Below the pieces are notes generated by a model. That model was given only the letters and a program-made list of their open reading frames with translations. It was not told the origin of the DNA and searched no databases. A program made the translations under genes and the position numbers. A stretch of 55,737 nucleotides of DNA from positions 1 to 55,737 of the IMG/VR virus record IMGVR_UViG_3300043753_000025; one strand, given 5' to 3'. Source of the stretch: a virus (taxonomy: Duplodnaviria > Caudoviricetes). This document shows positions 1-55,737 of the stretch, one piece after another. The first letter of the stretch is position 1. Every line of letters starts with the position of its first letter.

Positions 1-127
1 ATGGCCGGGGTGGCGACGGCCGTCACGACGGGCGTCAGCGACTCCTCGACGTGCGGCAGGGACGCCCGCTCCGGGCCCGGGCCGGACGGCGTGGGGTGGC
101 CGGTCAGCGCCCTGTAGATCTGCCTCA
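1..127. repeat. Terminal overlap copy 1 (identical to 55611-55737); circular assembly
   Basis: Exact 127-bp identity; ORF reads in frame through the junction. Confidence 0.97.
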
Positions 128-527
128 TCAGCGCGGTGAACGCCAACAGTGCGGCGGTCGGCGGGATCGCGGCAACCACCTGCGTGGTGGCGTCCACCCG
201 AGCACCCACGGACACCACGTTCAACACGATGCTGCCGACGGACCCGGCGGCGACGAGGCAGATGGCGAACCAGTCCAGGCAGCGGCGCAGGGCGGAGCGC
301 AGGACGAGCAGCTCGCCGACGGCGATGAAGCTGTCCAACGTGGCGGGCCAGGCCCAGGCGCGGGCGCCGGCGAGGTGGTGGCCGATGGCGAGGTCGTGGA
401 GCGCGGCGTACGAGAGCCAGAACGCAGCAGCGGTGAGCGTGATGGTAACGAGGGCGGCGCCGACGGCAAGGGCGCGGGTGGCTCGGGCGCGGGTAGGCAT
501 GCCGACTGTAGGGTGGCTGACAGCCAT
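1..527 (-). CDS. DUF2637/SpdA-like membrane protein, 5' part (continues across the junction to 55358)
   Basis: ATG at 527 after GGAG; MAVSHPT...LTAAAFWLSYAALHDLA...AWAWPATLDSFIAVGELLVL; about 4 TM segments; same frame as ORF 55358..55636. Confidence 0.8.
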   Translation of the reverse strand, partial: MAVSHPTVGMPTRARATRALAVGAALVTITLTAAAFWLSYAALHDLAIGHHLAGARAWAWPATLDSFIAVGELLVLRSALRRCLDWFAICLVAAGSVGSIVLNVVSVGARVDATTQVVAAIPPTAALLAFTALMRQIYRALTGHPTPSGPGPERASLPHVEESLTPVVTAVATPA

Positions 528-676
528 GGAGTGCACTCTCCGTGGTCAGGGCCGGGCCGGGGCTGTGATCCCCGTGCCTGGCCCGCTTGTTGATGGAGGT
601 CAGCGTACTCCTGACGGGCCGCCAGGTACGGACTGTTGGCGCGGTGAACGCGCTCGCCCACCGATCTGCTGGGGGG

Positions 677-1165
677 TCAGCGGTGCTCGGCGATCACCCG
701 GAGGTCACCCTCCAGGGTTCGCATGTCGCGGGTGACGTGGCTCTCCCAGGTGTCGAGCCGCAGGGAACGGGGGCTCCCCATCTCGGCGTGGGCCTTGGTG
801 ATCTCCCCCGGGGTGTCCAGGTGCTCCAGGCACACGGCGGTGACGAGCGCCTCGTAGCTGAGCGCGTCGTTGGTGCAGGACGGGTGGGCGGTGCAGAGCC
901 GGTGCAGCTCGGGGCTGCCCGTGGCGGTGGCGTCGATGATGTAGCGCAGTCCATGGGCGGTGACGATGGGCGCTTCGGGGTCGGCGTCCTCGGCGGCGAG
1001 GTCCCAGTCCCACGCGTCCGGGGCGCCGAACAGGCCCATGGCGGCGCGGTCGGTGTCAATCGCGGCTAGGAGGTGGGTAGCGGCGATCAGCGAGAGCTCG
1101 ACCTGCTCGCCGGGGCTGGTGCTGATCGGCGCGCCGGTCTTGATGATCTCGGCCAGGGTGGTCAC
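677..1165 (-). CDS. Hypothetical protein
   Basis: ORF 677..1231; GTG 1165 preceded by GAGGAG. Confidence 0.65.
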   Translation of the reverse strand: MTTLAEIIKTGAPISTSPGEQVELSLIAATHLLAAIDTDRAAMGLFGAPDAWDWDLAAEDADPEAPIVTAHGLRYIIDATATGSPELHRLCTAHPSCTNDALSYEALVTAVCLEHLDTPGEITKAHAEMGSPRSLRLDTWESHVTRDMRTLEGDLRVIAEHR

Positions 1166-1299
1166 AGGTTGCTCCTCAGTGGTCTCAGACTGCTGGCTCT
1201 GCACGGCCAGGGTGGCATGGCGCAGGGACATCTCGGATCGGTTCGGGTGGGGCCGGCCGGGCGTGCTGCTCGTGCCCGGCCAGTCGGGGCGCCGGGGGG

Positions 1300-1851
1300 C
1301 TACTCCGTCTCCAGGTCACTCCGGTAGCCGGACCCGAGCCGGTTCTCCAGCCAGTGGCGGACGGTGGACTCGCGCCAGTGCGGGCCCGACGGCTGCCACA
1401 TCCCCAGCCACGCTTCGTCCGGAACGTCAGCTGCCGGCGCCTGGCCTCGGGTGACGTAGCTCCGCCAGGTGCCGGGCTGCACCTTGGCCAGGGCCGCGCA
1501 TTGGCCGGAGCTCAACACTCGGCCAAAGCCGGTCACCTTGTACGAGCGCTCGGCAACGACGCCTTGGCCGAAGTGGTGGAGCACCACGTGGAGTTGGACC
1601 TCTTCGCCTTCCTCGTAGGCCATGGGTGCCTTGTCGCGCGTCAGTCTCTCCTGGACGTCCTCGGCGTCCAGGTCCGCGTAGGTGTTGGGGTGCGAGGTCA
1701 GCCACTCATCCGAGCATCCGAACTCTGCGGCGAAGGCCCAGTCGGTCCAGGGGGTGCCGGGCACTCCCCGCTTCTTGAAGATGGTGACCGTCCGGGGGTG
1801 CGACCGCGACGGCTTCTCGTGGGGGGTGTGGAACAGCTCGGTGAGGTCCAT
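1300..1851 (-). CDS. DNA-binding protein with C-terminal AlpA/MerR-like HTH
   Basis: LSSGQCAALAKVQPGTWRSYVTRGQAPAAD...WRESTVRHWLENRLGSGYRSDL resembles actinophage HTH proteins. Confidence 0.75.
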   Translation of the reverse strand: MDLTELFHTPHEKPSRSHPRTVTIFKKRGVPGTPWTDWAFAAEFGCSDEWLTSHPNTYADLDAEDVQERLTRDKAPMAYEEGEEVQLHVVLHHFGQGVVAERSYKVTGFGRVLSSGQCAALAKVQPGTWRSYVTRGQAPAADVPDEAWLGMWQPSGPHWRESTVRHWLENRLGSGYRSDLETE

Positions 1852-1854
1852 GTC

Positions 1855-1888
1855 TGAACCTTACAGCATTGGCGCTGTAAGGTTCAAG
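1855..1888 (-). promoter_or_regulatory. Leaderless promoter (TTGAAC-18-TAAGGT-6-ATG) embedded in a perfect 13-bp inverted repeat operator
   Basis: TGAACCTTACAGC-ATTGGC-GCTGTAAGGTTCA at 1855-1886. Confidence 0.75.
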
Positions 1889-1912
1889 GGTAAGGACTCC
1901 ACCGCCAGAGGA

Positions 1913-2083
1913 TCAGTCATGATGCTCGCTCCTCTCGCCGACAGCCAGCGCGGCCCCGCCGGCCGCGATGGCGAGTCCGGCGGCGGCCGGGAGCCACTGC
2001 CAGACGGCGGGGCCGAGGGCGGCCAGTACGGTGACCGGGTCGGCGCCTCCGAGGGCGAGGGCGGCGGCCCACAGCAGCCTCAC
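1913..2083 (-). CDS. Small hydrophobic membrane protein
   Basis: 56 aa VRLLWAAALALGG...; GTGA overlap with upstream gene. Confidence 0.5.
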   Translation of the reverse strand: MRLLWAAALALGGADPVTVLAALGPAVWQWLPAAAGLAIAAGGAALAVGERSEHHD

Positions 2084-2316
2084 CGCCGCCTCCGCTTCAC
2101 TCGGGCCCGCTGCCGACGCCGGTACTCGGCGTTCAGCGCGGACGGCTGGCCCGACCGCGCGAGAGCCTCCAGGTGCGCGCGGATCTCCTCCACCTGCGGT
2201 CGCGTGGCGCCCACCGAGGTCATCAGCCGGTGCATCGCGGCGCCGAAGTTCTGCAAGACAGTCGTGATGCGCTCCAACTGCTGGGCCAGGGAAGTGCGCT
2301 GGGTGGAGCCGCTCAC
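2080..2316 (-). CDS. Hypothetical protein
   Basis: GTGA-coupled at both ends; VSGSTQRTSLAQQLERITTV... Confidence 0.6.
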   Translation of the reverse strand: MSGSTQRTSLAQQLERITTVLQNFGAAMHRLMTSVGATRPQVEEIRAHLEALARSGQPSALNAEYRRRQRARVKRRRR

Positions 2317-2747
2317 TGGCCCTCGCCTCCGCTCGGCTGCAGTTCGGTGTGCTCGTGTACGGCGCCGTACAGGTAGCGGGCGCACGACGGCCCCGGGCAC
2401 GGCACCGTCACCGGCACTTCGCCGGGCAGCGCGGGGCGAACCCCGGTGCGCCACTCGGGTAGCTCGTAGTCGCCGCGGCAGCCGCACGGGCAGCCCTGCA
2501 GCAGTCGACGCCGGATCAGGCCGCGCGCCTTCGCGAGGAACAGCCGCTCCGGGAGCCAGCCGACCACGGTCTCCAGCTCGCGCTGGACGCTGCAGCGGTT
2601 CCGCCAGCTGTCGGGCCGGCTGCTGACGCCGGGTGCGTGCCGGACCGCGTCCAGGAACGCGGCGTTGGGGATGTCCTTGCACTGCATCCGCCGGCCGCCG
2701 ACGATGCGAATCTGCTGCTCGGACCGGCCGGGTCGCGTGTCGCTCAC
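2313..2747 (-). CDS. Hypothetical protein with CPCGC motif
   Basis: MQCKDIP...LAKARGLIRRRLLQGCPCGCRGDYEL; coupled stop/start overlaps. Confidence 0.7.
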   Translation of the reverse strand: MSDTRPGRSEQQIRIVGGRRMQCKDIPNAAFLDAVRHAPGVSSRPDSWRNRCSVQRELETVVGWLPERLFLAKARGLIRRRLLQGCPCGCRGDYELPEWRTGVRPALPGEVPVTVPCPGPSCARYLYGAVHEHTELQPSGGEGQ

Positions 2748-2965
2748 CGCTGCTCACCGTCCTGCTGCTCGATCCGGTCTGCCATGGTCGGCGTGGCAAC
2801 CAGCGTCGGCGCCCGCAGCAGCAGGCGGACGCACCCGAGCCCGGACGCGATGCTCACGACCATGGCCGGGTACAGCCAGACCACGTGGTGGGCAAGCAGC
2901 TCCACCGTGTCGGTCAGGACCGCGGCAACGTTGACGGCCAGGAGCAGCCACCAGATCCGTCTCAT
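2744..2965 (-). CDS. Small two-TM membrane protein
   Basis: Two hydrophobic stretches; ATGA/GTGA overlaps. Confidence 0.65.
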   Translation of the reverse strand: MRRIWWLLLAVNVAAVLTDTVELLAHHVVWLYPAMVVSIASGLGCVRLLLRAPTLVATPTMADRIEQQDGEQR

Positions 2966-3495
2966 CGCTGCTCACCGTCCAGCTGCTGGCCGAGCATGCC
3001 CGGGGTGACGTAGCCGGGCCAGCGCCCGTCGGAGAAGAGCGCACACCCGCCGTCGCTGTAGGCCTGGTCCACCAACTGGCTGCAGATCATCCTGCGCGAC
3101 CAGCCGATGTACCACCGCAGGCCGGGGATCGGCAGGTGGAACCGGTGGAGCGCGAGCGCGAGGTAGTCGAGGAAGCTGTACGGCACCCTGGCGTCCGCGT
3201 ACTTCAGCGCGGCGGCGCACACCGCACGCCGCTGGCCGTCCGTCATCCCGGCCGGGGCCAGGTATTCGACGTGACGGCCGTCGTACTCCGTCAGCAACGC
3301 CAGGCGGGCGCCGCCGGGCTGGGCTTCGACGAGCTGCTGACGGCCGTCAGCGTCGGGCCCGACCACGATGAACGCGTGCTCGTAGTCGGAGTACCCGTCG
3401 CCGTTGAGCCACTGGCAGACGCGGATCAGGCGGCCAACACCGCCGCTGATGCGTACCAGGCCGACGTCGCCCGGCTGAGGCTGCTGCTCGGTCAT
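2962..3495 (-). CDS. Permuted papain-like NlpC/P60 (YiiX/YebB-type) amidase/hydrolase
   Basis: QPGDVGLV...YEHAFIV...VEAQPGG...VPYSF...MICSQLVDQAY...VTPG (His before Cys). Confidence 0.8.
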   Translation of the reverse strand: MTEQQPQPGDVGLVRISGGVGRLIRVCQWLNGDGYSDYEHAFIVVGPDADGRQQLVEAQPGGARLALLTEYDGRHVEYLAPAGMTDGQRRAVCAAALKYADARVPYSFLDYLALALHRFHLPIPGLRWYIGWSRRMICSQLVDQAYSDGGCALFSDGRWPGYVTPGMLGQQLDGEQR

Positions 3496-4004
3496 GATGC
3501 CTCCGTCGCACGGGCGGCCAGCAGGGCCGCGATCTGCTCGTCGTAGATGCGCTGCGCTTCGGCGGGGTCCCGGTGCCAGATGTCCACGAGGGTCGTGCCG
3601 TGGCCATTGACCTGGGCGTTCACTTCTGGGGGCGGTGCGGTGTCCCAGAAGGTGGCGGCCGTCGCGGCGGGGGCGCGGTCGCAGGCCCATCCGAAGGCCA
3701 GGATCTGACCGTGCCGGGCATGGAATGTCTGCCGCTGCGGCACGCGGTCCCAGACCTCGTCTTCTTCGATGCGGTAGTCCTGGCGGTCCTGCTCGCGGAG
3801 TGTCTGCACGAACGCCTCGGCGAGGTCGGGGGTGGTGAAGTAGCCTTCCGGGCCGGTGCCGTACTCACTCCAGACCACCCAGATCCGGCGGTGGGACTCG
3901 ATGACGACGGGGACCCGGTCAGCTGGCACGCCGGGGGGTGTCGGCGCGTCGGCGAACGTTCCGCTGCCGGAGAGGTGGCCCGGGCGCGGCTGCTGCTCGG
4001 TCAC
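3492..4004 (-). CDS. Hypothetical protein
   Basis: GTG 4004 overlapping upstream stop; stop overlaps ATG 3495. Confidence 0.65.
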   Translation of the reverse strand: MTEQQPRPGHLSGSGTFADAPTPPGVPADRVPVVIESHRRIWVVWSEYGTGPEGYFTTPDLAEAFVQTLREQDRQDYRIEEDEVWDRVPQRQTFHARHGQILAFGWACDRAPAATAATFWDTAPPPEVNAQVNGHGTTLVDIWHRDPAEAQRIYDEQIAALLAARATEAS

Positions 4005-4114
4005 AGGTCGTCCTCGTCGTTGTCGCGGTGCGCCCAGTGGCGGGAGATGGCGGTGATGGCGGGGGCGCCGACGAGGATCGCGATGATCCACACGCTTGCG
4101 GTGTTGCTGTTCAT
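4001..4114 (-). CDS. Small single-TM protein
   Basis: MNSNTASVWIIAILVGAPAITAISRHW...; GAGG upstream. Confidence 0.55.
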   Translation of the reverse strand: MNSNTASVWIIAILVGAPAITAISRHWAHRDNDEDDL

Positions 4115-4122
4115 CGGCGCGC

Positions 4123-4710
4123 CTACTTCGCTGCCGCGTCGAGCTGCGGGGCGTTGGCGTACAGCTTGATCGGCTGCGAGCTGTACACCCACGGCATGAC
4201 CGTCTCGATCAGCGTGCCGGACGTCGTGAAGAAGAAGACGCCGCTGGGGCCGCCCTCTTCGGGGCCGTACGAGCCGTCGTCGCCCATGGCGTCGCTGACC
4301 GCGCAGGAGCCGCCGTCCTGGGACGAGCCGGACATGCAGTGCGTGATGGCCTGGGTGGACGTCAGCTGGGATCCGGTCGAGGAGACCTTGCCGGAGATGA
4401 CGTAGTAGCCGATGACCTGGTTGGTGTTCGGGGCGAGGAGGTAGACGTAGCCGGTCGAGCCCTTGCTGTTGAAGTACTGCAGCCTCTTGGCGAGGTTCTT
4501 CTGCTCCAGGGGGTCGGAGGGATCCTGGGTGAGGAAGGGGTTCTTGACGTTCTGGAAGTGCGTGGCCAGCAGGTTGTTGTCGTTGCTTCCCTGGTTGGCG
4601 GCGTTCACGGTGGGGGCGGGCGCCGGGTCGGAGAAGACGGAACAGCCGGTCAGGGCGAGGACGCTGGCGGCGGTGAGGGCGGCGGCGGTGCGGCGGAGGG
4701 TGGTGTTCAT
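4123..4710 (-). CDS. Lipoprotein
   Basis: Signal peptide with lipobox LTGC; conserved-looking GKVSSTGSQLT and DDGSYG...GVFFFT. Confidence 0.8.
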   Translation of the reverse strand: MNTTLRRTAAALTAASVLALTGCSVFSDPAPAPTVNAANQGSNDNNLLATHFQNVKNPFLTQDPSDPLEQKNLAKRLQYFNSKGSTGYVYLLAPNTNQVIGYYVISGKVSSTGSQLTSTQAITHCMSGSSQDGGSCAVSDAMGDDGSYGPEEGGPSGVFFFTTSGTLIETVMPWVYSSQPIKLYANAPQLDAAAK

Positions 4711-4715
4711 GGTGG

Positions 4716-5159
4716 TCAGCTCCCGCAGAGGGTGTCGGCGTTGACGGTGGTGGGCAGTCCGGCGGGCAGCCACTGGGCGCCGAGCAGGTTCTGTGCGTCG
4801 GCGTTGTAGCGGGCGGCGTCCTGGCGGCAGTTGAGCTGCGCGCCCTGGTAGTTGAGGCGGTCTTGCTGGGTGGCAGCCGGGCCGGTAACAACGGCCTTGA
4901 GGACGGTGAGGTTCTGCTGGTCGGCCTGGAGCTGCTGGTACTCGCCGTTGTAGGTGGCGGACCAGTGCTCGCGGTTGGTGGCGGACTGCTGGTCGAGGCG
5001 GACCTGGCCGTCGCCGTGGACACCAGCGGTGAAGACGCCGAGCCACCACAGCACCGCGGCGACGATGGCGAGCAGGATGACGACGAGGAAGAGCCATGCG
5101 GCGCCGAGGCCGGTCCAGGCGGCGCCGTCGCGGATCTCGCGGCGCGTGGGGAGAGTCAT
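4716..5159 (-). CDS. Membrane-anchored protein (probable partner of downstream lipoprotein)
   Basis: N-terminal TM helix, helical ectodomain, C..AARYNADA...C. Confidence 0.75.
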   Translation of the reverse strand: MTLPTRREIRDGAAWTGLGAAWLFLVVILLAIVAAVLWWLGVFTAGVHGDGQVRLDQQSATNREHWSATYNGEYQQLQADQQNLTVLKAVVTGPAATQQDRLNYQGAQLNCRQDAARYNADAQNLLGAQWLPAGLPTTVNADTLCGS

Positions 5160-5175
5160 GACAGGCTCCGGGGAT

Positions 5176-5934
5176 TCAGGCAGCGTGCCGCTGCTGGTTG
5201 AGGGCGGTGAGGAGTGCGGGGAGGTGCTGCCACGACCAGACGCGGCGGCCGGTGCGCGGGTCGACGGGCACGGCGGCGCGGCAGTGGGGCCCGCCGGGGC
5301 AGGTGACCGACGGCGGGCCGTCGGGGTCGGTGTGGAGCGTCAACTCCTGGCCGCAGCTGGGGCAGCCGCGGCCGGGGATGACGGTGTGCCGGCGGTCGAG
5401 CCCGAGGACGGTGAGGGTGCGGCGGGCGCAGTCCTCGGCAACGGTCGCGCAGATGGCAATCAGCGCGTCCGACATGCCGCTGAAGCCGTCGCCGAGGTCG
5501 TCACCGGCGAGTCGGCCGTCAACATAGACGGCGGCCCAGTGTGGGCCCTGCGGGTGGGAGTGCTTGAACTGCCACAGGCGCGGGTCGTCACCGCGGGCGT
5601 GCTGGACTTCGCCGGCGACCTGGTCGGCGAGGTCGAGCAGCTGCTCGGTGACGGCCGTCAGCGTCTCGTAGGCGTCGAGGTTGAGGGGTGCCCGGGTGTC
5701 GACGAGCGCGATGCCGCCGCGCTCCAGGCGTTCGGCGCGGGCCTGCTCGTCGGCCAGGGCGCGGAGGTGGGCGGAGAGTTGGCGCGGGGGCCAGACGGGC
5801 GCGGGCGGGCAGTGGACGGCCGCCGCGAGGTCGCCGAGGTGCTCGCGGACGACGGCGAGGTCGTGTCGGGCGTTCTGGGCGTGCTCGGTGTGCAAGGGGC
5901 GGCCTCCGCTGGCACGGGCGTGCGGCCCTCGCAC
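5176..5934 (-). CDS. Zn-binding protein, possible late-transcription regulator
   Basis: CPSCG...CPGGPHC motifs; preceded by ECF-type promoter motif. Confidence 0.65.
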   Translation of the reverse strand: MRGPHARASGGRPLHTEHAQNARHDLAVVREHLGDLAAAVHCPPAPVWPPRQLSAHLRALADEQARAERLERGGIALVDTRAPLNLDAYETLTAVTEQLLDLADQVAGEVQHARGDDPRLWQFKHSHPQGPHWAAVYVDGRLAGDDLGDGFSGMSDALIAICATVAEDCARRTLTVLGLDRRHTVIPGRGCPSCGQELTLHTDPDGPPSVTCPGGPHCRAAVPVDPRTGRRVWSWQHLPALLTALNQQRHAA

Positions 5935-5946
5935 ACCCGCCCTACC

Positions 5947-5974
5947 AAACGGAAGAGGGCCGAAAGTGTGTCAC
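5947..5974 (-). promoter_or_regulatory. Putative ECF-sigma promoter copy 1 (GTGACAC-14-TCCGTTT)
   Basis: 23/28 identity with 31222-31249; both intergenic and upstream of minus-strand genes. Confidence 0.65.
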
Positions 5975-6080
5975 GGGCCCCGCGCCAGGCGCCGGGCCAG
6001 GCGGCCGGCAAGCGCGGCCCAGGTTGATCCGCTTCGGTAGCGTGATTCCAAGACAAGATCGGTCCACCTGGAGGGTGAAC

Positions 6081-6329
6081 ATGCTGGTGACGCTCGAACT
6101 TGGGGACAGCGTGGCGGCCGGGCTGGAGGAGCAGGTCGACGTTGACCTGCCCGCAGTGCCGCGGATCGGCGAGCAAATCCTGTGGTGCGAGGATGTGCCC
6201 GACGGGCGCGGGGGCACGTATGGGAGGCAGCGCGAGTATCGGGTCCGGATGGTCGACTGGACGCTCTCGGCTGAGGAGCCGGGCAAGGCTTTCGTCTTGG
6301 TCCGGCTGGACTTTCTGGCAGATGCCTGA
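6081..6329 (+). CDS. Hypothetical protein (counter-oriented moron)
   Basis: GGAGG RBS; DLPAVPRIGEQI...YRVRMVDW. Confidence 0.7.
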   Translation: MLVTLELGDSVAAGLEEQVDVDLPAVPRIGEQILWCEDVPDGRGGTYGRQREYRVRMVDWTLSAEEPGKAFVLVRLDFLADA

Positions 6330-6337
6330 CTGTCGGA

Positions 6338-6556
6338 TCAGGCGAGTGCGGCAACAAGGGCGGTGATCAGCAGCGCGAGCGTGGCCGAGGCGGCAAGGGC
6401 GGTCACGGCGACGGGCAGGTGCTGGCCGGGCACAGTGACGACCAACACGCTCAGCGGTAGGCCGAGGGCGGCGAGCAGGGCTGCGGCTTTGCCGTCGGCG
6501 CGGGTGAGTTCGGTGAGGATGGTGGCGAGGGCGGTGTCGTAGTCGGGGGTGTCCAT
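6338..6556 (-). pseudogene. Truncated Pycsar-effector-like (DUF5706-like) membrane protein
   Basis: ELTRADGKAAALLAALG plus 2 TM; only 72 aa, C-terminal half missing; AAGGAG RBS. Confidence 0.5.
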
Positions 6557-6577
6557 GGTGCTCCTTGGGCAGCAGAA

Positions 6578-6603
6578 AGCCGCCCGGTGGTTGCCGGGCG
6601 GCT
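6578..6603 (-). terminator. Intrinsic terminator
   Basis: AGCCGCCCGG-N6-CCGGGCGGCT followed by TTCTGCT on minus strand. Confidence 0.7.
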
Positions 6604-6622
6604 GGTGGTGGGGTGGCCAGGG

Positions 6623-7204
6623 TCAGCCTTCGTAGATGCGCTGGCCGTCCTCGTCGCGGGGGCAGTCGCAGCCGCACGCGCAGTCGGCGTGGTCGGGGCC
6701 GGTGCCGTAGCAGATGCAGCCGGACTCGCCGCAGGGCTCACGGTCGTCGTCGCTGGTCGGCCGGGGGCCGCCGAGCTCGGCGGGGAAGTTGGCGGCGGCC
6801 AGGCGGTCGAGCTCGTCGGTGAGGTCGATGCCGGCGTTGTCGAGCGTCACCTGGAGCGCGGTGGCGGCCTCGGACACCGCGACGATGCGCGTGAGGGCGT
6901 CGTCGTCGGTGGGCGGGTTGGTGGTGGCGGCAGCCCAGATGTGCTCGGCGACGATGCGCCGCAGCGTGGTGAGCTCGTCCTGGACGGGGTTGGGGAACGC
7001 GGCGTCGAGCATGGCGCGGGTCTCGGCCGCATCCTGGGCGTCCAGCTCGTTGGCGAGCAGCTCGGTGACGCCCATGTTGTAGTGCTTGGGGCCGGCGAGC
7101 CGGTAGCCCAGGCCGCTGCCGTTCTCGTCGGTGCGGACGAGTTGGACCTGGGGGGCGTTCTCGGCGTGGGTGCGGTAGACGTACAGGGTGATGCGGTCGG
7201 TCAT
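6623..7204 (-). CDS. Hypothetical protein with Cys-rich C-terminus
   Basis: AAGGAG RBS; GYRLAGPKHY; CGESGCIC...CACGCDC. Confidence 0.75.
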   Translation of the reverse strand: MTDRITLYVYRTHAENAPQVQLVRTDENGSGLGYRLAGPKHYNMGVTELLANELDAQDAAETRAMLDAAFPNPVQDELTTLRRIVAEHIWAAATTNPPTDDDALTRIVAVSEAATALQVTLDNAGIDLTDELDRLAAANFPAELGGPRPTSDDDREPCGESGCICYGTGPDHADCACGCDCPRDEDGQRIYEG

Positions 7205-7272
7205 GCTGTTCTCCTTCTGGGTTGGGCCGCCACGGTGGTGTGGCGGCCGTGGTGACGGGCGTCAACGGGCCG

Positions 7273-7842
7273 TCAGCTGGTCTTGCGGTCGGCCGTGCAG
7301 CGGGTGCAGTAGGCGCGACCGTCGGGCAGCAGGGCGCCGTGCATGCTCTGGTCGTGGCCGTGGCGGCAGGTGGCTGGCCGTTCGGCGCTGCCCATGACGA
7401 TCCGGAGTGCGGCCCGGTCTCGCTGCTGGCGGGCGGTGTCGTCCTGGTGGGCGGGGGCGACGCAGTGCGGCATGCCGCAGCCTGGCCCGACGCGGCCTGC
7501 GGGTTCGGTGCCGTGTTGGATCCGGTAGGCGATGCGGGCGGCGGTGTAGGTGTGGCCGGAGTGGCGCATGACGGGGGTTCCGCTGCCGGTGGCGGTCTCG
7601 CCGGCCCATTCGAGGTGGCCGCTGCCGATCGGGCGGGTGCGCTGCCGCCACTTCTCCTCGACGGTCAGCGGCTGCGGGCCGCCGCCGGGCAGTGCGGGAA
7701 TGCCGGCGGCGGCTCGGACCTTGCGAACGTCGCGCCGGTCCATGCCGAGCTCGCGGGCGATGGCGGCGGTGGACTGGCCGGCGGCGGCGAGTTCGCGAAC
7801 GCGGGCGTGCTTGGCGGCGAGTTCGGCGCGGGACGGCGGCAT
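7273..7842 (-). CDS. HTH plus degenerate HNH-endonuclease-like protein
   Basis: STAAIARELGM HTH; HLEWAG...AARIAY...CGMPHCVAPAH; CRHGH...YCTRC. Confidence 0.75.
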   Translation of the reverse strand: MPPSRAELAAKHARVRELAAAGQSTAAIARELGMDRRDVRKVRAAAGIPALPGGGPQPLTVEEKWRQRTRPIGSGHLEWAGETATGSGTPVMRHSGHTYTAARIAYRIQHGTEPAGRVGPGCGMPHCVAPAHQDDTARQQRDRAALRIVMGSAERPATCRHGHDQSMHGALLPDGRAYCTRCTADRKTS

Positions 7843-7844
7843 GG

Positions 7845-8114
7845 TCAGGCCTCCGCGCTGGTGATGGTGTTGAGGATGACGTCTCGGAAGGCGGCGATCA
7901 GCTGGCCGTCGTTGGCGGTCGGCAGGGCAGCGACGCGGTGAACGGCCCCCGCGAGCGCGGTGTTCCGGACGACCAGCAGGCTCGACCGAAGCCGGTCTAC
8001 CTCGGCGATGAGTGCGCGGATCTCGTCGCGGGTGAAGCGGACGGGCCCGGAGTGATTGAGCTTGGCGCGGAGGTCGTTCTCGGCGCTGGCGGTCGGGCGC
8101 GGGATTTCGGTCAC
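7845..8114 (-). CDS. Hypothetical protein
   Basis: GAGGAG RBS; IRALIAEVDRLR. Confidence 0.65.
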   Translation of the reverse strand: MTEIPRPTASAENDLRAKLNHSGPVRFTRDEIRALIAEVDRLRSSLLVVRNTALAGAVHRVAALPTANDGQLIAAFRDVILNTITSAEA

Positions 8115-8125
8115 GGTGGTGCTCC

Positions 8126-8269
8126 TCAGTGGTAGGCGTAGTGGCGGTATTCGGCGGCGTCGTCCTGGGCGGCCCAGGCCAGCAGGCAGTCGGTGCAGGC
8201 GGGGTCGCCGTTGTGGTCGGTGTGGCCGCCTGCGGGGCGGTGGCAGCCGTGGCAGGTGTCGTTGTCCAC
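8126..8269 (-). CDS. Small Zn-finger protein
   Basis: AGGAG RBS; CHGC...CTDC. Confidence 0.6.
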   Translation of the reverse strand: MDNDTCHGCHRPAGGHTDHNGDPACTDCLLAWAAQDDAAEYRHYAYH

Positions 8270-8346
8270 CGGGCGCTCCTGGGGGGTGGGTGGGTCGGCT
8301 GAGTGCCTCGTGGGGCGCCCGTGCGAGACGGGCACCCGGGCGGCAC

Positions 8347-8583
8347 TCAGGCGGCGGGGTAGTCGAACCGCTGGGCGTCGGCGGGGATCGGGAGGCGGTA
8401 GTGCTCGTCCTCGCGGGCGGGCCACACGTGGATGGTGAGCGGGCCGGCCAGGTCGGGTCGGGCGGTGCGGGTGTCGGCGGCGAGCTGGTTGGCGAGGAGC
8501 TGCGGGTCCGTGCCCGCGGGGCGGCTGCCGTAGCGCATGCCCTGGGAGCCGGCGGTGGTGACGCGGTACATGAGGTCGGTCAT
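8347..8583 (-). CDS. Hypothetical protein
   Basis: GAAAGG RBS; MTDLMYRVTTAG... Confidence 0.65.
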   Translation of the reverse strand: MTDLMYRVTTAGSQGMRYGSRPAGTDPQLLANQLAADTRTARPDLAGPLTIHVWPAREDEHYRLPIPADAQRFDYPAA

Positions 8584-8651
8584 GGCGGTGCCTTTCGGGT
8601 GAGCGGTGCGCGGAGGGGTGGTCTGGGCGGCGGTCAGGCGGACGGAAAGCC

Positions 8652-9149
8652 TCAGTCGAGCGCCACGGCGACGCGCGTGGCCGGCGCCACCCACCGGTTC
8701 ACCCAGTCCTCGTGGATCGCGTCCCGCAGCGCACGGTCGGCGGCCGGGCAGTCCTCCCATGCGCGGCAGCTGGGGCAGTGCGTCGGCGGGTGGGCGCGCT
8801 CGGCGGCGGCGTGCACGGTCTCGACGGCGCGGGCCCGCGCCTGGCGCGCCCGGTAGCGCTGCTCGCCGTTCGGGACCGGGTAGCCGTGGGCGGCGAGGAG
8901 GCGGTCCTCGGCGCGGTCGAGGGCGCACAGTTGGTTGTCCAGGGCCTGCATGCCAGCCTGCTGCCAGTGGGGCATCCATGCGGCGATGTGGGCGATGGTG
9001 GCGAGGTCGGCGGCGACGGCGGGGTGCTGCTCGATCTCGAAGTCGGGGTCGGCGAGCTGGCGGGCGTTGCGGGCGGCCTGCGGGGTGATCGGGGCGAGGG
9101 TGAGGAGCGTGCCGGTGATGGTGGCGGCGAGGGCAAGGCTGGGGGTCAC
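8652..9149 (-). CDS. Hypothetical protein
   Basis: GAAAGG RBS; CPSC...C motif. Confidence 0.65.
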   Translation of the reverse strand: MTPSLALAATITGTLLTLAPITPQAARNARQLADPDFEIEQHPAVAADLATIAHIAAWMPHWQQAGMQALDNQLCALDRAEDRLLAAHGYPVPNGEQRYRARQARARAVETVHAAAERAHPPTHCPSCRAWEDCPAADRALRDAIHEDWVNRWVAPATRVAVALD

Positions 9150-9161
9150 GGTGGTTGCCTT

Positions 9162-9491
9162 TCAGGCGGCGGTGAGGATGGCGACGGCGGCGCGGTGGTA
9201 GCAGTCGCGGTCGGCGCGGCCGGCGGGGCAGGTGCAGGCCTGCCGGGCGGTGGTGTAGGTCTCGGTGCCGTCCGTGCTGACGGCGCGGTAGATGCGGCGG
9301 CCGCGGATGGGGATGATCGCGGCGTCCTCAATGAGCTCCTCAGCGGCGGCGAGCTGCCGGGTGGTGTAGTCGCGGAGGTCGGCGACCTGGGCGGCGCGGC
9401 GGATCTTGGCGGCGCAGTACCGGCCGCGACCTCGGGCCTGGCTGGTGGCGGAGCGGAGGGGCCGGCCGCAGCTGAGGCAGTGGGTGTGCAT
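9162..9491 (-). CDS. DUF6011-like Zn finger plus SWIM Zn-finger protein
   Basis: CLSCGRPLRSATSQARGRGRYC and CTCPAG...CYHRAAV. Confidence 0.75.
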   Translation of the reverse strand: MHTHCLSCGRPLRSATSQARGRGRYCAAKIRRAAQVADLRDYTTRQLAAAEELIEDAAIIPIRGRRIYRAVSTDGTETYTTARQACTCPAGRADRDCYHRAAVAILTAA

Positions 9492-9526
9492 GGCGGCCCC
9501 CTGGAGTGGTCGACGTTCCGTCTTGT

Positions 9527-9606
9527 CCTTACAAACCTTACGGAACTACAGGCTAGACCTCAAGGTCCTTAAGGAACTTCCTTACGGAACTTCAGAGCCG
9601 TACGCT
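9527..9606. promoter_or_regulatory. Divergent control region with CCTTA(C/A)GGAACT direct repeats and -10 TACGCT
   Basis: Repeats at 9536-9547, 9567-9578, 9580-9591; TACGCT 9601-9606 is 6 nt before ATG 9613. Confidence 0.65.
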
Positions 9607-9612
9607 TCACCC

Positions 9613-9825
9613 ATGACCGAGCCGCAGAAGATCCCCACCGAAGAGGCCCGGAAGAAGCTCGGCGACCTCCTCAACTCCGCCGCTTTCGCCGGGGAACACA
9701 CCGCCATCACCCGCCACGGCAAGGTCGCCGGCGTCCTCGTCCCGGCTGACTGGCACGCCGCCGCCACTGAGGCGCTCGCCGAGGTCCAGCAGCTGCGCGA
9801 GCAGCTCGCCAGGCTCCAGGGCTGA
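9613..9825 (+). CDS. Phd/YefM-family antitoxin-like protein (orphan)
   Basis: IPTEEARKKLGDLLNSA...EHTAITRHGKVAGVLVP. Confidence 0.85.
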   Translation: MTEPQKIPTEEARKKLGDLLNSAAFAGEHTAITRHGKVAGVLVPADWHAAATEALAEVQQLREQLARLQG

Positions 9826-9886
9826 CCACCGCCGCCCCGTCAGCCGCCCGGTGCGCCGTGCGGCCCTTCGCGCTGCCCGGGCGCGT

Positions 9887-10174
9887 TCACCACTGGCCCC
9901 CGAAGTCGAACCGCACCCGGCCGCCGTCGTCCCGCGACAGGAACCCGTGCGCGTCACGCCGCGCCTCGTACTCCGCACGAGCCATCCGCAAGGGCGGCCC
10001 ACTCCCGTCGATCACCGGCAGCCCGCCAGGCGGCATGACGACGACCAGGCGCGGGAAGACGTTCTGCAGCAGCTGCCCCGGGAAGGGCCGCTCCTCGCCG
10101 TCGAACGGGCCGCCGACCAGCCGGGCGGTCACCGAGGTCGGCACGTCGTAGAACCGGTCCAGATCCGCGCTCAC
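9887..10174 (-). CDS. Hypothetical protein
   Basis: ARLVGGPFDGE motif; GTGA overlap. Confidence 0.65.
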   Translation of the reverse strand: MSADLDRFYDVPTSVTARLVGGPFDGEERPFPGQLLQNVFPRLVVVMPPGGLPVIDGSGPPLRMARAEYEARRDAHGFLSRDDGGRVRFDFGGQW

Positions 10175-10557
10175 CGCGGGTCCTGCTTCCCCGCTGGCCG
10201 CGCGAACGTGGCCTCCAGCTGCTGGGCAATGCCGCACGGCTCAGGAACGGTCGCGGCAGCGAATGCCCCGTCTGATCCCGGCACCTCGCACCGCCCCGCG
10301 TTGAACCGCCAGAGCGCACCGGGCATGTTGCAGTCCGACCCAACCCGGTGCCGGTCGTCGAACACCCACCGAGCCTCGATCAGCCGCATGTGCTCGTCGC
10401 ACGACAGGCTCGTCTGCATCTCCCGGTCCCACAGCACGTGCCAGGTGGCCGGCCTGCCGCAGTCGAGGGCAGCGTCACCGGTCGGGGTGTAGCTGCATTG
10501 GACGTAGCCGGCCGGTCGGACGGTGTGCCGGTGCTTCGGCATGAACGGGTCGCTCAT
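10171..10557 (-). CDS. Cys/His-rich hypothetical protein
   Basis: CGRPATWHV...CDEH...C; coupled overlaps. Confidence 0.65.
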   Translation of the reverse strand: MSDPFMPKHRHTVRPAGYVQCSYTPTGDAALDCGRPATWHVLWDREMQTSLSCDEHMRLIEARWVFDDRHRVGSDCNMPGALWRFNAGRCEVPGSDGAFAAATVPEPCGIAQQLEATFARPAGKQDPR

Positions 10558-10940
10558 CGCTGCACCTGGACCGGGCCAGTGAGGGCAGCGGCGATCGGGT
10601 CCTGGCCGAGCTCCTGGCCGAGCTCCTGGAGGAGCCGGCGCGCCTCGGCGATCAGGGCCTCCGCCGCCGCGCTGCGCTGCTGCACGGCCGCGAGGTACGG
10701 GCCGGCGTCCACCTCGGCCAGCTGCAGCATGCCGAGCCGCAGCACCAGGGCGACGGCGTGCGGCCGGTCGTGGACGCCGAGCTTGGTGTAGATGACCTTG
10801 AGCCTGGAGTTGATGGCGTGCGGGCTGATGTTCAGGTCGCGGCCGATCGTGGCGGTGGTGCCGCCGTTCGCGGCCAGGCGGAGCACGTCGAGTTCGCCGT
10901 TGGTGAGCGGGTCGCCAATGCGGGGATTGGGTGCGGGCAT
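10554..10940 (-). CDS. LuxR-family HTH regulator
   Basis: LTNGELDVLRLAANGGTTATIGRDLNISPHAINSRLKVIYTKLGVHDR. Confidence 0.9.
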   Translation of the reverse strand: MPAPNPRIGDPLTNGELDVLRLAANGGTTATIGRDLNISPHAINSRLKVIYTKLGVHDRPHAVALVLRLGMLQLAEVDAGPYLAAVQQRSAAAEALIAEARRLLQELGQELGQDPIAAALTGPVQVQR

Positions 10941-11003
10941 CGTCGCCTCCTGGAGGCAGTTGTGTGGGCGTTCGTTGGCAGGTGGGAGGCGTCGTGACGG
11001 GCG

Positions 11004-11537
11004 TCAGGCGGCCGTCAGCGCCTGTCGGAGGGCGGTGCTGGCGCGGGATCGGATGGTGCGGACGGCGGCTGGGGTGCGGCCGGTGTGGGCGGCGATCACC
11101 GCGGTGCTCAGCCCGGCCCAGTAGGTGAGCGCCAGGGTCTGCCGGTGGACGGCGGGCAGCCTGGCCACCGCGGTGCGGAGGGGGGCTGCGTCGAGTTCGG
11201 TGAGGACCTGGTCCTCGGGACCGGCCACCGCGGTGTCGTGCTGGCGAAGGTCTGCGGTGGGTACCTCGCGCCGGGTGACCGCCGCGGTGGCGTGGTCGGC
11301 AAGCAGGTTGCGGGCGATGGTGATCAGCCAGGCCTCGAACGGCCGGCCGGTGTCCCGGTAGCCGGGGAGCGCCCGGAGCGCCCGGACCCAGACGTCCTGT
11401 GCGAGGTCGTCGGCGAGGTCGGGTCCGACGCGGCGGGCGAGGTAGCTGCGGACGGCACGGTGGTGTTCGGCGTACAGGGCCGCGATGGCCTCGCGGTCAC
11501 CCTGCTGTGCGGCGGTGATGAGGGTGGGCGTGGCCAT
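11004..11537 (-). CDS. ECF RNA polymerase sigma factor (BldN-like)
   Basis: Region 2 ADDLAQDVWVRALR...FEAWLITIARNLLADH; region 4 LPAVHRQTLAL...STAVIA...AVRTIRSRA; AGGAG RBS. Confidence 0.9.
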   Translation of the reverse strand: MATPTLITAAQQGDREAIAALYAEHHRAVRSYLARRVGPDLADDLAQDVWVRALRALPGYRDTGRPFEAWLITIARNLLADHATAAVTRREVPTADLRQHDTAVAGPEDQVLTELDAAPLRTAVARLPAVHRQTLALTYWAGLSTAVIAAHTGRTPAAVRTIRSRASTALRQALTAA

Positions 11538-11604
11538 CGCGTGCTCCTGGTGCTCATGCTGGTGGGACGGGACGGGCTGGCGGTGGGTCAGGTGGTGACG
11601 GGCG

Positions 11605-12003
11605 TCAGTGGCTGGTCGACGGGCCGTCAGCGGCGTCGTCGAGCACCTCGTCCAGCTGGTCGGCGAGGATCCGGCCGAGGATGCCGCGGTGGGTACGCCA
11701 GTCGGCGGCGAGCGCCCGGAGGGCGGCGAGTTGGACATGGGCCCGATCCCGCTCGTTGCGGTACTGGTGGCTGAGCTGGGCGGCTTCGGCGCGCTCGGCG
11801 CGGAGCTGCTGAAGCTGCTGGGGCACTTCGCCGACCTGGCGGCCCATGTATGCGGCGGCCGCCACGGTGAGCGCGGCCACCAGGTCGGCGGCGCTGACCC
11901 GGTCACCGAGCCGGACAGGGGTGGCCTGGAGGGTGCGGGAGATGACGCGGGCGAGCGGTGCGAGCTCCTGGAGCTCGACAGCCGTCGGCTGGGTGTCGGT
12001 CAT
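11605..12003 (-). CDS. Hypothetical coiled-coil protein
   Basis: GGAGG RBS; 132-aa ORF. Confidence 0.65.
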   Translation of the reverse strand: MTDTQPTAVELQELAPLARVISRTLQATPVRLGDRVSAADLVAALTVAAAAYMGRQVGEVPQQLQQLRAERAEAAQLSHQYRNERDRAHVQLAALRALAADWRTHRGILGRILADQLDEVLDDAADGPSTSH

Positions 12004-12006
12004 CGG

Positions 12007-12435
12007 TCAGTCCTCCAATGCTTCGGCCGGGGTGATTTCGCCGCGTGCGCACTGCTCGATCGCGTGGGCGATCTCCCAGCCGTTGCCGGGCAGGTAGTCT
12101 TGGAGGACGCTAACCAGTTGGGCAACGGCGGCCAGGCGCTCGCGAAGCCGGTCCAGCTCGGTCGCGGCGGACGCGGTCTTCTCCCGGAGGGCCCGCCACT
12201 GCCGGTTCCGGAGCCGGAGCTGTGCCCAGAGGTTCTGGAGCTGGGTCGGGTCGGCGCCGGCAGCGCGGAGGCCGCAGCGGAGGGTACGCAGTTCGAGGCG
12301 GGCGCCGTCTCGGTCAGCCACCGCGCGGCGGTCGACCTCGGCACTCATGTGGGCGGGGCAGCAGGCGAACGGGTTGTGGTCCGAGTCGTCGGCCAAGAGG
12401 TAGACCATCTGATCGGGCGGCGTGGTGTCGGTCAT
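12007..12435 (-). CDS. Hypothetical protein
   Basis: GGAGG RBS; 142-aa ORF. Confidence 0.65.
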   Translation of the reverse strand: MTDTTPPDQMVYLLADDSDHNPFACCPAHMSAEVDRRAVADRDGARLELRTLRCGLRAAGADPTQLQNLWAQLRLRNRQWRALREKTASAATELDRLRERLAAVAQLVSVLQDYLPGNGWEIAHAIEQCARGEITPAEALED

Positions 12436-12438
12436 GGG

Positions 12439-12681
12439 TCAGCCCTCCTGGGCCAGGTCGACGTGCTCCAGGGAGATGCCGCCCGCGTAGCCGTCCACGG
12501 CCACGACCGGTTCGCCGTGGCCGAGGTTCCAGGCGCGGCTGCGGGTGCGGGTCTGCAGGCGGGGGTAGTCGGTCATGCCGATCTCGGCGGCGTACTCGGG
12601 CCGAACGCCGGGGTAGGCGATCACCGGCGTACCGACCGGGATCAGGGCGTTCCATTGCTCGGCGTTGAGGTGGAGGTTCAC
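12439..12681 (-). CDS. Hypothetical protein
   Basis: NAEQWNALIPVGTPVIAYPG...TRSRAWNLGHGEPVV; GTGA overlap. Confidence 0.7.
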   Translation of the reverse strand: MNLHLNAEQWNALIPVGTPVIAYPGVRPEYAAEIGMTDYPRLQTRTRSRAWNLGHGEPVVAVDGYAGGISLEHVDLAQEG

Positions 12682-12869
12682 CGCTCGCCCCGGATGGCGA
12701 GTCGGGCGGGGACGGTGCCGGCGGCGAGCTGCTCGCGCTCGGCCGCGGTGATGTGGCGGCAGGCGGCGGCGTCGATCGCGGCGGCGACACGCTCGGGCGC
12801 GGTGACGTGCACGGCGACGGGCCCGCGGGGGCACGGCAGCTCGGGGCAGCGGAAACGGATGACGGTCAC
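12678..12869 (-). CDS. Small hypothetical protein
   Basis: GGAG RBS; 63 aa. Confidence 0.55.
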   Translation of the reverse strand: MTVIRFRCPELPCPRGPVAVHVTAPERVAAAIDAAACRHITAAEREQLAAGTVPARLAIRGER

Positions 12870-12966
12870 GAGGGCTCCAGGGGGTGTAGGGCGGGCTGTG
12901 GCGGGTCGCGCGCCCGTTCGGACGCGGGACCGGTTGCTCGGGCGCTGGCGGCGTCTCGGTGGCCTT

Positions 12967-13791
12967 TCAGGTCATGCAGTGGCCGGAGTCGCAGGCGCCG
13001 TCGGCTTCGCCGAAGATCAGCGGGAGCGGGTCGACGCCGTCCGGGATCGCCTCACGCAGCGGCCGGTTGTAGGCGGTGAGCCAGACGTGGTCCTTGCCGA
13101 GGTCATCGCGGCGCTGGTTCAGCAACTCCTCCAGCTGGCAGGACTTCTCGAACAGCTCGGGTTCGGTGCGGCGCATCTCGTGCCAGGTCTCTGGCCGGTG
13201 GAACGGGCAGAAGAAGCAACTGGACTTCGGTGGGACGGGCAGGCCGGCACTGCGGATGATCCGGGGGATGTCGCTGCGGCGGATGCCGAGGTCGAGAAGT
13301 GGGTACTCGATGCGCTCGTGGGGTTCGTGGCGGCGGTTGTTGGCGCGGTGGATCTCGTCCACGCTGATGCCGATGCCGACGGTGGCCGGCTGCTCGGCGG
13401 TGGCTCCGCGGCGCTTCAGCTCGCGCCCGATCACCTTGATCTTGAAGTCGGCCGTGCAACTGCGGGTGCCGGGGGCGCCGTTGCTCATGCGGATCGGGAT
13501 CGGCAGCGAGCGGGATCCCGGCTTGGTGAGTCGGCCCCACAGGGTCTCAGCGGTGCCGTCTCGGCGGATGCGGTCGAGGACGGTGAGTTCGAGGCCGTGC
13601 TCGGCGGCGAACGGCTTGGCGTACTCCTCCAGGTACCGGAGGGTGCCGGGGTGCTCGCTGTCGTTGCCGACGTTGGCGAACAGGAACGTGCGGTAGTCGA
13701 TGGTGCCTTGGGCGGCGAGGACGAGGGCGGCGGTGGACTGCCAGCCGCCGCCGAACGAGAACGTCCGTAGCGGCGCTGTGGCGGTGGTCAT
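12967..13791 (-). CDS. PAPS reductase family (PP-loop) protein
   Basis: SFGGGWQS, FANVGNDSEHP, CTADFKIKVI, YPLLD, PPKSSCFFCPF, C-terminal CDSGHC. Confidence 0.85.
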   Translation of the reverse strand: MTTATAPLRTFSFGGGWQSTAALVLAAQGTIDYRTFLFANVGNDSEHPGTLRYLEEYAKPFAAEHGLELTVLDRIRRDGTAETLWGRLTKPGSRSLPIPIRMSNGAPGTRSCTADFKIKVIGRELKRRGATAEQPATVGIGISVDEIHRANNRRHEPHERIEYPLLDLGIRRSDIPRIIRSAGLPVPPKSSCFFCPFHRPETWHEMRRTEPELFEKSCQLEELLNQRRDDLGKDHVWLTAYNRPLREAIPDGVDPLPLIFGEADGACDSGHCMT

Positions 13792-13875
13792 CGTAGGTCT
13801 CCGGTTCTGCGTCGGGCGGTCGGGGGGACGGGCGCTGGCGGCCCGTCAGGGGCTGCTGGTGGTGCTGGCTGGCGA

Positions 13876-14859
13876 TCAGCCGGTGTCTCGGGCCTTGTCC
13901 GCGGCGATCTGCGCTTCGAGCTGGGCGCGCTGCTCGCTCCAGCTGGGCGGCGTCCAGGTCTCGTCGCGCGGCTGGGTGCGCTGCTGCGGCTCTTCGTGCG
14001 GCCATGCGGGGCCGGTGTGGCCGCCGGGCAGGCCGAGGAGGAGCGGGGTCTGCTGCGTGTCGGCGGGGCGCTCTTTCTCGGCCCAGTCGATCCACCGGCC
14101 GGCGCCGGCCGCAGGGGTGGTGAGCCAGCCGGAGTTGCGCTGCCGACGGACGAACTTGCGGATCAGCTCCTGGAGCTGGGCGCCGGTGAGCACCGGTCGG
14201 CCGGCTGCGGTCCGGGCCGACTGCGCGGCGGCGATGGTCTCGCTGTCCGGCCACCAGTCTTCGGGGATCAGAGAGAGAGCGCTCCGGTCCGCCGCCCGGG
14301 GACGGTCACCTTCTTCTCTCTCTGTACCACTACTGGGGAGGGGAGGGGAGGGGAGTGCGCGCGCGCGAGTCCCGTCGGAGTCCCCCCGGGACACAAGCGA
14401 CTGACCTGCATCTTCGTCAAAATCAGGCCTGTGAATCGATCCCGTTTCGTCGCCGTTTCGGTCGCGATCCGCGTTCGATTCGGGGTCGATTCGCGGCTGG
14501 TTTTCTGCCGCGGCCCGCTGGTTGCGCTTCTTCTCGGCGGCCTTCGCGCGGCGGTTCAGGACCTGCTTCCGGGAGAAGTTCGCCCCGGCGAGGTAGTCGT
14601 GCATCACGTAGTCGCCGTGCGGGGGTTGCGGGCAGCGGGAGCAGGTGTGGCCGCTCTCGTGCCAAAGGCCGACGGTGATCAGCTTCCGGATCTGCGGCTG
14701 GGTGCCGTACATGGTGGCGATCACGCCGGGGACGATGCCGTCGGTGAGGTGCGCCGAGCAGTACGCGCCGCAGCGTGCCCACAGGCCGACGGCAGCGTTG
14801 CCCGCGCGCACCAGCTTGGGGTGCGCGTGTGCGCTGTCGTCCAGGGCGAACCACGTCAT
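13876..14859 (-). CDS. Phage replication initiator protein
   Basis: WFALDDSAHAHPKL...AVGLW...LTDGIVP...YVMHDYL N-terminus; internal iterons. Confidence 0.8.
   Translation of the reverse strand: MTWFALDDSAHAHPKLVRAGNAAVGLWARCGAYCSAHLTDGIVPGVIATMYGTQPQIRKLITVGLWHESGHTCSRCPQPPHGDYVMHDYLAGANFSRKQVLNRRAKAAEKKRNQRAAAENQPRIDPESNADRDRNGDETGSIHRPDFDEDAGQSLVSRGDSDGTRARALPSPPLPSSGTEREEGDRPRAADRSALSLIPEDWWPDSETIAAAQSARTAAGRPVLTGAQLQELIRKFVRRQRNSGWLTTPAAGAGRWIDWAEKERPADTQQTPLLLGLPGGHTGPAWPHEEPQQRTQPRDETWTPPSWSEQRAQLEAQIAADKARDTG
14402..14496. repeat. Putative replication origin: six 11-bp-period iterons (nCGWTTCG) inside rep
   Basis: Units start at 14431, 14442, 14453, 14464, 14475, 14486; TGACCTGCA at 14402. 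Confidence 0.55.
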
Positions 14860-14938
14860 CGGCTGGTGCTCCTACATCGGGGGTTGGGCGCCCGTGGCGG
14901 GGGTGTCGACCGGCCCGCCACGGGCCGTACAGGGGCGG

Positions 14939-15364
14939 TCAGTCGCAGGTGCAGCGGCAGCTGATGCCAGCCGCGTAGGCGCAGGACTCGCCGTGGCCGC
15001 CACGGATCGGCCAGTCCGGGTCGGGCGCCGGGTGGGCGCAGTTCCCCACGTGGCCGCCCATGTCCTGGATGATCAGCAGGAACTCGGCGCGGTCCTGGCG
15101 GCTGGCGATGCTGCCCCGGAGGCTGTCGGCGTCGTCGGTCCAGGTGGTCCAGTCGGCGAGCATGGCGGCTCCGCGGTGCGCGTCTTCGGCGCTGCGGAAG
15201 CGGGCGATCTGCAGGCCGGAGTGGTGGCCGAGCCGCCAGCGGCAGACCGCGCCGACGTCCACGGTGTCGGCCGTCCGGTAGACGTACAGGCCGGGCGTGG
15301 CGGGCTGCGCGTCGACGATCGCGGGCCCGTCCTCGGCCTGGATGGTGTGCGGGATGGTGATCAT
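14939..15364 (-). CDS. Hypothetical protein
   Basis: ATGA overlap with whiB stop; GAAAGG RBS. Confidence 0.65.
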   Translation of the reverse strand: MITIPHTIQAEDGPAIVDAQPATPGLYVYRTADTVDVGAVCRWRLGHHSGLQIARFRSAEDAHRGAAMLADWTTWTDDADSLRGSIASRQDRAEFLLIIQDMGGHVGNCAHPAPDPDWPIRGGHGESCAYAAGISCRCTCD

Positions 15365-15648
15365 GCGGGGACCTTTCGGGTGCTGCCGGTGGTGGCGTGG
15401 CGTTCCTGGTCGCGGCTCCTCTGGAGGCCTGTCCGCTCCGTCGACGTCAGGCCGCCGCGCACCGCATACCGGGACTCGGCGGTGCCCTCCACCTGCATCG
15501 CGTCGTCCAGGCACTCGGCGCGGACCGAGCAACCGGCGCAGACGCGTTGTGCGGCGGCCTCGGAGCCCTTCCGGCGGATCGACGGGAAGAACAGCTCCTC
15601 CAGCCCCCGACAGCTGGCCCGGTCGTACCAGCGGGCGTTGGCGGTCAT
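15361..15648 (-). CDS. whiB: WhiB-family transcription factor
   Basis: WYDRASC...LFFP...CAGCSVRAEC...VRGGLTSTER. Confidence 0.9.
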   Translation of the reverse strand: MTANARWYDRASCRGLEELFFPSIRRKGSEAAAQRVCAGCSVRAECLDDAMQVEGTAESRYAVRGGLTSTERTGLQRSRDQERHATTGSTRKVPA

Positions 15649-16508
15649 GCGGCCAGCTCCGGCATCGGAACCCCAGAGCGGACGTGGGCCTGCTGGACGG
15701 CGTTCCACGTGACGCCGAGGCGGTCGGCGATCACGTCGCGGGGCAGGCCCTGTCGGACCAGCTCGGCCGTGTCCTCCACCAGCGCCTGCCGGCGCGATCC
15801 CATCGGGGCGGTGGCGTAGCCGCCGCGGCCCCGGGCACGGCCCGGTTCGGCCGCCGGGTCGTCCATGCTCCGGCCGGCCCAAGCCCGCGGGGGCGCCCAG
15901 CCGGTCCGCTCGGCGGCCCGAGCAGTGCGCTCCACCGCCGCGGGGGTCACGCCAGCGTTCAGCGGGTCCTGGTCGTGCAGGAACTCGTACAGCTCGGCGA
16001 TGTCCTGCGCGGTCCGCGCCGTGACAGAGTCCTGGCGCTCCTGCGCGATGATCCCGACGGTCTGCCGCGGCACCCCGAGCTGCTTGGCCAGGACCTGCCC
16101 CGACCAGCCGTTCGCCCGCAGTGCCTGCAGGCGGCGCCTGCTGCCCAACGCCGGGACCATGGACAGGGGGGACGCCGGAGTGCTGGTGAACTCGACCGCG
16201 AGGAGCTTGCGCTCGGTCTCAGGTCGAATCCGGTCCGATCGCTGCCGGGAGCCGACGCCTCGAAGCCTCTGCAGGTCGGTCTCATAGACGCCGGCCGCGT
16301 CGGCGACCTGCTGCCAGGTCATGCCCCGGGCGTGCAGGCCCTCGATGTGGGCGAGCGCCGGAGCGGCGTCCACGAAGGGCTGCCAGGTTCCGTACGCGAC
16401 CTGACGGTGCTTCTTGGCCTGCCACGCGGCGGAGGCAACCGCGCACGGGAGGCACTTGCACTTGTGGTGCCTGGCGCCGCTGAGGGTGCCGTGCTTGATG
16501 TCGCTCAT
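15645..16508 (-). CDS. Multi-HTH DNA-binding protein with N-terminal Zn motif
   Basis: HGT...CKCLPC; MTWQQVADAAG; RRRLQALRANGWS; C-terminal IADRLGVTW. Confidence 0.8.
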   Translation of the reverse strand: MSDIKHGTLSGARHHKCKCLPCAVASAAWQAKKHRQVAYGTWQPFVDAAPALAHIEGLHARGMTWQQVADAAGVYETDLQRLRGVGSRQRSDRIRPETERKLLAVEFTSTPASPLSMVPALGSRRRLQALRANGWSGQVLAKQLGVPRQTVGIIAQERQDSVTARTAQDIAELYEFLHDQDPLNAGVTPAAVERTARAAERTGWAPPRAWAGRSMDDPAAEPGRARGRGGYATAPMGSRRQALVEDTAELVRQGLPRDVIADRLGVTWNAVQQAHVRSGVPMPELAA

Positions 16509-17224
16509 CGGCCACCGCCGGTGCGCGGGCGGGGGATCATCGGCCACTCGCCGTTCACCACCGCGGTCGGGTCCTTGCGGCGCAGGTACTGCTGCCGGTC
16601 GAAGGCCTGCCCGGCCGCCCACTCCACCTGCATCCAGTGCAGGTGCTCCAGCGTCCACGACTGGATGGTGCCGTAGCGCTTCGCGATGGCCTCGACCACG
16701 TGGGCGGCGGCGAGTGCGTCGCCGTCGGCGGTGTGCGCCCGGGTCAGCTCGACCTTGTAGTGCCTGGCGAGGGACTCCAGGTTCCGCGAGCCCTTCCGGT
16801 AGCGGTCGGCCTGCCGGTCGATCACCAGCGGGTCGATGACGTGCAGGTCGGTGTCGCCGAGCTGCTGGGCGAGCGACGGCAGGCCGTGCCTGGCCAACTC
16901 CCGGTCCAGCAGCGTCAGGTCGTACGGGGCGTTCATCACGACCAGCGGCACGCCAGCCTGGGCGTACCCGACGATCGCGGCGGCGATCTCCGCGACCACC
17001 TGGGCGGCGGGGCGGGCACCGCGGACCTGCGCGTCGGTGATGTGGTGGATCTTGGTGGCGGCGCGCGGAATCGGGATCCCCGGGTTGCACATCCACGCCC
17101 GGGTGACGACCCGCTGACCGCCGTCGACCTCGACCAGCGCCGAGGTGATGATCCGGTCCTGCTCCACGTCCACGCCGGTGGTCTCGCAGTCGAACGCGGC
17201 CAACCTGTCGGTGTGCCAGCTCAC
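16505..17224 (-). CDS. DnaQ-like DEDDh 3'-5' exonuclease
   Basis: AFDCETTG, NAPYDL, AHTADGDA. Confidence 0.92.
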   Translation of the reverse strand: MSWHTDRLAAFDCETTGVDVEQDRIITSALVEVDGGQRVVTRAWMCNPGIPIPRAATKIHHITDAQVRGARPAAQVVAEIAAAIVGYAQAGVPLVVMNAPYDLTLLDRELARHGLPSLAQQLGDTDLHVIDPLVIDRQADRYRKGSRNLESLARHYKVELTRAHTADGDALAAAHVVEAIAKRYGTIQSWTLEHLHWMQVEWAAGQAFDRQQYLRRKDPTAVVNGEWPMIPRPRTGGGR

Positions 17225-18051
17225 TCAGCACCCCCGGTCGGCGCCTCGGGCAGCTTGGTGACCTCAGCGATGGTGACGCGCTGCTCGGGGAACGCCTCCT
17301 CGGCGGTGACCTCGCCGCGCTGCAAGGACTGGTAGAGGATCTCCAGCTGGGCGAGGTCCATGTCGGTCCACTGGCCGACCTTCCGGCCCCGGTTGTCCTC
17401 CAACTGCTCGGTGGTGATGCCGCGGGCCTGGTAGGCGCTGGTGGCCTGGGCGATGCGCTGTGGGAGGGGGACGCCACCGCCGTGCTTCAGCGTGGCGGTG
17501 CACAGGTCCTTGGCCTGCTCGATGTACCAGACCGGCAGCACCGAGAAGATCATTTCCCTGAGCCGCCGGGACCCGTTGTTGCTGTTGTTTTCGTAGATGT
17601 CACGGAAGTCGCCGAGCTTCTGCGCCCTGCCGTTCGCCCACCGGGCGTGCGGCACGATGAACGTGGTCGAGACACGCTCGTTGGACTCCATGTCCCACGC
17701 CCAGGCCTGCATCTCGGACTGCTCGAACTCGTCGTCGCGCCGCAACTCCACGAGGCCGTACTGGATGTTGCCCCAGCACCGGGCCAGCTCCTTTGCGAGG
17801 TGGATCGTCTCGCCGGCGACCGTGGAGCCGCCCTTGGGGAACGAGTAGAACGCGCGCTTGGCGAGGGCCGGTTGCTTGCACGCCTCGGTCATCCGGCCGA
17901 TCGAGTAGGACTCGATGCGGGGGAACTGGCGGGCCACCATGACGGCGGCCTGGACCTCGGCGACCGCGCGGGACTGCTCCACCGCGGTGCCCTGGCCGAC
18001 CCGGCCCGGGGCGGGAGCGGCCTGCATGTACTGCTCGGCGGGGTAGTTCAC
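17221..18051 (-). CDS. RecT-like ssDNA-annealing protein
   Basis: EVQAAVMVARQFPR...IHLAKELARCWGN; directly downstream of RecE-like nuclease. Confidence 0.7.
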   Translation of the reverse strand: MNYPAEQYMQAAPAPGRVGQGTAVEQSRAVAEVQAAVMVARQFPRIESYSIGRMTEACKQPALAKRAFYSFPKGGSTVAGETIHLAKELARCWGNIQYGLVELRRDDEFEQSEMQAWAWDMESNERVSTTFIVPHARWANGRAQKLGDFRDIYENNSNNGSRRLREMIFSVLPVWYIEQAKDLCTATLKHGGGVPLPQRIAQATSAYQARGITTEQLEDNRGRKVGQWTDMDLAQLEILYQSLQRGEVTAEEAFPEQRVTIAEVTKLPEAPTGGAE

Positions 18052-18944
18052 TGCATCTCCTGGAGGTGCTTGGTCTCCGCCCACGCGGGCAGCGAGATGA
18101 CGTCGATGTCGTCGGAGTAGCCGGGCCAGCGGTCGGCCGCCGTGCACTCCGCGTAGGTCGCGATGGCCTTGCGGTTGAGGTGCCGGCCGATCCGCATCGC
18201 CGACGCGGACAGCTGCACCACCCGGACCAGGTACGGCGCCGTCTTCTCCTGGAAGACGAAGACGAACTGCGCGCTGTCGTCGGCCAGGCCGAGTGCGCGC
18301 ACCGCGTCCAAGTACCAAGCGGCCTGCTGGTGGTAGCCGTACGAGTGGACCGACCGCTCGATCGCATCCGAGGCGGCGCTGACCGTGGTCTTGTAGTCCG
18401 GCACGATCAGCCGCCCGGCCCCCGGGTGAGGCAGCCAGTCCAGCCGGGCCCGCCGCCACACCCGCGCCATCGCGTCCTGCCAGAACAGGGACTGCTCCGG
18501 GCGGCCGAACGCCGGGTTGAACAGCGCGCCGGCCACCGGGTGGCGGCGGATCGCTTCCGCCATCGCCTGCACCTGCTCGAACTCGTGCCGCAGGACGGGC
18601 ACCGCGCCGCTCTCGCGGGCCACAGCCCGCTCGGTCTGCGCGGCCTTCGTCCGCCAGTCCGCCGCGTCGATGACAACCAGCTCCGGGCCCTCGCCGAGCA
18701 CCAGCAGGTGTGCGGCGTGTCCGATGTCGAACTGGGGCCGCGGCGCGCGCCGGTGGCGCCGCTCGTAGTCGAAGAGGGCCGGGCAGCCCGGGGCCAGCAG
18801 CCGCCGGGCGCCGGAGGAGGAGAGGGAGCCGCCCGGGACGGGATCGGCGTGGTACTGCTCGTTCGTCATCTCGTAGATGCCGGGCTCCGTGATGATGGGC
18901 CCGGCGGCCTGGGCCGAAGCCCCGGCCAGCTCGGTGATCGTCAT
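18048..18944 (-). CDS. RecE-like PD-(D/E)XK exonuclease (DUF3799-like)
   Basis: YHAD...LSSSG...GHAAH...EQSLFW...RARLDWL...DYKTT...YHQQAAWY. Confidence 0.9.
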   Translation of the reverse strand: MTITELAGASAQAAGPIITEPGIYEMTNEQYHADPVPGGSLSSSGARRLLAPGCPALFDYERRHRRAPRPQFDIGHAAHLLVLGEGPELVVIDAADWRTKAAQTERAVARESGAVPVLRHEFEQVQAMAEAIRRHPVAGALFNPAFGRPEQSLFWQDAMARVWRRARLDWLPHPGAGRLIVPDYKTTVSAASDAIERSVHSYGYHQQAAWYLDAVRALGLADDSAQFVFVFQEKTAPYLVRVVQLSASAMRIGRHLNRKAIATYAECTAADRWPGYSDDIDVISLPAWAETKHLQEMQ

Positions 18945-18997
18945 CTGGTGTCTCCTGGTGGGCCGGGCGCGGTGGGCGCCCGGCCGAAGTCGTGGTG

Positions 18998-19321
18998 TCA
19001 GGCGGTGCGGGGCTGGCCGGTGCCGGCGTCGATCGCGGCCAACGCGGCGTCGTCGTAGCCCATCGCGTTGTGCAGCTGCTGGCGGACCGAACGCAGCTCG
19101 CGGTGGGCCTTCTCCAGGCGCTGCTCGGCGTCGTCGGCGCGCAGCCCGGCAGCAGCCGCGCGGGCGTCGGCGATATCGGCCCGCTGCCGGGCGGCCGTCA
19201 ACTCGGCGGCCAGCACCGCCTCGTGCGCCAGGGACTCGCGCAGGTCATCCGCGACGCTGCGCGGGTTGTGCGGCCACGGCTCCACGACGGGCCGACGGCG
19301 CAGGCGGGGCAGGAGCTTCAT
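18998..19321 (-). CDS. Hypothetical coiled-coil protein
   Basis: MKLLPRLRRR...; coupled to upstream stop. Confidence 0.6.
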   Translation of the reverse strand: MKLLPRLRRRPVVEPWPHNPRSVADDLRESLAHEAVLAAELTAARQRADIADARAAAAGLRADDAEQRLEKAHRELRSVRQQLHNAMGYDDAALAAIDAGTGQPRTA

Positions 19322-19500
19322 CACAGGGCCTTCCTCTGCTGCGGGACGTAGCGGTGCGGGCGGATTCGGCGGCGGGCGGCGCGAGCCCGGCGGCGCTTCC
19401 ACCAGGCCTCGATGTCGTCCCAGAGCAGCCAGAGCACGAAGCCCACGCTCCAGGCGGCGACGACGATCAACACGACCGGCGGGGTGGCGGTGTCGGTCAC
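19321..19500 (-). CDS. Small membrane protein
   Basis: VTDTATPPVVLIVVAAWSVGFVLWLLWDD... Confidence 0.55.
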   Translation of the reverse strand: MTDTATPPVVLIVVAAWSVGFVLWLLWDDIEAWWKRRRARAARRRIRPHRYVPQQRKAL

Positions 19501-20060
19501 GACTCACCGTCCGGGTCGTACTCGGCCAGCACGGTCACCGGCACCACGCGGAACGCGGTCTCGACCTCGTCGCCCTCGTGCTCGGCGTACAGCCGCAGCA
19601 CCGAGTCGTCCTCGGGCTCCCCGCGCCAACTCAGCTCGGGCGCCGGGCCGTTCAGCTCGCGGTACTTGTCCTCCGCGTGCGCCTCGGCGTCCCCACCGAA
19701 CAGGTAGAGGTCGAGTGGGATGGTGCTGTGCTCGGCTCGGTAGACCGTCAGATCGCCGTCGACCAACAGGGCCTGCATGTTGTCGACGGTCTTCGCCAGC
19801 ATCGCCTGGCTGTCGGCCAGTTCGCCCGTCAACCGGGCAACCTCGGCGATCAGCAGCTCCACCATCTCCGGCGCCGCCACGATGAAGTCCGCGTCACCCG
19901 CGGTGCGGACACCCCAGGCCACCGGGCCCGCCCCCTCCGCGACCACCTGCAAGCCGCAGCCCGCCCTGGCGCGGGCGCTCCTGGCGCCCGGCGTCACACC
20001 GGCCAGCAGCCGCTCGAAGCACTCCACCTGCGCCGCCGCCAGCGGCTCCCGGGCGCTCAT
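19497..20060 (-). CDS. Hypothetical protein (Ead-like DADFIVAAP motif)
   Basis: DADFIVAAPEMVELLIAEVARL; coupled overlaps. Confidence 0.65.
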   Translation of the reverse strand: MSAREPLAAAQVECFERLLAGVTPGARSARARAGCGLQVVAEGAGPVAWGVRTAGDADFIVAAPEMVELLIAEVARLTGELADSQAMLAKTVDNMQALLVDGDLTVYRAEHSTIPLDLYLFGGDAEAHAEDKYRELNGPAPELSWRGEPEDDSVLRLYAEHEGDEVETAFRVVPVTVLAEYDPDGES

Positions 20061-20473
20061 CGAGCACCGCCCCGGCGCTGCCGGTCCAACAGCTGCTGCT
20101 CAAACGCCTCCGCGCCGTCCGGGGTGTCGAACGAGGCCGACTTCTGCGTGCCGTCCTCACGCCACCGCACCCGCCACCAGTACTCGTTGAAGTGCTCAAG
20201 GCGCACAGCGCTGATCACCGGCTCCGGCGAACGCGGCCGGCCTACCTCGGCGAGCAGCTCGTCCACCTCGTTCTCCGAGGCGTCGAGCACGTCGTCCAGC
20301 TCGTCGATCTCATCCAGCAACTCCGTGATCACCGGGCCCGCCACCGTGCGGAGCATCCGCGCGACCTGCACGCGCATCGCGGGGCGCCAGTTCGCGCTCT
20401 GGGGCGCGATGACCGCCAGGTCCAGGGTGCGGAGCGCGTCCAGCCGCTCCTCGGGGATCGGCTCCCGGCTCAC
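20057..20473 (-). CDS. Protein with C-terminal integrase arm-binding-like domain
   Basis: WWRVRWREDGTQKSASFDTPDGAEAF. Confidence 0.6.
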   Translation of the reverse strand: MSREPIPEERLDALRTLDLAVIAPQSANWRPAMRVQVARMLRTVAGPVITELLDEIDELDDVLDASENEVDELLAEVGRPRSPEPVISAVRLEHFNEYWWRVRWREDGTQKSASFDTPDGAEAFEQQLLDRQRRGGAR

Positions 20474-20865
20474 GCGGCCACCACCGTCAGCGCGCGCCGG
20501 GCCTTCTCGCCGGCCAGCAGCCGCATCGTGTACACCACATGCGCCTCGGACGACGCGTCCGCCCAGGCGTCCACGTGCCGGTCGCAGTCCTCGATGCTGT
20601 CCGACCACGCCGGCTCGCCGTCCACCAGGACGACGTCCGCCAGCAGCCGAAGCGCCTGCCACGCCAGGTTCGACGGGGTGCGCGGGTCGCGGGTCACCGC
20701 GCAGTACAGCGCGCCCACGGCCGACATCGGCCGCAGGTAGTGCGGGCTACGCGACACCCTGTTGAACGGGTCCGCCACGTAGTCCCCGCGGTGGAGCCCG
20801 TGAAGGGCGATGATCTGGGCGGCCCGGGCCAGCACGGCGCGGGCATCGGTAGGCTGTGTGATCAC
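20470..20865 (-). CDS. DUF6197-like protein
   Basis: VLARAAQIIALHGLHRGDY...MSAVGAL...WAD; AAGGAGG RBS. Confidence 0.7.
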   Translation of the reverse strand: MITQPTDARAVLARAAQIIALHGLHRGDYVADPFNRVSRSPHYLRPMSAVGALYCAVTRDPRTPSNLAWQALRLLADVVLVDGEPAWSDSIEDCDRHVDAWADASSEAHVVYTMRLLAGEKARRALTVVAA

Positions 20866-20962
20866 GGCCTGCCTCCTTCGTTGTTCGTTGGTTGGCGAGG
20901 TGGGCTCGGGTCGCCCCCGGGGGTCCAATTCCGGGGCGGCCCACCCACAGGTCTCGGGTGGA

Positions 20963-21223
20963 TCAGGCGGCGCGGCTACGGCGCCCGCGGGTGGCCGGGT
21001 CGACGTCACCGACCTGCTGGATGGCCCAGATGTGGTCGAGGCGGAACATGTTCTTGCCGCCGACCTTGGTGTGGGGGACCTTCTTCGCGTAGCAGAGGTC
21101 CTTGAGCGACCGCACCGTGTGCGGGAGCCACCCAGCGGCGACGACCTCCTCCGGCGTGTACAGCCGGAGCCGATCAGCGGCGGTGAGCCACTCGGGCGCC
21201 TGCGCGACCTTCTTCGCGGTCAC
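20963..21223 (-). CDS. Excisionase/RDF-like winged-HTH protein
   Basis: LYTPEEV...VPHTKVGGKNMFRLDHI; second gene of early operon. Confidence 0.75.
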   Translation of the reverse strand: MTAKKVAQAPEWLTAADRLRLYTPEEVVAAGWLPHTVRSLKDLCYAKKVPHTKVGGKNMFRLDHIWAIQQVGDVDPATRGRRSRAA

Positions 21224-21426
21224 GACTGTTCCTCTCGGTTGATTGCGGCAACCGACACCGCGAGCCCAGCGGCGATCCGGCGGATTGTGGCTTCGCTGGC
21301 CCCTGCACAACCCCTCTCGACTCGCGAGAGGTAGCCGGGGTTCAAGCCAGTCCGTTGCGCCAAGTCCCTGAGGCTCAATTGTTGAGCCCGTCGGATGGCC
21401 CGGATTGCGTTGCTGTGCGGTGTCAC
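21220..21426 (-). CDS. Cro-like XRE HTH regulator
   Basis: IRAIRRAQQLSLRDLAQRTGLNPGYLSRVERG; divergent from repressor. Confidence 0.88.
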   Translation of the reverse strand: MTPHSNAIRAIRRAQQLSLRDLAQRTGLNPGYLSRVERGCAGASEATIRRIAAGLAVSVAAINREEQS

Positions 21427-21448
21427 GGGAGAAGCAGACCACATCAAC

Positions 21449-21501
21449 CCTCAAGATTCAAGGGGTCTCTCTACGGGATCTCTACGGTCTGAGCCTCAAG
21501 A
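21449..21501. promoter_or_regulatory. Genetic-switch region with direct repeats TCTCTACGG (21468, 21479) and CCTCAAGA (21449, 21494)
   Basis: Direct repeats between divergent cro and repressor. Confidence 0.6.
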
Positions 21502-21627
21502 GTTGTGCCACTGGGGGGATGTGGGGCGCGTGATGCAACACCTATGCGCCCCCATTGAGCCTTAAGCGCAGCTCAAAAGACCGGATCCGGCCTCCGCTGT
21601 TGCATGCGTGTGAGGCATGATGTGCTC

Positions 21628-22152
21628 ATGGAGCGAGACTGGGCCCGGTTCGGACGGGCGGTGAAGGCCGCGCGGGCCGCCGGCGACATGACGCAGGAGG
21701 AGCTGGCCACGGCGGCCGGCGTCGGCGTGTCGACGATCCAGACCCTGGAGCGCGGCTCTCGGCACTATGCGAGGGTCACCGCCAATCACCGGGCTGTCGC
21801 CCAGGCGCTCGGCTGGACCGGAGACAGCGTTGAGCGCGTGCTGGCCGGCGGCGAGCCGACTGTGGCCGAAGCCCCGTTGCAGCCAGTGTCGATGGGGGAT
21901 GCGGCCAGTGCTGCACCGGTCGACGACCTGCTGGACGGGCTCACGGAACGCGCCCGACTCGCACTGCAGGGCGGCACCGTCGTTGACGCGGACGTGATCG
22001 ACCTCGCCCCCGATGACCCGGACTCGGTCGCGGTGCTGATCCTCAAGCGCGGCGACCGGCCGGCGACGACGCCAGAGCAGATGCGGGCCGACCTGAAGAA
22101 GTGGGCCGAGCTGCAGCGCGCTGCCCGACGGATCTTCTCCGACGAGGACTGA
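21628..22152 (+). CDS. Immunity repressor (XRE HTH), probably leaderless
   Basis: VKAARAAGDMTQEELATAAGVGVSTIQTLERG; CATGAT 6 nt before ATG 21628. Confidence 0.85.
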   Translation: MERDWARFGRAVKAARAAGDMTQEELATAAGVGVSTIQTLERGSRHYARVTANHRAVAQALGWTGDSVERVLAGGEPTVAEAPLQPVSMGDAASAAPVDDLLDGLTERARLALQGGTVVDADVIDLAPDDPDSVAVLILKRGDRPATTPEQMRADLKKWAELQRAARRIFSDED

Positions 22153-22286
22153 TCACCAAGTCGACACTTGGGCGAACGCTTTACCATCGGATGATCACAT
22201 TGCGGTGATCAATCATCCGGAACTGTGACAGACTCACCCGTACCTGCGAGGGGGGCACCTGACACAGGTAGAGGGGGCACCGCTTC

Positions 22287-22463
22287 ATGCGGGTCAGACG
22301 CGTTTCGGACATCCCTCACGGCGCCATCTCCTTCATCGACATCGACCCTGACGGGGTGCCGGTGATGTGGGTGAACGCCGCGCTCGTCACGGACGAGCAG
22401 GCCGCCGAGCTGGCCAGACGGCTCAACCCGCCCGGGGGGCAGGCGGGGAAGTTCGCCGCGTAG
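22287..22463 (+). CDS. Small hypothetical protein between repressor and integrase
   Basis: GAGGGGG RBS; MRVRRVSDIPHGAISFIDIDPDGVPVMWVNAALV..., 58 aa. Confidence 0.55.
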   Translation: MRVRRVSDIPHGAISFIDIDPDGVPVMWVNAALVTDEQAAELARRLNPPGGQAGKFAA

Positions 22464-22526
22464 CACATCAAGTCGAGCGGGGCGGGGTCCACGGGCCCCG
22501 CCTGCTCAGCCATGGGAGGGTGCGCA

Positions 22527-23807
22527 GTGGCGTACGCCGAGAAGGTCTACAAGGTCCGCAACGGGAAGCAGACGAAGCAGTACACGTGGAGATCACGGTT
22601 TCTGCTGCCTGACGGCATCAACTACGGCAGCGCGCCGGGGTTCCCCACAGAGAAGACCGCCAAGGAGTACGGGCAGGAGCAGGAAGCCGCGATCCGCGCT
22701 GGCCGGTGGATCGACCCGAAGCTCGCGCAAACCCAGTTCGGGAAGTGGGCCCGCGAGTGGATGGCAGCCAAGGCCCCACGCGGGCGGACGATCACCACCC
22801 GCTGGGGTCTCCTTGACACCCACATCATGCCCAAGTGGGAGCACGTGGCGCTGAGGACTGTCACCTGGTTCGACGCTGAGAACTGGGCCAACGGGATCGG
22901 CGAGACCCACGATGACGTGACGGCCACGCACTGCCTCACGCTGATGTCGCAAATCATGACCGGCGCGGTCGATGCGGGAAGGATCACGGTCAACCCGCTG
23001 CTCGGTCGCCGGCGGAGCCGCACGGCGGCCATCAAGCTGAAGAACCAGACCAAGCTGATGAAGAAGGCCGCCGCCCCCGCGACACCCGAGCTGGTACTCC
23101 GGCTCGCGCGGCGCGTCGGTCCGCTCGACGGGATGCACATCCTCGTCACTGCGTTCCTGGGGCCGCGGTGGGGTGAGGGCTGTGCGCTGACGCGCTCCAG
23201 CCGCGGGCGTCGCGAAGAGGCGTACGGCAAAGGCATGTTCAGCTGCCCGACGCTCCAGATCAGGCAGGAGGTCGCCGAGTATCAGACTCGGGACCCGGCC
23301 ACCGGCGAGAAGGGGCCGATTCACTTCGACCTGGAGCCGGTGAAGACCGACGGCTCGCTCCGGGACATCGACGTGCCGCCCTTCCTCGATGGCCTGCTGG
23401 ACGAGCACGAGAAGCGGCTGAAGCCCGAACGCGATCGCCTGTTCTGCACGCGATCCGGCGAGTGGTGGCGGAACAGCAACTTCGGCAGGCAGGTCATGCG
23501 GCCGGGCGCGGATGGTCGCAAGGCCCTCCCCGCCTCCAAGGGGCACAAGCCCCGAGAGGGCTGGGAGCCGCTGGTGCCCGGGCTCAACATGGACCTGCTA
23601 CGGCACCTGCACGATACGCTTCAGGGGCAGATCAACGTTGCTGACGCGCTGGCCTACGAACAGGCCGGCCACCGGCGACCCGGCATCAAGGCGGTGTACC
23701 AGCACCCGACGCCGGAAGAGCGCCAGCACCGACTCGATGGGCTCCAGAGGATCTTCGAGCGGGCCATGGCGAACCTGGAGTGGGAGAGGATCTGGGAGGA
23801 AAGTTGA
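22527..23807 (+). CDS. int: Tyrosine integrase
   Basis: N-terminal arm-binding domain; GPRWGE, VKT, LLRH, AGH, VYQH; next to attP; GGGAGG RBS. Confidence 0.93.
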   Translation: MAYAEKVYKVRNGKQTKQYTWRSRFLLPDGINYGSAPGFPTEKTAKEYGQEQEAAIRAGRWIDPKLAQTQFGKWAREWMAAKAPRGRTITTRWGLLDTHIMPKWEHVALRTVTWFDAENWANGIGETHDDVTATHCLTLMSQIMTGAVDAGRITVNPLLGRRRSRTAAIKLKNQTKLMKKAAAPATPELVLRLARRVGPLDGMHILVTAFLGPRWGEGCALTRSSRGRREEAYGKGMFSCPTLQIRQEVAEYQTRDPATGEKGPIHFDLEPVKTDGSLRDIDVPPFLDGLLDEHEKRLKPERDRLFCTRSGEWWRNSNFGRQVMRPGADGRKALPASKGHKPREGWEPLVPGLNMDLLRHLHDTLQGQINVADALAYEQAGHRRPGIKAVYQHPTPEERQHRLDGLQRIFERAMANLEWERIWEES

Positions 23808-24093
23808 TCTCCAATATTTCTCCCAAATGATCTTTGGTTCGATCATCTCCGCAGGTAGATGGAGCATTGAGCGGTGGTCTTACAAAGCAGATGTCGGCGG
23901 TTCGAAACCGTCCGCGCCCACCCCTTGACCAGCATAAACGCTGGCATCATCCCAGCTCAGGACCTACTTCGAGGGCTGGGGCGACATTGAACTCCCGGTT
24001 TCTCTACGGTCTGTGACCGATCCTCCTACGGTCTCACTACGCATGATCCACTCCTAAATTCCTCCCAAATGATCTTGGTGTTTCCGCAGGTCA
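23808..24093. mobile_element. attP: arm-type repeats flanking a tRNA-derived core
   Basis: Perfect CTCCCAAATGATCTT at 23820-23834 and 24062-24076, each preceded by a degenerate copy and followed by TCCGCAGGT. Confidence 0.85.
23878..23922 (+). other. attP core = 3' half of tRNA-Val(UAC)
   Basis: CT-TAC-AA loop, AGCAG stem, T-arm GGCGG TTCGAAA CCGTC, acceptor CGCGCCC-A-CC; no matching 5' half. Confidence 0.88.
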
Positions 24094-24119
24094 CAACTTG
24101 GAAGCCGGAACAACGCAGA

Positions 24120-24158
24120 GCGCCGTCTCCCGACTGGAGACAGTCAGGAGACGGCGCG
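24120..24158 (-). terminator. Strong hairpin/terminator
   Basis: GCGCCGTCTCC-n-GACTG GAGA CAGTC-n-GGAGACGGCGC. Confidence 0.7.
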
Positions 24159-24159
24159 C

Positions 24160-24383
24160 GGACACCGGAGTCGAGGGGGGCGGTCTACTTCCCCGGTATG
24201 CGTCCAGCCACCCCCGTCGAACGGCGGAGGGTGCTCACGCCCGAGGCGGGCTAGGATCGCGCGCAGCTAGGCCGCCGGACCCTGCGTCCGCCTCAGGTTC
24301 CCGTCGCAGCGCCCGATGGAAGCGGGCACTGCGACGGGAGAACAAGGTGCCCGGCTGGCCGATCAATTCGGCCGGCCGGGCAT
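24160..24383 (-). ncRNA. Candidate structured RNA / 3' UTR downstream of the peptide gene
   Basis: Adjacent stems at 24347-24383, 24299-24339, 24240-24297, 24210-24233, 24160-24205; no convincing ORF. Confidence 0.35.
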
Positions 24384-24390
24384 GGAGCAA

Positions 24391-24591
24391 TCAGGTGCCC
24401 CAGCTCGTGTCGTCCAAAGACGCACTGAGTGCCGAAGCTGATGCAGCACTGCCGTGGGGCGCCACGGTGCCCCACGAGGTGTCGGCGAAAGAGACATGAC
24501 GCGGAGCCGCGCCAGCCGACAGGCTGAACAATGCACCGATGGCCAGCACAGCCGCGGCGGCCGCGGTGGCGACCTTCTGACGTGCAGACAT
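24391..24591 (-). CDS. Secreted signalling pro-peptide with two DTSWGT repeats
   Basis: GAAGGGG RBS; Sec signal MSARQK-VATAAAAAVLAIGALFSLS-AGA; DTSWGT at 24466-24483 and 24394-24411 (C-terminal). Confidence 0.85.
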   Translation of the reverse strand: MSARQKVATAAAAAVLAIGALFSLSAGAAPRHVSFADTSWGTVAPHGSAASASALSASLDDTSWGT

Positions 24592-24640
24592 GACTCACCC
24601 CTTCCGGTACTGATGGTGGGTTGGATCGTGCGTGGCTACC

Positions 24641-24710
24641 AGCCTGACGATGGTTGACGGTTGGATCAAGTGTTCCCACGGTACCGTTGGAAGTGTGCTC
24701 ATTTGAGCAC
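24641..24710. promoter_or_regulatory. Divergent control region: minus-strand TTGATC-17-CAGGCT promoter, 20-bp palindrome and GTGCTCA-TT-TGAGCAC
   Basis: TTCCCACGGTACCGTTGGAA 24673-24692; inverted repeat 24695-24710. Confidence 0.6.
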
Positions 24711-24738
24711 TCGGACATATGTGGACACTGGGGGGTAA

Positions 24739-25758
24739 ATGACAGGCTTTCAGATCAGTGCCGAGCGCCCGTTTCTCATTCCGGCAGCGCATGACCTGTA
24801 CCTGAGAGTCTTGCGCGGCGAGCTGACAAACCCTCCAGAAAGCCCCGAGCTCGGGCAACTGCTCGATGTTCACCTCCTGGCGCCGGATCCTGACCGGGCT
24901 GGCCACTACCGTGCGCTCGACGTCGGTAGGGCGCTCCGCACCTGGCAGGGCGGGCTGCACACCATGGCATCCAACCTGCTGCTGGAGGCCCAGACCGTAG
25001 AAGCGCAGCTGCAGCCCTTGGCGACCGCCTGGAATCAGGCGCAGGCCGGGAAGGCCTCGGCCCCCGGGGTAGAAGTCGTGCACGGCTACGACGAGATCGA
25101 CCGACGACTGGGCCCGATCATTGCGTCGTGCCGGGTGGAAGCGATGACAGCCCATCCGACCGGGCCGCGGTCGCCCAAGGTCTTGGCGAGGTCGTACGAG
25201 CGGGACATGCCGCTGCTGCGGCGCGGCGCCACGATGAGGACGATCTACCTGCCGGCGGTGCGCGGAGACGCCCCCACGGCACGGTGGGCTCAGACCATGA
25301 CCGAGCAGGGTGTGCAGATCCGGACGAGCACGGATTTCTGTCGGGTGATCATTATCGACTACCACACGGTGATCACATCGGTGCTGCGTCGCGAGGATCA
25401 GATCACCGAGCCGGAGCCCAACGACGCTGCGATGATCATCACGCACCCCGCCCTCGTCGCCCACTGGATGGCCGGGTTCGAGCGAGACTGGGCGCGCGCT
25501 GAGCCCTGGAGCGGCACGCTCACCAAGCCGGCGCCGAAGCTACCGCTGACCCCAACGGATGTGCAGATCTTGGACTGCCTTGCCCAGGGCATGGACCAGG
25601 ATGAAGCGGCTGCCGCGCACCATGTCTCGCGGCGCTATGTCACCGGCAAGCTGGCCGCGTTGCGGGCTGCGACCGGCGTGAAGTCCCACGGGCAGCTCAT
25701 GTTCTGGTGGGGCAAGCACTACGGGGATTACAAGAAGGAGCGGAGGAAGAGGAGATGA
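24739..25758 (+). CDS. TrmB-like sensor domain plus C-terminal LuxR HTH regulator (candidate peptide receptor)
   Basis: LLRRGATMRTIY...GVQIRT...RVIIID...FERDWARAEPW; LTPTDVQILDCLAQGMDQDEAAAAHHVSRRYV...GVKSHGQL. Confidence 0.85.
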   Translation: MTGFQISAERPFLIPAAHDLYLRVLRGELTNPPESPELGQLLDVHLLAPDPDRAGHYRALDVGRALRTWQGGLHTMASNLLLEAQTVEAQLQPLATAWNQAQAGKASAPGVEVVHGYDEIDRRLGPIIASCRVEAMTAHPTGPRSPKVLARSYERDMPLLRRGATMRTIYLPAVRGDAPTARWAQTMTEQGVQIRTSTDFCRVIIIDYHTVITSVLRREDQITEPEPNDAAMIITHPALVAHWMAGFERDWARAEPWSGTLTKPAPKLPLTPTDVQILDCLAQGMDQDEAAAAHHVSRRYVTGKLAALRAATGVKSHGQLMFWWGKHYGDYKKERRKRR

Positions 25759-25996
25759 CCGCCTCGTAGCTGCGGCCGGCGGCGACCAGGTCGATGCGGA
25801 CCTCGCCATCGCGGAGGATGAGTTGGCGGACCAGCTCCAGGTCCGCCAGGAGTCGCCTGTTGCCCGCACGTTTGCCTGGATCGTCAACTGGCAGGGCTGC
25901 GAGCAGCTGTTCCAGCTCGGCGATGGCGGCGGCCAGGGCGTGGTGAATGGTGGGCGACGTGATGCCGTCGACTGTGAGGGTATACGTGGCGCTCAC
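25697..25996 (-). CDS. Hypothetical protein convergent on the LuxR gene
   Basis: GGAG RBS before GTG 25996; 3' end overlaps luxR by 62 bp. Confidence 0.5.
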   Translation of the reverse strand: MSATYTLTVDGITSPTIHHALAAAIAELEQLLAALPVDDPGKRAGNRRLLADLELVRQLILRDGEVRIDLVAAGRSYEAVISSSSAPSCNPRSACPTRT

Positions 25997-26116
25997 GACG
26001 GTGCTCCGGTGCTCAGCCCCCCGAGTTACAGTGAGTGACATGCTATCGAACACCGTTCGATGCACTGGTCATCTACGCGTACAGCATTCCGGTCACGATC
26101 ACGCAACGGTCGACGG

Positions 26117-26356
26117 GTGCCGCCCACCCGCCGACCCGACGACCTCCAGCTCCAGACCCGCCGTTAGGTCGGTGAGCGCATCCAACAACTCCGCGTCGCC
26201 CGCGGCTACAGCCAGGAACGCCTCGGCGAGGCCTCCGCACTCGACCGCCGCACCATCGGCTCGTTCGAGGCGGGCCGCACACCGCCCACCCTGGACGACC
26301 TCGTCGCCATCGCCCGCGCACTCCGGGTCCCCCTCGACGGGCTCCTCTGGAGCTGA
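26117..26356 (+). pseudogene. XRE HTH regulator interrupted by in-frame TAG
   Basis: VPPTRRPDDLQLQTRR*VGERIQQLRVARGYSQERLGEASALDRRTIGSFEAG...; TAG at 26165-26167. Confidence 0.8.
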
Positions 26357-26420
26357 AACAGCCGGCGCGCCCCACGGACGCGCCGGCCAACCCGGGCCCC
26401 GCCGGGCCCGGACGGCGCAA

Positions 26421-26452
26421 GAGCCCCGCCGGACGCCGGTCCGACGGGGCTC
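26421..26452. terminator. Hairpin between convergent genes
   Basis: GAGCCCCG-c-CGGAC GCCG GTCCG-a-CGGGGCTC. Confidence 0.65.
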
Positions 26453-26455
26453 CCA

Positions 26456-26668
26456 CTACTCGAGCAACAGGCCCTCACGGGCCCAGACCGCTCGGGCCGC
26501 CGCGATCCGCTCCCGCTTGGTGCGCCTCCAGGTCAGCCGCGCGGTCTCCTCGCCGGGGGGTTCAGAGACCCGGTAGCAGTTCGGACAGACGTAGCCTCCT
26601 TGCGGCCCGTCCTGCACCGGCGTCCCGCAGGTCTGGCAGTAGCGGCTGTGATGCACATCCTGAGCCAT
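26456..26668 (-). CDS. Zn-ribbon protein
   Basis: CQTCG...CPNC. Confidence 0.65.
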   Translation of the reverse strand: MAQDVHHSRYCQTCGTPVQDGPQGGYVCPNCYRVSEPPGEETARLTWRRTKRERIAAARAVWAREGLLLE

Positions 26669-26677
26669 GGACCCAGG

Positions 26678-26806
26678 CTACTTGGCGAACACCGGCTGCG
26701 GCAGGCGACCGGCGTGGTGGATGACGCCGAGCACTGTGCCGCACACCCCGCAGACCATGGGCTTGCGGGTGGCGTCCATCGCGGATCCGCACTTGGGACA
26801 GGGCAT
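26678..26806 (-). CDS. Small Zn-ribbon protein
   Basis: AGGAGG RBS; MPCPKCGSAM...CGVCG. Confidence 0.6.
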   Translation of the reverse strand: MPCPKCGSAMDATRKPMVCGVCGTVLGVIHHAGRLPQPVFAK

Positions 26807-26905
26807 CTTGAACCTCCTGACTCTGCGCCAGCTCGGGGCCTACCCCCGAGCCACTGTGCAACTTGCAGGACCCGCGCCGGCTTCTCGACGGTGCGGGGGT
26901 GGTGC

Positions 26906-26944
26906 CCCGTGCCAGGGGGCTGCGGGGGCCACCCCTGGCACGGG
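26906..26944. repeat. 13-bp inverted repeat hairpin
   Basis: CCCGTGCCAGGGG...CCCCTGGCACGGG. Confidence 0.6.
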
Positions 26945-27008
26945 AGTCAACGAGAGTTGGCGCCGGCGTCGACCGCGCCGCGCGAGCAGACGGAGCTGTT
27001 CCGGGCAC

Positions 27009-27224
27009 TCAACGGTCCACCTCCCGGTCAGGGCAGATCCCCCCGGCACACTCGCACGGCGACCACCCAGCGGGAATCGCGCGCACGACCGTCGCCGTGC
27101 TGCCGCCACGTACACCCAGGCGGTCGAAGTACCTCGGGTCGTAGTCGTCGAGCGGAGGGTTGGTTCGCTGGGCCCGCGCGCGCATCTCGGCGCGGAGCTC
27201 ATCGGCGGTCTTCGCCAGGGCCAT
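27009..27224 (-). CDS. Hypothetical protein
   Basis: TGATG coupling; C-terminal CECAGGIC. Confidence 0.6.
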   Translation of the reverse strand: MALAKTADELRAEMRARAQRTNPPLDDYDPRYFDRLGVRGGSTATVVRAIPAGWSPCECAGGICPDREVDR

Positions 27225-27451
27225 CAGCCCAGCTCCCCCGGCTCGGCAAGGTGCCGCTGCTGGCAGTCCGCGCACCGTGAGACGCGCTCGTCCCGCACGA
27301 CTCCCTCACCGACCCGGGTGGTCCGCATCTCACCGCGGAACGGCGCGTCCACGGCGCCGCAGCCGCAAGGGGACTGATCAGGACGCCTGCAGGGTGAGTC
27401 CGACGGCAGCCCGGCGGCGGGCTGCGGCACGGACGCCGCGAGATCTGCCAT
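27224..27451 (-). CDS. Hypothetical Cys-containing protein
   Basis: CGCG...CADC. Confidence 0.55.
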   Translation of the reverse strand: MADLAASVPQPAAGLPSDSPCRRPDQSPCGCGAVDAPFRGEMRTTRVGEGVVRDERVSRCADCQQRHLAEPGELG

Positions 27452-27493
27452 GCCGAAGACGGTAGAGAGAAGGGCAATCCGAGCACCACAAGT

Positions 27494-27511
27494 GTGCGCA
27501 AACTTGCGCAC
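27494..27511. promoter_or_regulatory. Palindromic operator-like site
   Basis: GTGCGCAA-AC-TTGCGCAC; related TTGCA(C) half sites at 26855-26866 and 29143-29192. Confidence 0.5.
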
Positions 27512-27513
27512 TG

Positions 27514-28371
27514 TCACCCAAGAGAGGTGATCGCTGCCGTGATCAGGGCCCTCGCCGCGGCCCCGTAGACCGCGAGCTCCTCCAACTCGGTGAACGCCCG
27601 CACGTACTCCGCGACCTCTCCAGGGCTGGTCACCGTCAGGTGGGCGGAGACCAACTCCACATTGACCTGGGCGTCGTCGTAGACCGTGAAGGACTCTGTA
27701 GGCCAGCCGCCACCACGAATCACCCCGAGCGGGATGATGCCGAGGCTGACCGACGGCGTCGAGGCCAATGCGATCAGCTGCCCGAGCTGCGCGGCCATCA
27801 CCTCCGCATCACCGATCACGCTACGAAGCACCCACTCCTCAATGACGACGGCGAAGCGATGATGCCCCGTGTGCAACACCCGCTGGCGGTCCATGCGAAC
27901 CGCCAGCGCCTCCTCCACGTCGTCAACGACGCCCCGCAGCCCCACGATCGTCTCCAGGACCGTCCTCGTGTAGGCGGGCGTCTGCAGCAGCCCGGGGATA
28001 ACCCACGACTGGTACATGCGGAACCGCCGGGTGCGCTCGAAGAGCGGCCGGACAGACTCCTGGGCGTGCTTCAGCCCGGGGCGTTCGAGGCGCCGCCACT
28101 CGACGTAGGCGCTGTCGATGCCCCGGGCAGAAGCGATCAGGTCCGCCGCCTGGTCAGGCACGCCACAGTGCAGCGTCCAGAGCCGAATGTCAGCGTCGGA
28201 GGGCAGCGCACGGCCGTGCTCGATGCGCGAGCACTTCGACTCGTGCCAGCCCGCCTCGCGCGCCAGGTCTCGTGCCGTGAGCTGCGCGTCCTTCCTGATC
28301 TCGCGCAGGCGCTGACCCAACGCAGCCCGCGCCTCCTGGACGCTCGATGATGGCGACGGCTTCTGAGACAT
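27514..28371 (-). CDS. XRE HTH plus DUF5753 (Scr1-like) regulator
   Basis: LREIRKDAQLTARDLAREAGWHESKCSRIEHG; IPGLLQTPAY; VIEEWVLR; SFTVYD; AAARALI. Confidence 0.9.
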   Translation of the reverse strand: MSQKPSPSSSVQEARAALGQRLREIRKDAQLTARDLAREAGWHESKCSRIEHGRALPSDADIRLWTLHCGVPDQAADLIASARGIDSAYVEWRRLERPGLKHAQESVRPLFERTRRFRMYQSWVIPGLLQTPAYTRTVLETIVGLRGVVDDVEEALAVRMDRQRVLHTGHHRFAVVIEEWVLRSVIGDAEVMAAQLGQLIALASTPSVSLGIIPLGVIRGGGWPTESFTVYDDAQVNVELVSAHLTVTSPGEVAEYVRAFTELEELAVYGAAARALITAAITSLG

Positions 28372-28384
28372 GATCTTGCACCGG

Positions 28385-28900
28385 TCAGGCCGGTTCGTAC
28401 TCCTCATGCGGGACGGAGCGGCCCCAGACCGCCTCGAACGCCGTAGCGCACAGCCGGACAACCTCGGGTGCGACGATCAGCTCATGGTCGACGAAGTCCC
28501 CATCGCCGTTGAAGTGGTTGAGCAGCAGGGTCCGGCCGTCGAAGAGCCAGAAGTCGTTGCCCGGCAGGGCCAAGTCGGTCGCGCGCCGGCGCGGCAGCCA
28601 CCTGACCTGCTCGCCCATCGCGACGTTGTGCCGATCGGTGACCTCGTACTCGAACCGCACATACTCGCTCACCGGCTCGGACACGATCCGGGCCCGCCGA
28701 ACCTGGACGCCGCGGCCCGTGGTGGCAGCCATGAGCTTCAGCCACGGACTCTCTGCCCGGCCAGACGACTCAACGTTGCCGAGCTGCCAGGCCAGGAACA
28801 TCGGGTCGTCCAACATGTAGCCGTCGCGCATCTCCAGATGGACAGCCGAGTGCCGGCAGGCCGCCATGAGCTCCTCGATCGAGGGAGCCTCAGGCACCAC
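28385..28900 (-). CDS. DUF6879-like protein
   Basis: SAVHLEMRDGY, RRARIVSEPVSEY, GEQVRWLPR, GNDFWLFD. Confidence 0.85.
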   Translation of the reverse strand: MVPEAPSIEELMAACRHSAVHLEMRDGYMLDDPMFLAWQLGNVESSGRAESPWLKLMAATTGRGVQVRRARIVSEPVSEYVRFEYEVTDRHNVAMGEQVRWLPRRRATDLALPGNDFWLFDGRTLLLNHFNGDGDFVDHELIVAPEVVRLCATAFEAVWGRSVPHEEYEPA

Positions 28901-29102
28901 CCACCTCCGGGAAGAACTTCATCATGCGCTTCGGGAACTCGACAACGTCCTCGTGGTCGGGCAGGTCAAGCTGGGATCGGCGCTCCACATCCAGCACCTT
29001 CAATCCCTGGACCAGGTAGTTGTCGGTCACGTCGTCGTAGTACAGCGTGGGCGACTTGCCCTCCGGGCTCTCCGGGTCCTGGCCGAGCTTGTGCAGTGCC
29101 AT
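28890..29102 (-). CDS. Small conserved protein of the DUF6879/XRE module
   Basis: GGAGG RBS; LGQDPESPEGKSPTLY...YLVQG. Confidence 0.75.
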   Translation of the reverse strand: MALHKLGQDPESPEGKSPTLYYDDVTDNYLVQGLKVLDVERRSQLDLPDHEDVVEFPKRMMKFFPEVGGA

Positions 29103-29207
29103 CCTGGCCTCCAGCTGCGGGGTTTGGCGATCTCTGTGTTCAGGTTTGCACCCTGAGCGACTGGCGCGCCAGAAGTTTGCGAGAACTTGCACCTACCAGA
29201 CAGAGGG

Positions 29208-29227
29208 TCGAACATGTGAGCGATAAT
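29208..29227 (+). promoter_or_regulatory. Possible LexA (SOS) box overlapping -10 GATAAT
   Basis: TCGAAC-ATGT-GAGCGA versus actinobacterial TCGAAC-N4-GTTCGA. Confidence 0.5.
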
Positions 29228-29233
29228 GGCAGC

Positions 29234-29527
29234 GTGTACGCCCCGACCTGCCCCGCCGACGCCCAGCCGGCCGACCCCGACGAGATGGCCGGCCCCGGCC
29301 CGCACCCGAGCACGGACACCTGGCAGATCGTGATCGTGCACGTCGAGGGCACCTGGCAACCCGCCCTGCTCACCGAGTGGCGGCGACTCCCGTCCGGCTG
29401 GGTCGCCCACGTCCGCTGGCGCCGCACCGAGCACCCCGGCGACGGCTGGGCGTGGCTCGTGCACGACCCCGCCACCCTCCAGCCCCTCACCCCGGCCAGC
29501 ATCGACGCCGCCGGCCTCGGCGCGTAA
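29234..29527 (+). CDS. Hypothetical Trp-rich protein (leaderless)
   Basis: GATAAT-6nt-GTG; WQPALLTEWRR...WVAHVRW. Confidence 0.65.
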   Translation: MYAPTCPADAQPADPDEMAGPGPHPSTDTWQIVIVHVEGTWQPALLTEWRRLPSGWVAHVRWRRTEHPGDGWAWLVHDPATLQPLTPASIDAAGLGA

Positions 29528-29564
29528 CCACCCCACCGTCCGACCAGCACCCTAGGATCCGACC

Positions 29565-29882
29565 GTGCCCGACCCGCTGCCCATCCCCGCCGACCTCGCC
29601 GAACTCCAGGCCGACCGCATTGCCGCGGAGACCGCCGTCGCCGAGCACATCGCCGACGTGGAGACCCGCCGACGCGAGCAGTACCCGGACGCCGAGCAAT
29701 CCCTGCAGCGCGGCACCTGGAGCGAGGACGAGGGCGCCGAGCTGGAACGGCTCCGCGCCGAACGCGACCAACTCGGCCGCGAGGTGCGGCAGCACCCCGT
29801 CATGGTCCAGGCCCGCGAAGGGGGCAGCTTCTGGCCCACCTGGGACGCACTCCAGGAAGCCGCCCGGCAGCAGGCGAGCTGA
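29565..29882 (+). CDS. Hypothetical protein (leaderless)
   Basis: TAGGAT-6nt-GTG; PIPADLAELQ... Confidence 0.7.
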   Translation: MPDPLPIPADLAELQADRIAAETAVAEHIADVETRRREQYPDAEQSLQRGTWSEDEGAELERLRAERDQLGREVRQHPVMVQAREGGSFWPTWDALQEAARQQAS

Positions 29883-29889
29883 CCAATGG

Positions 29890-30234
29890 TCAGGCGCCGG
29901 CGGTCGCCTGCTGCCAGGCGTTGAACGCGACCGCCCACGTCAGCACCTCGGCCACCAGCCTCGCCTTCACCTCATGCACCAGCGTGTCGCCATCGCTCGC
30001 CCGGGTGAAGACGACTGAGACCGTGCCAGACCGCTTCTTCGCGGCCAGCGCCAGCGGGCCCATCAACACCGCCCGGGTCGCCGTCACCCGGCGCCCGGTG
30101 TTGTCCACCGTCTGCACCGTCACCTCGGCCGCCGGCGCCTTCCACTGCCTCCAGCCCTTCGGCACGCTCAACTCCCCACCATGGGAGATGCGGATGTACG
30201 TGCCAGACGGCGGCTTCGGCGGCTTCGAGGTCAT
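29890..30234 (-). CDS. Hypothetical protein
   Basis: RRVTATRAVLMGPLALAAKK motif; probably leaderless. Confidence 0.65.
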   Translation of the reverse strand: MTSKPPKPPSGTYIRISHGGELSVPKGWRQWKAPAAEVTVQTVDNTGRRVTATRAVLMGPLALAAKKRSGTVSVVFTRASDGDTLVHEVKARLVAEVLTWAVAFNAWQQATAGA

Positions 30235-30313
30235 GCCCCGCAGTCTCACCCGCACCAGCCAGCGGCCGGGCCCGATCCGCGAGGTCGTAGCCCAGCCGTG
30301 ATCAACCCGCGGC

Positions 30314-31123
30314 CTACGCCGCCGGATCGAGCGGCAGCTGTCCGTCGAACCGCAGCGGTGCCAGGCCGCCCAACCGCGGGTGCAGGTACCGCAGCCCGGC
30401 CACCGTGATCCGCACCTGCGGACGGCCCAGCACCGCCTCCCCGCTGTGCGGATGCGTGTACGCGCTGGCCCGCTCCACTACGCGCCCCGCATCCACGTGC
30501 CGCGCGTACGGCACACCCTTGGCATCTACCATCCGCAGCTCCCGCAGCGACCGCATCAGCCGGTTCTGACCGGTGCTGATCGCCGGGTCCCGGGACAGGA
30601 TCGCCGCGGCGTCCCGCAAGCTGTAGTCGCCCGCCGCTGACGCCAGCGCATCCCACGCCGCCGCGGCCGGCTCCAACTCCGCCACCCGCCCGGTCAGCTC
30701 GGCCCGCTCCGCCCGCAGCCGCTCGGCCTCCTCCTCCGCCGCCAGCGCCAGGCGCAGGATCTCACCCCGCGACAGCTCCGCCGGCCGGGCCACGCTGTAC
30801 GAGCCGGTGCGGCGGATCGACGGGATCACCTCGGCCGTGATCCAGCGGCGGAAAGCCCGGGCCTCCGGCTTCCGACTGTCCAAGATCAGGTCATACAGGC
30901 CGGACTCGTTGGCCGCGTGCGCCTGCTGCCGCCGGCCGAGCGAATCGGTGACCTCGACGGTATCGAGGTCACCCGCGTTGAGGCGCCGGGCCGCATCGGA
31001 CGGGTTGCCGATGCCGAGCACCCGACAGACGTCGGCGACCACGAACCACGGCTCGCCGTCGATCGTGACCGCCCGGACCTGCTGGCTGGTCTCCGGGAAC
31101 TCGAAGGGGATAATGGTGCTCAC
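30314..31123 (-). CDS. Phage antirepressor (BRO-N plus ANT/KilAC)
   Basis: GEPWFVVADVCRVLG...NESGLYDLILDSRKPEARAFRRWIT.EVIPSIRRTGSY; GQNRL...ITVAG. Confidence 0.92.
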   Translation of the reverse strand: MSTIIPFEFPETSQQVRAVTIDGEPWFVVADVCRVLGIGNPSDAARRLNAGDLDTVEVTDSLGRRQQAHAANESGLYDLILDSRKPEARAFRRWITAEVIPSIRRTGSYSVARPAELSRGEILRLALAAEEEAERLRAERAELTGRVAELEPAAAAWDALASAAGDYSLRDAAAILSRDPAISTGQNRLMRSLRELRMVDAKGVPYARHVDAGRVVERASAYTHPHSGEAVLGRPQVRITVAGLRYLHPRLGGLAPLRFDGQLPLDPAA

Positions 31124-31221
31124 GTGGTCCTCCCTCTGGCGTAGGTGGGACTGCTCGGGCCGTCCGCTTCACCGGGCGGCCCTTGCCGTCTCGCGGGCGC
31201 TCGAACACCCGCACCCCCCTT

Positions 31222-31249
31222 AAACGGACCAGCCCCGAAACTGTGTCAC
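31222..31249 (-). promoter_or_regulatory. Putative ECF-sigma promoter copy 2
   Basis: 23/28 identity with 5947-5974. Confidence 0.65.
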
Positions 31250-31280
31250 CGCCCCGCCCGGGCCCGGACATGACGAAGCC

Positions 31281-31312
31281 GCCCCCGCCCCGGCCGTAGC
31301 CGAGACGGGGGC
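31281..31312 (-). terminator. Terminator at end of late/lysis operon
   Basis: GCCCCCGTCTCGGC-TACG-GCCGGGGCGGGGGC then GGCTTCGTC. Confidence 0.7.
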
Positions 31313-31319
31313 AATGTGT

Positions 31320-31643
31320 TCAGTGAGCGGCCAGGAGCGACGCGGCCGCTGTCGCGACGACCAGGCCGAACGCGGCGGCAATCTCGATCAGCCAGCGTCG
31401 CCGATCGACGCTCTTCACCTCATGCTTCTCCTGCGCGACTTCACGTTGCTGCAGCTCGGCCAGCTCCTGGCGCGCATCCGTCAGCTCCTGGCGCATGTCG
31501 GCCAGATCGGCGCGTAGCGCGGCCACCTCGCTGGAGTCAGCCTTCGTGTGCAGCAGGGCCAGGAAGTTGTCCATCTTCCGGTCCAGCTTCTCGAACAGCT
31601 CCTTCACCGAGTAGGAGACGACGCTGCCCTGATCATCGGCCAT
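31320..31643 (-). CDS. Lysis-cassette membrane protein (coiled coil plus C-terminal TM)
   Basis: Directly after endolysin; C-terminal hydrophobic helix. Confidence 0.7.
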   Translation of the reverse strand: MADDQGSVVSYSVKELFEKLDRKMDNFLALLHTKADSSEVAALRADLADMRQELTDARQELAELQQREVAQEKHEVKSVDRRRWLIEIAAAFGLVVATAAASLLAAH

Positions 31644-31647
31644 GCAG

Positions 31648-32493
31648 TCACCCGGCCGGCTTCGCGGCGGCGGCCGGCGGCGGCACGGAGTCCGTGACCT
31701 CCACGTGCACGACCGCCTGCGCGATCGCCGCCTGCACCGCCGAGACGACCGCCGCAGTGTCCACGCCCGGGTGCTGCGCGGACAGCAGGCCGGCGAGGGT
31801 GGTGATGGTCGCCTGCTGGACGGTCATCGCCTGGAGGATCTGCACCTTGCCGTTGTTGACGTCGTTGTCGATCCCGAACAGCATCGCCCGGAACTCGCCG
31901 TACATACTGTCGACGCCGCTGTGAGTGGACTTCAGGTCGTTCGAGACGCCCCACAGCATCGCCTTGAACTCGTCGTACTGCGGCTGATCCATCGGGTCCT
32001 CCTGGGTCTGCGCCGGTGGCGCGGAAGTTGGGGTCTGCGCGGGATCCACGCCCGGCCAGTAGTCGGCCACCGCGCTCGCGTCCCACCCGGCGGCGGAGCG
32101 GTACTGCTTGGCGATCGCGCCGGACGGGATGGACGGGTTTCCGTCGTACTGGGCGATCCAGTAGTGCGGCTCGGGCACGCCGGCCGCCGCGAACGCCGCG
32201 CGCACGGAGGCCCAGGTGCTGCTGTTGCAGTACACCGTGGGGTCGACACCGTGATGCCGGCGCATCACCACCCATCCGGGCGCCTGCGCCGGGGTAGCGT
32301 CGCCGGTCTCGACGTCGAGCACCAAGCCGTCGTCGGTGTGCGCGAAGACCGCGATCGGCACGACCACAGTGCCCGGGAACCGGCGGCGCAACTCGGAGAC
32401 GTTGGCGTAGAGCCCGTCCACATACCCGGCGTACAGCGGCGCACCAGCAGGCAGGTTGGAGACGGTGATGCCGTCGTACATCGTCCGCACCAT
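31648..32493 (-). CDS. Endolysin, GH25-like glycoside hydrolase
   Basis: YAGYVDG, LDVETGDA, VYCNSS, WIAQYDG, AKQY; position after tail genes. Confidence 0.85.
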   Translation of the reverse strand: MVRTMYDGITVSNLPAGAPLYAGYVDGLYANVSELRRRFPGTVVVPIAVFAHTDDGLVLDVETGDATPAQAPGWVVMRRHHGVDPTVYCNSSTWASVRAAFAAAGVPEPHYWIAQYDGNPSIPSGAIAKQYRSAAGWDASAVADYWPGVDPAQTPTSAPPAQTQEDPMDQPQYDEFKAMLWGVSNDLKSTHSGVDSMYGEFRAMLFGIDNDVNNGKVQILQAMTVQQATITTLAGLLSAQHPGVDTAAVVSAVQAAIAQAVVHVEVTDSVPPPAAAAKPAG

Positions 32494-32834
32494 CAGACCT
32501 CACCCCCGACAGCCGGGGCCGACCCCTGACCGGCGACGAGCTGTGCGAGCTCTCCGTGCGCCTGACGAAGGAGGCCGAGCTCCTCCATCACCGCGTCATG
32601 GGTCTCCCGCGCCTGCCGCTCGGCGGCTCGCCCGAGCACGGCCTGGCCGACCATCAGCAGCGGCAGGCTCCACAGCTGCACGGTGTTCGACCAGTACAGA
32701 AGAGCCGCCATCGCGCCCGGCAGCAGGACCGGCAGGAACCCATAGGCGAAGAGCGCGTAGGTCGTCCACATGCTGCCGAACGCCCGCGTCGCTCGGACCG
32801 CCAGGCGCTCGTTGAACTCGCTGACCCGACTCAA
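32493..32834 (-). CDS. DUF1003-like membrane protein (holin candidate)
   Basis: FNERLAVRATRAFGSMW...LPLLMVGQ; TTG start overlapping upstream stop. Confidence 0.7.
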   Translation of the reverse strand: MSRVSEFNERLAVRATRAFGSMWTTYALFAYGFLPVLLPGAMAALLYWSNTVQLWSLPLLMVGQAVLGRAAERQARETHDAVMEELGLLRQAHGELAQLVAGQGSAPAVGGEV

Positions 32835-33274
32835 GAGATCAGCCCCGGTACGTAGAGCTGCGCGGTCCAGTCCGCGTGCGATGCGGTGTGCGCACCGCCC
32901 CGACCCCGGTGGTGGAAGGAGCACAGCCAGCGGAACTGTCCCGGCGAGCTCTCCGCCCAGTGGGCGATCTCCTCGGCACTCGCGTGCTCGCTGATCTCCG
33001 GGAAGTCCTGGTGCAGGGCCTCCGCGTCGACGGCGTTCACCACTGCGAACTCAAGTGTGGCGTGGTGCAGCTCCAGTTGGCCAGCGCACTCGTTCTCGCC
33101 GGCGCGCTCGCCAACGAAGCAGACCGCGCCATCGCGGTGATGGCGCCGGTAGGCGTTGAAAGCAGCGTAGTGCGGGTCGCCTTCGCGGGGCTCGTGTTCC
33201 GGGTAGTGGACGGTGTAGCGGTGGCTCACGGCCTGGTCGTGCGCGGCGACGGGGCCGTCGTGGGCGTGGGACAT
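32831..33274 (-). CDS. His-rich HNH-like protein
   Basis: C..C...LELHH...LCSFHHRG.GGAH; GGAGG RBS. Confidence 0.65.
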   Translation of the reverse strand: MSHAHDGPVAAHDQAVSHRYTVHYPEHEPREGDPHYAAFNAYRRHHRDGAVCFVGERAGENECAGQLELHHATLEFAVVNAVDAEALHQDFPEISEHASAEEIAHWAESSPGQFRWLCSFHHRGRGGAHTASHADWTAQLYVPGLIS

Positions 33275-33293
33275 GGTGCCTCCGGGCATGCAA

Positions 33294-33318
33294 AAGCCCC
33301 GCACTCGGGGCGGGGCTT
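33294..33318 (-). terminator. Terminator between tail and lysis genes
   Basis: AAGCCCCGC-N7-GCGGGGCTT followed by TTGC on minus strand. Confidence 0.7.
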
Positions 33319-33333
33319 GGGGTACGGGATGGG

Positions 33334-33747
33334 TCAGTTGGTGGGCGGCACCGCGACCACCCAGCCGGTCGGCAACTGCACCTTCGGGCCGCCCAGCGGA
33401 GTCGGCTCCGGGTGCGGCTCTGGCTCGCAGTCGCAGCTGGGCAGGTGGTCCGGGTGCGGGGCCTGGCAGTCGGCGGCGTGGACGCGCGCGGCGTGCTCGA
33501 GGTCGACGGTGTGGTCCGCGCAGGCGAACACGGCGATGGTCGTGTCCCCTGCGCTGGGCAGCGGCCCGAACTCCGGCCGTGGCCGCGACGGATCGGCCCC
33601 CGCCAGCGCCAGGTCCCGGCGCGCCTGCTCGACCGCGACCAGCTGCGCGAGCTCCGCATCGGACGGTCGGCGAGACCACTGCACCGCGGCCCGGCCACCG
33701 CAGTGACCGCAACTCGGGCTGGCGGGAGGAAGAAGCGGATCAGACAT
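33334..33747 (-). CDS. Hypothetical Cys/His protein at end of tail cluster
   Basis: CGHCG...ACADH...HAADC...CDC. Confidence 0.7.
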   Translation of the reverse strand: MSDPLLPPASPSCGHCGGRAAVQWSRRPSDAELAQLVAVEQARRDLALAGADPSRPRPEFGPLPSAGDTTIAVFACADHTVDLEHAARVHAADCQAPHPDHLPSCDCEPEPHPEPTPLGGPKVQLPTGWVVAVPPTN

Positions 33748-34276
33748 GGAGCCACCAGACGGCGAGAGAAGAGGAGAGGTCTGCGTCAGTCGCGCTGTTC
33801 AGCGCGCCGCCGCTGCCCTGCCAGCCCGCGACCTCGATGTAGTCCGAGGTCCCGTTGCAGTAGATCGGCCTGGTTGGGGTCACGATCGCGCAGTCGTTGC
33901 TGCCGGTTGCCGGAGACGTCATCCCGCCGGCCCCCTTGATCGGCGCCCCGTTCTGCTGAAGCCGGGCAGCCCTCGCACCGTTGGCGTTCAGCGCGATCGC
34001 GGCCACGCCGGCCGCCACGTACCAGCCCGGCTGCTGCGGCGTGTACCGCGACGAGTTGGTGGTGGTGCTGTGCCCGTTGTAGGTGTCGACCTGGGCGGTA
34101 TCCAGGCTCAAGGCGATCCAGTTCGCGTTGCCGATGGACTGCGCCACGGACTGCGTGCCGATGAAAACCGGCGGCTGCTGACTCCAGTTCAGGGCGTCGC
34201 GAATCGAGTTGAGCAGGTTCACCGTGGCGACGTCGCCGACGGACCAGCTATACGGGGTGGGGCGGGCCAGGGCCAT
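33740..34276 (-). CDS. Minor tail protein
   Basis: Beta-rich, NSSRYTPQQPGWY...NGTSDYIEV; position. Confidence 0.75.
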   Translation of the reverse strand: MALARPTPYSWSVGDVATVNLLNSIRDALNWSQQPPVFIGTQSVAQSIGNANWIALSLDTAQVDTYNGHSTTTNSSRYTPQQPGWYVAAGVAAIALNANGARAARLQQNGAPIKGAGGMTSPATGSNDCAIVTPTRPIYCNGTSDYIEVAGWQGSGGALNSATDADLSSSLAVWWLHV

Positions 34277-34288
34277 CGCGCCTCCGGG

Positions 34289-37200
34289 TCAGTAGGCGGC
34301 CCGCGGGCCGGTGGTGTTGGTGACGGCGTCCAGCGCGTCGAAGGCAGTCGGGTAGGCGGCGGCGGTGGCTGGCGGGAGCGTCACCCCGGCGGCCAGCGGC
34401 TGGCAGATCACCGCGCCCGCGACGTGGTTGCTGGCGAGGTTGCTGGTCAAGGTGACGGCGACGCTGGTGTAGCCCGGGCTCGTGGCTGCAACGGCCTGCA
34501 CCGTCACCTGCTCGGCCGCCGGGGTGCCGTACCCCACCGTCAGCACGGTGCCCGCAGGAAGCGCCGCAGCGGCCGGGTTGGAAGCAGAGCCGGACAGCGG
34601 CGACAGGGTGATCACGTTGCTGCTCGCCGTTGCAGCCAGCGCCAGCGTGACGTGCATCGGCGCCGGCACCCACCAGCCCACGTAGGGCCCGGCCGGGGTG
34701 AGCTCCAGCTCCAGCGTCAACTGCCCCTGGTCGTCGCCGTGCCAGCTCACCTTCTCGACGAACTGGCTGAGGCTGATCGCCGCGGCACCCGGGCCGGACG
34801 GCGGCCGCCGGTTCACCTGTGCCCGCACGCCGAAGCCGAGCCCGAGCACGATCGGCCACAACTGCGGGTTCGCGCTCGGGTTGACCGTCAGCCGCTGCAC
34901 ACGCGCCTGCGGCTGCCCATACTGCTGGGCCAGATACGCCGCGGCCAGCAGCGGCTGCGTGGCGTCCTGGACGTTGATGCTCCGCTGCAGCGTCCGCGGC
35001 AAGTACTCGCTGACCGAGGCCGAGTTGGTCGCCTGCGCGGCCGGCTGCTGCGGGAAACCCGGGGCGACCTGGTTGGTGACCTCGACCGTGTTGTAGATGT
35101 GTGTGGTGTCGAAGTCCAGTCCGAGGTCGCCGCCGTACGGAACCTCGCCGGCTGACTGTTGCTCGCCGAGCGTCACGGCGGCGGTGGTCTGCAGGTAGCG
35201 CCACTTGCGGCCGGTCAGCCAGAGCACCCCAGCGGCATCCGCATAGACCTGCCCGGCCTCTGAGTCGCCCACCAACTGAAGGGCCGACATCGCGTCCGTA
35301 CCCGCCAAGTTGGCCCCACCCATCGGGGTCACGGCGGTCTGCGACGACAGCGTGCCACCGTAGCCCGCCATGCTCAGGATCCGCTGGGCTCGGGCCGCGC
35401 TGGTCTCACCAGCCCACCCGGTCGAGATGCCGTTGCCGAGGTCGTAGGCCACCGAGTTGCCGATGGCGTACGGGAATTCGGCGACGAGCGCGAGATCACC
35501 GGCGAACGTGTTGTATCCGGCGCCGTTGTAGATCGCCGCACCGAGGGTGTCGGAGGTGCAGCCCGACGGGTGGTAGTCCCCAGTCGTCACGGACTGGTAG
35601 CCGTGGTTGTCACACGCCACGGTGAACGTAGTGCCGTCGGCGCTGAGTTGGATCACCGCTGTGTGCCAGTTCCCGTCCAGGCAGGAGAAGTCCGGCACAC
35701 CGACGGCGGCGGTCGAGGTCCCGGCCGCATTGGAGATCGAGGCGCCGAAATGGCCGGACGAGTCAACATATAGCTGCAGGTAGGCCTTGCTGCCCGCTCC
35801 CGTGCCGAGCCCGCCTGGCGCGTAGGCGCTCCAGACCACCATCGCCGCAGACGGCGCGGTGACGCTCGTACGGAAGGAGATCGCCCTCGTCCAGCCGCCA
35901 GAAACCGGCGGCCCCCACGGGCCCTGCCACGGCGAGCTGATGTACATCGCCTGCGAGGGGGAACCGCTCCCAGGCGAAGGGTTGACGATCGTCGCCACCG
36001 GGCCCGGCACGCCAACGAGTCCGGTGCCGGTCACCGAGGACCCCGCACTGATGCTCGCCCCCGTGCCGCCGTTCGGTGCCGGCCACGCGAATCGTGCGGA
36101 CCGCTGCCCGGACGCGTCGTTGAACTGAGTGCTTCCGGTCGGCTCGTTCAGCGGATAAAGCATGCTCGGCCCCAGCGCGAGCAGCTGCTGCATGTAGCTG
36201 GGCTGCAGCGTGAACTGGGACAACCCGGCGAGCACATCGATGCAGGTCAAGTCCACGATGCCGTACGTACCCTGTTGCGACCACTGCTGCGGCCAGCGCT
36301 CGACGCTCCCGGTCCACAGCGGTTCCACCACCCCGCCAGCCGTCCACGGCGTCGCTGCCGCGGCCTGCTCCATCTGCCAGCCCGTCACGTTCACGATGCT
36401 CGCCACCGACGGGCTGCTGCTGATCTGCACACCGGGGCGGCACGAGATCGCCCCGGCGGGCGCGGTCACCGTGTAGGTCACCAGCGCCCAGGACGTCCCG
36501 AGTACCGGCACGGTGACGGCGCTGCCGATGCTCGCCGTGATCCGGGCTCCGGATACTGGGTACCAGCTGATGCGGTGAGCGACCTGCAGGGTCGCGTCAC
36601 CGCCCGAGGCCTGCGCCACCCAGCAGGTGAACGTGTATGACTGGCCTGCCTGCACGGCAAGCGCCGACCCGTCGGCGACAGTCCAGCTGGTGCCGTTCGA
36701 GATGAGCCCCAGCATGTTGGTCGTCGCGGCGGAGGCCGGAATCGACCACGCATGTGCGGTTGTGTGCCCGGCCGGTGCTGGCGGCAGCCCGGCGGCCGGG
36801 GCCACGGTGCCCGCGCTGACGCCCAGGCTCACGGTGCTGGCCCCTGAGCTGACGTTCTGCGGCATCGCGTTGCGGCTCGGCGGCCACACTGCCTGCAGCC
36901 TGCACGACCGCATCGGCACCACGTTCGGCGCGTACGGGGACGCGGAGTTGGTGAGGTCGAGCGCACCGTCGAGGTTCCACAAGGACAACGTGAGCTGACC
37001 GGACTGGATCTGGTCGAGCTCGTACTGGCGCCCGCTCTGCTCTGCCGACCAGGAGCCGCGCAGGCGCGAGGAGAGATCCACGTAGGCCGGCGGCGTCGTC
37101 TGGGAGCCGCCCGTGTTGAACGCCACCTGGAACTGCACCTGCGGCCACGACGGCATCAGCGCGCTCGCGCCGGCCGGGGTGTTGACGTGCTCGACGTACG

Positions 37201-37741
37201 CGGCCTGGCCCGTGACGGTGGCTGAGCTGGCGCCGAACGCCACCGAGACAGCGTGCGGCGACCAGCTGTAGGCGATCGCCGCGAGTTGGGTCCAGCTGAA
37301 CCCGTCCGGGCTGGCCGAGAACAGGAACTGGCCGCCGGACTCGGCGATCTGCCACCAGGCATGCTGAGTCGGGTCGAAGGCCGGCAGGCTGACGGTGGCC
37401 GCGGTGCCGCCGTTAACGACGACGGCCTGCCAGCTCAATCCCGGCACGCAGGCCAGGTAGGCCTGGTTGCCGGTGCTGGCCTGCACGGCCATTGTCGTCT
37501 GCACCGCCTGGCCGCCGGCCCCAGCCAGCGCCGGAGTCACCCGGGCATACAGGGACTGGCCGGTCGCCTCATACGGCCCGGCCGCCGCCAGCGCGGAGCC
37601 GGCCACCGTGGCGGCGATCGACACCCTGCCCGGCGCGGCCAGCGAGACGGCGCCCGAGTTGCCATTCCACACCGCGGTGTTGAGCGCCCCCGCGGTGAGC
37701 GGATCCACCAGGCTGCCGAGCAGGGGGTTCGACACAGCCAC
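34289..37741 (-). CDS. Large minor tail protein with carbohydrate-binding/LamG-like domains
   Basis: 1150 aa after tape measure; GRQYELDQIQSG, YPLNEPTG, DGNWHTAV. Confidence 0.85.
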   Translation of the reverse strand: MAVSNPLLGSLVDPLTAGALNTAVWNGNSGAVSLAAPGRVSIAATVAGSALAAAGPYEATGQSLYARVTPALAGAGGQAVQTTMAVQASTGNQAYLACVPGLSWQAVVVNGGTAATVSLPAFDPTQHAWWQIAESGGQFLFSASPDGFSWTQLAAIAYSWSPHAVSVAFGASSATVTGQAAYVEHVNTPAGASALMPSWPQVQFQVAFNTGGSQTTPPAYVDLSSRLRGSWSAEQSGRQYELDQIQSGQLTLSLWNLDGALDLTNSASPYAPNVVPMRSCRLQAVWPPSRNAMPQNVSSGASTVSLGVSAGTVAPAAGLPPAPAGHTTAHAWSIPASAATTNMLGLISNGTSWTVADGSALAVQAGQSYTFTCWVAQASGGDATLQVAHRISWYPVSGARITASIGSAVTVPVLGTSWALVTYTVTAPAGAISCRPGVQISSSPSVASIVNVTGWQMEQAAAATPWTAGGVVEPLWTGSVERWPQQWSQQGTYGIVDLTCIDVLAGLSQFTLQPSYMQQLLALGPSMLYPLNEPTGSTQFNDASGQRSARFAWPAPNGGTGASISAGSSVTGTGLVGVPGPVATIVNPSPGSGSPSQAMYISSPWQGPWGPPVSGGWTRAISFRTSVTAPSAAMVVWSAYAPGGLGTGAGSKAYLQLYVDSSGHFGASISNAAGTSTAAVGVPDFSCLDGNWHTAVIQLSADGTTFTVACDNHGYQSVTTGDYHPSGCTSDTLGAAIYNGAGYNTFAGDLALVAEFPYAIGNSVAYDLGNGISTGWAGETSAARAQRILSMAGYGGTLSSQTAVTPMGGANLAGTDAMSALQLVGDSEAGQVYADAAGVLWLTGRKWRYLQTTAAVTLGEQQSAGEVPYGGDLGLDFDTTHIYNTVEVTNQVAPGFPQQPAAQATNSASVSEYLPRTLQRSINVQDATQPLLAAAYLAQQYGQPQARVQRLTVNPSANPQLWPIVLGLGFGVRAQVNRRPPSGPGAAAISLSQFVEKVSWHGDDQGQLTLELELTPAGPYVGWWVPAPMHVTLALAATASSNVITLSPLSGSASNPAAAALPAGTVLTVGYGTPAAEQVTVQAVAATSPGYTSVAVTLTSNLASNHVAGAVICQPLAAGVTLPPATAAAYPTAFDALDAVTNTTGPRAAY

Positions 37742-37744
37742 CTC

Positions 37745-40700
37745 CTACGCGAGCACCAGTCCGGTGGTCTGGTTGCGCTTGCCGTTCCGCAGCGCCTGGG
37801 TCTGAACGATCTTGAAAAGCTCGTGCCCATCCACCTGGACGACGATGTCCGGCAGAGAACCCGAGGCCGCAGCAGCCGTGGGCTGGCCTACTGCCAGAGC
37901 GCCGAGACCAGCGCTGCCCGCTACCGCCAGTGCCCCGGCGTTGGCCACCGACGGGCCCAGCGCGGGCTGCATGCCGCCGATCTCGGCCGTCAGGCCGGTC
38001 AGTTGGGACCGCAGCGATGGGATCTTGGACTCGATGCCGTTGATCAGGCCGCCGATCAGCAGCTGGCCGGCGGGCTGCAGGAGGACCGCGTCCTTCTCTG
38101 GCGGGCCCTTCCACGACGTCAAGTCGTTGGTCAGGCCCGTCAACGTCTTCTTGACGCTGCTGATCTTGGACTCGATGCCGTGCACCAGGCCGCCGATGAT
38201 CTTGGAGCCAGCATCCTCCAGCCAGTGCTCCGCATCATGAAAGACCCGGCCAATCGCATCCGGCAGGCCCGTCACGAATTTGACCGCATCGGAAACGGCG
38301 TCAGAAATTCCGTGGAAAGCTGGCTCGAACACATTATGCCAGAGCCATAGCGCGAGTTTCTCGATCGCCTTGAAAGTGACCTCAACCCCGACGCGGAACC
38401 AAGTGAAATGGTTCCAGGCATAAATCACAGCCGCGACCAAAGCGGTGATCGCGATGATCACAAGCCCGATCGGATTTGCGTCGAGCGCGAGATTCAGCAG
38501 CCATTCCGCCGCCGTCAAAACGCCCTCGGCGACAGCGGACGCCAGGGTGGCGACCTTTTCGGCGACCCAGGCGAGAGCGGCTCGCGTTGCCGCCAGCGCA
38601 CTCTGACCGGCCGCCACCGCCGTCTCCAGCAAGCTGGCCGCAGCCGCCTTGCTGGCCGTCGCCACTCCCTTGAGGCCGGACACCATCCCCGACCAGGCCG
38701 ATGCCGCACCGGCCTTCGTCGCCTGGGCCAGGTTCGAGCCCATCGTCAGGGCCGAGGAGCCGACCGACCGCAGCGTCGTCAGCGCATTGGCGCCCCCCTC
38801 CTTGACGCCCTGCCACAAGTAGCGGGCGCGGAAGCTGGCCGAATTGAATGACGAGATCAGGGCATCCTTACCGACCGAGGCCTTTGACGACACAAAGTCC
38901 CAGGCCGATGACGCGCCAGACGAAACCGTCTGCCAGGCCGACATGCCCTTGCTAGCCGCCGTAGATAGGCCATCGCGCACCGTCGAGGCCGCGTCCTTGG
39001 CTTTCCCATATCCATCTTGGATATCGCTCCACAGCTTCTTTCCCTGCGAGAAAGGGAAACTGGCGATGTCCTTTGCAAGCGATGCGACTACGCCGATCGG
39101 CTTCAGCACCGACAGCGCCGTCAGCCGGATCGCCAGCGGCACGAGCGCCACCGCGATCAGGTCACGGACCACGCCCTTATGCTCGTCCATCTCGTGGCTG
39201 ACGGTCACCACGGCTGGCCCGACAATGCCGGACAGGATGCTCGCGATCGCCCGCAGCGCCGTCAGACCCGTGCTGCCCAGCATCTGGAGAGTCGGGCCCG
39301 CCGCCCGCGAGATGTTCCCGAAGGCGGTGCTGACCTGGCTGGCGAACGTCGACAGATCGTCCGCCACCTTGCGCAGCTCCTGGCCAGCCTCCTGCCAGCC
39401 CGTCAGGGGCTGCGCGCCGACAGTCGCCCCGCCGTGCTGCTGGCCGGCGGCCGTGGTCGCTACGCGGCCGGGCACACGCTTCTGCGCCTGGCCGTCGAAG
39501 CCGGCCGCGATGCCGCCGATGGCCGATGCGAAGTCGTGCACGACCGGGGCACCCTTGGACTCCAGCAGGGTGATCAGGCTGGACAGCATCGGGATCATGC
39601 CGTTGCCGAGCCGGATCATCACAGAGTCGAACCCGGCCCGCAGCTCCTTCAGCTGCTGGTTCAACGTCCGCTGGACCTCGGCGAACCCCTGGACCTTGCC
39701 CGACGAATCTGCCGTCGCACTTCCGACGGCCTTGATGGTGTCGGCAGTTGACTGGAAGTTCGCGCCCACCGTCGCCAGTGCGGCATTCGCGCCCGGCGCC
39801 GTCCCCATCATCTCTTTCAGAGCCGCGGCAAACTCCGGAGTCCCCTCCTTGCCCGCCTTGCTGGCCATCTGCGACAGGTACTCCATCGCGTCCGTCAGAC
39901 CGTTCGGGCCGTGGAGCTTCTGGGACACCGTGTCGGCGTTGACGCCGTACTTGTACCAGGCGAGTCCCATGGTGTTCGTCGGGTTCAGCAGCGACCGCAG
40001 CGCCTGGGCCAAGTTCTGGCTGGCCCTCTGCGCAGTAAACCCGTGGTTCGTCATGTTGCTCAGCGCGGCCATGACGTCCTGGAACGAGATGCCCGCCGCG
40101 CTGGCGGCCGGCACGATCGAGGCGAACGATGCGGAAAAGTCCTGGAGGTTGGTTTTGCCCCTCGCCACTGCGGCGATCATTTTCGAGGTGATGTCGGCCG
40201 CGTCGCTGGCCCGAAGGTGGTAGTCGACCAGGACGTCCGTCATGGCCTGGGCCACCGTGGTGGTGTCCGCACCCTCGGCGGCGGCGCCCTGGGCAGCGGC
40301 CTTCAGCACCGTCAGGCCGTCGGCCGCATGGAAGCCAGCGGCCTCCACGTAGTACATGGCCTGCGACAGGTTCTCGGCGGAGACACCGACCTGACCGGCC
40401 ATGCTCAGCATGCCGTTGCGGACCATCTGCAGCGCCGACTGCTGCTCGCCCGCCGAGGTGACCAGGCGGGTGGTCGAGCTCTGGAAATCGCTGGCCATCT
40501 TGACGGCCTCGTAGCCGATCCCCGCCACGCCCAACGCGACGAAGTCCGACGCGCCCTTCAGCACACCGGACAGACCGAGCCACTTGCCGCCCAGCTCCTC
40601 CGACGCAGCCGCGGCCTCCCTCGAGGAGGTGGTCGACTCCTTCTGCGCAACGGCCAGTCGCTCGACCGCTGTTGCCGCCTCATCGGCCGCCACGGCCAGG

Positions 40701-40909
40701 CGCTCCAGCGCGGCCGCCGTCTCCGACGCCCCGGCCAGGCCGTCCGCGCCGACCCGCCCCAGAGCCGCCGCGGTCTCGTCCGCCGCGACGTTGAGGGCGT
40801 CAAGTCGGCCGATGAACTCCTCAGCCTTCGCCGCGGCCGTCACCAGGCCCTCGGTGAACGGGGCGGTGATCGAGCGGAGGGTGATCCACAGGTCCGCGAC
40901 CTCGGCCAT
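37745..40909 (-). CDS. Tape measure protein
   Basis: 1054 aa Ala-rich; LDANPIGLVIIAI; SWKGPPEKD; follows chaperone genes. Confidence 0.92.
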   Translation of the reverse strand: MAEVADLWITLRSITAPFTEGLVTAAAKAEEFIGRLDALNVAADETAAALGRVGADGLAGASETAAALERLAVAADEAATAVERLAVAQKESTTSSREAAAASEELGGKWLGLSGVLKGASDFVALGVAGIGYEAVKMASDFQSSTTRLVTSAGEQQSALQMVRNGMLSMAGQVGVSAENLSQAMYYVEAAGFHAADGLTVLKAAAQGAAAEGADTTTVAQAMTDVLVDYHLRASDAADITSKMIAAVARGKTNLQDFSASFASIVPAASAAGISFQDVMAALSNMTNHGFTAQRASQNLAQALRSLLNPTNTMGLAWYKYGVNADTVSQKLHGPNGLTDAMEYLSQMASKAGKEGTPEFAAALKEMMGTAPGANAALATVGANFQSTADTIKAVGSATADSSGKVQGFAEVQRTLNQQLKELRAGFDSVMIRLGNGMIPMLSSLITLLESKGAPVVHDFASAIGGIAAGFDGQAQKRVPGRVATTAAGQQHGGATVGAQPLTGWQEAGQELRKVADDLSTFASQVSTAFGNISRAAGPTLQMLGSTGLTALRAIASILSGIVGPAVVTVSHEMDEHKGVVRDLIAVALVPLAIRLTALSVLKPIGVVASLAKDIASFPFSQGKKLWSDIQDGYGKAKDAASTVRDGLSTAASKGMSAWQTVSSGASSAWDFVSSKASVGKDALISSFNSASFRARYLWQGVKEGGANALTTLRSVGSSALTMGSNLAQATKAGAASAWSGMVSGLKGVATASKAAAASLLETAVAAGQSALAATRAALAWVAEKVATLASAVAEGVLTAAEWLLNLALDANPIGLVIIAITALVAAVIYAWNHFTWFRVGVEVTFKAIEKLALWLWHNVFEPAFHGISDAVSDAVKFVTGLPDAIGRVFHDAEHWLEDAGSKIIGGLVHGIESKISSVKKTLTGLTNDLTSWKGPPEKDAVLLQPAGQLLIGGLINGIESKIPSLRSQLTGLTAEIGGMQPALGPSVANAGALAVAGSAGLGALAVGQPTAAAASGSLPDIVVQVDGHELFKIVQTQALRNGKRNQTTGLVLA

Positions 40910-40931
40910 GCTGGCGCCTCCCTCCAGGGGG

Positions 40932-41405
40932 TCAGTCGGCGGAGTCGGCGGCGGCCGTCCAGTCGATCGCAGCGAAGGCGGTGCGGTAGTTGACCTCGGC
41001 CTGGATGCCGGCCATGCGGCTGGCAGGCTCCAGGAACGGGTACGTGGAGCCGTTCTTCAGCCCGGTCTCCAGGTACAGCGCGTACTTGCTGGACGGGGTC
41101 CGGGGGTTGTACTCGGCAAACTGCCCGGGGCGCATGCCGACCTTGGTCTCCCAGCCGGCCGGACTCCGCTTCACGGCCTCGCGGATGATCGAACGCCGCA
41201 GCGTCCCGGAGATGACGGCTGGGCCCAGCCCGGGCGTGGCCGGCGTCGGCGTACCCCAGGCGTGGCGCCCGTTCGAGGCGTTGGTCCGGGCCTGCTTGGC
41301 TACCGCGTCGGCCGTCTTGATCAGCCCGGCCCGGGCGCCCTTGACACCCAGCCGCTGCACCCGCACGAGCGCCTCGCGGAGCGACGCGGCGCTGAACTCC
41401 GGCAC
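40932..41405 (-). CDS. HK97 gp10-like neck/tail protein
   Basis: PAVISGTLRRSI...YALYLETG...YPFLEPA. Confidence 0.75.
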   Translation of the reverse strand: MPEFSAASLREALVRVQRLGVKGARAGLIKTADAVAKQARTNASNGRHAWGTPTPATPGLGPAVISGTLRRSIIREAVKRSPAGWETKVGMRPGQFAEYNPRTPSSKYALYLETGLKNGSTYPFLEPASRMAGIQAEVNYRTAFAAIDWTAAADSAD

Positions 41406-41409
41406 GGCA

Positions 41410-41661
41410 TCACCCCTTCGCCGCACGGTTGTTGGCTGTCCGCTCCGCCTCGCGGCGTGCGATCAGCAGGTCCCAGCACACCCGGCGGACGTACGGCGGC
41501 GTCGCCTCCAGGTCGGCCCACGACCAGCCGTACGCGATCATGAGCTCGACCCACTGCACCTCGACTGGTCCCGGCCCGCTGCCCCAAGTCCCCTCGTAGA
41601 TGGACTCGGCAGGCCAGAGCACGTCGTTGAGGTACGACGAATCGAGCTCTACTGAGGGTTT
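41410..41661 (-). CDS. Tail assembly chaperone -1 frameshift extension (gpT-like)
   Basis: Open -1 frame after slippery A AAC CCT (41661-41655); YGWSWADLEATP. Confidence 0.75.
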   Translation of the reverse strand, partial: KPSVELDSSYLNDVLWPAESIYEGTWGSGPGPVEVQWVELMIAYGWSWADLEATPPYVRRVCWDLLIARREAERTANNRAAKG

Positions 41662-42188
41662 TGCAGCTCCGCGAAGGCCCTGAAGACCTGGGCCAGCGCG
41701 CCGGACGGCGCGCGGCGGAGCATGGCCGCGTCGGTCGGTGTGGGCAGCAGCGGGGGCACATCGGCGTCCGACATGGCGTCCCACATGCACCAGCCGCGGA
41801 TGAGCTTCAGCAGCTGGTCGTAGACCTTGTCGTTGTCCCGGGCGAGCGGCTCCCCGTTGGGTCCGACCTCCACCGCGGTCAGCGCCGCAGCGATCTCGTC
41901 CAGGGCGGTCTGCGGCATCATGCCCGGGTTGCGGATCTCGATCCACGGCTCCGGCAGGCCCGGCAGTGCGAACTGCGGCAGCGGGATCCGGGTCCAGCGG
42001 GAGGCGTAGCCGCCCTCCGGGATCTGCACCGCGGTGGCCTGCTGGTCGGCCAGCTGCGGCAGCGGCGTCGGCTGCACGACCGGCGGCGCAGGCGGCTGGG
42101 CGTCGAACGCCGCCGGTACCGGCGCCGACGCGGGCTGCACCGGGGCCGGCTGCGGCACGGGGGCGGGCGGGTAGACGGGAGTGGACAT
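41649..42188 (-). CDS. Tail assembly chaperone (gpG-like)
   Basis: GAGGAG RBS; WIEIRNP...LIRGWCMWD; between tail tube and tape measure. Confidence 0.8.
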   Translation of the reverse strand: MSTPVYPPAPVPQPAPVQPASAPVPAAFDAQPPAPPVVQPTPLPQLADQQATAVQIPEGGYASRWTRIPLPQFALPGLPEPWIEIRNPGMMPQTALDEIAAALTAVEVGPNGEPLARDNDKVYDQLLKLIRGWCMWDAMSDADVPPLLPTPTDAAMLRRAPSGALAQVFRAFAELQNPQ

Positions 42189-42295
42189 GATGCTCCTCGT
42201 GAGGGGTTGGGGAGTTGGAAGGTCCCGGCGCGGTGGTGGCGCGTCCCCGCGCCCTCACGCCAGCGCGCCGCACCGCGCCGGGAGTTGGTGACCGC

Positions 42296-43477
42296 CTAAT
42301 AGGCAGTGGTGACCCAGTTCAGCAGCGTCGCCTGGACGACACCGCCGTCCGTCGCGTTCCAGACGCCGCTGATGTCGAAGTCGGCCTGGGCGTAGGCCTG
42401 CGACATGTCCCTCTTGCCCTTGTACCAGGCACTCTTGGACATGCTCAGCGACAGCGACTGGCCGCCGCGACTGATCGGCTGCTGCATCGACACCGTCATC
42501 GGCAACTGCGTGTTGCTGGTGAACAGGGCGAAGTCGAGGTTGTTCTCGAAGATGGCCTTCAACTTGCCGTCGCTCTCCAGGCCGCCGGCGAAGACCTCGC
42601 GGGGCTGCTGCGTCCCATCCGAACTGGGGATGGCCTCGGTGGCGCGCTTGATGGTCAGATCGCACGACCGACCTCGGGTCGAGCTTGCACCGCCGCTCGT
42701 GAGCTGCCACGACCAGCCGAGCAGCGGGTCGTAGGTCGAGTATGCGGCGGCGGCCGAGGATGCCGGGACAGACAGCATGCTGGTCAGCTTGGAGCTGAGC
42801 TGGACCGCGCCCTTCGGGTCGATCTTGATCCCGAGTTCGCTGAACCGCGCGTAGCTGGCTGACACCCACTGCACGGTGTCGTAGTACAGGAGGCTCCACG
42901 TCGGCAGCGCGATGGTCGGCGCCTGCTTGAACGTGTGGGCCGTCGGCGTGAGCACCGGGTCCGAGAGGCTGTGGGCATTGGCCAGGCCGACGCGGTTCGA
43001 TCCGGTGCGGCCCAACACCGTGGTGACGTTGCTGATGTACGGGCCCGTTCCCGTGGCGGCCCCGTCGGTCCAGGCATACTCCAGCGCCGCGCCGCTGCCG
43101 ACCTTCACGACTGTCCCGGCGGGCAGCGACACCGGTACGGAGATCGCCGTCGCACCCACGGTGGTTGCCGCGGAGAGCGTGGTGCTGGTGCCGGCCGTGA
43201 CGGTGTCCGGCCCGATCATGCCGACCAGGGGCACGCCCACCAGATCCGGGTAGGCCTGGTAGTCCAGCTGCCACTCGCCGTGCCCCGGGCCCTGGTAACT
43301 GCCCTGGAGAATGCTGTCGTTGGCGCGGACGGACTCGTCCTTGATCTGGTCGATCAGATCCTCGAAGCCCGAGGAACCGGTGTACGGGACTCCGAAGGTC
43401 GGCGGCACGAACCCGCCAGGGAGGCCCGGTGCTTCCTTGCCGATGGCGAGGCTGCCGTTGCGCGCGAGCTGAGTCAC
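42296..43477 (-). CDS. Major tail (tube) protein
   Basis: SLAIGKEA N-terminus; 393 aa; position. Confidence 0.82.
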   Translation of the reverse strand: MTQLARNGSLAIGKEAPGLPGGFVPPTFGVPYTGSSGFEDLIDQIKDESVRANDSILQGSYQGPGHGEWQLDYQAYPDLVGVPLVGMIGPDTVTAGTSTTLSAATTVGATAISVPVSLPAGTVVKVGSGAALEYAWTDGAATGTGPYISNVTTVLGRTGSNRVGLANAHSLSDPVLTPTAHTFKQAPTIALPTWSLLYYDTVQWVSASYARFSELGIKIDPKGAVQLSSKLTSMLSVPASSAAAAYSTYDPLLGWSWQLTSGGASSTRGRSCDLTIKRATEAIPSSDGTQQPREVFAGGLESDGKLKAIFENNLDFALFTSNTQLPMTVSMQQPISRGGQSLSLSMSKSAWYKGKRDMSQAYAQADFDISGVWNATDGGVVQATLLNWVTTAY

Positions 43478-43692
43478 TGCTCAGTCCCTTCCGGCGCCGC
43501 TGCAGCGCGGGCCTTGGGCTTGGCCGGCGGCGCCGGCGCGGGGTCAGGGGCGGCGGGTTCGGGATCGACGCGCTCGAACCCGGCGATCGGCACCGGCCAG
43601 AGCACGGTCTCGCCCGGGCCGACCGTGGCCGGGATCGCGGGTACGTCCACCGGGTCCGCGCCCGGGTTGCGCTGCGGGTAGGGATCGGGCAT
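43474..43692 (-). CDS. Small Pro-rich virion-cluster protein
   Basis: GGAGG RBS; GTGA overlap with tail tube gene. Confidence 0.65.
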   Translation of the reverse strand: MPDPYPQRNPGADPVDVPAIPATVGPGETVLWPVPIAGFERVDPEPAAPDPAPAPPAKPKARAAAAPEGTEQ

Positions 43693-43714
43693 GGAGGCCT
43701 CCGGGAAGCACGAA

Positions 43715-43736
43715 GGCCCCCGTCACCGCGGGGGCC
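43715..43736 (-). terminator. Terminator upstream of tail tube genes
   Basis: GGCCCCCG-N6-CGGGGGCC then TTCGTGCTT. Confidence 0.6.
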
Positions 43737-43757
43737 GTGACGGGTGGGTGACGGGCG

Positions 43758-44255
43758 TCAGGCCGTGTAGTCCTGGTCGTCCACGCTGTAGGTGATCGCG
43801 GCCGTGAGCTGGCCGCTGGCAATGCCCTGCACCGGGTCGCCGGGCTCGACGTCGATCGTGGAGCCCGTCGGCGCTTCCGCAACGGACAGGAACCGGTTCC
43901 CGTGCGACTTGTCGCCGGGCCAGCCCTCGATCCGCTGGATCAGCAGGTCGAGCGCCGCATCGAACGCGGCCTGCTCCAACTCGGCGATCTGCACTCCAGC
44001 AGCGGTCGCCCCGATCGGCCACACGGCCGCCAGGTGGAAGTGGTAGCTGGGTTGGCGCCGGGTGTTGGCGGTCCGCGCGGTCTGGATGCGGCGACGCATC
44101 ACGTACAGCTGGGTCTTCTGCTGGGCCGGACTGCGCGTCACGTACGCCTGGATGATGTCCCACGGGCCGCCGGCCGCCTTGAGCAGGGCGGGCAGGCCGT
44201 CGCCGCTGGTGGTCAGCCAGTCGGCCTCCCGCTTCACGGCATCGGCGGTCGTCAT
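43758..44255 (-). CDS. Putative tail terminator/head-tail joining protein
   Basis: 165 aa; ATGA overlap; position. Confidence 0.65.
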   Translation of the reverse strand: MTTADAVKREADWLTTSGDGLPALLKAAGGPWDIIQAYVTRSPAQQKTQLYVMRRRIQTARTANTRRQPSYHFHLAAVWPIGATAAGVQIAELEQAAFDAALDLLIQRIEGWPGDKSHGNRFLSVAEAPTGSTIDVEPGDPVQGIASGQLTAAITYSVDDQDYTA

Positions 44256-44935
44256 CGGCGGCGCCTCCTCTGCTTGCGGGGGTGCGAGCGGCGGGTCGCG
44301 GCCGCCTTCGCCCTCGCGGCGGCCGACATCCGGTGGCCCTTGTGGTGACCACCGCGGTGATGGCGGCCCCGCATCCGGGCGGACAACTTCGCGCGGGCCG
44401 CGGCGCTCATCGGCTTGCGGTGGCCGGGCTTGTGGTGCTTGCCCTTCATCCGCGCGCTGAGCTTCGCTCTGGCGGCCGCGGACAGTTTGTGGCGCTTGCC
44501 CTTGTGGTGCCGGCCGCGCAACTTCGCGCGGAGCTTGGCCTTCGCGGCCGCGGAAAGGGGCTTGTGCTTGCGGCCCTTGAGCCGCGCCTTCAGCTTGGCC
44601 TTCGCGGCAGCCGACAGGTGCCGGTGCTTGCCGCGCATCTTCGCGGACAGCTTGGCTCTGGCCGCCGCCGACAGCTTGTGGCCCGCGTGGTGACGGCCTC
44701 GCAGCTTGGCGCTGATCTTGGCTCGCGCGGCGGCCGACATCTGGTGCCCAGCGTGGTGCCGCCCGCGCAGGGCGGCCGAGATCTTCGCCCGGGTCGCGGC
44801 GCTGATCGGATGCCCGCGGTGCGGATGCGGCCGCCCCTTCATGCGGGCGGAGATCCGGGCCCGGGCAGCTGCGTTGAGGTACCGCTTCACAGTGTGCCGG
44901 GCTGGCGATGCGGGCTGCGGAGTGCCCCAGGACAT
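44252..44935 (-). CDS. Extremely basic tandem NUMOD3-like repeat protein
   Basis: Nine repeats of SAAARAK(I/L)SAx(M/L)(R/K)G(R/K)HH; no Asp/Glu; coupled to both neighbours. Confidence 0.8.
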   Translation of the reverse strand: MSWGTPQPASPARHTVKRYLNAAARARISARMKGRPHPHRGHPISAATRAKISAALRGRHHAGHQMSAAARAKISAKLRGRHHAGHKLSAAARAKLSAKMRGKHRHLSAAAKAKLKARLKGRKHKPLSAAAKAKLRAKLRGRHHKGKRHKLSAAARAKLSARMKGKHHKPGHRKPMSAAARAKLSARMRGRHHRGGHHKGHRMSAAARAKAAATRRSHPRKQRRRRR

Positions 44936-45606
44936 CAGCCGCGGCCGTAGGACGCGCAGATCGCCTCGGCGTCCGCCGCCAGTACGTCCGGGTCGTGGCC
45001 GTGGCCGGCCGTTGTCGGGTCGAGCTCGCGGACGGCGATTGACGCGGCCATGTACTTGCAGCCGCGCACCAGGTCAGCCGGGACGGCGACCGTGTAGCCG
45101 CCGCCGTAGACGTAGGTGGTGATGGAGCCGATCGGCAGGAAGGTGCCGATGTTGTACCAGATGTGCCCGGTGTCCGGGTCGGGCCCGCGCACCGTGGACA
45201 GGTTGACCTGCTGGTCGCCACCGTAGGAGCGGTGGATGGTGATGCTCTGCAGGCTGTAGGCCCACAGCTCGGTGTACTTGGGCGCGAACTCCTGCAGCCA
45301 GCCGTGCCGCACCAGGCTGGTGGTGCCCATGGCGTACGCGTACGACTGACCGAGCGTGCCGGCCAGATCGAGCGGGACGTTCCCGGCGTCGATGTACTCG
45401 TCCGGGTCAATGCCGATCGAGCGCTCGGTCTCAATCAGTCCGGTGAACGGGGCGAGTCGACGACCGGCCGCACCCTCGCACATCCGGGTCGCCTCGATCA
45501 TCAGGTCCGACAGGGCCTGCGGGGAGTAGGCGCGCACCAGGTCGGCGTAGGGGCCCTCTTGGAGCTGTGCCGCCGTCGCCAGCGGCACCGGCGAGTCGGC
45601 GGCCAC
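44935..45606 (-). CDS. Head-to-tail adaptor
   Basis: LMIEATRMCEG...YVYGGGY..VPADLVRGC. Confidence 0.75.
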   Translation of the reverse strand: MAADSPVPLATAAQLQEGPYADLVRAYSPQALSDLMIEATRMCEGAAGRRLAPFTGLIETERSIGIDPDEYIDAGNVPLDLAGTLGQSYAYAMGTTSLVRHGWLQEFAPKYTELWAYSLQSITIHRSYGGDQQVNLSTVRGPDPDTGHIWYNIGTFLPIGSITTYVYGGGYTVAVPADLVRGCKYMAASIAVRELDPTTAGHGHDPDVLAADAEAICASYGRG

Positions 45607-45609
45607 CGG

Positions 45610-45819
45610 CTACTCCTCGACCGGGACGCCGGAATCCGGCGCGACCGGCGCGCTGTACGCCTTCACGCCCTTGGGGAGTTCGGGCTGGGCCTCGAACTCG
45701 CCCGGGGCGATGCTGACGAGCTCGTGGGCGTCCTCGGGCGGCATCTCCAGCCACTCGCCGCCCTGCGGCCACTGGTAGCCGTGCGAGCTGCCGCCCGGGT
45801 GCTGCTTCTTGACGAACAT
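45610..45819 (-). CDS. Small protein downstream of capsid gene
   Basis: GGGAG RBS; 69 aa. Confidence 0.6.
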   Translation of the reverse strand: MFVKKQHPGGSSHGYQWPQGGEWLEMPPEDAHELVSIAPGEFEAQPELPKGVKAYSAPVAPDSGVPVEE

Positions 45820-45889
45820 CGGGTTCTCCCGGAAGGGTTGGGCGGTCCGTGGCGCGGAGTAGGCGCCACGGACCGCCAGCTGAAGGGGA

Positions 45890-47263
45890 TCAGAGCGTCG
45901 GGGCGACCCGGGCCAGGCGACCAATCCACTGCGGGCCGCGCACCGCCAGCGTCGTGTCCGAGACGATCGCGAACGGCATCGCGTCCGGGGAGTTGGTCGT
46001 CGGGAAGACGTCCTTGGGCTGGATGTCGCGGACGAACGGCCGAACGACGTTGTCGCGGTCGCGGCTCATCAGGTAGATGTCCTCGTAGCCGGCCGAACGC
46101 GGCTTGAGGCCGGTGTTGGTGCCGATGTAGGCGGCCGGGGTCTGAGCCGGGACGGTCGCGCCGTTCTGCGGGACCAGGTTCGCACCCGTGTCCACGATCG
46201 ACGTGGTCAGGATCGGGGTGATGTTGTCCGCGGCGAGGCCGACGGTCGCGTCCACGACGCCGAGGAGGGTCTCCTGACCGGTGGCCGTGGACCGGTAGAC
46301 CATGTAGTGCTGCGGCGTGCTGGCCTGGAAGCCGGACGGCGTGGAGAACGCGAGCGTGACCGTGCTGGTGGAGCCGGTGGTGGTGGCCGAGACCTCAGCG
46401 CAGGCGATCGCCTCGCCCTGCCGGGTCATCACCGGGGCGAGCTTGTAGTAGTAGGTGCCGGCCGCGAGGGTGCCGCCGGTGGTGGCCGGGGTGGCGGTGA
46501 CGGTGCCCATCGAGGTGCCCTTGGTCGCCAGGTACGACGACCGGACGATCGGGATGTTGCGGTAGCTGGGCACGATCAGGCCGGGCACGACCTCGGTGTC
46601 GTTCACGAACCGCTGCTGGTTCGTGAACAGCGACGCCAGCGCGCCCTCGGAGGTGGAGCTCATGACGAGCATCCAGTCCGTGTTGGTGGCCTGCTCGGCG
46701 GTGTAGGACTCGACCATGTCGATCAGCTGGTTCAGCAGGCTGAAGGAGATGTTCGAGCCGGCCGCGTCGATCGCGTTCTGGCCGTTGTTGCTGGTGCCGC
46801 TGAAGGTGTTGATCAGCGAGGCGAGGCCGTCGAACTGCGGGTAGGGGCCGAACTGCGTCGCGCCGGAGTTGCCGGAGACCAGCATCTGCTCGGTGTCCCA
46901 ACGCAGGCCGCGGATGCCGCCCATGATCTCTCGGGCGCGCAGGTCACCGATGACGTCGGCGGTGACCTCCTCGGCGTAGCCAGTGACGGCACCGACGACC
47001 TGGAGGTTCTTGATGGTGAACTTGCTCTGGAAGTACGAGCTGGTGCTCACCTGGCGGGCACCGCCGTCGGTGACAGCACCGCCAGAGGCGAGGCCGTTGC
47101 GGGTGTTGAAGTAGTAGTCGGTGCTGCGGATCTTCTGGCTGGGGATGGCCTCGATCAGCGGGCTGTAGCGCCGCAGCTGCTCGAAGAGGTTCGGGTCAAT
47201 GACCTTGGGGACGAGCGCGGATGCGCCCGCGGCGTTGAGCGCCTCAGCGAGTTCGCGAGACAA
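45890..47263 (-). CDS. Major capsid protein with inserted Ig/FN3-like domain
   Basis: TTG start after GGAGG; LVPKVIDP...SPLIEAI...QFDGL; insertion GTLAAGTYYYK...YMVYRS. Confidence 0.85.
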   Translation of the reverse strand: MSRELAEALNAAGASALVPKVIDPNLFEQLRRYSPLIEAIPSQKIRSTDYYFNTRNGLASGGAVTDGGARQVSTSSYFQSKFTIKNLQVVGAVTGYAEEVTADVIGDLRAREIMGGIRGLRWDTEQMLVSGNSGATQFGPYPQFDGLASLINTFSGTSNNGQNAIDAAGSNISFSLLNQLIDMVESYTAEQATNTDWMLVMSSTSEGALASLFTNQQRFVNDTEVVPGLIVPSYRNIPIVRSSYLATKGTSMGTVTATPATTGGTLAAGTYYYKLAPVMTRQGEAIACAEVSATTTGSTSTVTLAFSTPSGFQASTPQHYMVYRSTATGQETLLGVVDATVGLAADNITPILTTSIVDTGANLVPQNGATVPAQTPAAYIGTNTGLKPRSAGYEDIYLMSRDRDNVVRPFVRDIQPKDVFPTTNSPDAMPFAIVSDTTLAVRGPQWIGRLARVAPTL

Positions 47264-47295
47264 GGATGCCTCCGGGGGCAGGAGATGGGCATGGA

Positions 47296-47326
47296 AAAGC
47301 CCCCGGGCCTGCGGCTCTTCGGGGGC
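47296..47326 (-). terminator. Terminator between scaffold and capsid genes
   Basis: GCCCCCG...CGGGGGC-TTTT on minus strand. Confidence 0.6.
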
Positions 47327-47404
47327 GGGTGACCATTCCTGCCGTGTCCGGCACCACCCGGCTCGCGGGTGGCGGTCAGTCAGCTCAGCTGTCGGCTACG
47401 GCCG

Positions 47405-48928
47405 TCAGTCGTCGTACTCGTTGCTGTAGCGGCCGTTCGACACCCAGGAGAGGAGGGCGTCGTTGCCGGCCCGGCGAACGACGTTGGGGTCCTCGTAGCC
47501 GGACTCGGCTACGGTGCTGGTGGCGCGCAGGCCCTTGCGGGCGGGCCCCTGCTGGCGGACCTCGGCACGCAGGCTCTCTTCCAGGGCGGTCCGCTCCTTG
47601 GCCATGCGCTCGGCGACGATGCGGTCGATGCGCTGGTCCTCGGTCTCGACGACCGGCTCGGCCGGGGCTGCGGGCGCGGACTCGGTGGTCGGCGCGGGGC
47701 GGTTGCCGAGCAGCTGCTGGAACTGCTCCGGCGTCAGGGCGATGAGCTGCGGGGTGGCCGTCTCGGCGGCCGGGGTGGACTCGCTCACGGCGGGCACCTC
47801 CGTGGTGGTTGTGGGGTCCCCGGCCGGTCGGCTCGGGGTGGTCTCGGTGGCGGGCGCGGGCGGCGCGGCCTCCATCTGGTCATCGTCCGGGCTCCGCACG
47901 GCCTCGGTGTCGCCGTCGCTGTCCGCGTGCGGCGCACCCGGCACGTCGATGTCGGCGTCCATATCCGGGTCCATCGCTCTCAGCGCGTCGCAGGCGGCAC
48001 ACATCGCAGCCTTGGCGATGACCTCCAACTCAGCGGGCTCGATGCCCTCGTAGGCCGAGATGTTGACGGTGATCGGCCCGTTGTGCGCCGAGATCGAGAA
48101 CCCGGCGCCCCGGTCGTCCACCGCGAGGCACTCGGCGACGGGGCCCCAGGAGGCATCCTCGGCCGACGGCACAAACGGTGCAGTCTCTGCAGTCACGGTC
48201 ACTCCGAACTGGCGCAAGGCCTTCTTGATGCGGCCCTTGACCCGCTTCAGCTGGTTCGCCGTGTACTGGCGGGAGTTGTCGGCCTCGTTGATGTACGACC
48301 ACGCGGCCCTGGCCCGGCGGGCGGTGTCGAGCGGGTGCCGCTTCTGCTTGTCCGGCAAGTAGCCGGGGTCCGCGTGGAGCACGGGGCTGTCCGGTGCCCT
48401 TGTGGTGGCGGCGGTGGCCTCGGTGACGGACTCGTAGACGAGGTGGCCGGACTCGGCGGTCTCGGTCGGCACGGCGCCGGGCTCAATCCGGGCGGCCACC
48501 ACGCCGGGGGTCTTGGTGAAGTCCAGGCCGTGGAGGTCGAGATCGTCAGCGGTCTCGACCATCTGACCGTCGTGCTCGACCCGCCGGACCGAACCTCGCC
48601 AGGCGCCCCGAATCGACACGCCGTCGAGGAATGGTCGGTCGCCCGTCACCAGGGCGGCGATGTCGCGGCCGGCGGCGGTGTCGGCGATCTCCGCTTCGAA
48701 GGTGACCCGCCCGTCGTCCTGCTGGGTCAGCTTGGTGACCCGGCCGACGATCCGCGTGGAGTCGTCCTCGGCGCCGTGGTGGGTGAGCATCGTGTGCGGC
48801 TCGCCGCGGGCGATGGCCTCCTGGGCGCGCCCGGCCGCCCGGCCGAGCATCTCCCGCGTGTACAGCCTGCGGTTTCGCGACACCCCGGGGGCGATCGCGG
48901 TGCCGCGGATCGTGGCGATACCGGCCAA
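47405..48928 (-). CDS. Capsid maturation protease/scaffold fusion (DUF6582-like central domain)
   Basis: GVSRNRRLYT, LTHH, GVSIRG, LDFTKTPGV; YLPDKQKRHPLDT...AWSYIN; TTG start after GGAGG. Confidence 0.8.
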   Translation of the reverse strand: MAGIATIRGTAIAPGVSRNRRLYTREMLGRAAGRAQEAIARGEPHTMLTHHGAEDDSTRIVGRVTKLTQQDDGRVTFEAEIADTAAGRDIAALVTGDRPFLDGVSIRGAWRGSVRRVEHDGQMVETADDLDLHGLDFTKTPGVVAARIEPGAVPTETAESGHLVYESVTEATAATTRAPDSPVLHADPGYLPDKQKRHPLDTARRARAAWSYINEADNSRQYTANQLKRVKGRIKKALRQFGVTVTAETAPFVPSAEDASWGPVAECLAVDDRGAGFSISAHNGPITVNISAYEGIEPAELEVIAKAAMCAACDALRAMDPDMDADIDVPGAPHADSDGDTEAVRSPDDDQMEAAPPAPATETTPSRPAGDPTTTTEVPAVSESTPAAETATPQLIALTPEQFQQLLGNRPAPTTESAPAAPAEPVVETEDQRIDRIVAERMAKERTALEESLRAEVRQQGPARKGLRATSTVAESGYEDPNVVRRAGNDALLSWVSNGRYSNEYDD

Positions 48929-48942
48929 GGGGGTGCCTCCGA

Positions 48943-49761
48943 TCAGGCGGGCTGCAGGGTGCAGCGGCAGAGAGGGTGAAGGGGTGGCCGTGGCGCGGTC
49001 GCGGCGGGGAAGGGGCTGCGGTCCTCGGCGTCCACGCAGGTCGGGCAGACGCGCCCGTCGCCGACTGTGACGATGCTCAACTGCTGTACGTCGCGTTGCT
49101 GGTAGGCGTTCGCCATGCCATCGGTCCACGCGGCGCCCACCGCGGTGATGACGCTCGTGGACCAGGCCGCGCCGTCGGTGATGACGGCCGCGACCTGGTC
49201 GAGCATCGCCCGCTCGTCGTCGCCCTGCTCGGCCGCGCTGAGCAGGGCTCGGGCGATGGTCTGCGCCGTGCCGCGCAGGGCCGCGGCGGTGACGGTGTAG
49301 GCGGCAGCGAGCTCCGCATCCGCATCGCCAGCGTCGTCGCCCTGGTCGTCGTCCTCGTCGCTGAGTTCGCCGTCGTCGTCGGTGGCGACCGCGTGCCCTG
49401 CTCGGGTGCCGGCCGTTCGGGCCTGCCGCATCGCGGCGGTGAGCGCGGCGATCAGCTGGGGCCACTGCGGTCGGCTGGCGAGGCGGGCCAGTTGGGCGAG
49501 CACCGCCGCGGTGGTGACCTGCTGCACGTGCCGGCGCCGGATGGCCGCCGGGGTGCTCTCGGCCGGTGCGACCTGCTGGCGCAGGGCCGTCATGACGGCC
49601 GTCAGGTCCAGCCCGCCGGCAACGTCCCGCCATGCGGCCAGAACCTGCTCGGCCGCGCGCCGCTCCAGCCGCTCCCGGCGCCGGTAGACCGCAGCCCAGG
49701 TTCCGGTGAGCTGGCCGAGTTGGAGCGTCGGCGCCCGCCCGGTCACGCCCGAGGCGGCCAC
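48943..49761 (-). CDS. Head morphogenesis (MuF-like) protein
   Basis: DGRVCPTC...PPLHPLCRC. Confidence 0.8.
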   Translation of the reverse strand: MAASGVTGRAPTLQLGQLTGTWAAVYRRRERLERRAAEQVLAAWRDVAGGLDLTAVMTALRQQVAPAESTPAAIRRRHVQQVTTAAVLAQLARLASRPQWPQLIAALTAAMRQARTAGTRAGHAVATDDDGELSDEDDDQGDDAGDADAELAAAYTVTAAALRGTAQTIARALLSAAEQGDDERAMLDQVAAVITDGAAWSTSVITAVGAAWTDGMANAYQQRDVQQLSIVTVGDGRVCPTCVDAEDRSPFPAATAPRPPLHPLCRCTLQPA

Positions 49762-50003
49762 GACCAGGTGCCTGGGCCGGTGCCCGGCTTGGCGCTGGTA
49801 ACCCAGAGCTGGGCCTGCCCGTCGAGGAACACCTGGAGGTTGGCCTCACCGTCGCTGGCAGCGCCGAAGGCGCGCACCACGATGGCCGGGTAGGTGTCGC
49901 CGAAGCTCACCGGGTTGATCTGGATCGTTGGCAGAGCTCGGGCCCGGCCGACGTCCTCATCGCTGAGCCGGTAATGGACGATGCGTCCGATGGTGGGCTG
50001 CAC
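49743..50003 (-). CDS. Hypothetical protein
   Basis: PTIGRIVHY...NLQVFLDG...GTWSWPPR; GAGGAG RBS. Confidence 0.75.
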   Translation of the reverse strand: MQPTIGRIVHYRLSDEDVGRARALPTIQINPVSFGDTYPAIVVRAFGAASDGEANLQVFLDGQAQLWVTSAKPGTGPGTWSWPPRA

Positions 50004-50130
50004 GGGTGCTCCTCAGTAGACGGTCTTGCGGATGAGCGGCCAGGCGCCGGCTGCGGTGAGCGCCCCGCCGGGCGCCTGCCGGGGGCCGGTGCGGGGCGGC
50101 TCGGGCTGGTCGCTGGTGGGGCCGGGCGGG

Positions 50131-51735
50131 TCAGGCGGCTGCTGCGAGGGCTCGCCGGAGTCGGGAGGCGAAGTCATCAGGCTCGTCCTCCTCGTCCGGG
50201 TCGTCCTCGTAGTAGGTCCGCCAGTCGTACGCCTCGGCGGTCTTCCCGGGCGGGGCCGGCGGCCGGCCGGGCGCCGGGGACTGCTGGCCGGCCATCGCGG
50301 CGGCGTGCGCCGCCAGTTCGGGCGGCACCGGCGCTGGCTCGGGCTCGGGCTTCATGTCGATGCCGTCGATCTGCGCGCCAGCGCTGAGTCCTGGCGCTGC
50401 GGTCTTGGCCAGCATCGCCTTCGACATGATCGCGATGTCCTTCCAGAGGACCAGGTTCTGGCGGTCGATCAGCACCGCGTCGTCGCCGCCATCCACCGGC
50501 GGCTCGCCGATGTCGGCCCGGCCCCGGTTGAGGAGCCACAGGCCGTTGCGGATCCGCAGGTCGCGGATCTGCTCGATCGTCAGCGAGTCGCGCATGTCGA
50601 CCTCGCGCAGCTTGAGCGCCCAGCCGTCGATGCCGAAGCCGCGCTTCGTCAGGTGGAAGTTGAGCTTCTCCAGGATCAGTGCGCCGATCGGCCCGCAGGT
50701 GTTGGTCAGGAACGTCTTACGCTGGCTGTCGCCAGTGCCGCCGCCGAGGTTGCCGGACTCGATCACGCCGACCAGGGCCGGCGGGACGCCGTACTCGGAC
50801 AGGATCTCGTCGCGGGCCTGGTCCTTGCTGGCGTGCAGGTCCGGGATCTTGGACGGCTGCAGCTCAACGACCTTGCCGCCGCCGACCGTGACGACCGGCT
50901 CCCCCTTGTTCTTCGGACCGAGGAATCGCACCCTAAACTGCTGCAGCCATCGCTTGATCGCGCCCTCGGTCATGGACTCAGGGAAGTCCACATGAAGGGT
51001 GGGCGGATCGCCCTTGCGCAAGGTCTCCTTCAGCAGGCCGGAGGCGTACAGCCAGGTGGTGATCGGCAGCAGGGCCTTCTCTGTCGGCGAAGTTCCGTGT
51101 AGGCCCGACCTCGGGGTGTCCATGCTGATGTGGATGATCTCGTCCGGCTCGAAGACCGCGCGCTGGCCGTCGTCGGTGATCTGCACGTACTGGGTGACGA
51201 CGCCGTGCGGGTCGGAGATGATCCGCATCGACGCCGCGTCCAGCGAGTAGAGGGCGATCGGCTCACCCAGGAACCACACGACCTCCAGGTACGCGTCGGC
51301 CGCGACCTCCAGGTCCGTCACCATGCCGCGCAGCAACTGCTGCATGTCCTCGTACGGGTTGCAGTAGTCGATCAGCTGCTGGAGCCGCTGAACCTCCGGC
51401 GGCCGGGTCGGCGCCTTGCGGTCGCCCTCCTGGTCGTCCTGCGCCCAGTCGATGTACAGGCCGCCAGCTGTCACCGTGCGGGCGATGGCGTCCACGCAGG
51501 CGCTGGCCCACGTGCACGTGGTGTACACCTGGTAGAGCTGCTCCAGGAGTTCACGCCGGTCGCTGCCGAGGTCGCCGCCGCCCTGGTTGTACTCGGTGGT
51601 GCCGCCGCGTGGGATCCCGTACTCGTAGCCACGACGGGCGGCCTGAGCCGGTGTCGGCCCGGCGGGGGCCGTCGTGACGGGTTCGGCCTCGGCGACGGGC
51701 TGTTCGCGGCGGGTCAGTCGGGACCAGACGCCCAC
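50131..51735 (-). CDS. Portal protein (HK97-like)
   Basis: ACVDAIA, DEIIHI...GLHGTSP, YGVPPALVG; GAGGAGG RBS. Confidence 0.92.
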   Translation of the reverse strand: MGVWSRLTRREQPVAEAEPVTTAPAGPTPAQAARRGYEYGIPRGGTTEYNQGGGDLGSDRRELLEQLYQVYTTCTWASACVDAIARTVTAGGLYIDWAQDDQEGDRKAPTRPPEVQRLQQLIDYCNPYEDMQQLLRGMVTDLEVAADAYLEVVWFLGEPIALYSLDAASMRIISDPHGVVTQYVQITDDGQRAVFEPDEIIHISMDTPRSGLHGTSPTEKALLPITTWLYASGLLKETLRKGDPPTLHVDFPESMTEGAIKRWLQQFRVRFLGPKNKGEPVVTVGGGKVVELQPSKIPDLHASKDQARDEILSEYGVPPALVGVIESGNLGGGTGDSQRKTFLTNTCGPIGALILEKLNFHLTKRGFGIDGWALKLREVDMRDSLTIEQIRDLRIRNGLWLLNRGRADIGEPPVDGGDDAVLIDRQNLVLWKDIAIMSKAMLAKTAAPGLSAGAQIDGIDMKPEPEPAPVPPELAAHAAAMAGQQSPAPGRPPAPPGKTAEAYDWRTYYEDDPDEEDEPDDFASRLRRALAAAA

Positions 51736-53312
51736 GGAGACCTCCTCACCGCACCACGCTCGGGCACATCGTCGTCGGGATCGGGATCGTCGGGGGCGGG
51801 TGCGACTGCGTACCGGCCGGCGAACGGCTGCTTCAGCTCCTGCTCGGCCTCGGCCTCCGGCCCACCGCCGACGTCCGGGAAGCGCGGGCCGCTGCCCAGG
51901 TTGAGCAGCAGGTAGCGCAGCGCGTCGGCCAGGTGGTCGTCGGCAGCGCTGTCGATGTCTTCGGGGTCGCCCTTCGTTGCGAAGGGCAGCGCGGGCAGGT
52001 CCCGGACGAAGTTCGTGCAGGACGAGAAGACGTGCAGGAGCGGGCACTCCTCCAGCCCGAGCTCGCGGTGGATCGGGCAGGCCGGCGCATCGGCCAGGTA
52101 GGAGCGGAGCCGCTGCCAGCCCGCAACCCGGCCGCCCTTGCCCGCCTCCGTCAGGTGCGCACCCTGTTCGGTGTAGACCTTGGCGATCGGCTTGGCGTCG
52201 CCTCTGGTCGCCCACATGGCGTCGTCGGCCCAACGGATGGCCACGTGCTCGCCCTGCTCGGCGTCCAGGATACGGCGGGCCTGGTCGGTCTCACCGACCT
52301 TGCTGGCCTTGATCTCCCGATACAGCCATGCTCGGCCGTCCTCGTCGATCGCGCACCAGACGACGGCCCACGGTGCGGTGTAGCCCCAGTCGACGCCGGC
52401 GTAGCGGCGCCAGCTCTCGGGGATGCTGAACGGCTCGACGACGTGCCGGTCCTGGGACCACTCGGGGAACGCTTGACCGGCGAAAACATCCCAGTCGCCA
52501 TTCAAAAAGGCCTTGCGCATGGTCTCGCCGAGCGAGGTCAAGTCCTGGGCGTACTCGGCGTTGATGTGGGGGTTGTCGGCGAGTTTGGACGGGATGAACC
52601 GGACGGTCCGGCCGCGCATGTCGGTGTGGACGCGCCGGCCGTAGTCGGTGGCGTCCACGTACCGCTGCTTGACGGTGCCATGACCCGGCCCGCCGGGGTT
52701 GGTCCCGGACCGGACGCCGAGCACTGGAATGTCCGTGCGCGCCGACCGGAGCCGGGTTTCCAGGAAGGCGACCACGTCCGGGCTGGTCAAGGTCAACTCG
52801 TCGAAGATGAGCAGCTGGTAGGCGCCACCCTGTCGGCGGGTCGCGTCCTTCACGTTCTCGGCGTACCGGAACATGATCAACGACCGGTTGGGGAAGCGGA
52901 GTTCGTACTCGCTGGCCGACCAGACTGCGCCGAGCGCCGACGCGTAGCCGACGTTCGCGAGCTCGGCGAGCAGCGACTCCTTCAACTCGCCGTACGTCCG
53001 CCGGTAGGCGCCGACCCGCAGACCCGGGTACCGGACGCAGGCCCGGATCGCCTCCATGGTCAGCGCCTTGGACTTGCCTCCACCCAGCGCACCGCCGTAC
53101 ATGACCGCGAACTCGTCGGCCGAGTGGAACTCGGCCTGCCGCTCGGTCGGCGTGTAGCCGAGGAGTCCGAACACGTCGACGTTCCGGAGCCGTTCGGCCT
53201 CCAGGCGGTCGCGTTCCTCGACTAGGCGGCGGAGCTCAGTCAGGCGGGTCAGCTTCGCCGCGAGCAGCAACGAGTTGGCCGGTGAGGTCGGTGATGGCCG
53301 CGTCGATGGCAT
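51714..53312 (-). CDS. terL: Terminase large subunit (start uncertain)
   Basis: GGALGGGKS, LIFDE, TNPGGPGH, GVDWGY, DDHLADALRY. Confidence 0.95.
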   Translation of the reverse strand: MPSTRPSPTSPANSLLLAAKLTRLTELRRLVEERDRLEAERLRNVDVFGLLGYTPTERQAEFHSADEFAVMYGGALGGGKSKALTMEAIRACVRYPGLRVGAYRRTYGELKESLLAELANVGYASALGAVWSASEYELRFPNRSLIMFRYAENVKDATRRQGGAYQLLIFDELTLTSPDVVAFLETRLRSARTDIPVLGVRSGTNPGGPGHGTVKQRYVDATDYGRRVHTDMRGRTVRFIPSKLADNPHINAEYAQDLTSLGETMRKAFLNGDWDVFAGQAFPEWSQDRHVVEPFSIPESWRRYAGVDWGYTAPWAVVWCAIDEDGRAWLYREIKASKVGETDQARRILDAEQGEHVAIRWADDAMWATRGDAKPIAKVYTEQGAHLTEAGKGGRVAGWQRLRSYLADAPACPIHRELGLEECPLLHVFSSCTNFVRDLPALPFATKGDPEDIDSAADDHLADALRYLLLNLGSGPRFPDVGGGPEAEAEQELKQPFAGRYAVAPAPDDPDPDDDVPERGAVRRSPWASGPD

Positions 53313-53682
53313 CGATCGTCAGCTCCATCCGCGCCGGCGCCTTGAGGCCGAGTAGGTCGGCCTGCTGGTTGAGGATCCGGAGGGTGCTGTCGATCGCCTT
53401 GGTGTCGCCCTCTTCGACCTTGGGCCAGAGCGCGTTGATCATCGCCTCCAGTCGGTCGAGGGTGAGCTGGCGGTACTCCTCCAGGGGGATGGCCAGTTCG
53501 GCCACTGCCTTCTGGAGGCCGCGTCGGACGTCGTTGTAGGCGCTGGCCTTGGAGTCGAACCCGAGCTCGTCCGCGATCGTCTGCCAGCTCGCGCCTGCGA
53601 TCTTCATCTCGACCGCGGTGCGGCGGCGTTCGACGATCGGGACCTGGTGGGCGATGTCGCGGTTCGGCGGCCGGCGGCCCAT
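53236..53682 (-). CDS. terS: Terminase small subunit
   Basis: HTH ASWQTIADELG...; ...QADLLGL; overlaps terL start. Confidence 0.8.
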   Translation of the reverse strand: MGRRPPNRDIAHQVPIVERRRTAVEMKIAGASWQTIADELGFDSKASAYNDVRRGLQKAVAELAIPLEEYRQLTLDRLEAMINALWPKVEEGDTKAIDSTLRILNQQADLLGLKAPARMELTIDAIDAAITDLTGQLVAARGEADPPD

Positions 53683-53987
53683 CAGGCGGTGGTGGCCGCC
53701 GGGGGCTGGACGGCCTGCTCGACGGTGGTGGTGGCGTCGGCCGCGGCCTCGGTGGCGAGGTGCTCGGCGTCGTGGGTGGCCTCGGCGACGACGGGGCCAG
53801 CGGCGTGCTCGGCGTCGGCCTCGACGTGACGGGCGTCGGTGGCGGCGCCACTGGCCAGCTGACGGGCGTCACCGTCGAGCCGGGTGTGGATGGCGCGCAG
53901 CTCGGCGGCGGCCGGGTGGTCGGCACCCTCGAACTTCACGACCAGGTTGTGCAGGAGCTGGTGCAGCTTGTCGGCGATCTTGGACAT
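53682..53987 (-). CDS. Hypothetical protein
   Basis: GGGAG RBS; TGATG coupling to terS. Confidence 0.7.
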   Translation of the reverse strand: MSKIADKLHQLLHNLVVKFEGADHPAAAELRAIHTRLDGDARQLASGAATDARHVEADAEHAAGPVVAEATHDAEHLATEAAADATTTVEQAVQPPAATTA

Positions 53988-54001
53988 GAGGTCTCCCAGG
54001 G

Positions 54002-54265
54002 TCAGAGGTTGCGGCGGGTCTGGCGGAGGATCTCGGCGCCGTCGAAGGCGACGATGACGGTCAGGCCCGGCTCGGGTGCGTCCTCGGGCGGTGCCTGGAG
54101 GGTGTAGCTGAGCCACGCGTCGGGGGCGTAGCAGGCGTGCGGCTGCTGGTTCTTCGGCCCCTGCGTCAGCCAGAGGTAGCCGTTGCCGTCGACCTCGGTG
54201 AAATCGCAGTCCACGCTGTCGAGGCAGCCGTTGGGGGTGCGGACGTGGGCGATGAAGCGGGGCAT
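54002..54265 (-). CDS. Hypothetical protein
   Basis: GGAG RBS; 87 aa. Confidence 0.6.
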   Translation of the reverse strand: MPRFIAHVRTPNGCLDSVDCDFTEVDGNGYLWLTQGPKNQQPHACYAPDAWLSYTLQAPPEDAPEPGLTVIVAFDGAEILRQTRRNL

Positions 54266-54278
54266 GAAGGCTCCGGGG

Positions 54279-54458
54279 TCAGTCGTGGTCGTGGACGGCG
54301 GCGCCGAGGTCGTGCAGGTCGTCGTCCTGTTCGGCATCGCGGCGTTCCAGGGCGTCGAGGCGCTGGTTGATGCGCGCGAGGACCGTGGCGGCCCGGGCGA
54401 CGAGTCCGGCGAGCAGGACGACGGGGGCGACGACAGCGGCGATCTGGGTGAGCGTCAC
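54279..54458 (-). CDS. Small membrane protein
   Basis: GGGAGG RBS; VTLTQIAAVVAPVVLLAGLV... Confidence 0.6.
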   Translation of the reverse strand: MTLTQIAAVVAPVVLLAGLVARAATVLARINQRLDALERRDAEQDDDLHDLGAAVHDHD

Positions 54459-54550
54459 GGCGGCCTCCCTGCTGCTCAGGTGGTGCGGGCGCGGGTGCTG
54501 GGCACGGAGGCTCCAGGTGATGTGTGGGGAGTTCTGCCAGGGCCGCGCCC

Positions 54551-54627
54551 TGGTTGGCTCGGCAGGATTCGAACCTGCGACGCACGCCTTATGAGGGCGC
54601 TGCTCTACCGGGCTGAGCTACGAGCCA
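54551..54627 (-). tRNA. tRNA with CAU anticodon (elongator Met or Ile2)
   Basis: TGGCTCG/CGAGCCA acceptor, GCTC/GAGC D-stem, CT-CAT-AA loop, GCAGG TTCGAAT CCTGC, encoded ACCA. Confidence 0.93.
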
Positions 54628-54637
54628 GGAAACGACG

Positions 54638-54668
54638 AAGCCCCGCGCACCAGGTGGTGGCGGGGCCG
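54638..54668 (-). terminator. Terminator in late leader
   Basis: GGCCCCGC...GCGGGGCT then TCGTCGTTT. Confidence 0.6.
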
Positions 54669-54717
54669 AAGTCTGGTGGGCTGAGCGGTTTTTGGGCACG
54701 CTGAACACCCGCTGATG

Positions 54718-54748
54718 AGTATAGGGGGTCAGATCACGGTTTGGTCAA
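54718..54748 (-). promoter_or_regulatory. Putative late promoter TTGACC-19-TATACT
   Basis: Near-consensus hexamers upstream of tRNA/terminase operon; spacer unusually long. Confidence 0.6.
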
Positions 54749-54883
54749 GCCCTTCGATCTGCCAGCCAGCCCAGGGAAGCGCTCGATCATGTCGGCAGGC
54801 GTCGCGGTCGGGTTGGGATCGCCCTGGACGGCCCGCCACGCCGCTCGCCAGCCAGCAACGATCTCGCGGAGCACCGCCCTCAC
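54734..54883 (-). CDS. Small hypothetical protein
   Basis: GTGA overlap; VRAVLREIVAGWRAAW..., 49 aa. Confidence 0.4.
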   Translation of the reverse strand: MRAVLREIVAGWRAAWRAVQGDPNPTATPADMIERFPGLAGRSKGLTKP

Positions 54884-55107
54884 TCGTGGTCCCACGGGAT
54901 GGTGACCCAGTCGCCTGCCGTGATCATCTGGGCGCCGCCCGAGTTCCCGAAGCCAACCGTCTCCCCTTCGGCGAGGAGCGTGACCAGCTCGCTGGCGCTG
55001 GCGATGCTCTGCCCAGGGCCATCGCCGAGGTACTCGGGCTCATCCTTGTCGGGGGTGAAGCGGTACCACCCGGATCGCGGTGCAGTGAAGGTGACCATGC
55101 CCGTCAT
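54880..55107 (-). CDS. Hypothetical protein
   Basis: ATGA overlap; FTAPRSGWYRF. Confidence 0.6.
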   Translation of the reverse strand: MTGMVTFTAPRSGWYRFTPDKDEPEYLGDGPGQSIASASELVTLLAEGETVGFGNSGGAQMITAGDWVTIPWDHE

Positions 55108-55253
55108 TCTTCCCGGCCCGCCGGGCGCCCGTCACCCCACTTGCCGAGCACCAGGTCCTCGTGCTGGTCGTCGTGGCCGGCGGGCTGGTTGCAGATGACG
55201 CGGCAGGGCTCGTCGTGGAGGAGGATCAGGGCGGTGGCCGGGCAGTCGTCCAT
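55104..55253 (-). CDS. Small Cys/His protein
   Basis: MDDCPA...CNQPAGHDDQH...W; GGGAGG upstream. Confidence 0.55.
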   Translation of the reverse strand: MDDCPATALILLHDEPCRVICNQPAGHDDQHEDLVLGKWGDGRPAGREE

Positions 55254-55310
55254 GCCCAACATCCTCCCGCACGCGGTGGCGGTGGACCGAGTGCCGCGCC
55301 GGACAGCGAA

Positions 55311-55343
55311 GGGCCCCGCAGCTGCTGCTCACCTGCGGGGCCC
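55311..55343 (-). terminator. Terminator after DUF2637-like gene
   Basis: GGGCCCCGCAG...CTGCGGGGCCC then TTCGCT. Confidence 0.7.
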
Positions 55344-55357
55344 GGTCGGGGCGTCGC

Positions 55358-55737
55358 TCAGGGGGCGACGGCGGCCAGCTTGGTCGGCTCGGGCGGCAGC
55401 ATCGCCAGGTGCGGCTCGATCGCCTCGATCGCGGCCCGGAGGATCTGGCGGCAGGTGGAGCCGCCTGGCCAGTTCCCGGTGGCGGCGTGCACGGCGGAGC
55501 GCATGGACTCGGTGCCGGGGCGGTAGCCGCCGTTGTAGAGCTCGCGGATCGCCTCAAGCGCGGGGGTGGCGTAGGTGGGTCGGGTGGGCGGCTGGGCGGG
55601 CATGGGCGGGATGGCCGGGGTGGCGACGGCCGTCACGACGGGCGTCAGCGACTCCTCGACGTGCGGCAGGGACGCCCGCTCCGGGCCCGGGCCGGACGGC
55701 GTGGGGTGGCCGGTCAGCGCCCTGTAGATCTGCCTCA
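55358..55737 (-). CDS. DUF2637/SpdA-like protein, 3' part (joins 1..527)
   Basis: Same frame across circular junction; stop at 55358. Confidence 0.75.
   Translation of the reverse strand, partial: RQIYRALTGHPTPSGPGPERASLPHVEESLTPVVTAVATPAIPPMPAQPPTRPTYATPALEAIRELYNGGYRPGTESMRSAVHAATGNWPGGSTCRQILRAAIEAIEPHLAMLPPEPTKLAAVAP
55611..55737. repeat. Terminal overlap copy 2
   Basis: Identical to 1-127. Confidence 0.97.

Follow-up and report, generated by a model that had tools for sequence, protein, structure and literature searches.

A gene for a small, predicted secreted peptide and an adjacent gene for a DNA-binding regulator form a conserved unit that recurs across phages, plasmids and chromosomes. 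On balance, we favor the view that this unit is a cassette of a secreted peptide and its cytoplasmic receptor, which would resemble the RRNPP and arbitrium systems in its working, be non-homologous to them, and belong to a large, mostly chromosomal family of the Streptomycetaceae that is carried by phages.

The peptide and regulator genes of the phage

The window, i.e. the entire 55.7-kb stretch of DNA analyzed here, comes from a soil actinomycete phage and is a viral contig bearing direct terminal repeats (DTR), whose genes include those for a terminase, a major head protein, a tape measure protein and Ant. Positions 24391..24591 on its minus strand encode a pro-peptide of 66 aa (MSARQKVATAAAAAVLAIGALFSLSAGAAPRHVSFADTSWGTVAPHGSAASASALSASLDDTSWGT), a gene with equivalents in all 10 close loci. 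The N-terminus of the pro-peptide is basic (R4, K6), its hydrophobic core spans about 17 residues, A-G-A occupies residues 26-28 and Cys is absent; judged by eye and with a simple rule of thumb, residues 1-28 (24508-24591, minus strand) are a putative signal peptide with a predicted cut after A-G-A. An earlier note had described this ORF as carrying a Sec signal and two DTSWGT hexapeptides written in different codons, and both the translation and the two codon strings agree with it. The first copy (24466-24483, minus strand) reads GAC ACC TCG TGG GGC ACC and the second (24394-24411, minus strand), at the extreme C-terminus next to the stop codon at 24391-24393, reads GAC ACG AGC TGG GGC ACC. 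The ATG is preceded by a ribosome-binding-like motif, GGAAGGGG, read by eye, and the GC3 of the ORF is 0.70 versus 0.83-0.92 in neighboring genes. A uniform detector for such ORFs, defined by a signal-peptide-like start and D-x(1-3)-W-x(0-2) at the C-terminus, picks out exactly one ORF in the whole window, namely that of the pro-peptide, compared with a mean of 0.05 matches in 40 shuffles and a background of one match per 400 kb of arbitrary Streptomycetaceae chromosome. PHROGs, Pfam and NCBIfam contain no match for the 66-aa peptide, and a search for homologous proteins with it recovered only itself; as the sequence is short and fast-evolving, this outcome is silent on novelty.

The regulator, a 339-aa ORF (24739..25758, plus strand), is divergent from the pro-peptide gene and 147 bp away, in keeping with the head-to-head layout noted earlier. 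By itself it has no Pfam match at E 0.01, none at threshold in PHROGs or NCBIfam, and only sub-threshold HTH matches (GerE E 0.031). A profile of its family matches residues 45-263 of the archaeal TrmBL2 over positions 30-251 (chains 5bpd, 5box and 5bqt; E 3.2e-10) and the NarL/GerE HTH over positions 259-320 (E 2.1e-9), with GerE being detected in 9/9 family members (E<=1, best 1e-5). The protein can accordingly be described as a TrmB/TrmBL2-like N-terminal and central region, the candidate sensor, followed by a C-terminal LuxR/GerE-type HTH at about residues 265-325; no membrane segment was noticed. The nearest Atlas clusters are Actinomycetota regulators annotated as TrmB/GerE, and database sources name some family members 'TrmB family ... 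sugar-binding domain-containing'. The Pfam TrmB domain (PF01978) is itself reported for 10-17% of the members of some neighboring Atlas clusters and is absent among the 25 of 27 Pfam families listed for nine close members. Pfam matches of the window regulator and nine family members include no TPR or RRNPP family, and no Rap, AimR, PlcR, Rgg or PrgX appears among the best 60 of 89 PDB-sequence profile matches (E<=1), which comprise TrmBL2, NarL/GerE-type HTHs and small winged-helix regulators of the ArsR and AdcR/ZitR types. Together these matches uphold the earlier description of a TrmB-like regulator with a LuxR HTH and without TPR repeats. One designed-repeat entry also occurs among those best 60 of 89 matches, at a sub-threshold stretch. 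The same Pfam searches of the window regulator and nine family members recovered no autoinducer-binding domain, the sole label of this kind being a 13.5-bit match confined to the HTH end.

The divergent control region between the two genes (24592..24738) contains a perfect palindrome of 7+7 nt with a 2-nt center (24695-24710), unique in the window, which is a candidate operator. A conserved TAnnnT box precedes it by about 8 nt, and the regulator ATG follows it after about 28 nt; the -10/-35 boxes were read by eye, and a consensus promoter scan of 23800-26500 returned no sigma-70-type site. In an alignment of nine loci the sequence of the palindrome varies and its palindromy is kept (TGC..n..GCA type), and a scan recovers it in several close loci and in two further ones (L025/L026). 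There is no second copy in the phage genome with up to 3 mismatches allowed, and nothing resembling it in the cI/cro-like pair (21223-22152) or the region upstream of Ant (30317-31123); being single and inside the pair's own intergenic region, the candidate operator is linked to no life-cycle or output gene. Two copies of a direct repeat, GGTTGGATC, occur only here (24619-24627 and 24659-24667); they are weak evidence, since two matches also arise in 7/100 shuffles.

Directly 3' of the pro-peptide gene, the inverted repeats of 24299..24382 (minus strand) form two strong hairpins, one with 15-nt arms (24348-24382) and one with 17-nt arms and a 7-nt loop (24299-24339). Across nine loci, compensatory changes affect 9/26 predicted pairs of the whole consensus structure, all nine in the 24299-24339 hairpin, and the hairpin model matches all close loci along with one weak match behind the peptide gene of a more distant locus (L032). 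In 7/9 loci the minus strand gives the more stable fold, since it has U.G where the plus strand has a conserved C.A. The peptide transcript probably has its terminator or 3'-UTR in these hairpins, which lie where the prophage would end; Rfam has no match in 21000-29000 at E<=1. An apparent second copy of the conserved hairpin in L008 was rejected as an artefact of scaffolding next to a stretch of N.

Recurrence of the pair and the pattern of change in its peptide

All 10 close homologue loci have the peptide ORF (8 distinct, as three are copies in one genome), as do 7/9 paralogue loci of four Kitasatospora genomes, 8/10 new loci at E<=1e-60, and, from 54 plasmid records with the regulator family, 4 of the 6 loci examined. 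The cultured Streptomyces phage Chymera likewise has the pair, with gp30 as the peptide and gp29 as the regulator; a search of 401 Streptomycetaceae genomes with the DNA of the Chymera module returned a single distant relative. In the wider family the peptide ORF was found at 18/40 loci from 31 genomes (16 by strict and 2 by loose criteria), these loci being hand-picked down the E-value list, one per locus or array and blind to flanks, and not a random draw; the remaining 22 have no such ORF within about 1.5 kb. An adjacent peptide ORF is also absent at L018, L021, L028, L029, L035 and L036, and present at L105 and L044. Similar pairs in streptomycete genomes, which the earlier note had mentioned, are thus widespread. 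Left out of these counts are the window itself (L001, L002), duplicates of L010 and L003 (L022, L023), the duplicates L106-L111 (L108-L110 verified; L106, L107 and L111 by coordinates), further copies in the genome of L110 (L112, L113) and copies of L008 in one genome (L006, L007).

Every peptide ORF found is the immediate divergent or convergent neighbor of a regulator; the first 29 loci comprise 20 divergent and 9 convergent arrangements, with gaps of 22-410 bp. Tandem arrays have up to 7 regulators and only one peptide gene, so the relation of regulator to peptide is not strictly one-to-one. Some relatives of the pro-peptide (L030, L016) have twin-arginine-like starts. The regulator family is present in 29/31 Streptomycetaceae genomes at 1-14 copies each, and 1402 clusters match it at E<=1e-10; the close clade is sporadic, being found in 7/167 genomes of the genus (E<=1e-70). 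The neighbors of the pair differ from locus to locus in plasmids and chromosomes.

Between loci we observed 17 different cores, in which the repeated unit always has a Trp and usually begins with an Asp. Within a precursor, by contrast, 26/27 multi-copy pro-peptides have identical 4-residue cores. Non-identical copies occur in L046 (DLRW/DMRW) and in L105 (DTAW/DTGW), the latter, like L044, having been found later and being outside the selection and co-variation counts. The 140 core codons of these 27 pro-peptides show 21 synonymous versus 1 non-synonymous difference, and the two residues just upstream of the core (70 codons) show 5 synonymous versus 52 non-synonymous differences; L031 and L033, near-duplicates of L030, are omitted from these counts. 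This codon pattern indicates purifying selection on the peptide core together with diversification between loci, and extends to the whole set the argument that the earlier note had drawn from the two copies in the window. The comparison further indicates that the conserved unit is D-x-x-W-(G), and that it need not comprise the entire hexapeptide of the signal that had been proposed, (D)DTSWGT.

The expected co-variation of receptor and peptide is also present. Over 46 pairs (L033 omitted), peptide-core distance correlates with sensor-region distance (Mantel r 0.33, p 0.0005), although common ancestry could produce such a correlation, as could the greater length and hence lower noise of the sensor region relative to the HTH region. 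It persists given HTH distance (partial r 0.32, p 0.0005), whereas core and HTH distance given sensor distance yield a partial r of -0.15.

A candidate signal-receptor cassette and its alternatives

Under the reading that we favor, the 66-aa precursor would be exported through Sec and lose its signal peptide after A-G-A. Extracellular proteases would then release two D-T-S-W-G(T) peptides, the first from within the precursor and the second from its very C-terminus, as the repeat and the selection pattern suggest. The peptide would accumulate with the density of producing cells, be taken up by an oligopeptide permease of the host, and bind the TrmB-like domain of the 339-aa regulator. Once bound, it might alter the occupancy by the LuxR-type HTH of the palindrome at 24695-24710, which overlaps the regulator's own putative promoter, with autoregulation of the pair and a further output as the result. 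In the Kitasatospora phage the cassette occupies the accessory side of attP and would probably be expressed from the prophage. Counting against the peptide-binding step, the known ligands of TrmB-type effector domains are sugars and not peptides. We found no description of the pro-peptide/regulator module in the open-access PMC and bioRxiv literature.

The location of the pair in the phage bears on what such a cassette might do. A tyrosine integrase (22512..23807, plus strand; phrog_1 E 3.9e-18; Pfam Phage_int_M E 1.5e-4, below its cut-off) is followed by the attP core (23869..23927, plus strand), which duplicates the 3' portion of the host tRNA-Val(TAC), with 95-96% identity over 53-59 nt to the tRNA-Val(TAC) genes of four Kitasatospora genomes. 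The pair is beside attP and int, as the earlier note had stated, and occupies their accessory side; at a distance from it, on the other side of int/attP, are the divergent XRE genes (21223-21450, minus strand; 21604-22152, plus strand) that form a candidate cro-like/cI-like switch. Chymera has an annotated immunity repressor at the place equivalent to these XRE genes, its order being immunity repressor, integrase, gp31, gp30 peptide and gp29 regulator. Integration would place the pair at the far end of the prophage, in the company of accessory genes (XRE-DUF5753/DUF6879). A conserved ORF of 122 aa (ORF122; 25697..26065, minus strand) runs convergently to the regulator and shares 62 nt with the 3' end of the latter; it is syntenic in 7/8 distinct close loci (tblastn E 4e-7 to 8e-18) and has no Pfam, NCBIfam or PHROG match and no usable ESM Atlas match. 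Further 3' of the regulator is a small XRE-type HTH gene (26117..26356, plus strand; phrog_3/8 repressor-type HTH), with counterparts behind the regulator in the close loci and in Chymera (gp28). The copy in the window has an in-frame TAG at 26165-26167, where its homologues, which begin at a GTG about 25 codons upstream, have a sense codon. A megablast of 22000-27000 against phage records gave no match.

The cassette might alternatively be an arbitrium-like counter of the phage, by which peptide from earlier infections or lysogens biases the decision to lysogeny or holds prophages uninduced. This would be consistent with the equivalent position of the pair in phage genomes and prophage-like loci, beside int/attP in the window, the DTR viral contig L012 and Chymera, with the small repressor-type XRE gene located behind the regulator in these phages, and with the sporadic presence of the close clade, as expected of prophage cargo. 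However, the only palindrome, in the pair's own control region, links no life-cycle gene to it, no aimX-like output came to light in the phage, the pair would sit among accessory genes at the far end of the prophage, and the adjoining small XRE gene has a premature TAG. Moreover, the family is overwhelmingly chromosomal or plasmid-borne (29/31 genomes; 54 plasmid records), which suggests that its ancestral role is not phage-specific. We therefore consider such a counter unlikely, and the lysis-lysogeny switch that the earlier note had proposed is not sustained by the distribution of the family, the single occurrence of the candidate operator or the distance of the pair from the cI/cro-like genes.

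Another alternative is that the regulator only controls expression of the peptide, which would act elsewhere, either as an extracellular effector, such as a cell-surface decoy or blocker against superinfection, an antimicrobial or a morphogenetic peptide, or as a signal to a membrane sensor whose gene lies at another site. The pairing and the shared control region would fit a regulator-target relation equally well, the arrays of many regulators and one peptide are unlike one-to-one receptor-ligand pairs, and about half of the family loci are without an adjacent peptide. Yet the cassette moves among phages, plasmids and chromosomes as just two genes with changing neighbors, which favors a self-sufficient pair, and variation in the peptide cores tracks the sensor region and not the HTH. 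Known pheromone-receptor pairs, in addition, show this pattern of a short, diversifying secreted repeat peptide beside a regulator that has a ligand-type domain, and we hold a role of the regulator in peptide expression alone to be quite improbable.

Far less probable still is that the small ORF encodes a RiPP precursor, whose product would be a ribosomal peptide with post-translational changes such as a modified Trp, and that the regulator is the regulator of its pathway. The repetition of short cores in a small precursor, with an invariant Trp at its C-terminus, would suit such a product, and some modified pheromones, such as ComX, do have a modified Trp. On the other hand, no modifying enzyme travels with the pair, its neighbors in the window being the att region, ORF122 and the small XRE gene, and a Sec-type signal peptide is unusual in bacterial RiPP precursors. 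That the 66-aa ORF is an unexpressed chance reading frame in GC-rich DNA, for which its low GC3 might speak, can practically be dismissed, as the comparative data contradict it: ORFs of the same build lie beside homologous regulators in >45 loci despite nucleotide divergence, their cores change almost only synonymously, the detector has a low background, and a ribosome-binding-like motif appears to precede the ATG.

Relation to known signaling systems

The pair resembles arbitrium (AimR-AimP-AimX) in being a phage-borne combination of a pro-peptide, here with a putative Sec signal, and a DNA-binding regulator, here the candidate cytoplasmic receptor, in a presumed mature peptide of 5-7 residues at the extreme C-terminus, and in its location in the lysogeny-related region of the genome of a temperate phage. 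It differs in that the candidate receptor is TrmBL2-like with a C-terminal LuxR/GerE HTH and not of the TPR/RRNPP type, the genes are divergent and not in an operon, there are two peptide copies, and the host is an actinomycete; Pfam, PDB-sequence profile and PHROG searches gave no AimR-like match, and no aimX-type output lies at the candidate operator. With RRNPP(A) systems in general it shares an anatomy, namely an adjacent small gene for a predicted exported pro-peptide with a short peptide at or near its C-terminus, but the TPR-type repeats that enclose the peptide there were not found in the regulator family. According to the available text of two sources (PMC11343458, PMC10075063), mature RRNPP pheromones derive from the C-terminus of Sec-exported pro-peptides, and some phage Phr pro-peptides have tandem pheromone copies. 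The Rap-Phr systems of Bacillus phages, plasmids and ICEs come close in several respects, being mobile two-gene cassettes with many paralogues per genome, carried by phages, with some tandemly duplicated pro-peptides (PMC11343458) and with 'pherotypes' that diversify between cassettes; however, Rap receptors are built of TPRs and work by contacting other proteins, not through an HTH, and there is no sequence relation.

The Rgg/SHP and ComR/ComS (XIP) systems of streptococci, as is proposed for the present pair, derive their signal from the C-terminal end of a small precursor and have a cytoplasmic transcription factor, reached via an oligopeptide permease, as the receptor, often encoded divergently from the peptide gene. 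SHPs start with an acidic residue and XIPs carry a Trp, both features reminiscent of the D-x-x-W core. Their receptors are of the RRNPP type, with an N-terminal HTH and TPR repeats, and belong to another phylum, and their precursors are without a classical Sec signal peptide or repeats. TrmB and TrmBL2, to which the family profile relates over positions 30-251, differ from the present family by its extra C-terminal LuxR/GerE HTH and its pairing with a predicted secreted peptide; TrmB has sugars as its effectors, and no ligand is known for TrmBL2, which is a chromatin protein. LuxR receptors and 'solos' have in common with the family a C-terminal GerE-type HTH, a palindromic candidate operator and many members without an adjacent signal gene, but the Pfam searches found no autoinducer-binding domain here, and a gene-encoded peptide, in place of an acyl-homoserine lactone, is presumed to be the signal. 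The gamma-butyrolactone/ArpA systems belong to the same host group and would be alike in that a diffusible signal controls a cytoplasmic DNA-binding receptor, the difference being an enzyme-made small molecule and a TetR-type receptor there versus a ribosomally encoded candidate signal here.

Peptide communication with cytoplasmic receptors, including that between phages, has so far been described only for Bacillota and their mobile elements. The signals of Actinomycetota are typically small molecules, according to the available text of PMC10075063, and in that of a 2026 review of phage communication (PMC13389391) the words Streptomyces, actinobacteria and actinomycete are absent. Rather tentatively, we suggest that a large class of gene-encoded peptide pheromone systems, hitherto undescribed, may exist in Streptomycetaceae and in their phages and plasmids, with Sec-exported precursors, repeated D-x-x-W-(G) units, TrmB-like/LuxR-HTH receptors and many 'pherotypes', by which temperate actinophages such as this one and Chymera might sense the density of related lysogens or infections. 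This would be an independent, non-homologous invention of the arbitrium or Rap-Phr type outside Bacillota, and its chromosomal members would be candidates for the oligopeptides that Streptomyces takes up by BldK-type permeases. If the pair is a true signal-receptor pair, peptide signaling between phages, or between prophage and host, arose independently with an unrelated receptor fold, Streptomyces-family bacteria have many parallel peptide channels, and a family of regulators of about 330 residues, now annotated 'hypothetical' or 'helix-turn-helix', gains synthesizable candidate ligands. We know of no gene assigned to the developmental signal imported by BldK, and the cassette family bears on this old question. 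In the available text of PMC11303876, an extracellular oligopeptide that signals development in S. coelicolor is regarded as entering the cell through the BldK oligopeptide permease. The idea of a cassette is directly testable, since the same module is present in Chymera, which is a prophage of the model strain S. venezuelae ATCC 10712 according to the available text of PMC10117723.

Pro-peptide anatomy and selection on the repeated core

The ORF at 24391-24591 on the minus strand is a genuine reading frame, and its translation (MSARQKVATAAAAAVLAIGALFSLSAGAAPRHVSFADTSWGTVAPHGSAASASALSASLDDTSWGT) combines a basic N-terminal start, a hydrophobic core and an A-G-A site, which by a simple rule were judged to constitute a signal peptide, with two copies of DTSWGT encoded at 24466-24483 and 24394-24411 on the same strand. 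As remarked in the earlier note, which had proposed arbitrium-like peptide communication for this gene and its neighbor, the copies differ in two codons, one of them a serine drawn from both codon boxes. The codon argument made there for this one gene holds generally, because the 27 pro-peptides that carry between two and five copies keep their cores synonymously while the flanks change. The four-residue cores (x-x-x-W) are identical in 26 of these 27, and the core codons within precursors show 21 synonymous differences as against a single non-synonymous one among 140 compared, whereas for the two residues immediately upstream of the core, 70 codons yield 5 differences that are synonymous and 52 that are not. 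The pair most closely related to that of the window, with a 70% identical regulator, carries DTAWGT and DTGWGV and is the second case of non-identical copies. Between loci 17 different cores are found. The short core is the conserved part, with purifying selection on this repeated C-terminal unit holding the copies within a precursor alike, and with diversification between loci causing it to drift from cassette to cassette; by analogy, such behavior is that of pheromone "pherotypes". Several copies per precursor are described for phage Phr pro-peptides (PMC11343458).

The regulator family and its pairing with peptide genes

Divergent from the pro-peptide gene, across a 147-bp gap, lies the 339-aa regulator (24739-25758, plus strand). 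Taken alone it shows only weak HTH matches and none in Pfam at E 0.01; among close members GerE, the LuxR-type HTH, is matched in 9/9 at E<=1 (best E 1e-5). A profile built from 83 members of the family hits TrmBL2 chains at positions 30-251 (E 3.2e-10) and HTH domains of the NarL/GerE type at positions 259-320 (E 2.1e-9), with no TPR or RRNPP protein among the best 60 of its 89 matches. At the level of sequence profiles the regulator hence combines a TrmB-like region with a LuxR HTH, which bears out its previous description as TrmB-like plus LuxR without TPRs. Unlike LuxR receptors, it was not found to contain an autoinducer-binding domain, and neither it nor the pro-peptide has a PHROG family. 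Counted as cluster representatives, the family has 4099 members at E<=1e-3, 1402 at E<=1e-10 and 195 at E<=1e-30; at the last threshold it is present in 29 of the 31 sampled Streptomycetaceae genomes, with 1-14 copies each. A member is also encoded on 54 Streptomyces or Actinacidiphila plasmid records.

A scan of the flanks of receptor homologs, as the earlier note had proposed, recovered adjacent peptide ORFs in each tier of the family. Each of the ten close loci, nine in Kitasatospora genomes and one on another DTR viral contig (8 distinct loci in all), has upstream of the regulator a divergent ORF of the pro-peptide build: its start resembles a signal peptide, a linker follows, and D-[ST]-x-W-G occurs twice, the second time at the extreme C-terminus. 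More distant paralogs have a peptide ORF with other cores in seven of nine loci, either in multiple copies (DWHWG x3, DSGWN x2, GIGWD x2) or as single C-terminal copies (DDINWG, DDFHW, DDFSWS, DDIRWD). New loci at E<=1e-60 from a 151-genome sample yielded a peptide ORF in 8/10, the two lacking one having two tandem regulators each and flanks of only 1.5 kb. In the cultured Streptomyces phage Chymera the gene order, namely immunity repressor, integrase, gp31, gp30 and gp29, is that of the window: gp29 is the regulator (28% identical), and gp30, 59 aa long, has a signal peptide and contains DPGWG twice; the annotation of both is hypothetical. Chymera is a prophage of S. venezuelae ATCC 10712 (PMC10117723). 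Four of the six plasmid loci examined also have a peptide ORF (DSDWG x2; DTAWG x3 on pSAM1; DSAWG x2; DIQW x4), and one of the two without it has an IS element at the upstream position. The pairing is conserved in three kinds of replicon: phages, plasmids and chromosomes.

As a guard against cherry-picking, one fixed detector (a signal-peptide-like start plus D-x(1-3)-W-x(0-2) at the C-terminus) was applied to all loci. It matched 27 of the 34 non-redundant loci, once each and always adjoining the regulator, and its one match in the 55,737-bp window is the pro-peptide ORF itself; shuffled windows gave a mean of 0.05 matches per shuffle, and 400 kb of arbitrary chromosome from four genomes gave one. 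In the wider family, 40 loci hand-picked down the E-value list rather than drawn at random yielded 16 strict matches and two Asp-less relatives (NTIWD x5 and GNYGWGD), i.e. 18/40, with no peptide ORF within about 1.5 kb in the other 22. Given these locus counts, set against the shuffles and the chromosome control, and the 22 loci without a peptide ORF, the pairing greatly exceeds chance without being universal. Around half the members of the wider family may act as "solo" receptors or have signals outside the reach of the detector.

Integration site, control region and neighboring genes

The window (an IMG/VR virus record of 55,737 bp, direct terminal repeats, G+C about 70%) encodes a large terminase, a major head protein, a tape measure, an Ant-type anti-repressor, a RecE-like exonuclease and a replication initiator, and with these genes and a tyrosine integrase (22512-23807; phrog_1, E 3.9e-18) it is a temperate, siphovirus-like phage. 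A divergent XRE pair upstream of int (21223-22152) is a candidate cro/cI switch. The window also contains tRNA-Gly(CCC) and tRNA-Met(CAT) genes, at 12151-12227 and 54551-54627, and a phosphoadenosine-phosphosulfate-reductase-like gene (12970-13791; phrog_424). Phage attachment cores usually copy the 3' part of a tRNA gene, and the earlier placement of attP beside the pair agrees with a core directly after int, at 23869-23927, which shares 95-96% identity with the 3' part of tRNA-Val(TAC) in four Kitasatospora genomes. Judging from this match, the host is very probably Kitasatospora, in agreement with the nearest regulator homologs, whose identity is 70% in a record of Kitasatospora viridis and 47-55% elsewhere in the genus.

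In related elements too the module lies directly beside the att site, despite different integration targets: the tRNA-Val(TAC) 3' end in the window, the 3' end of a serine dehydratase gene in loci L004, L011 and L012, and a third host gene, behind which the module is found, in L006-L009. In L011 (1735-3246) it follows a complete serine dehydratase gene, and in the viral contig L012 (1807-3500), the free-phage form, the order is integrase gene, copied serine dehydratase 3' end, module. An IrrE/ImmA-type M78 peptidase-like ORF upstream of the integrase in L012 (1331-1846; a weak match, E 8.7e-6) gives a hint of an ImmR/ImmA-type induction switch in this relative. Members of the close clade occur sporadically in the genus (7/167 genomes at E<=1e-70), a pattern to be expected if the module is prophage cargo. 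Once integrated, the pair comes to lie at the prophage end opposite int and the cI/cro-like pair, with accessory-looking genes (XRE-DUF5753 and DUF6879) as neighbors.

In the intergenic region, 147 bp long in the window, the close loci have a common TAnnnT box followed about 8 nt on by a 14-16-bp palindrome of the TGC...GCA type, whose sequence varies between loci with the palindromy kept. In the window it is a perfect 7+7 palindrome (24695-24710) that does not recur in the phage at up to 3 mismatches. This covarying palindrome is situated at the regulator's own promoter and is likely its operator; since it is single in the phage, no output gene is in view. Two strong hairpins (24348-24382 and 24299-24339), neither with an Rfam family, lie 3' of the peptide gene, between it and attP. 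That at 24299-24339 is conserved in all 9 close loci, contains all nine compensatory pairs of the consensus structure and folds better on the peptide-mRNA strand in 7/9 loci. The simplest reading of it is a terminator or 3'-UTR at the future prophage end, although it could also be an insulator there or a small RNA. Its folding energy is about -35 to -37 kcal/mol, one position is invariantly C.A (plus) or U.G (minus), and conserved boxes, including TAGGAT near 24270-24275, lie upstream of it.

Downstream of the regulator a 122-aa ORF is kept in 7 of the 8 distinct close loci, and the close loci have a small XRE gene, with gp28 as its counterpart in Chymera. In the window this gene (26117-26356, GTG start) has an in-frame TAG at 26165-26167, a sense codon in relatives, which may reflect a pseudogene, a metagenome-assembly variant or read-through. 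At 27514-28900 on the minus strand an XRE-HTH/DUF5753 protein (315 aa) is followed by an overlapping DUF6879 protein (171 aa); the two are also found near the module in L011 and are probably an accessory two-gene prophage system. Several close loci also encode a large XRE-HTH protein (about 440-550 aa) at 1-3 kb downstream of the module (L004 7289-8599; L005 6037-7410; L009 6875-8521; L012 7624-8937), with no Pfam match to the remainder beyond the HTH.

The pair as a candidate signal and receptor

We lean, with moderate confidence, toward the pair being a cassette of peptide signal and receptor. The pro-peptide would be exported by Sec and cleaved after A-G-A, proteolysis would free D-T-S-W-G(T) peptides, and a host oligopeptide permease would take these up; the peptide would then bind the TrmB-like region of the regulator and thereby alter its occupancy of the operator. 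Across 46 pairs, core distance follows distance in the regulator's sensor region (Mantel r 0.33, p 0.0005), also when HTH distance is given (partial r 0.32, p 0.0005), and does not track HTH distance when sensor distance is given (partial r -0.15). The receptor-peptide co-variation that the earlier note had proposed to test thus appears for the sensor region and fits co-evolution of peptide and sensor, albeit as weak evidence, because the linked genes share their history and the sensor region is the longer one.

Within the signal-receptor reading, control of lysis versus lysogeny is possible but overall doubtful; the prophage-end position, together with the family's occurrence chiefly on chromosomes and plasmids, gives the pair a resemblance to the Rap-Phr cassettes of Bacillus phages at least equal to that to arbitrium. 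In the main rival reading the regulator merely controls a peptide acting elsewhere, which, set beside the tracking of core and sensor region, we regard as rather improbable. That the ORF is a RiPP precursor is decidedly unlikely, and a chance reading frame, set against the synonymous core differences, is the least likely of all.

As in RRNPP systems, a pro-peptide would be exported, its C-terminus would supply the mature peptide and the receptor would be a DNA-binding protein of the cytoplasm, in a mobile and diversifying unit; judged by its profile matches, however, the regulator is not a TPR protein, and as TPRs define the RRNPP receptors the pair falls outside that group. The novelty would lie in a receptor family unrelated to theirs that follows this logic, and in its occurrence in another phylum and other phages. 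Searches of open-access PMC and bioRxiv turned up no account of a comparable module in actinomycetes or in phages that infect them, though an earlier one may exist in subscription journals. The actinomycete terms looked for are absent from a 2026 phage-communication review (PMC13389391), and an RRNPP survey paper has Actinomycetota signals as typically small molecules (PMC10075063). If the proposed steps are true, they would define a new class of bacterial and viral peptide signaling.

Some regulator copies form tandem arrays, with up to 7 paralogs in locus L013 (G002:C18), a run of ~8 kb in L047 (G008:C1) and further cases in L014-L016. At one end of each array is a single gene for a secreted D-x-x-W peptide, oriented convergently to the last regulator, an architecture unlike the divergent one-to-one pairs. 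Three loci of the wider family, from different genomes (L064, L067, L068), have longer precursors, rich in Pro and Thr, with P-D-T-W-G-W-G as a single C-terminal tail, located 660-960 bp from the regulator, such that another gene may sit between.
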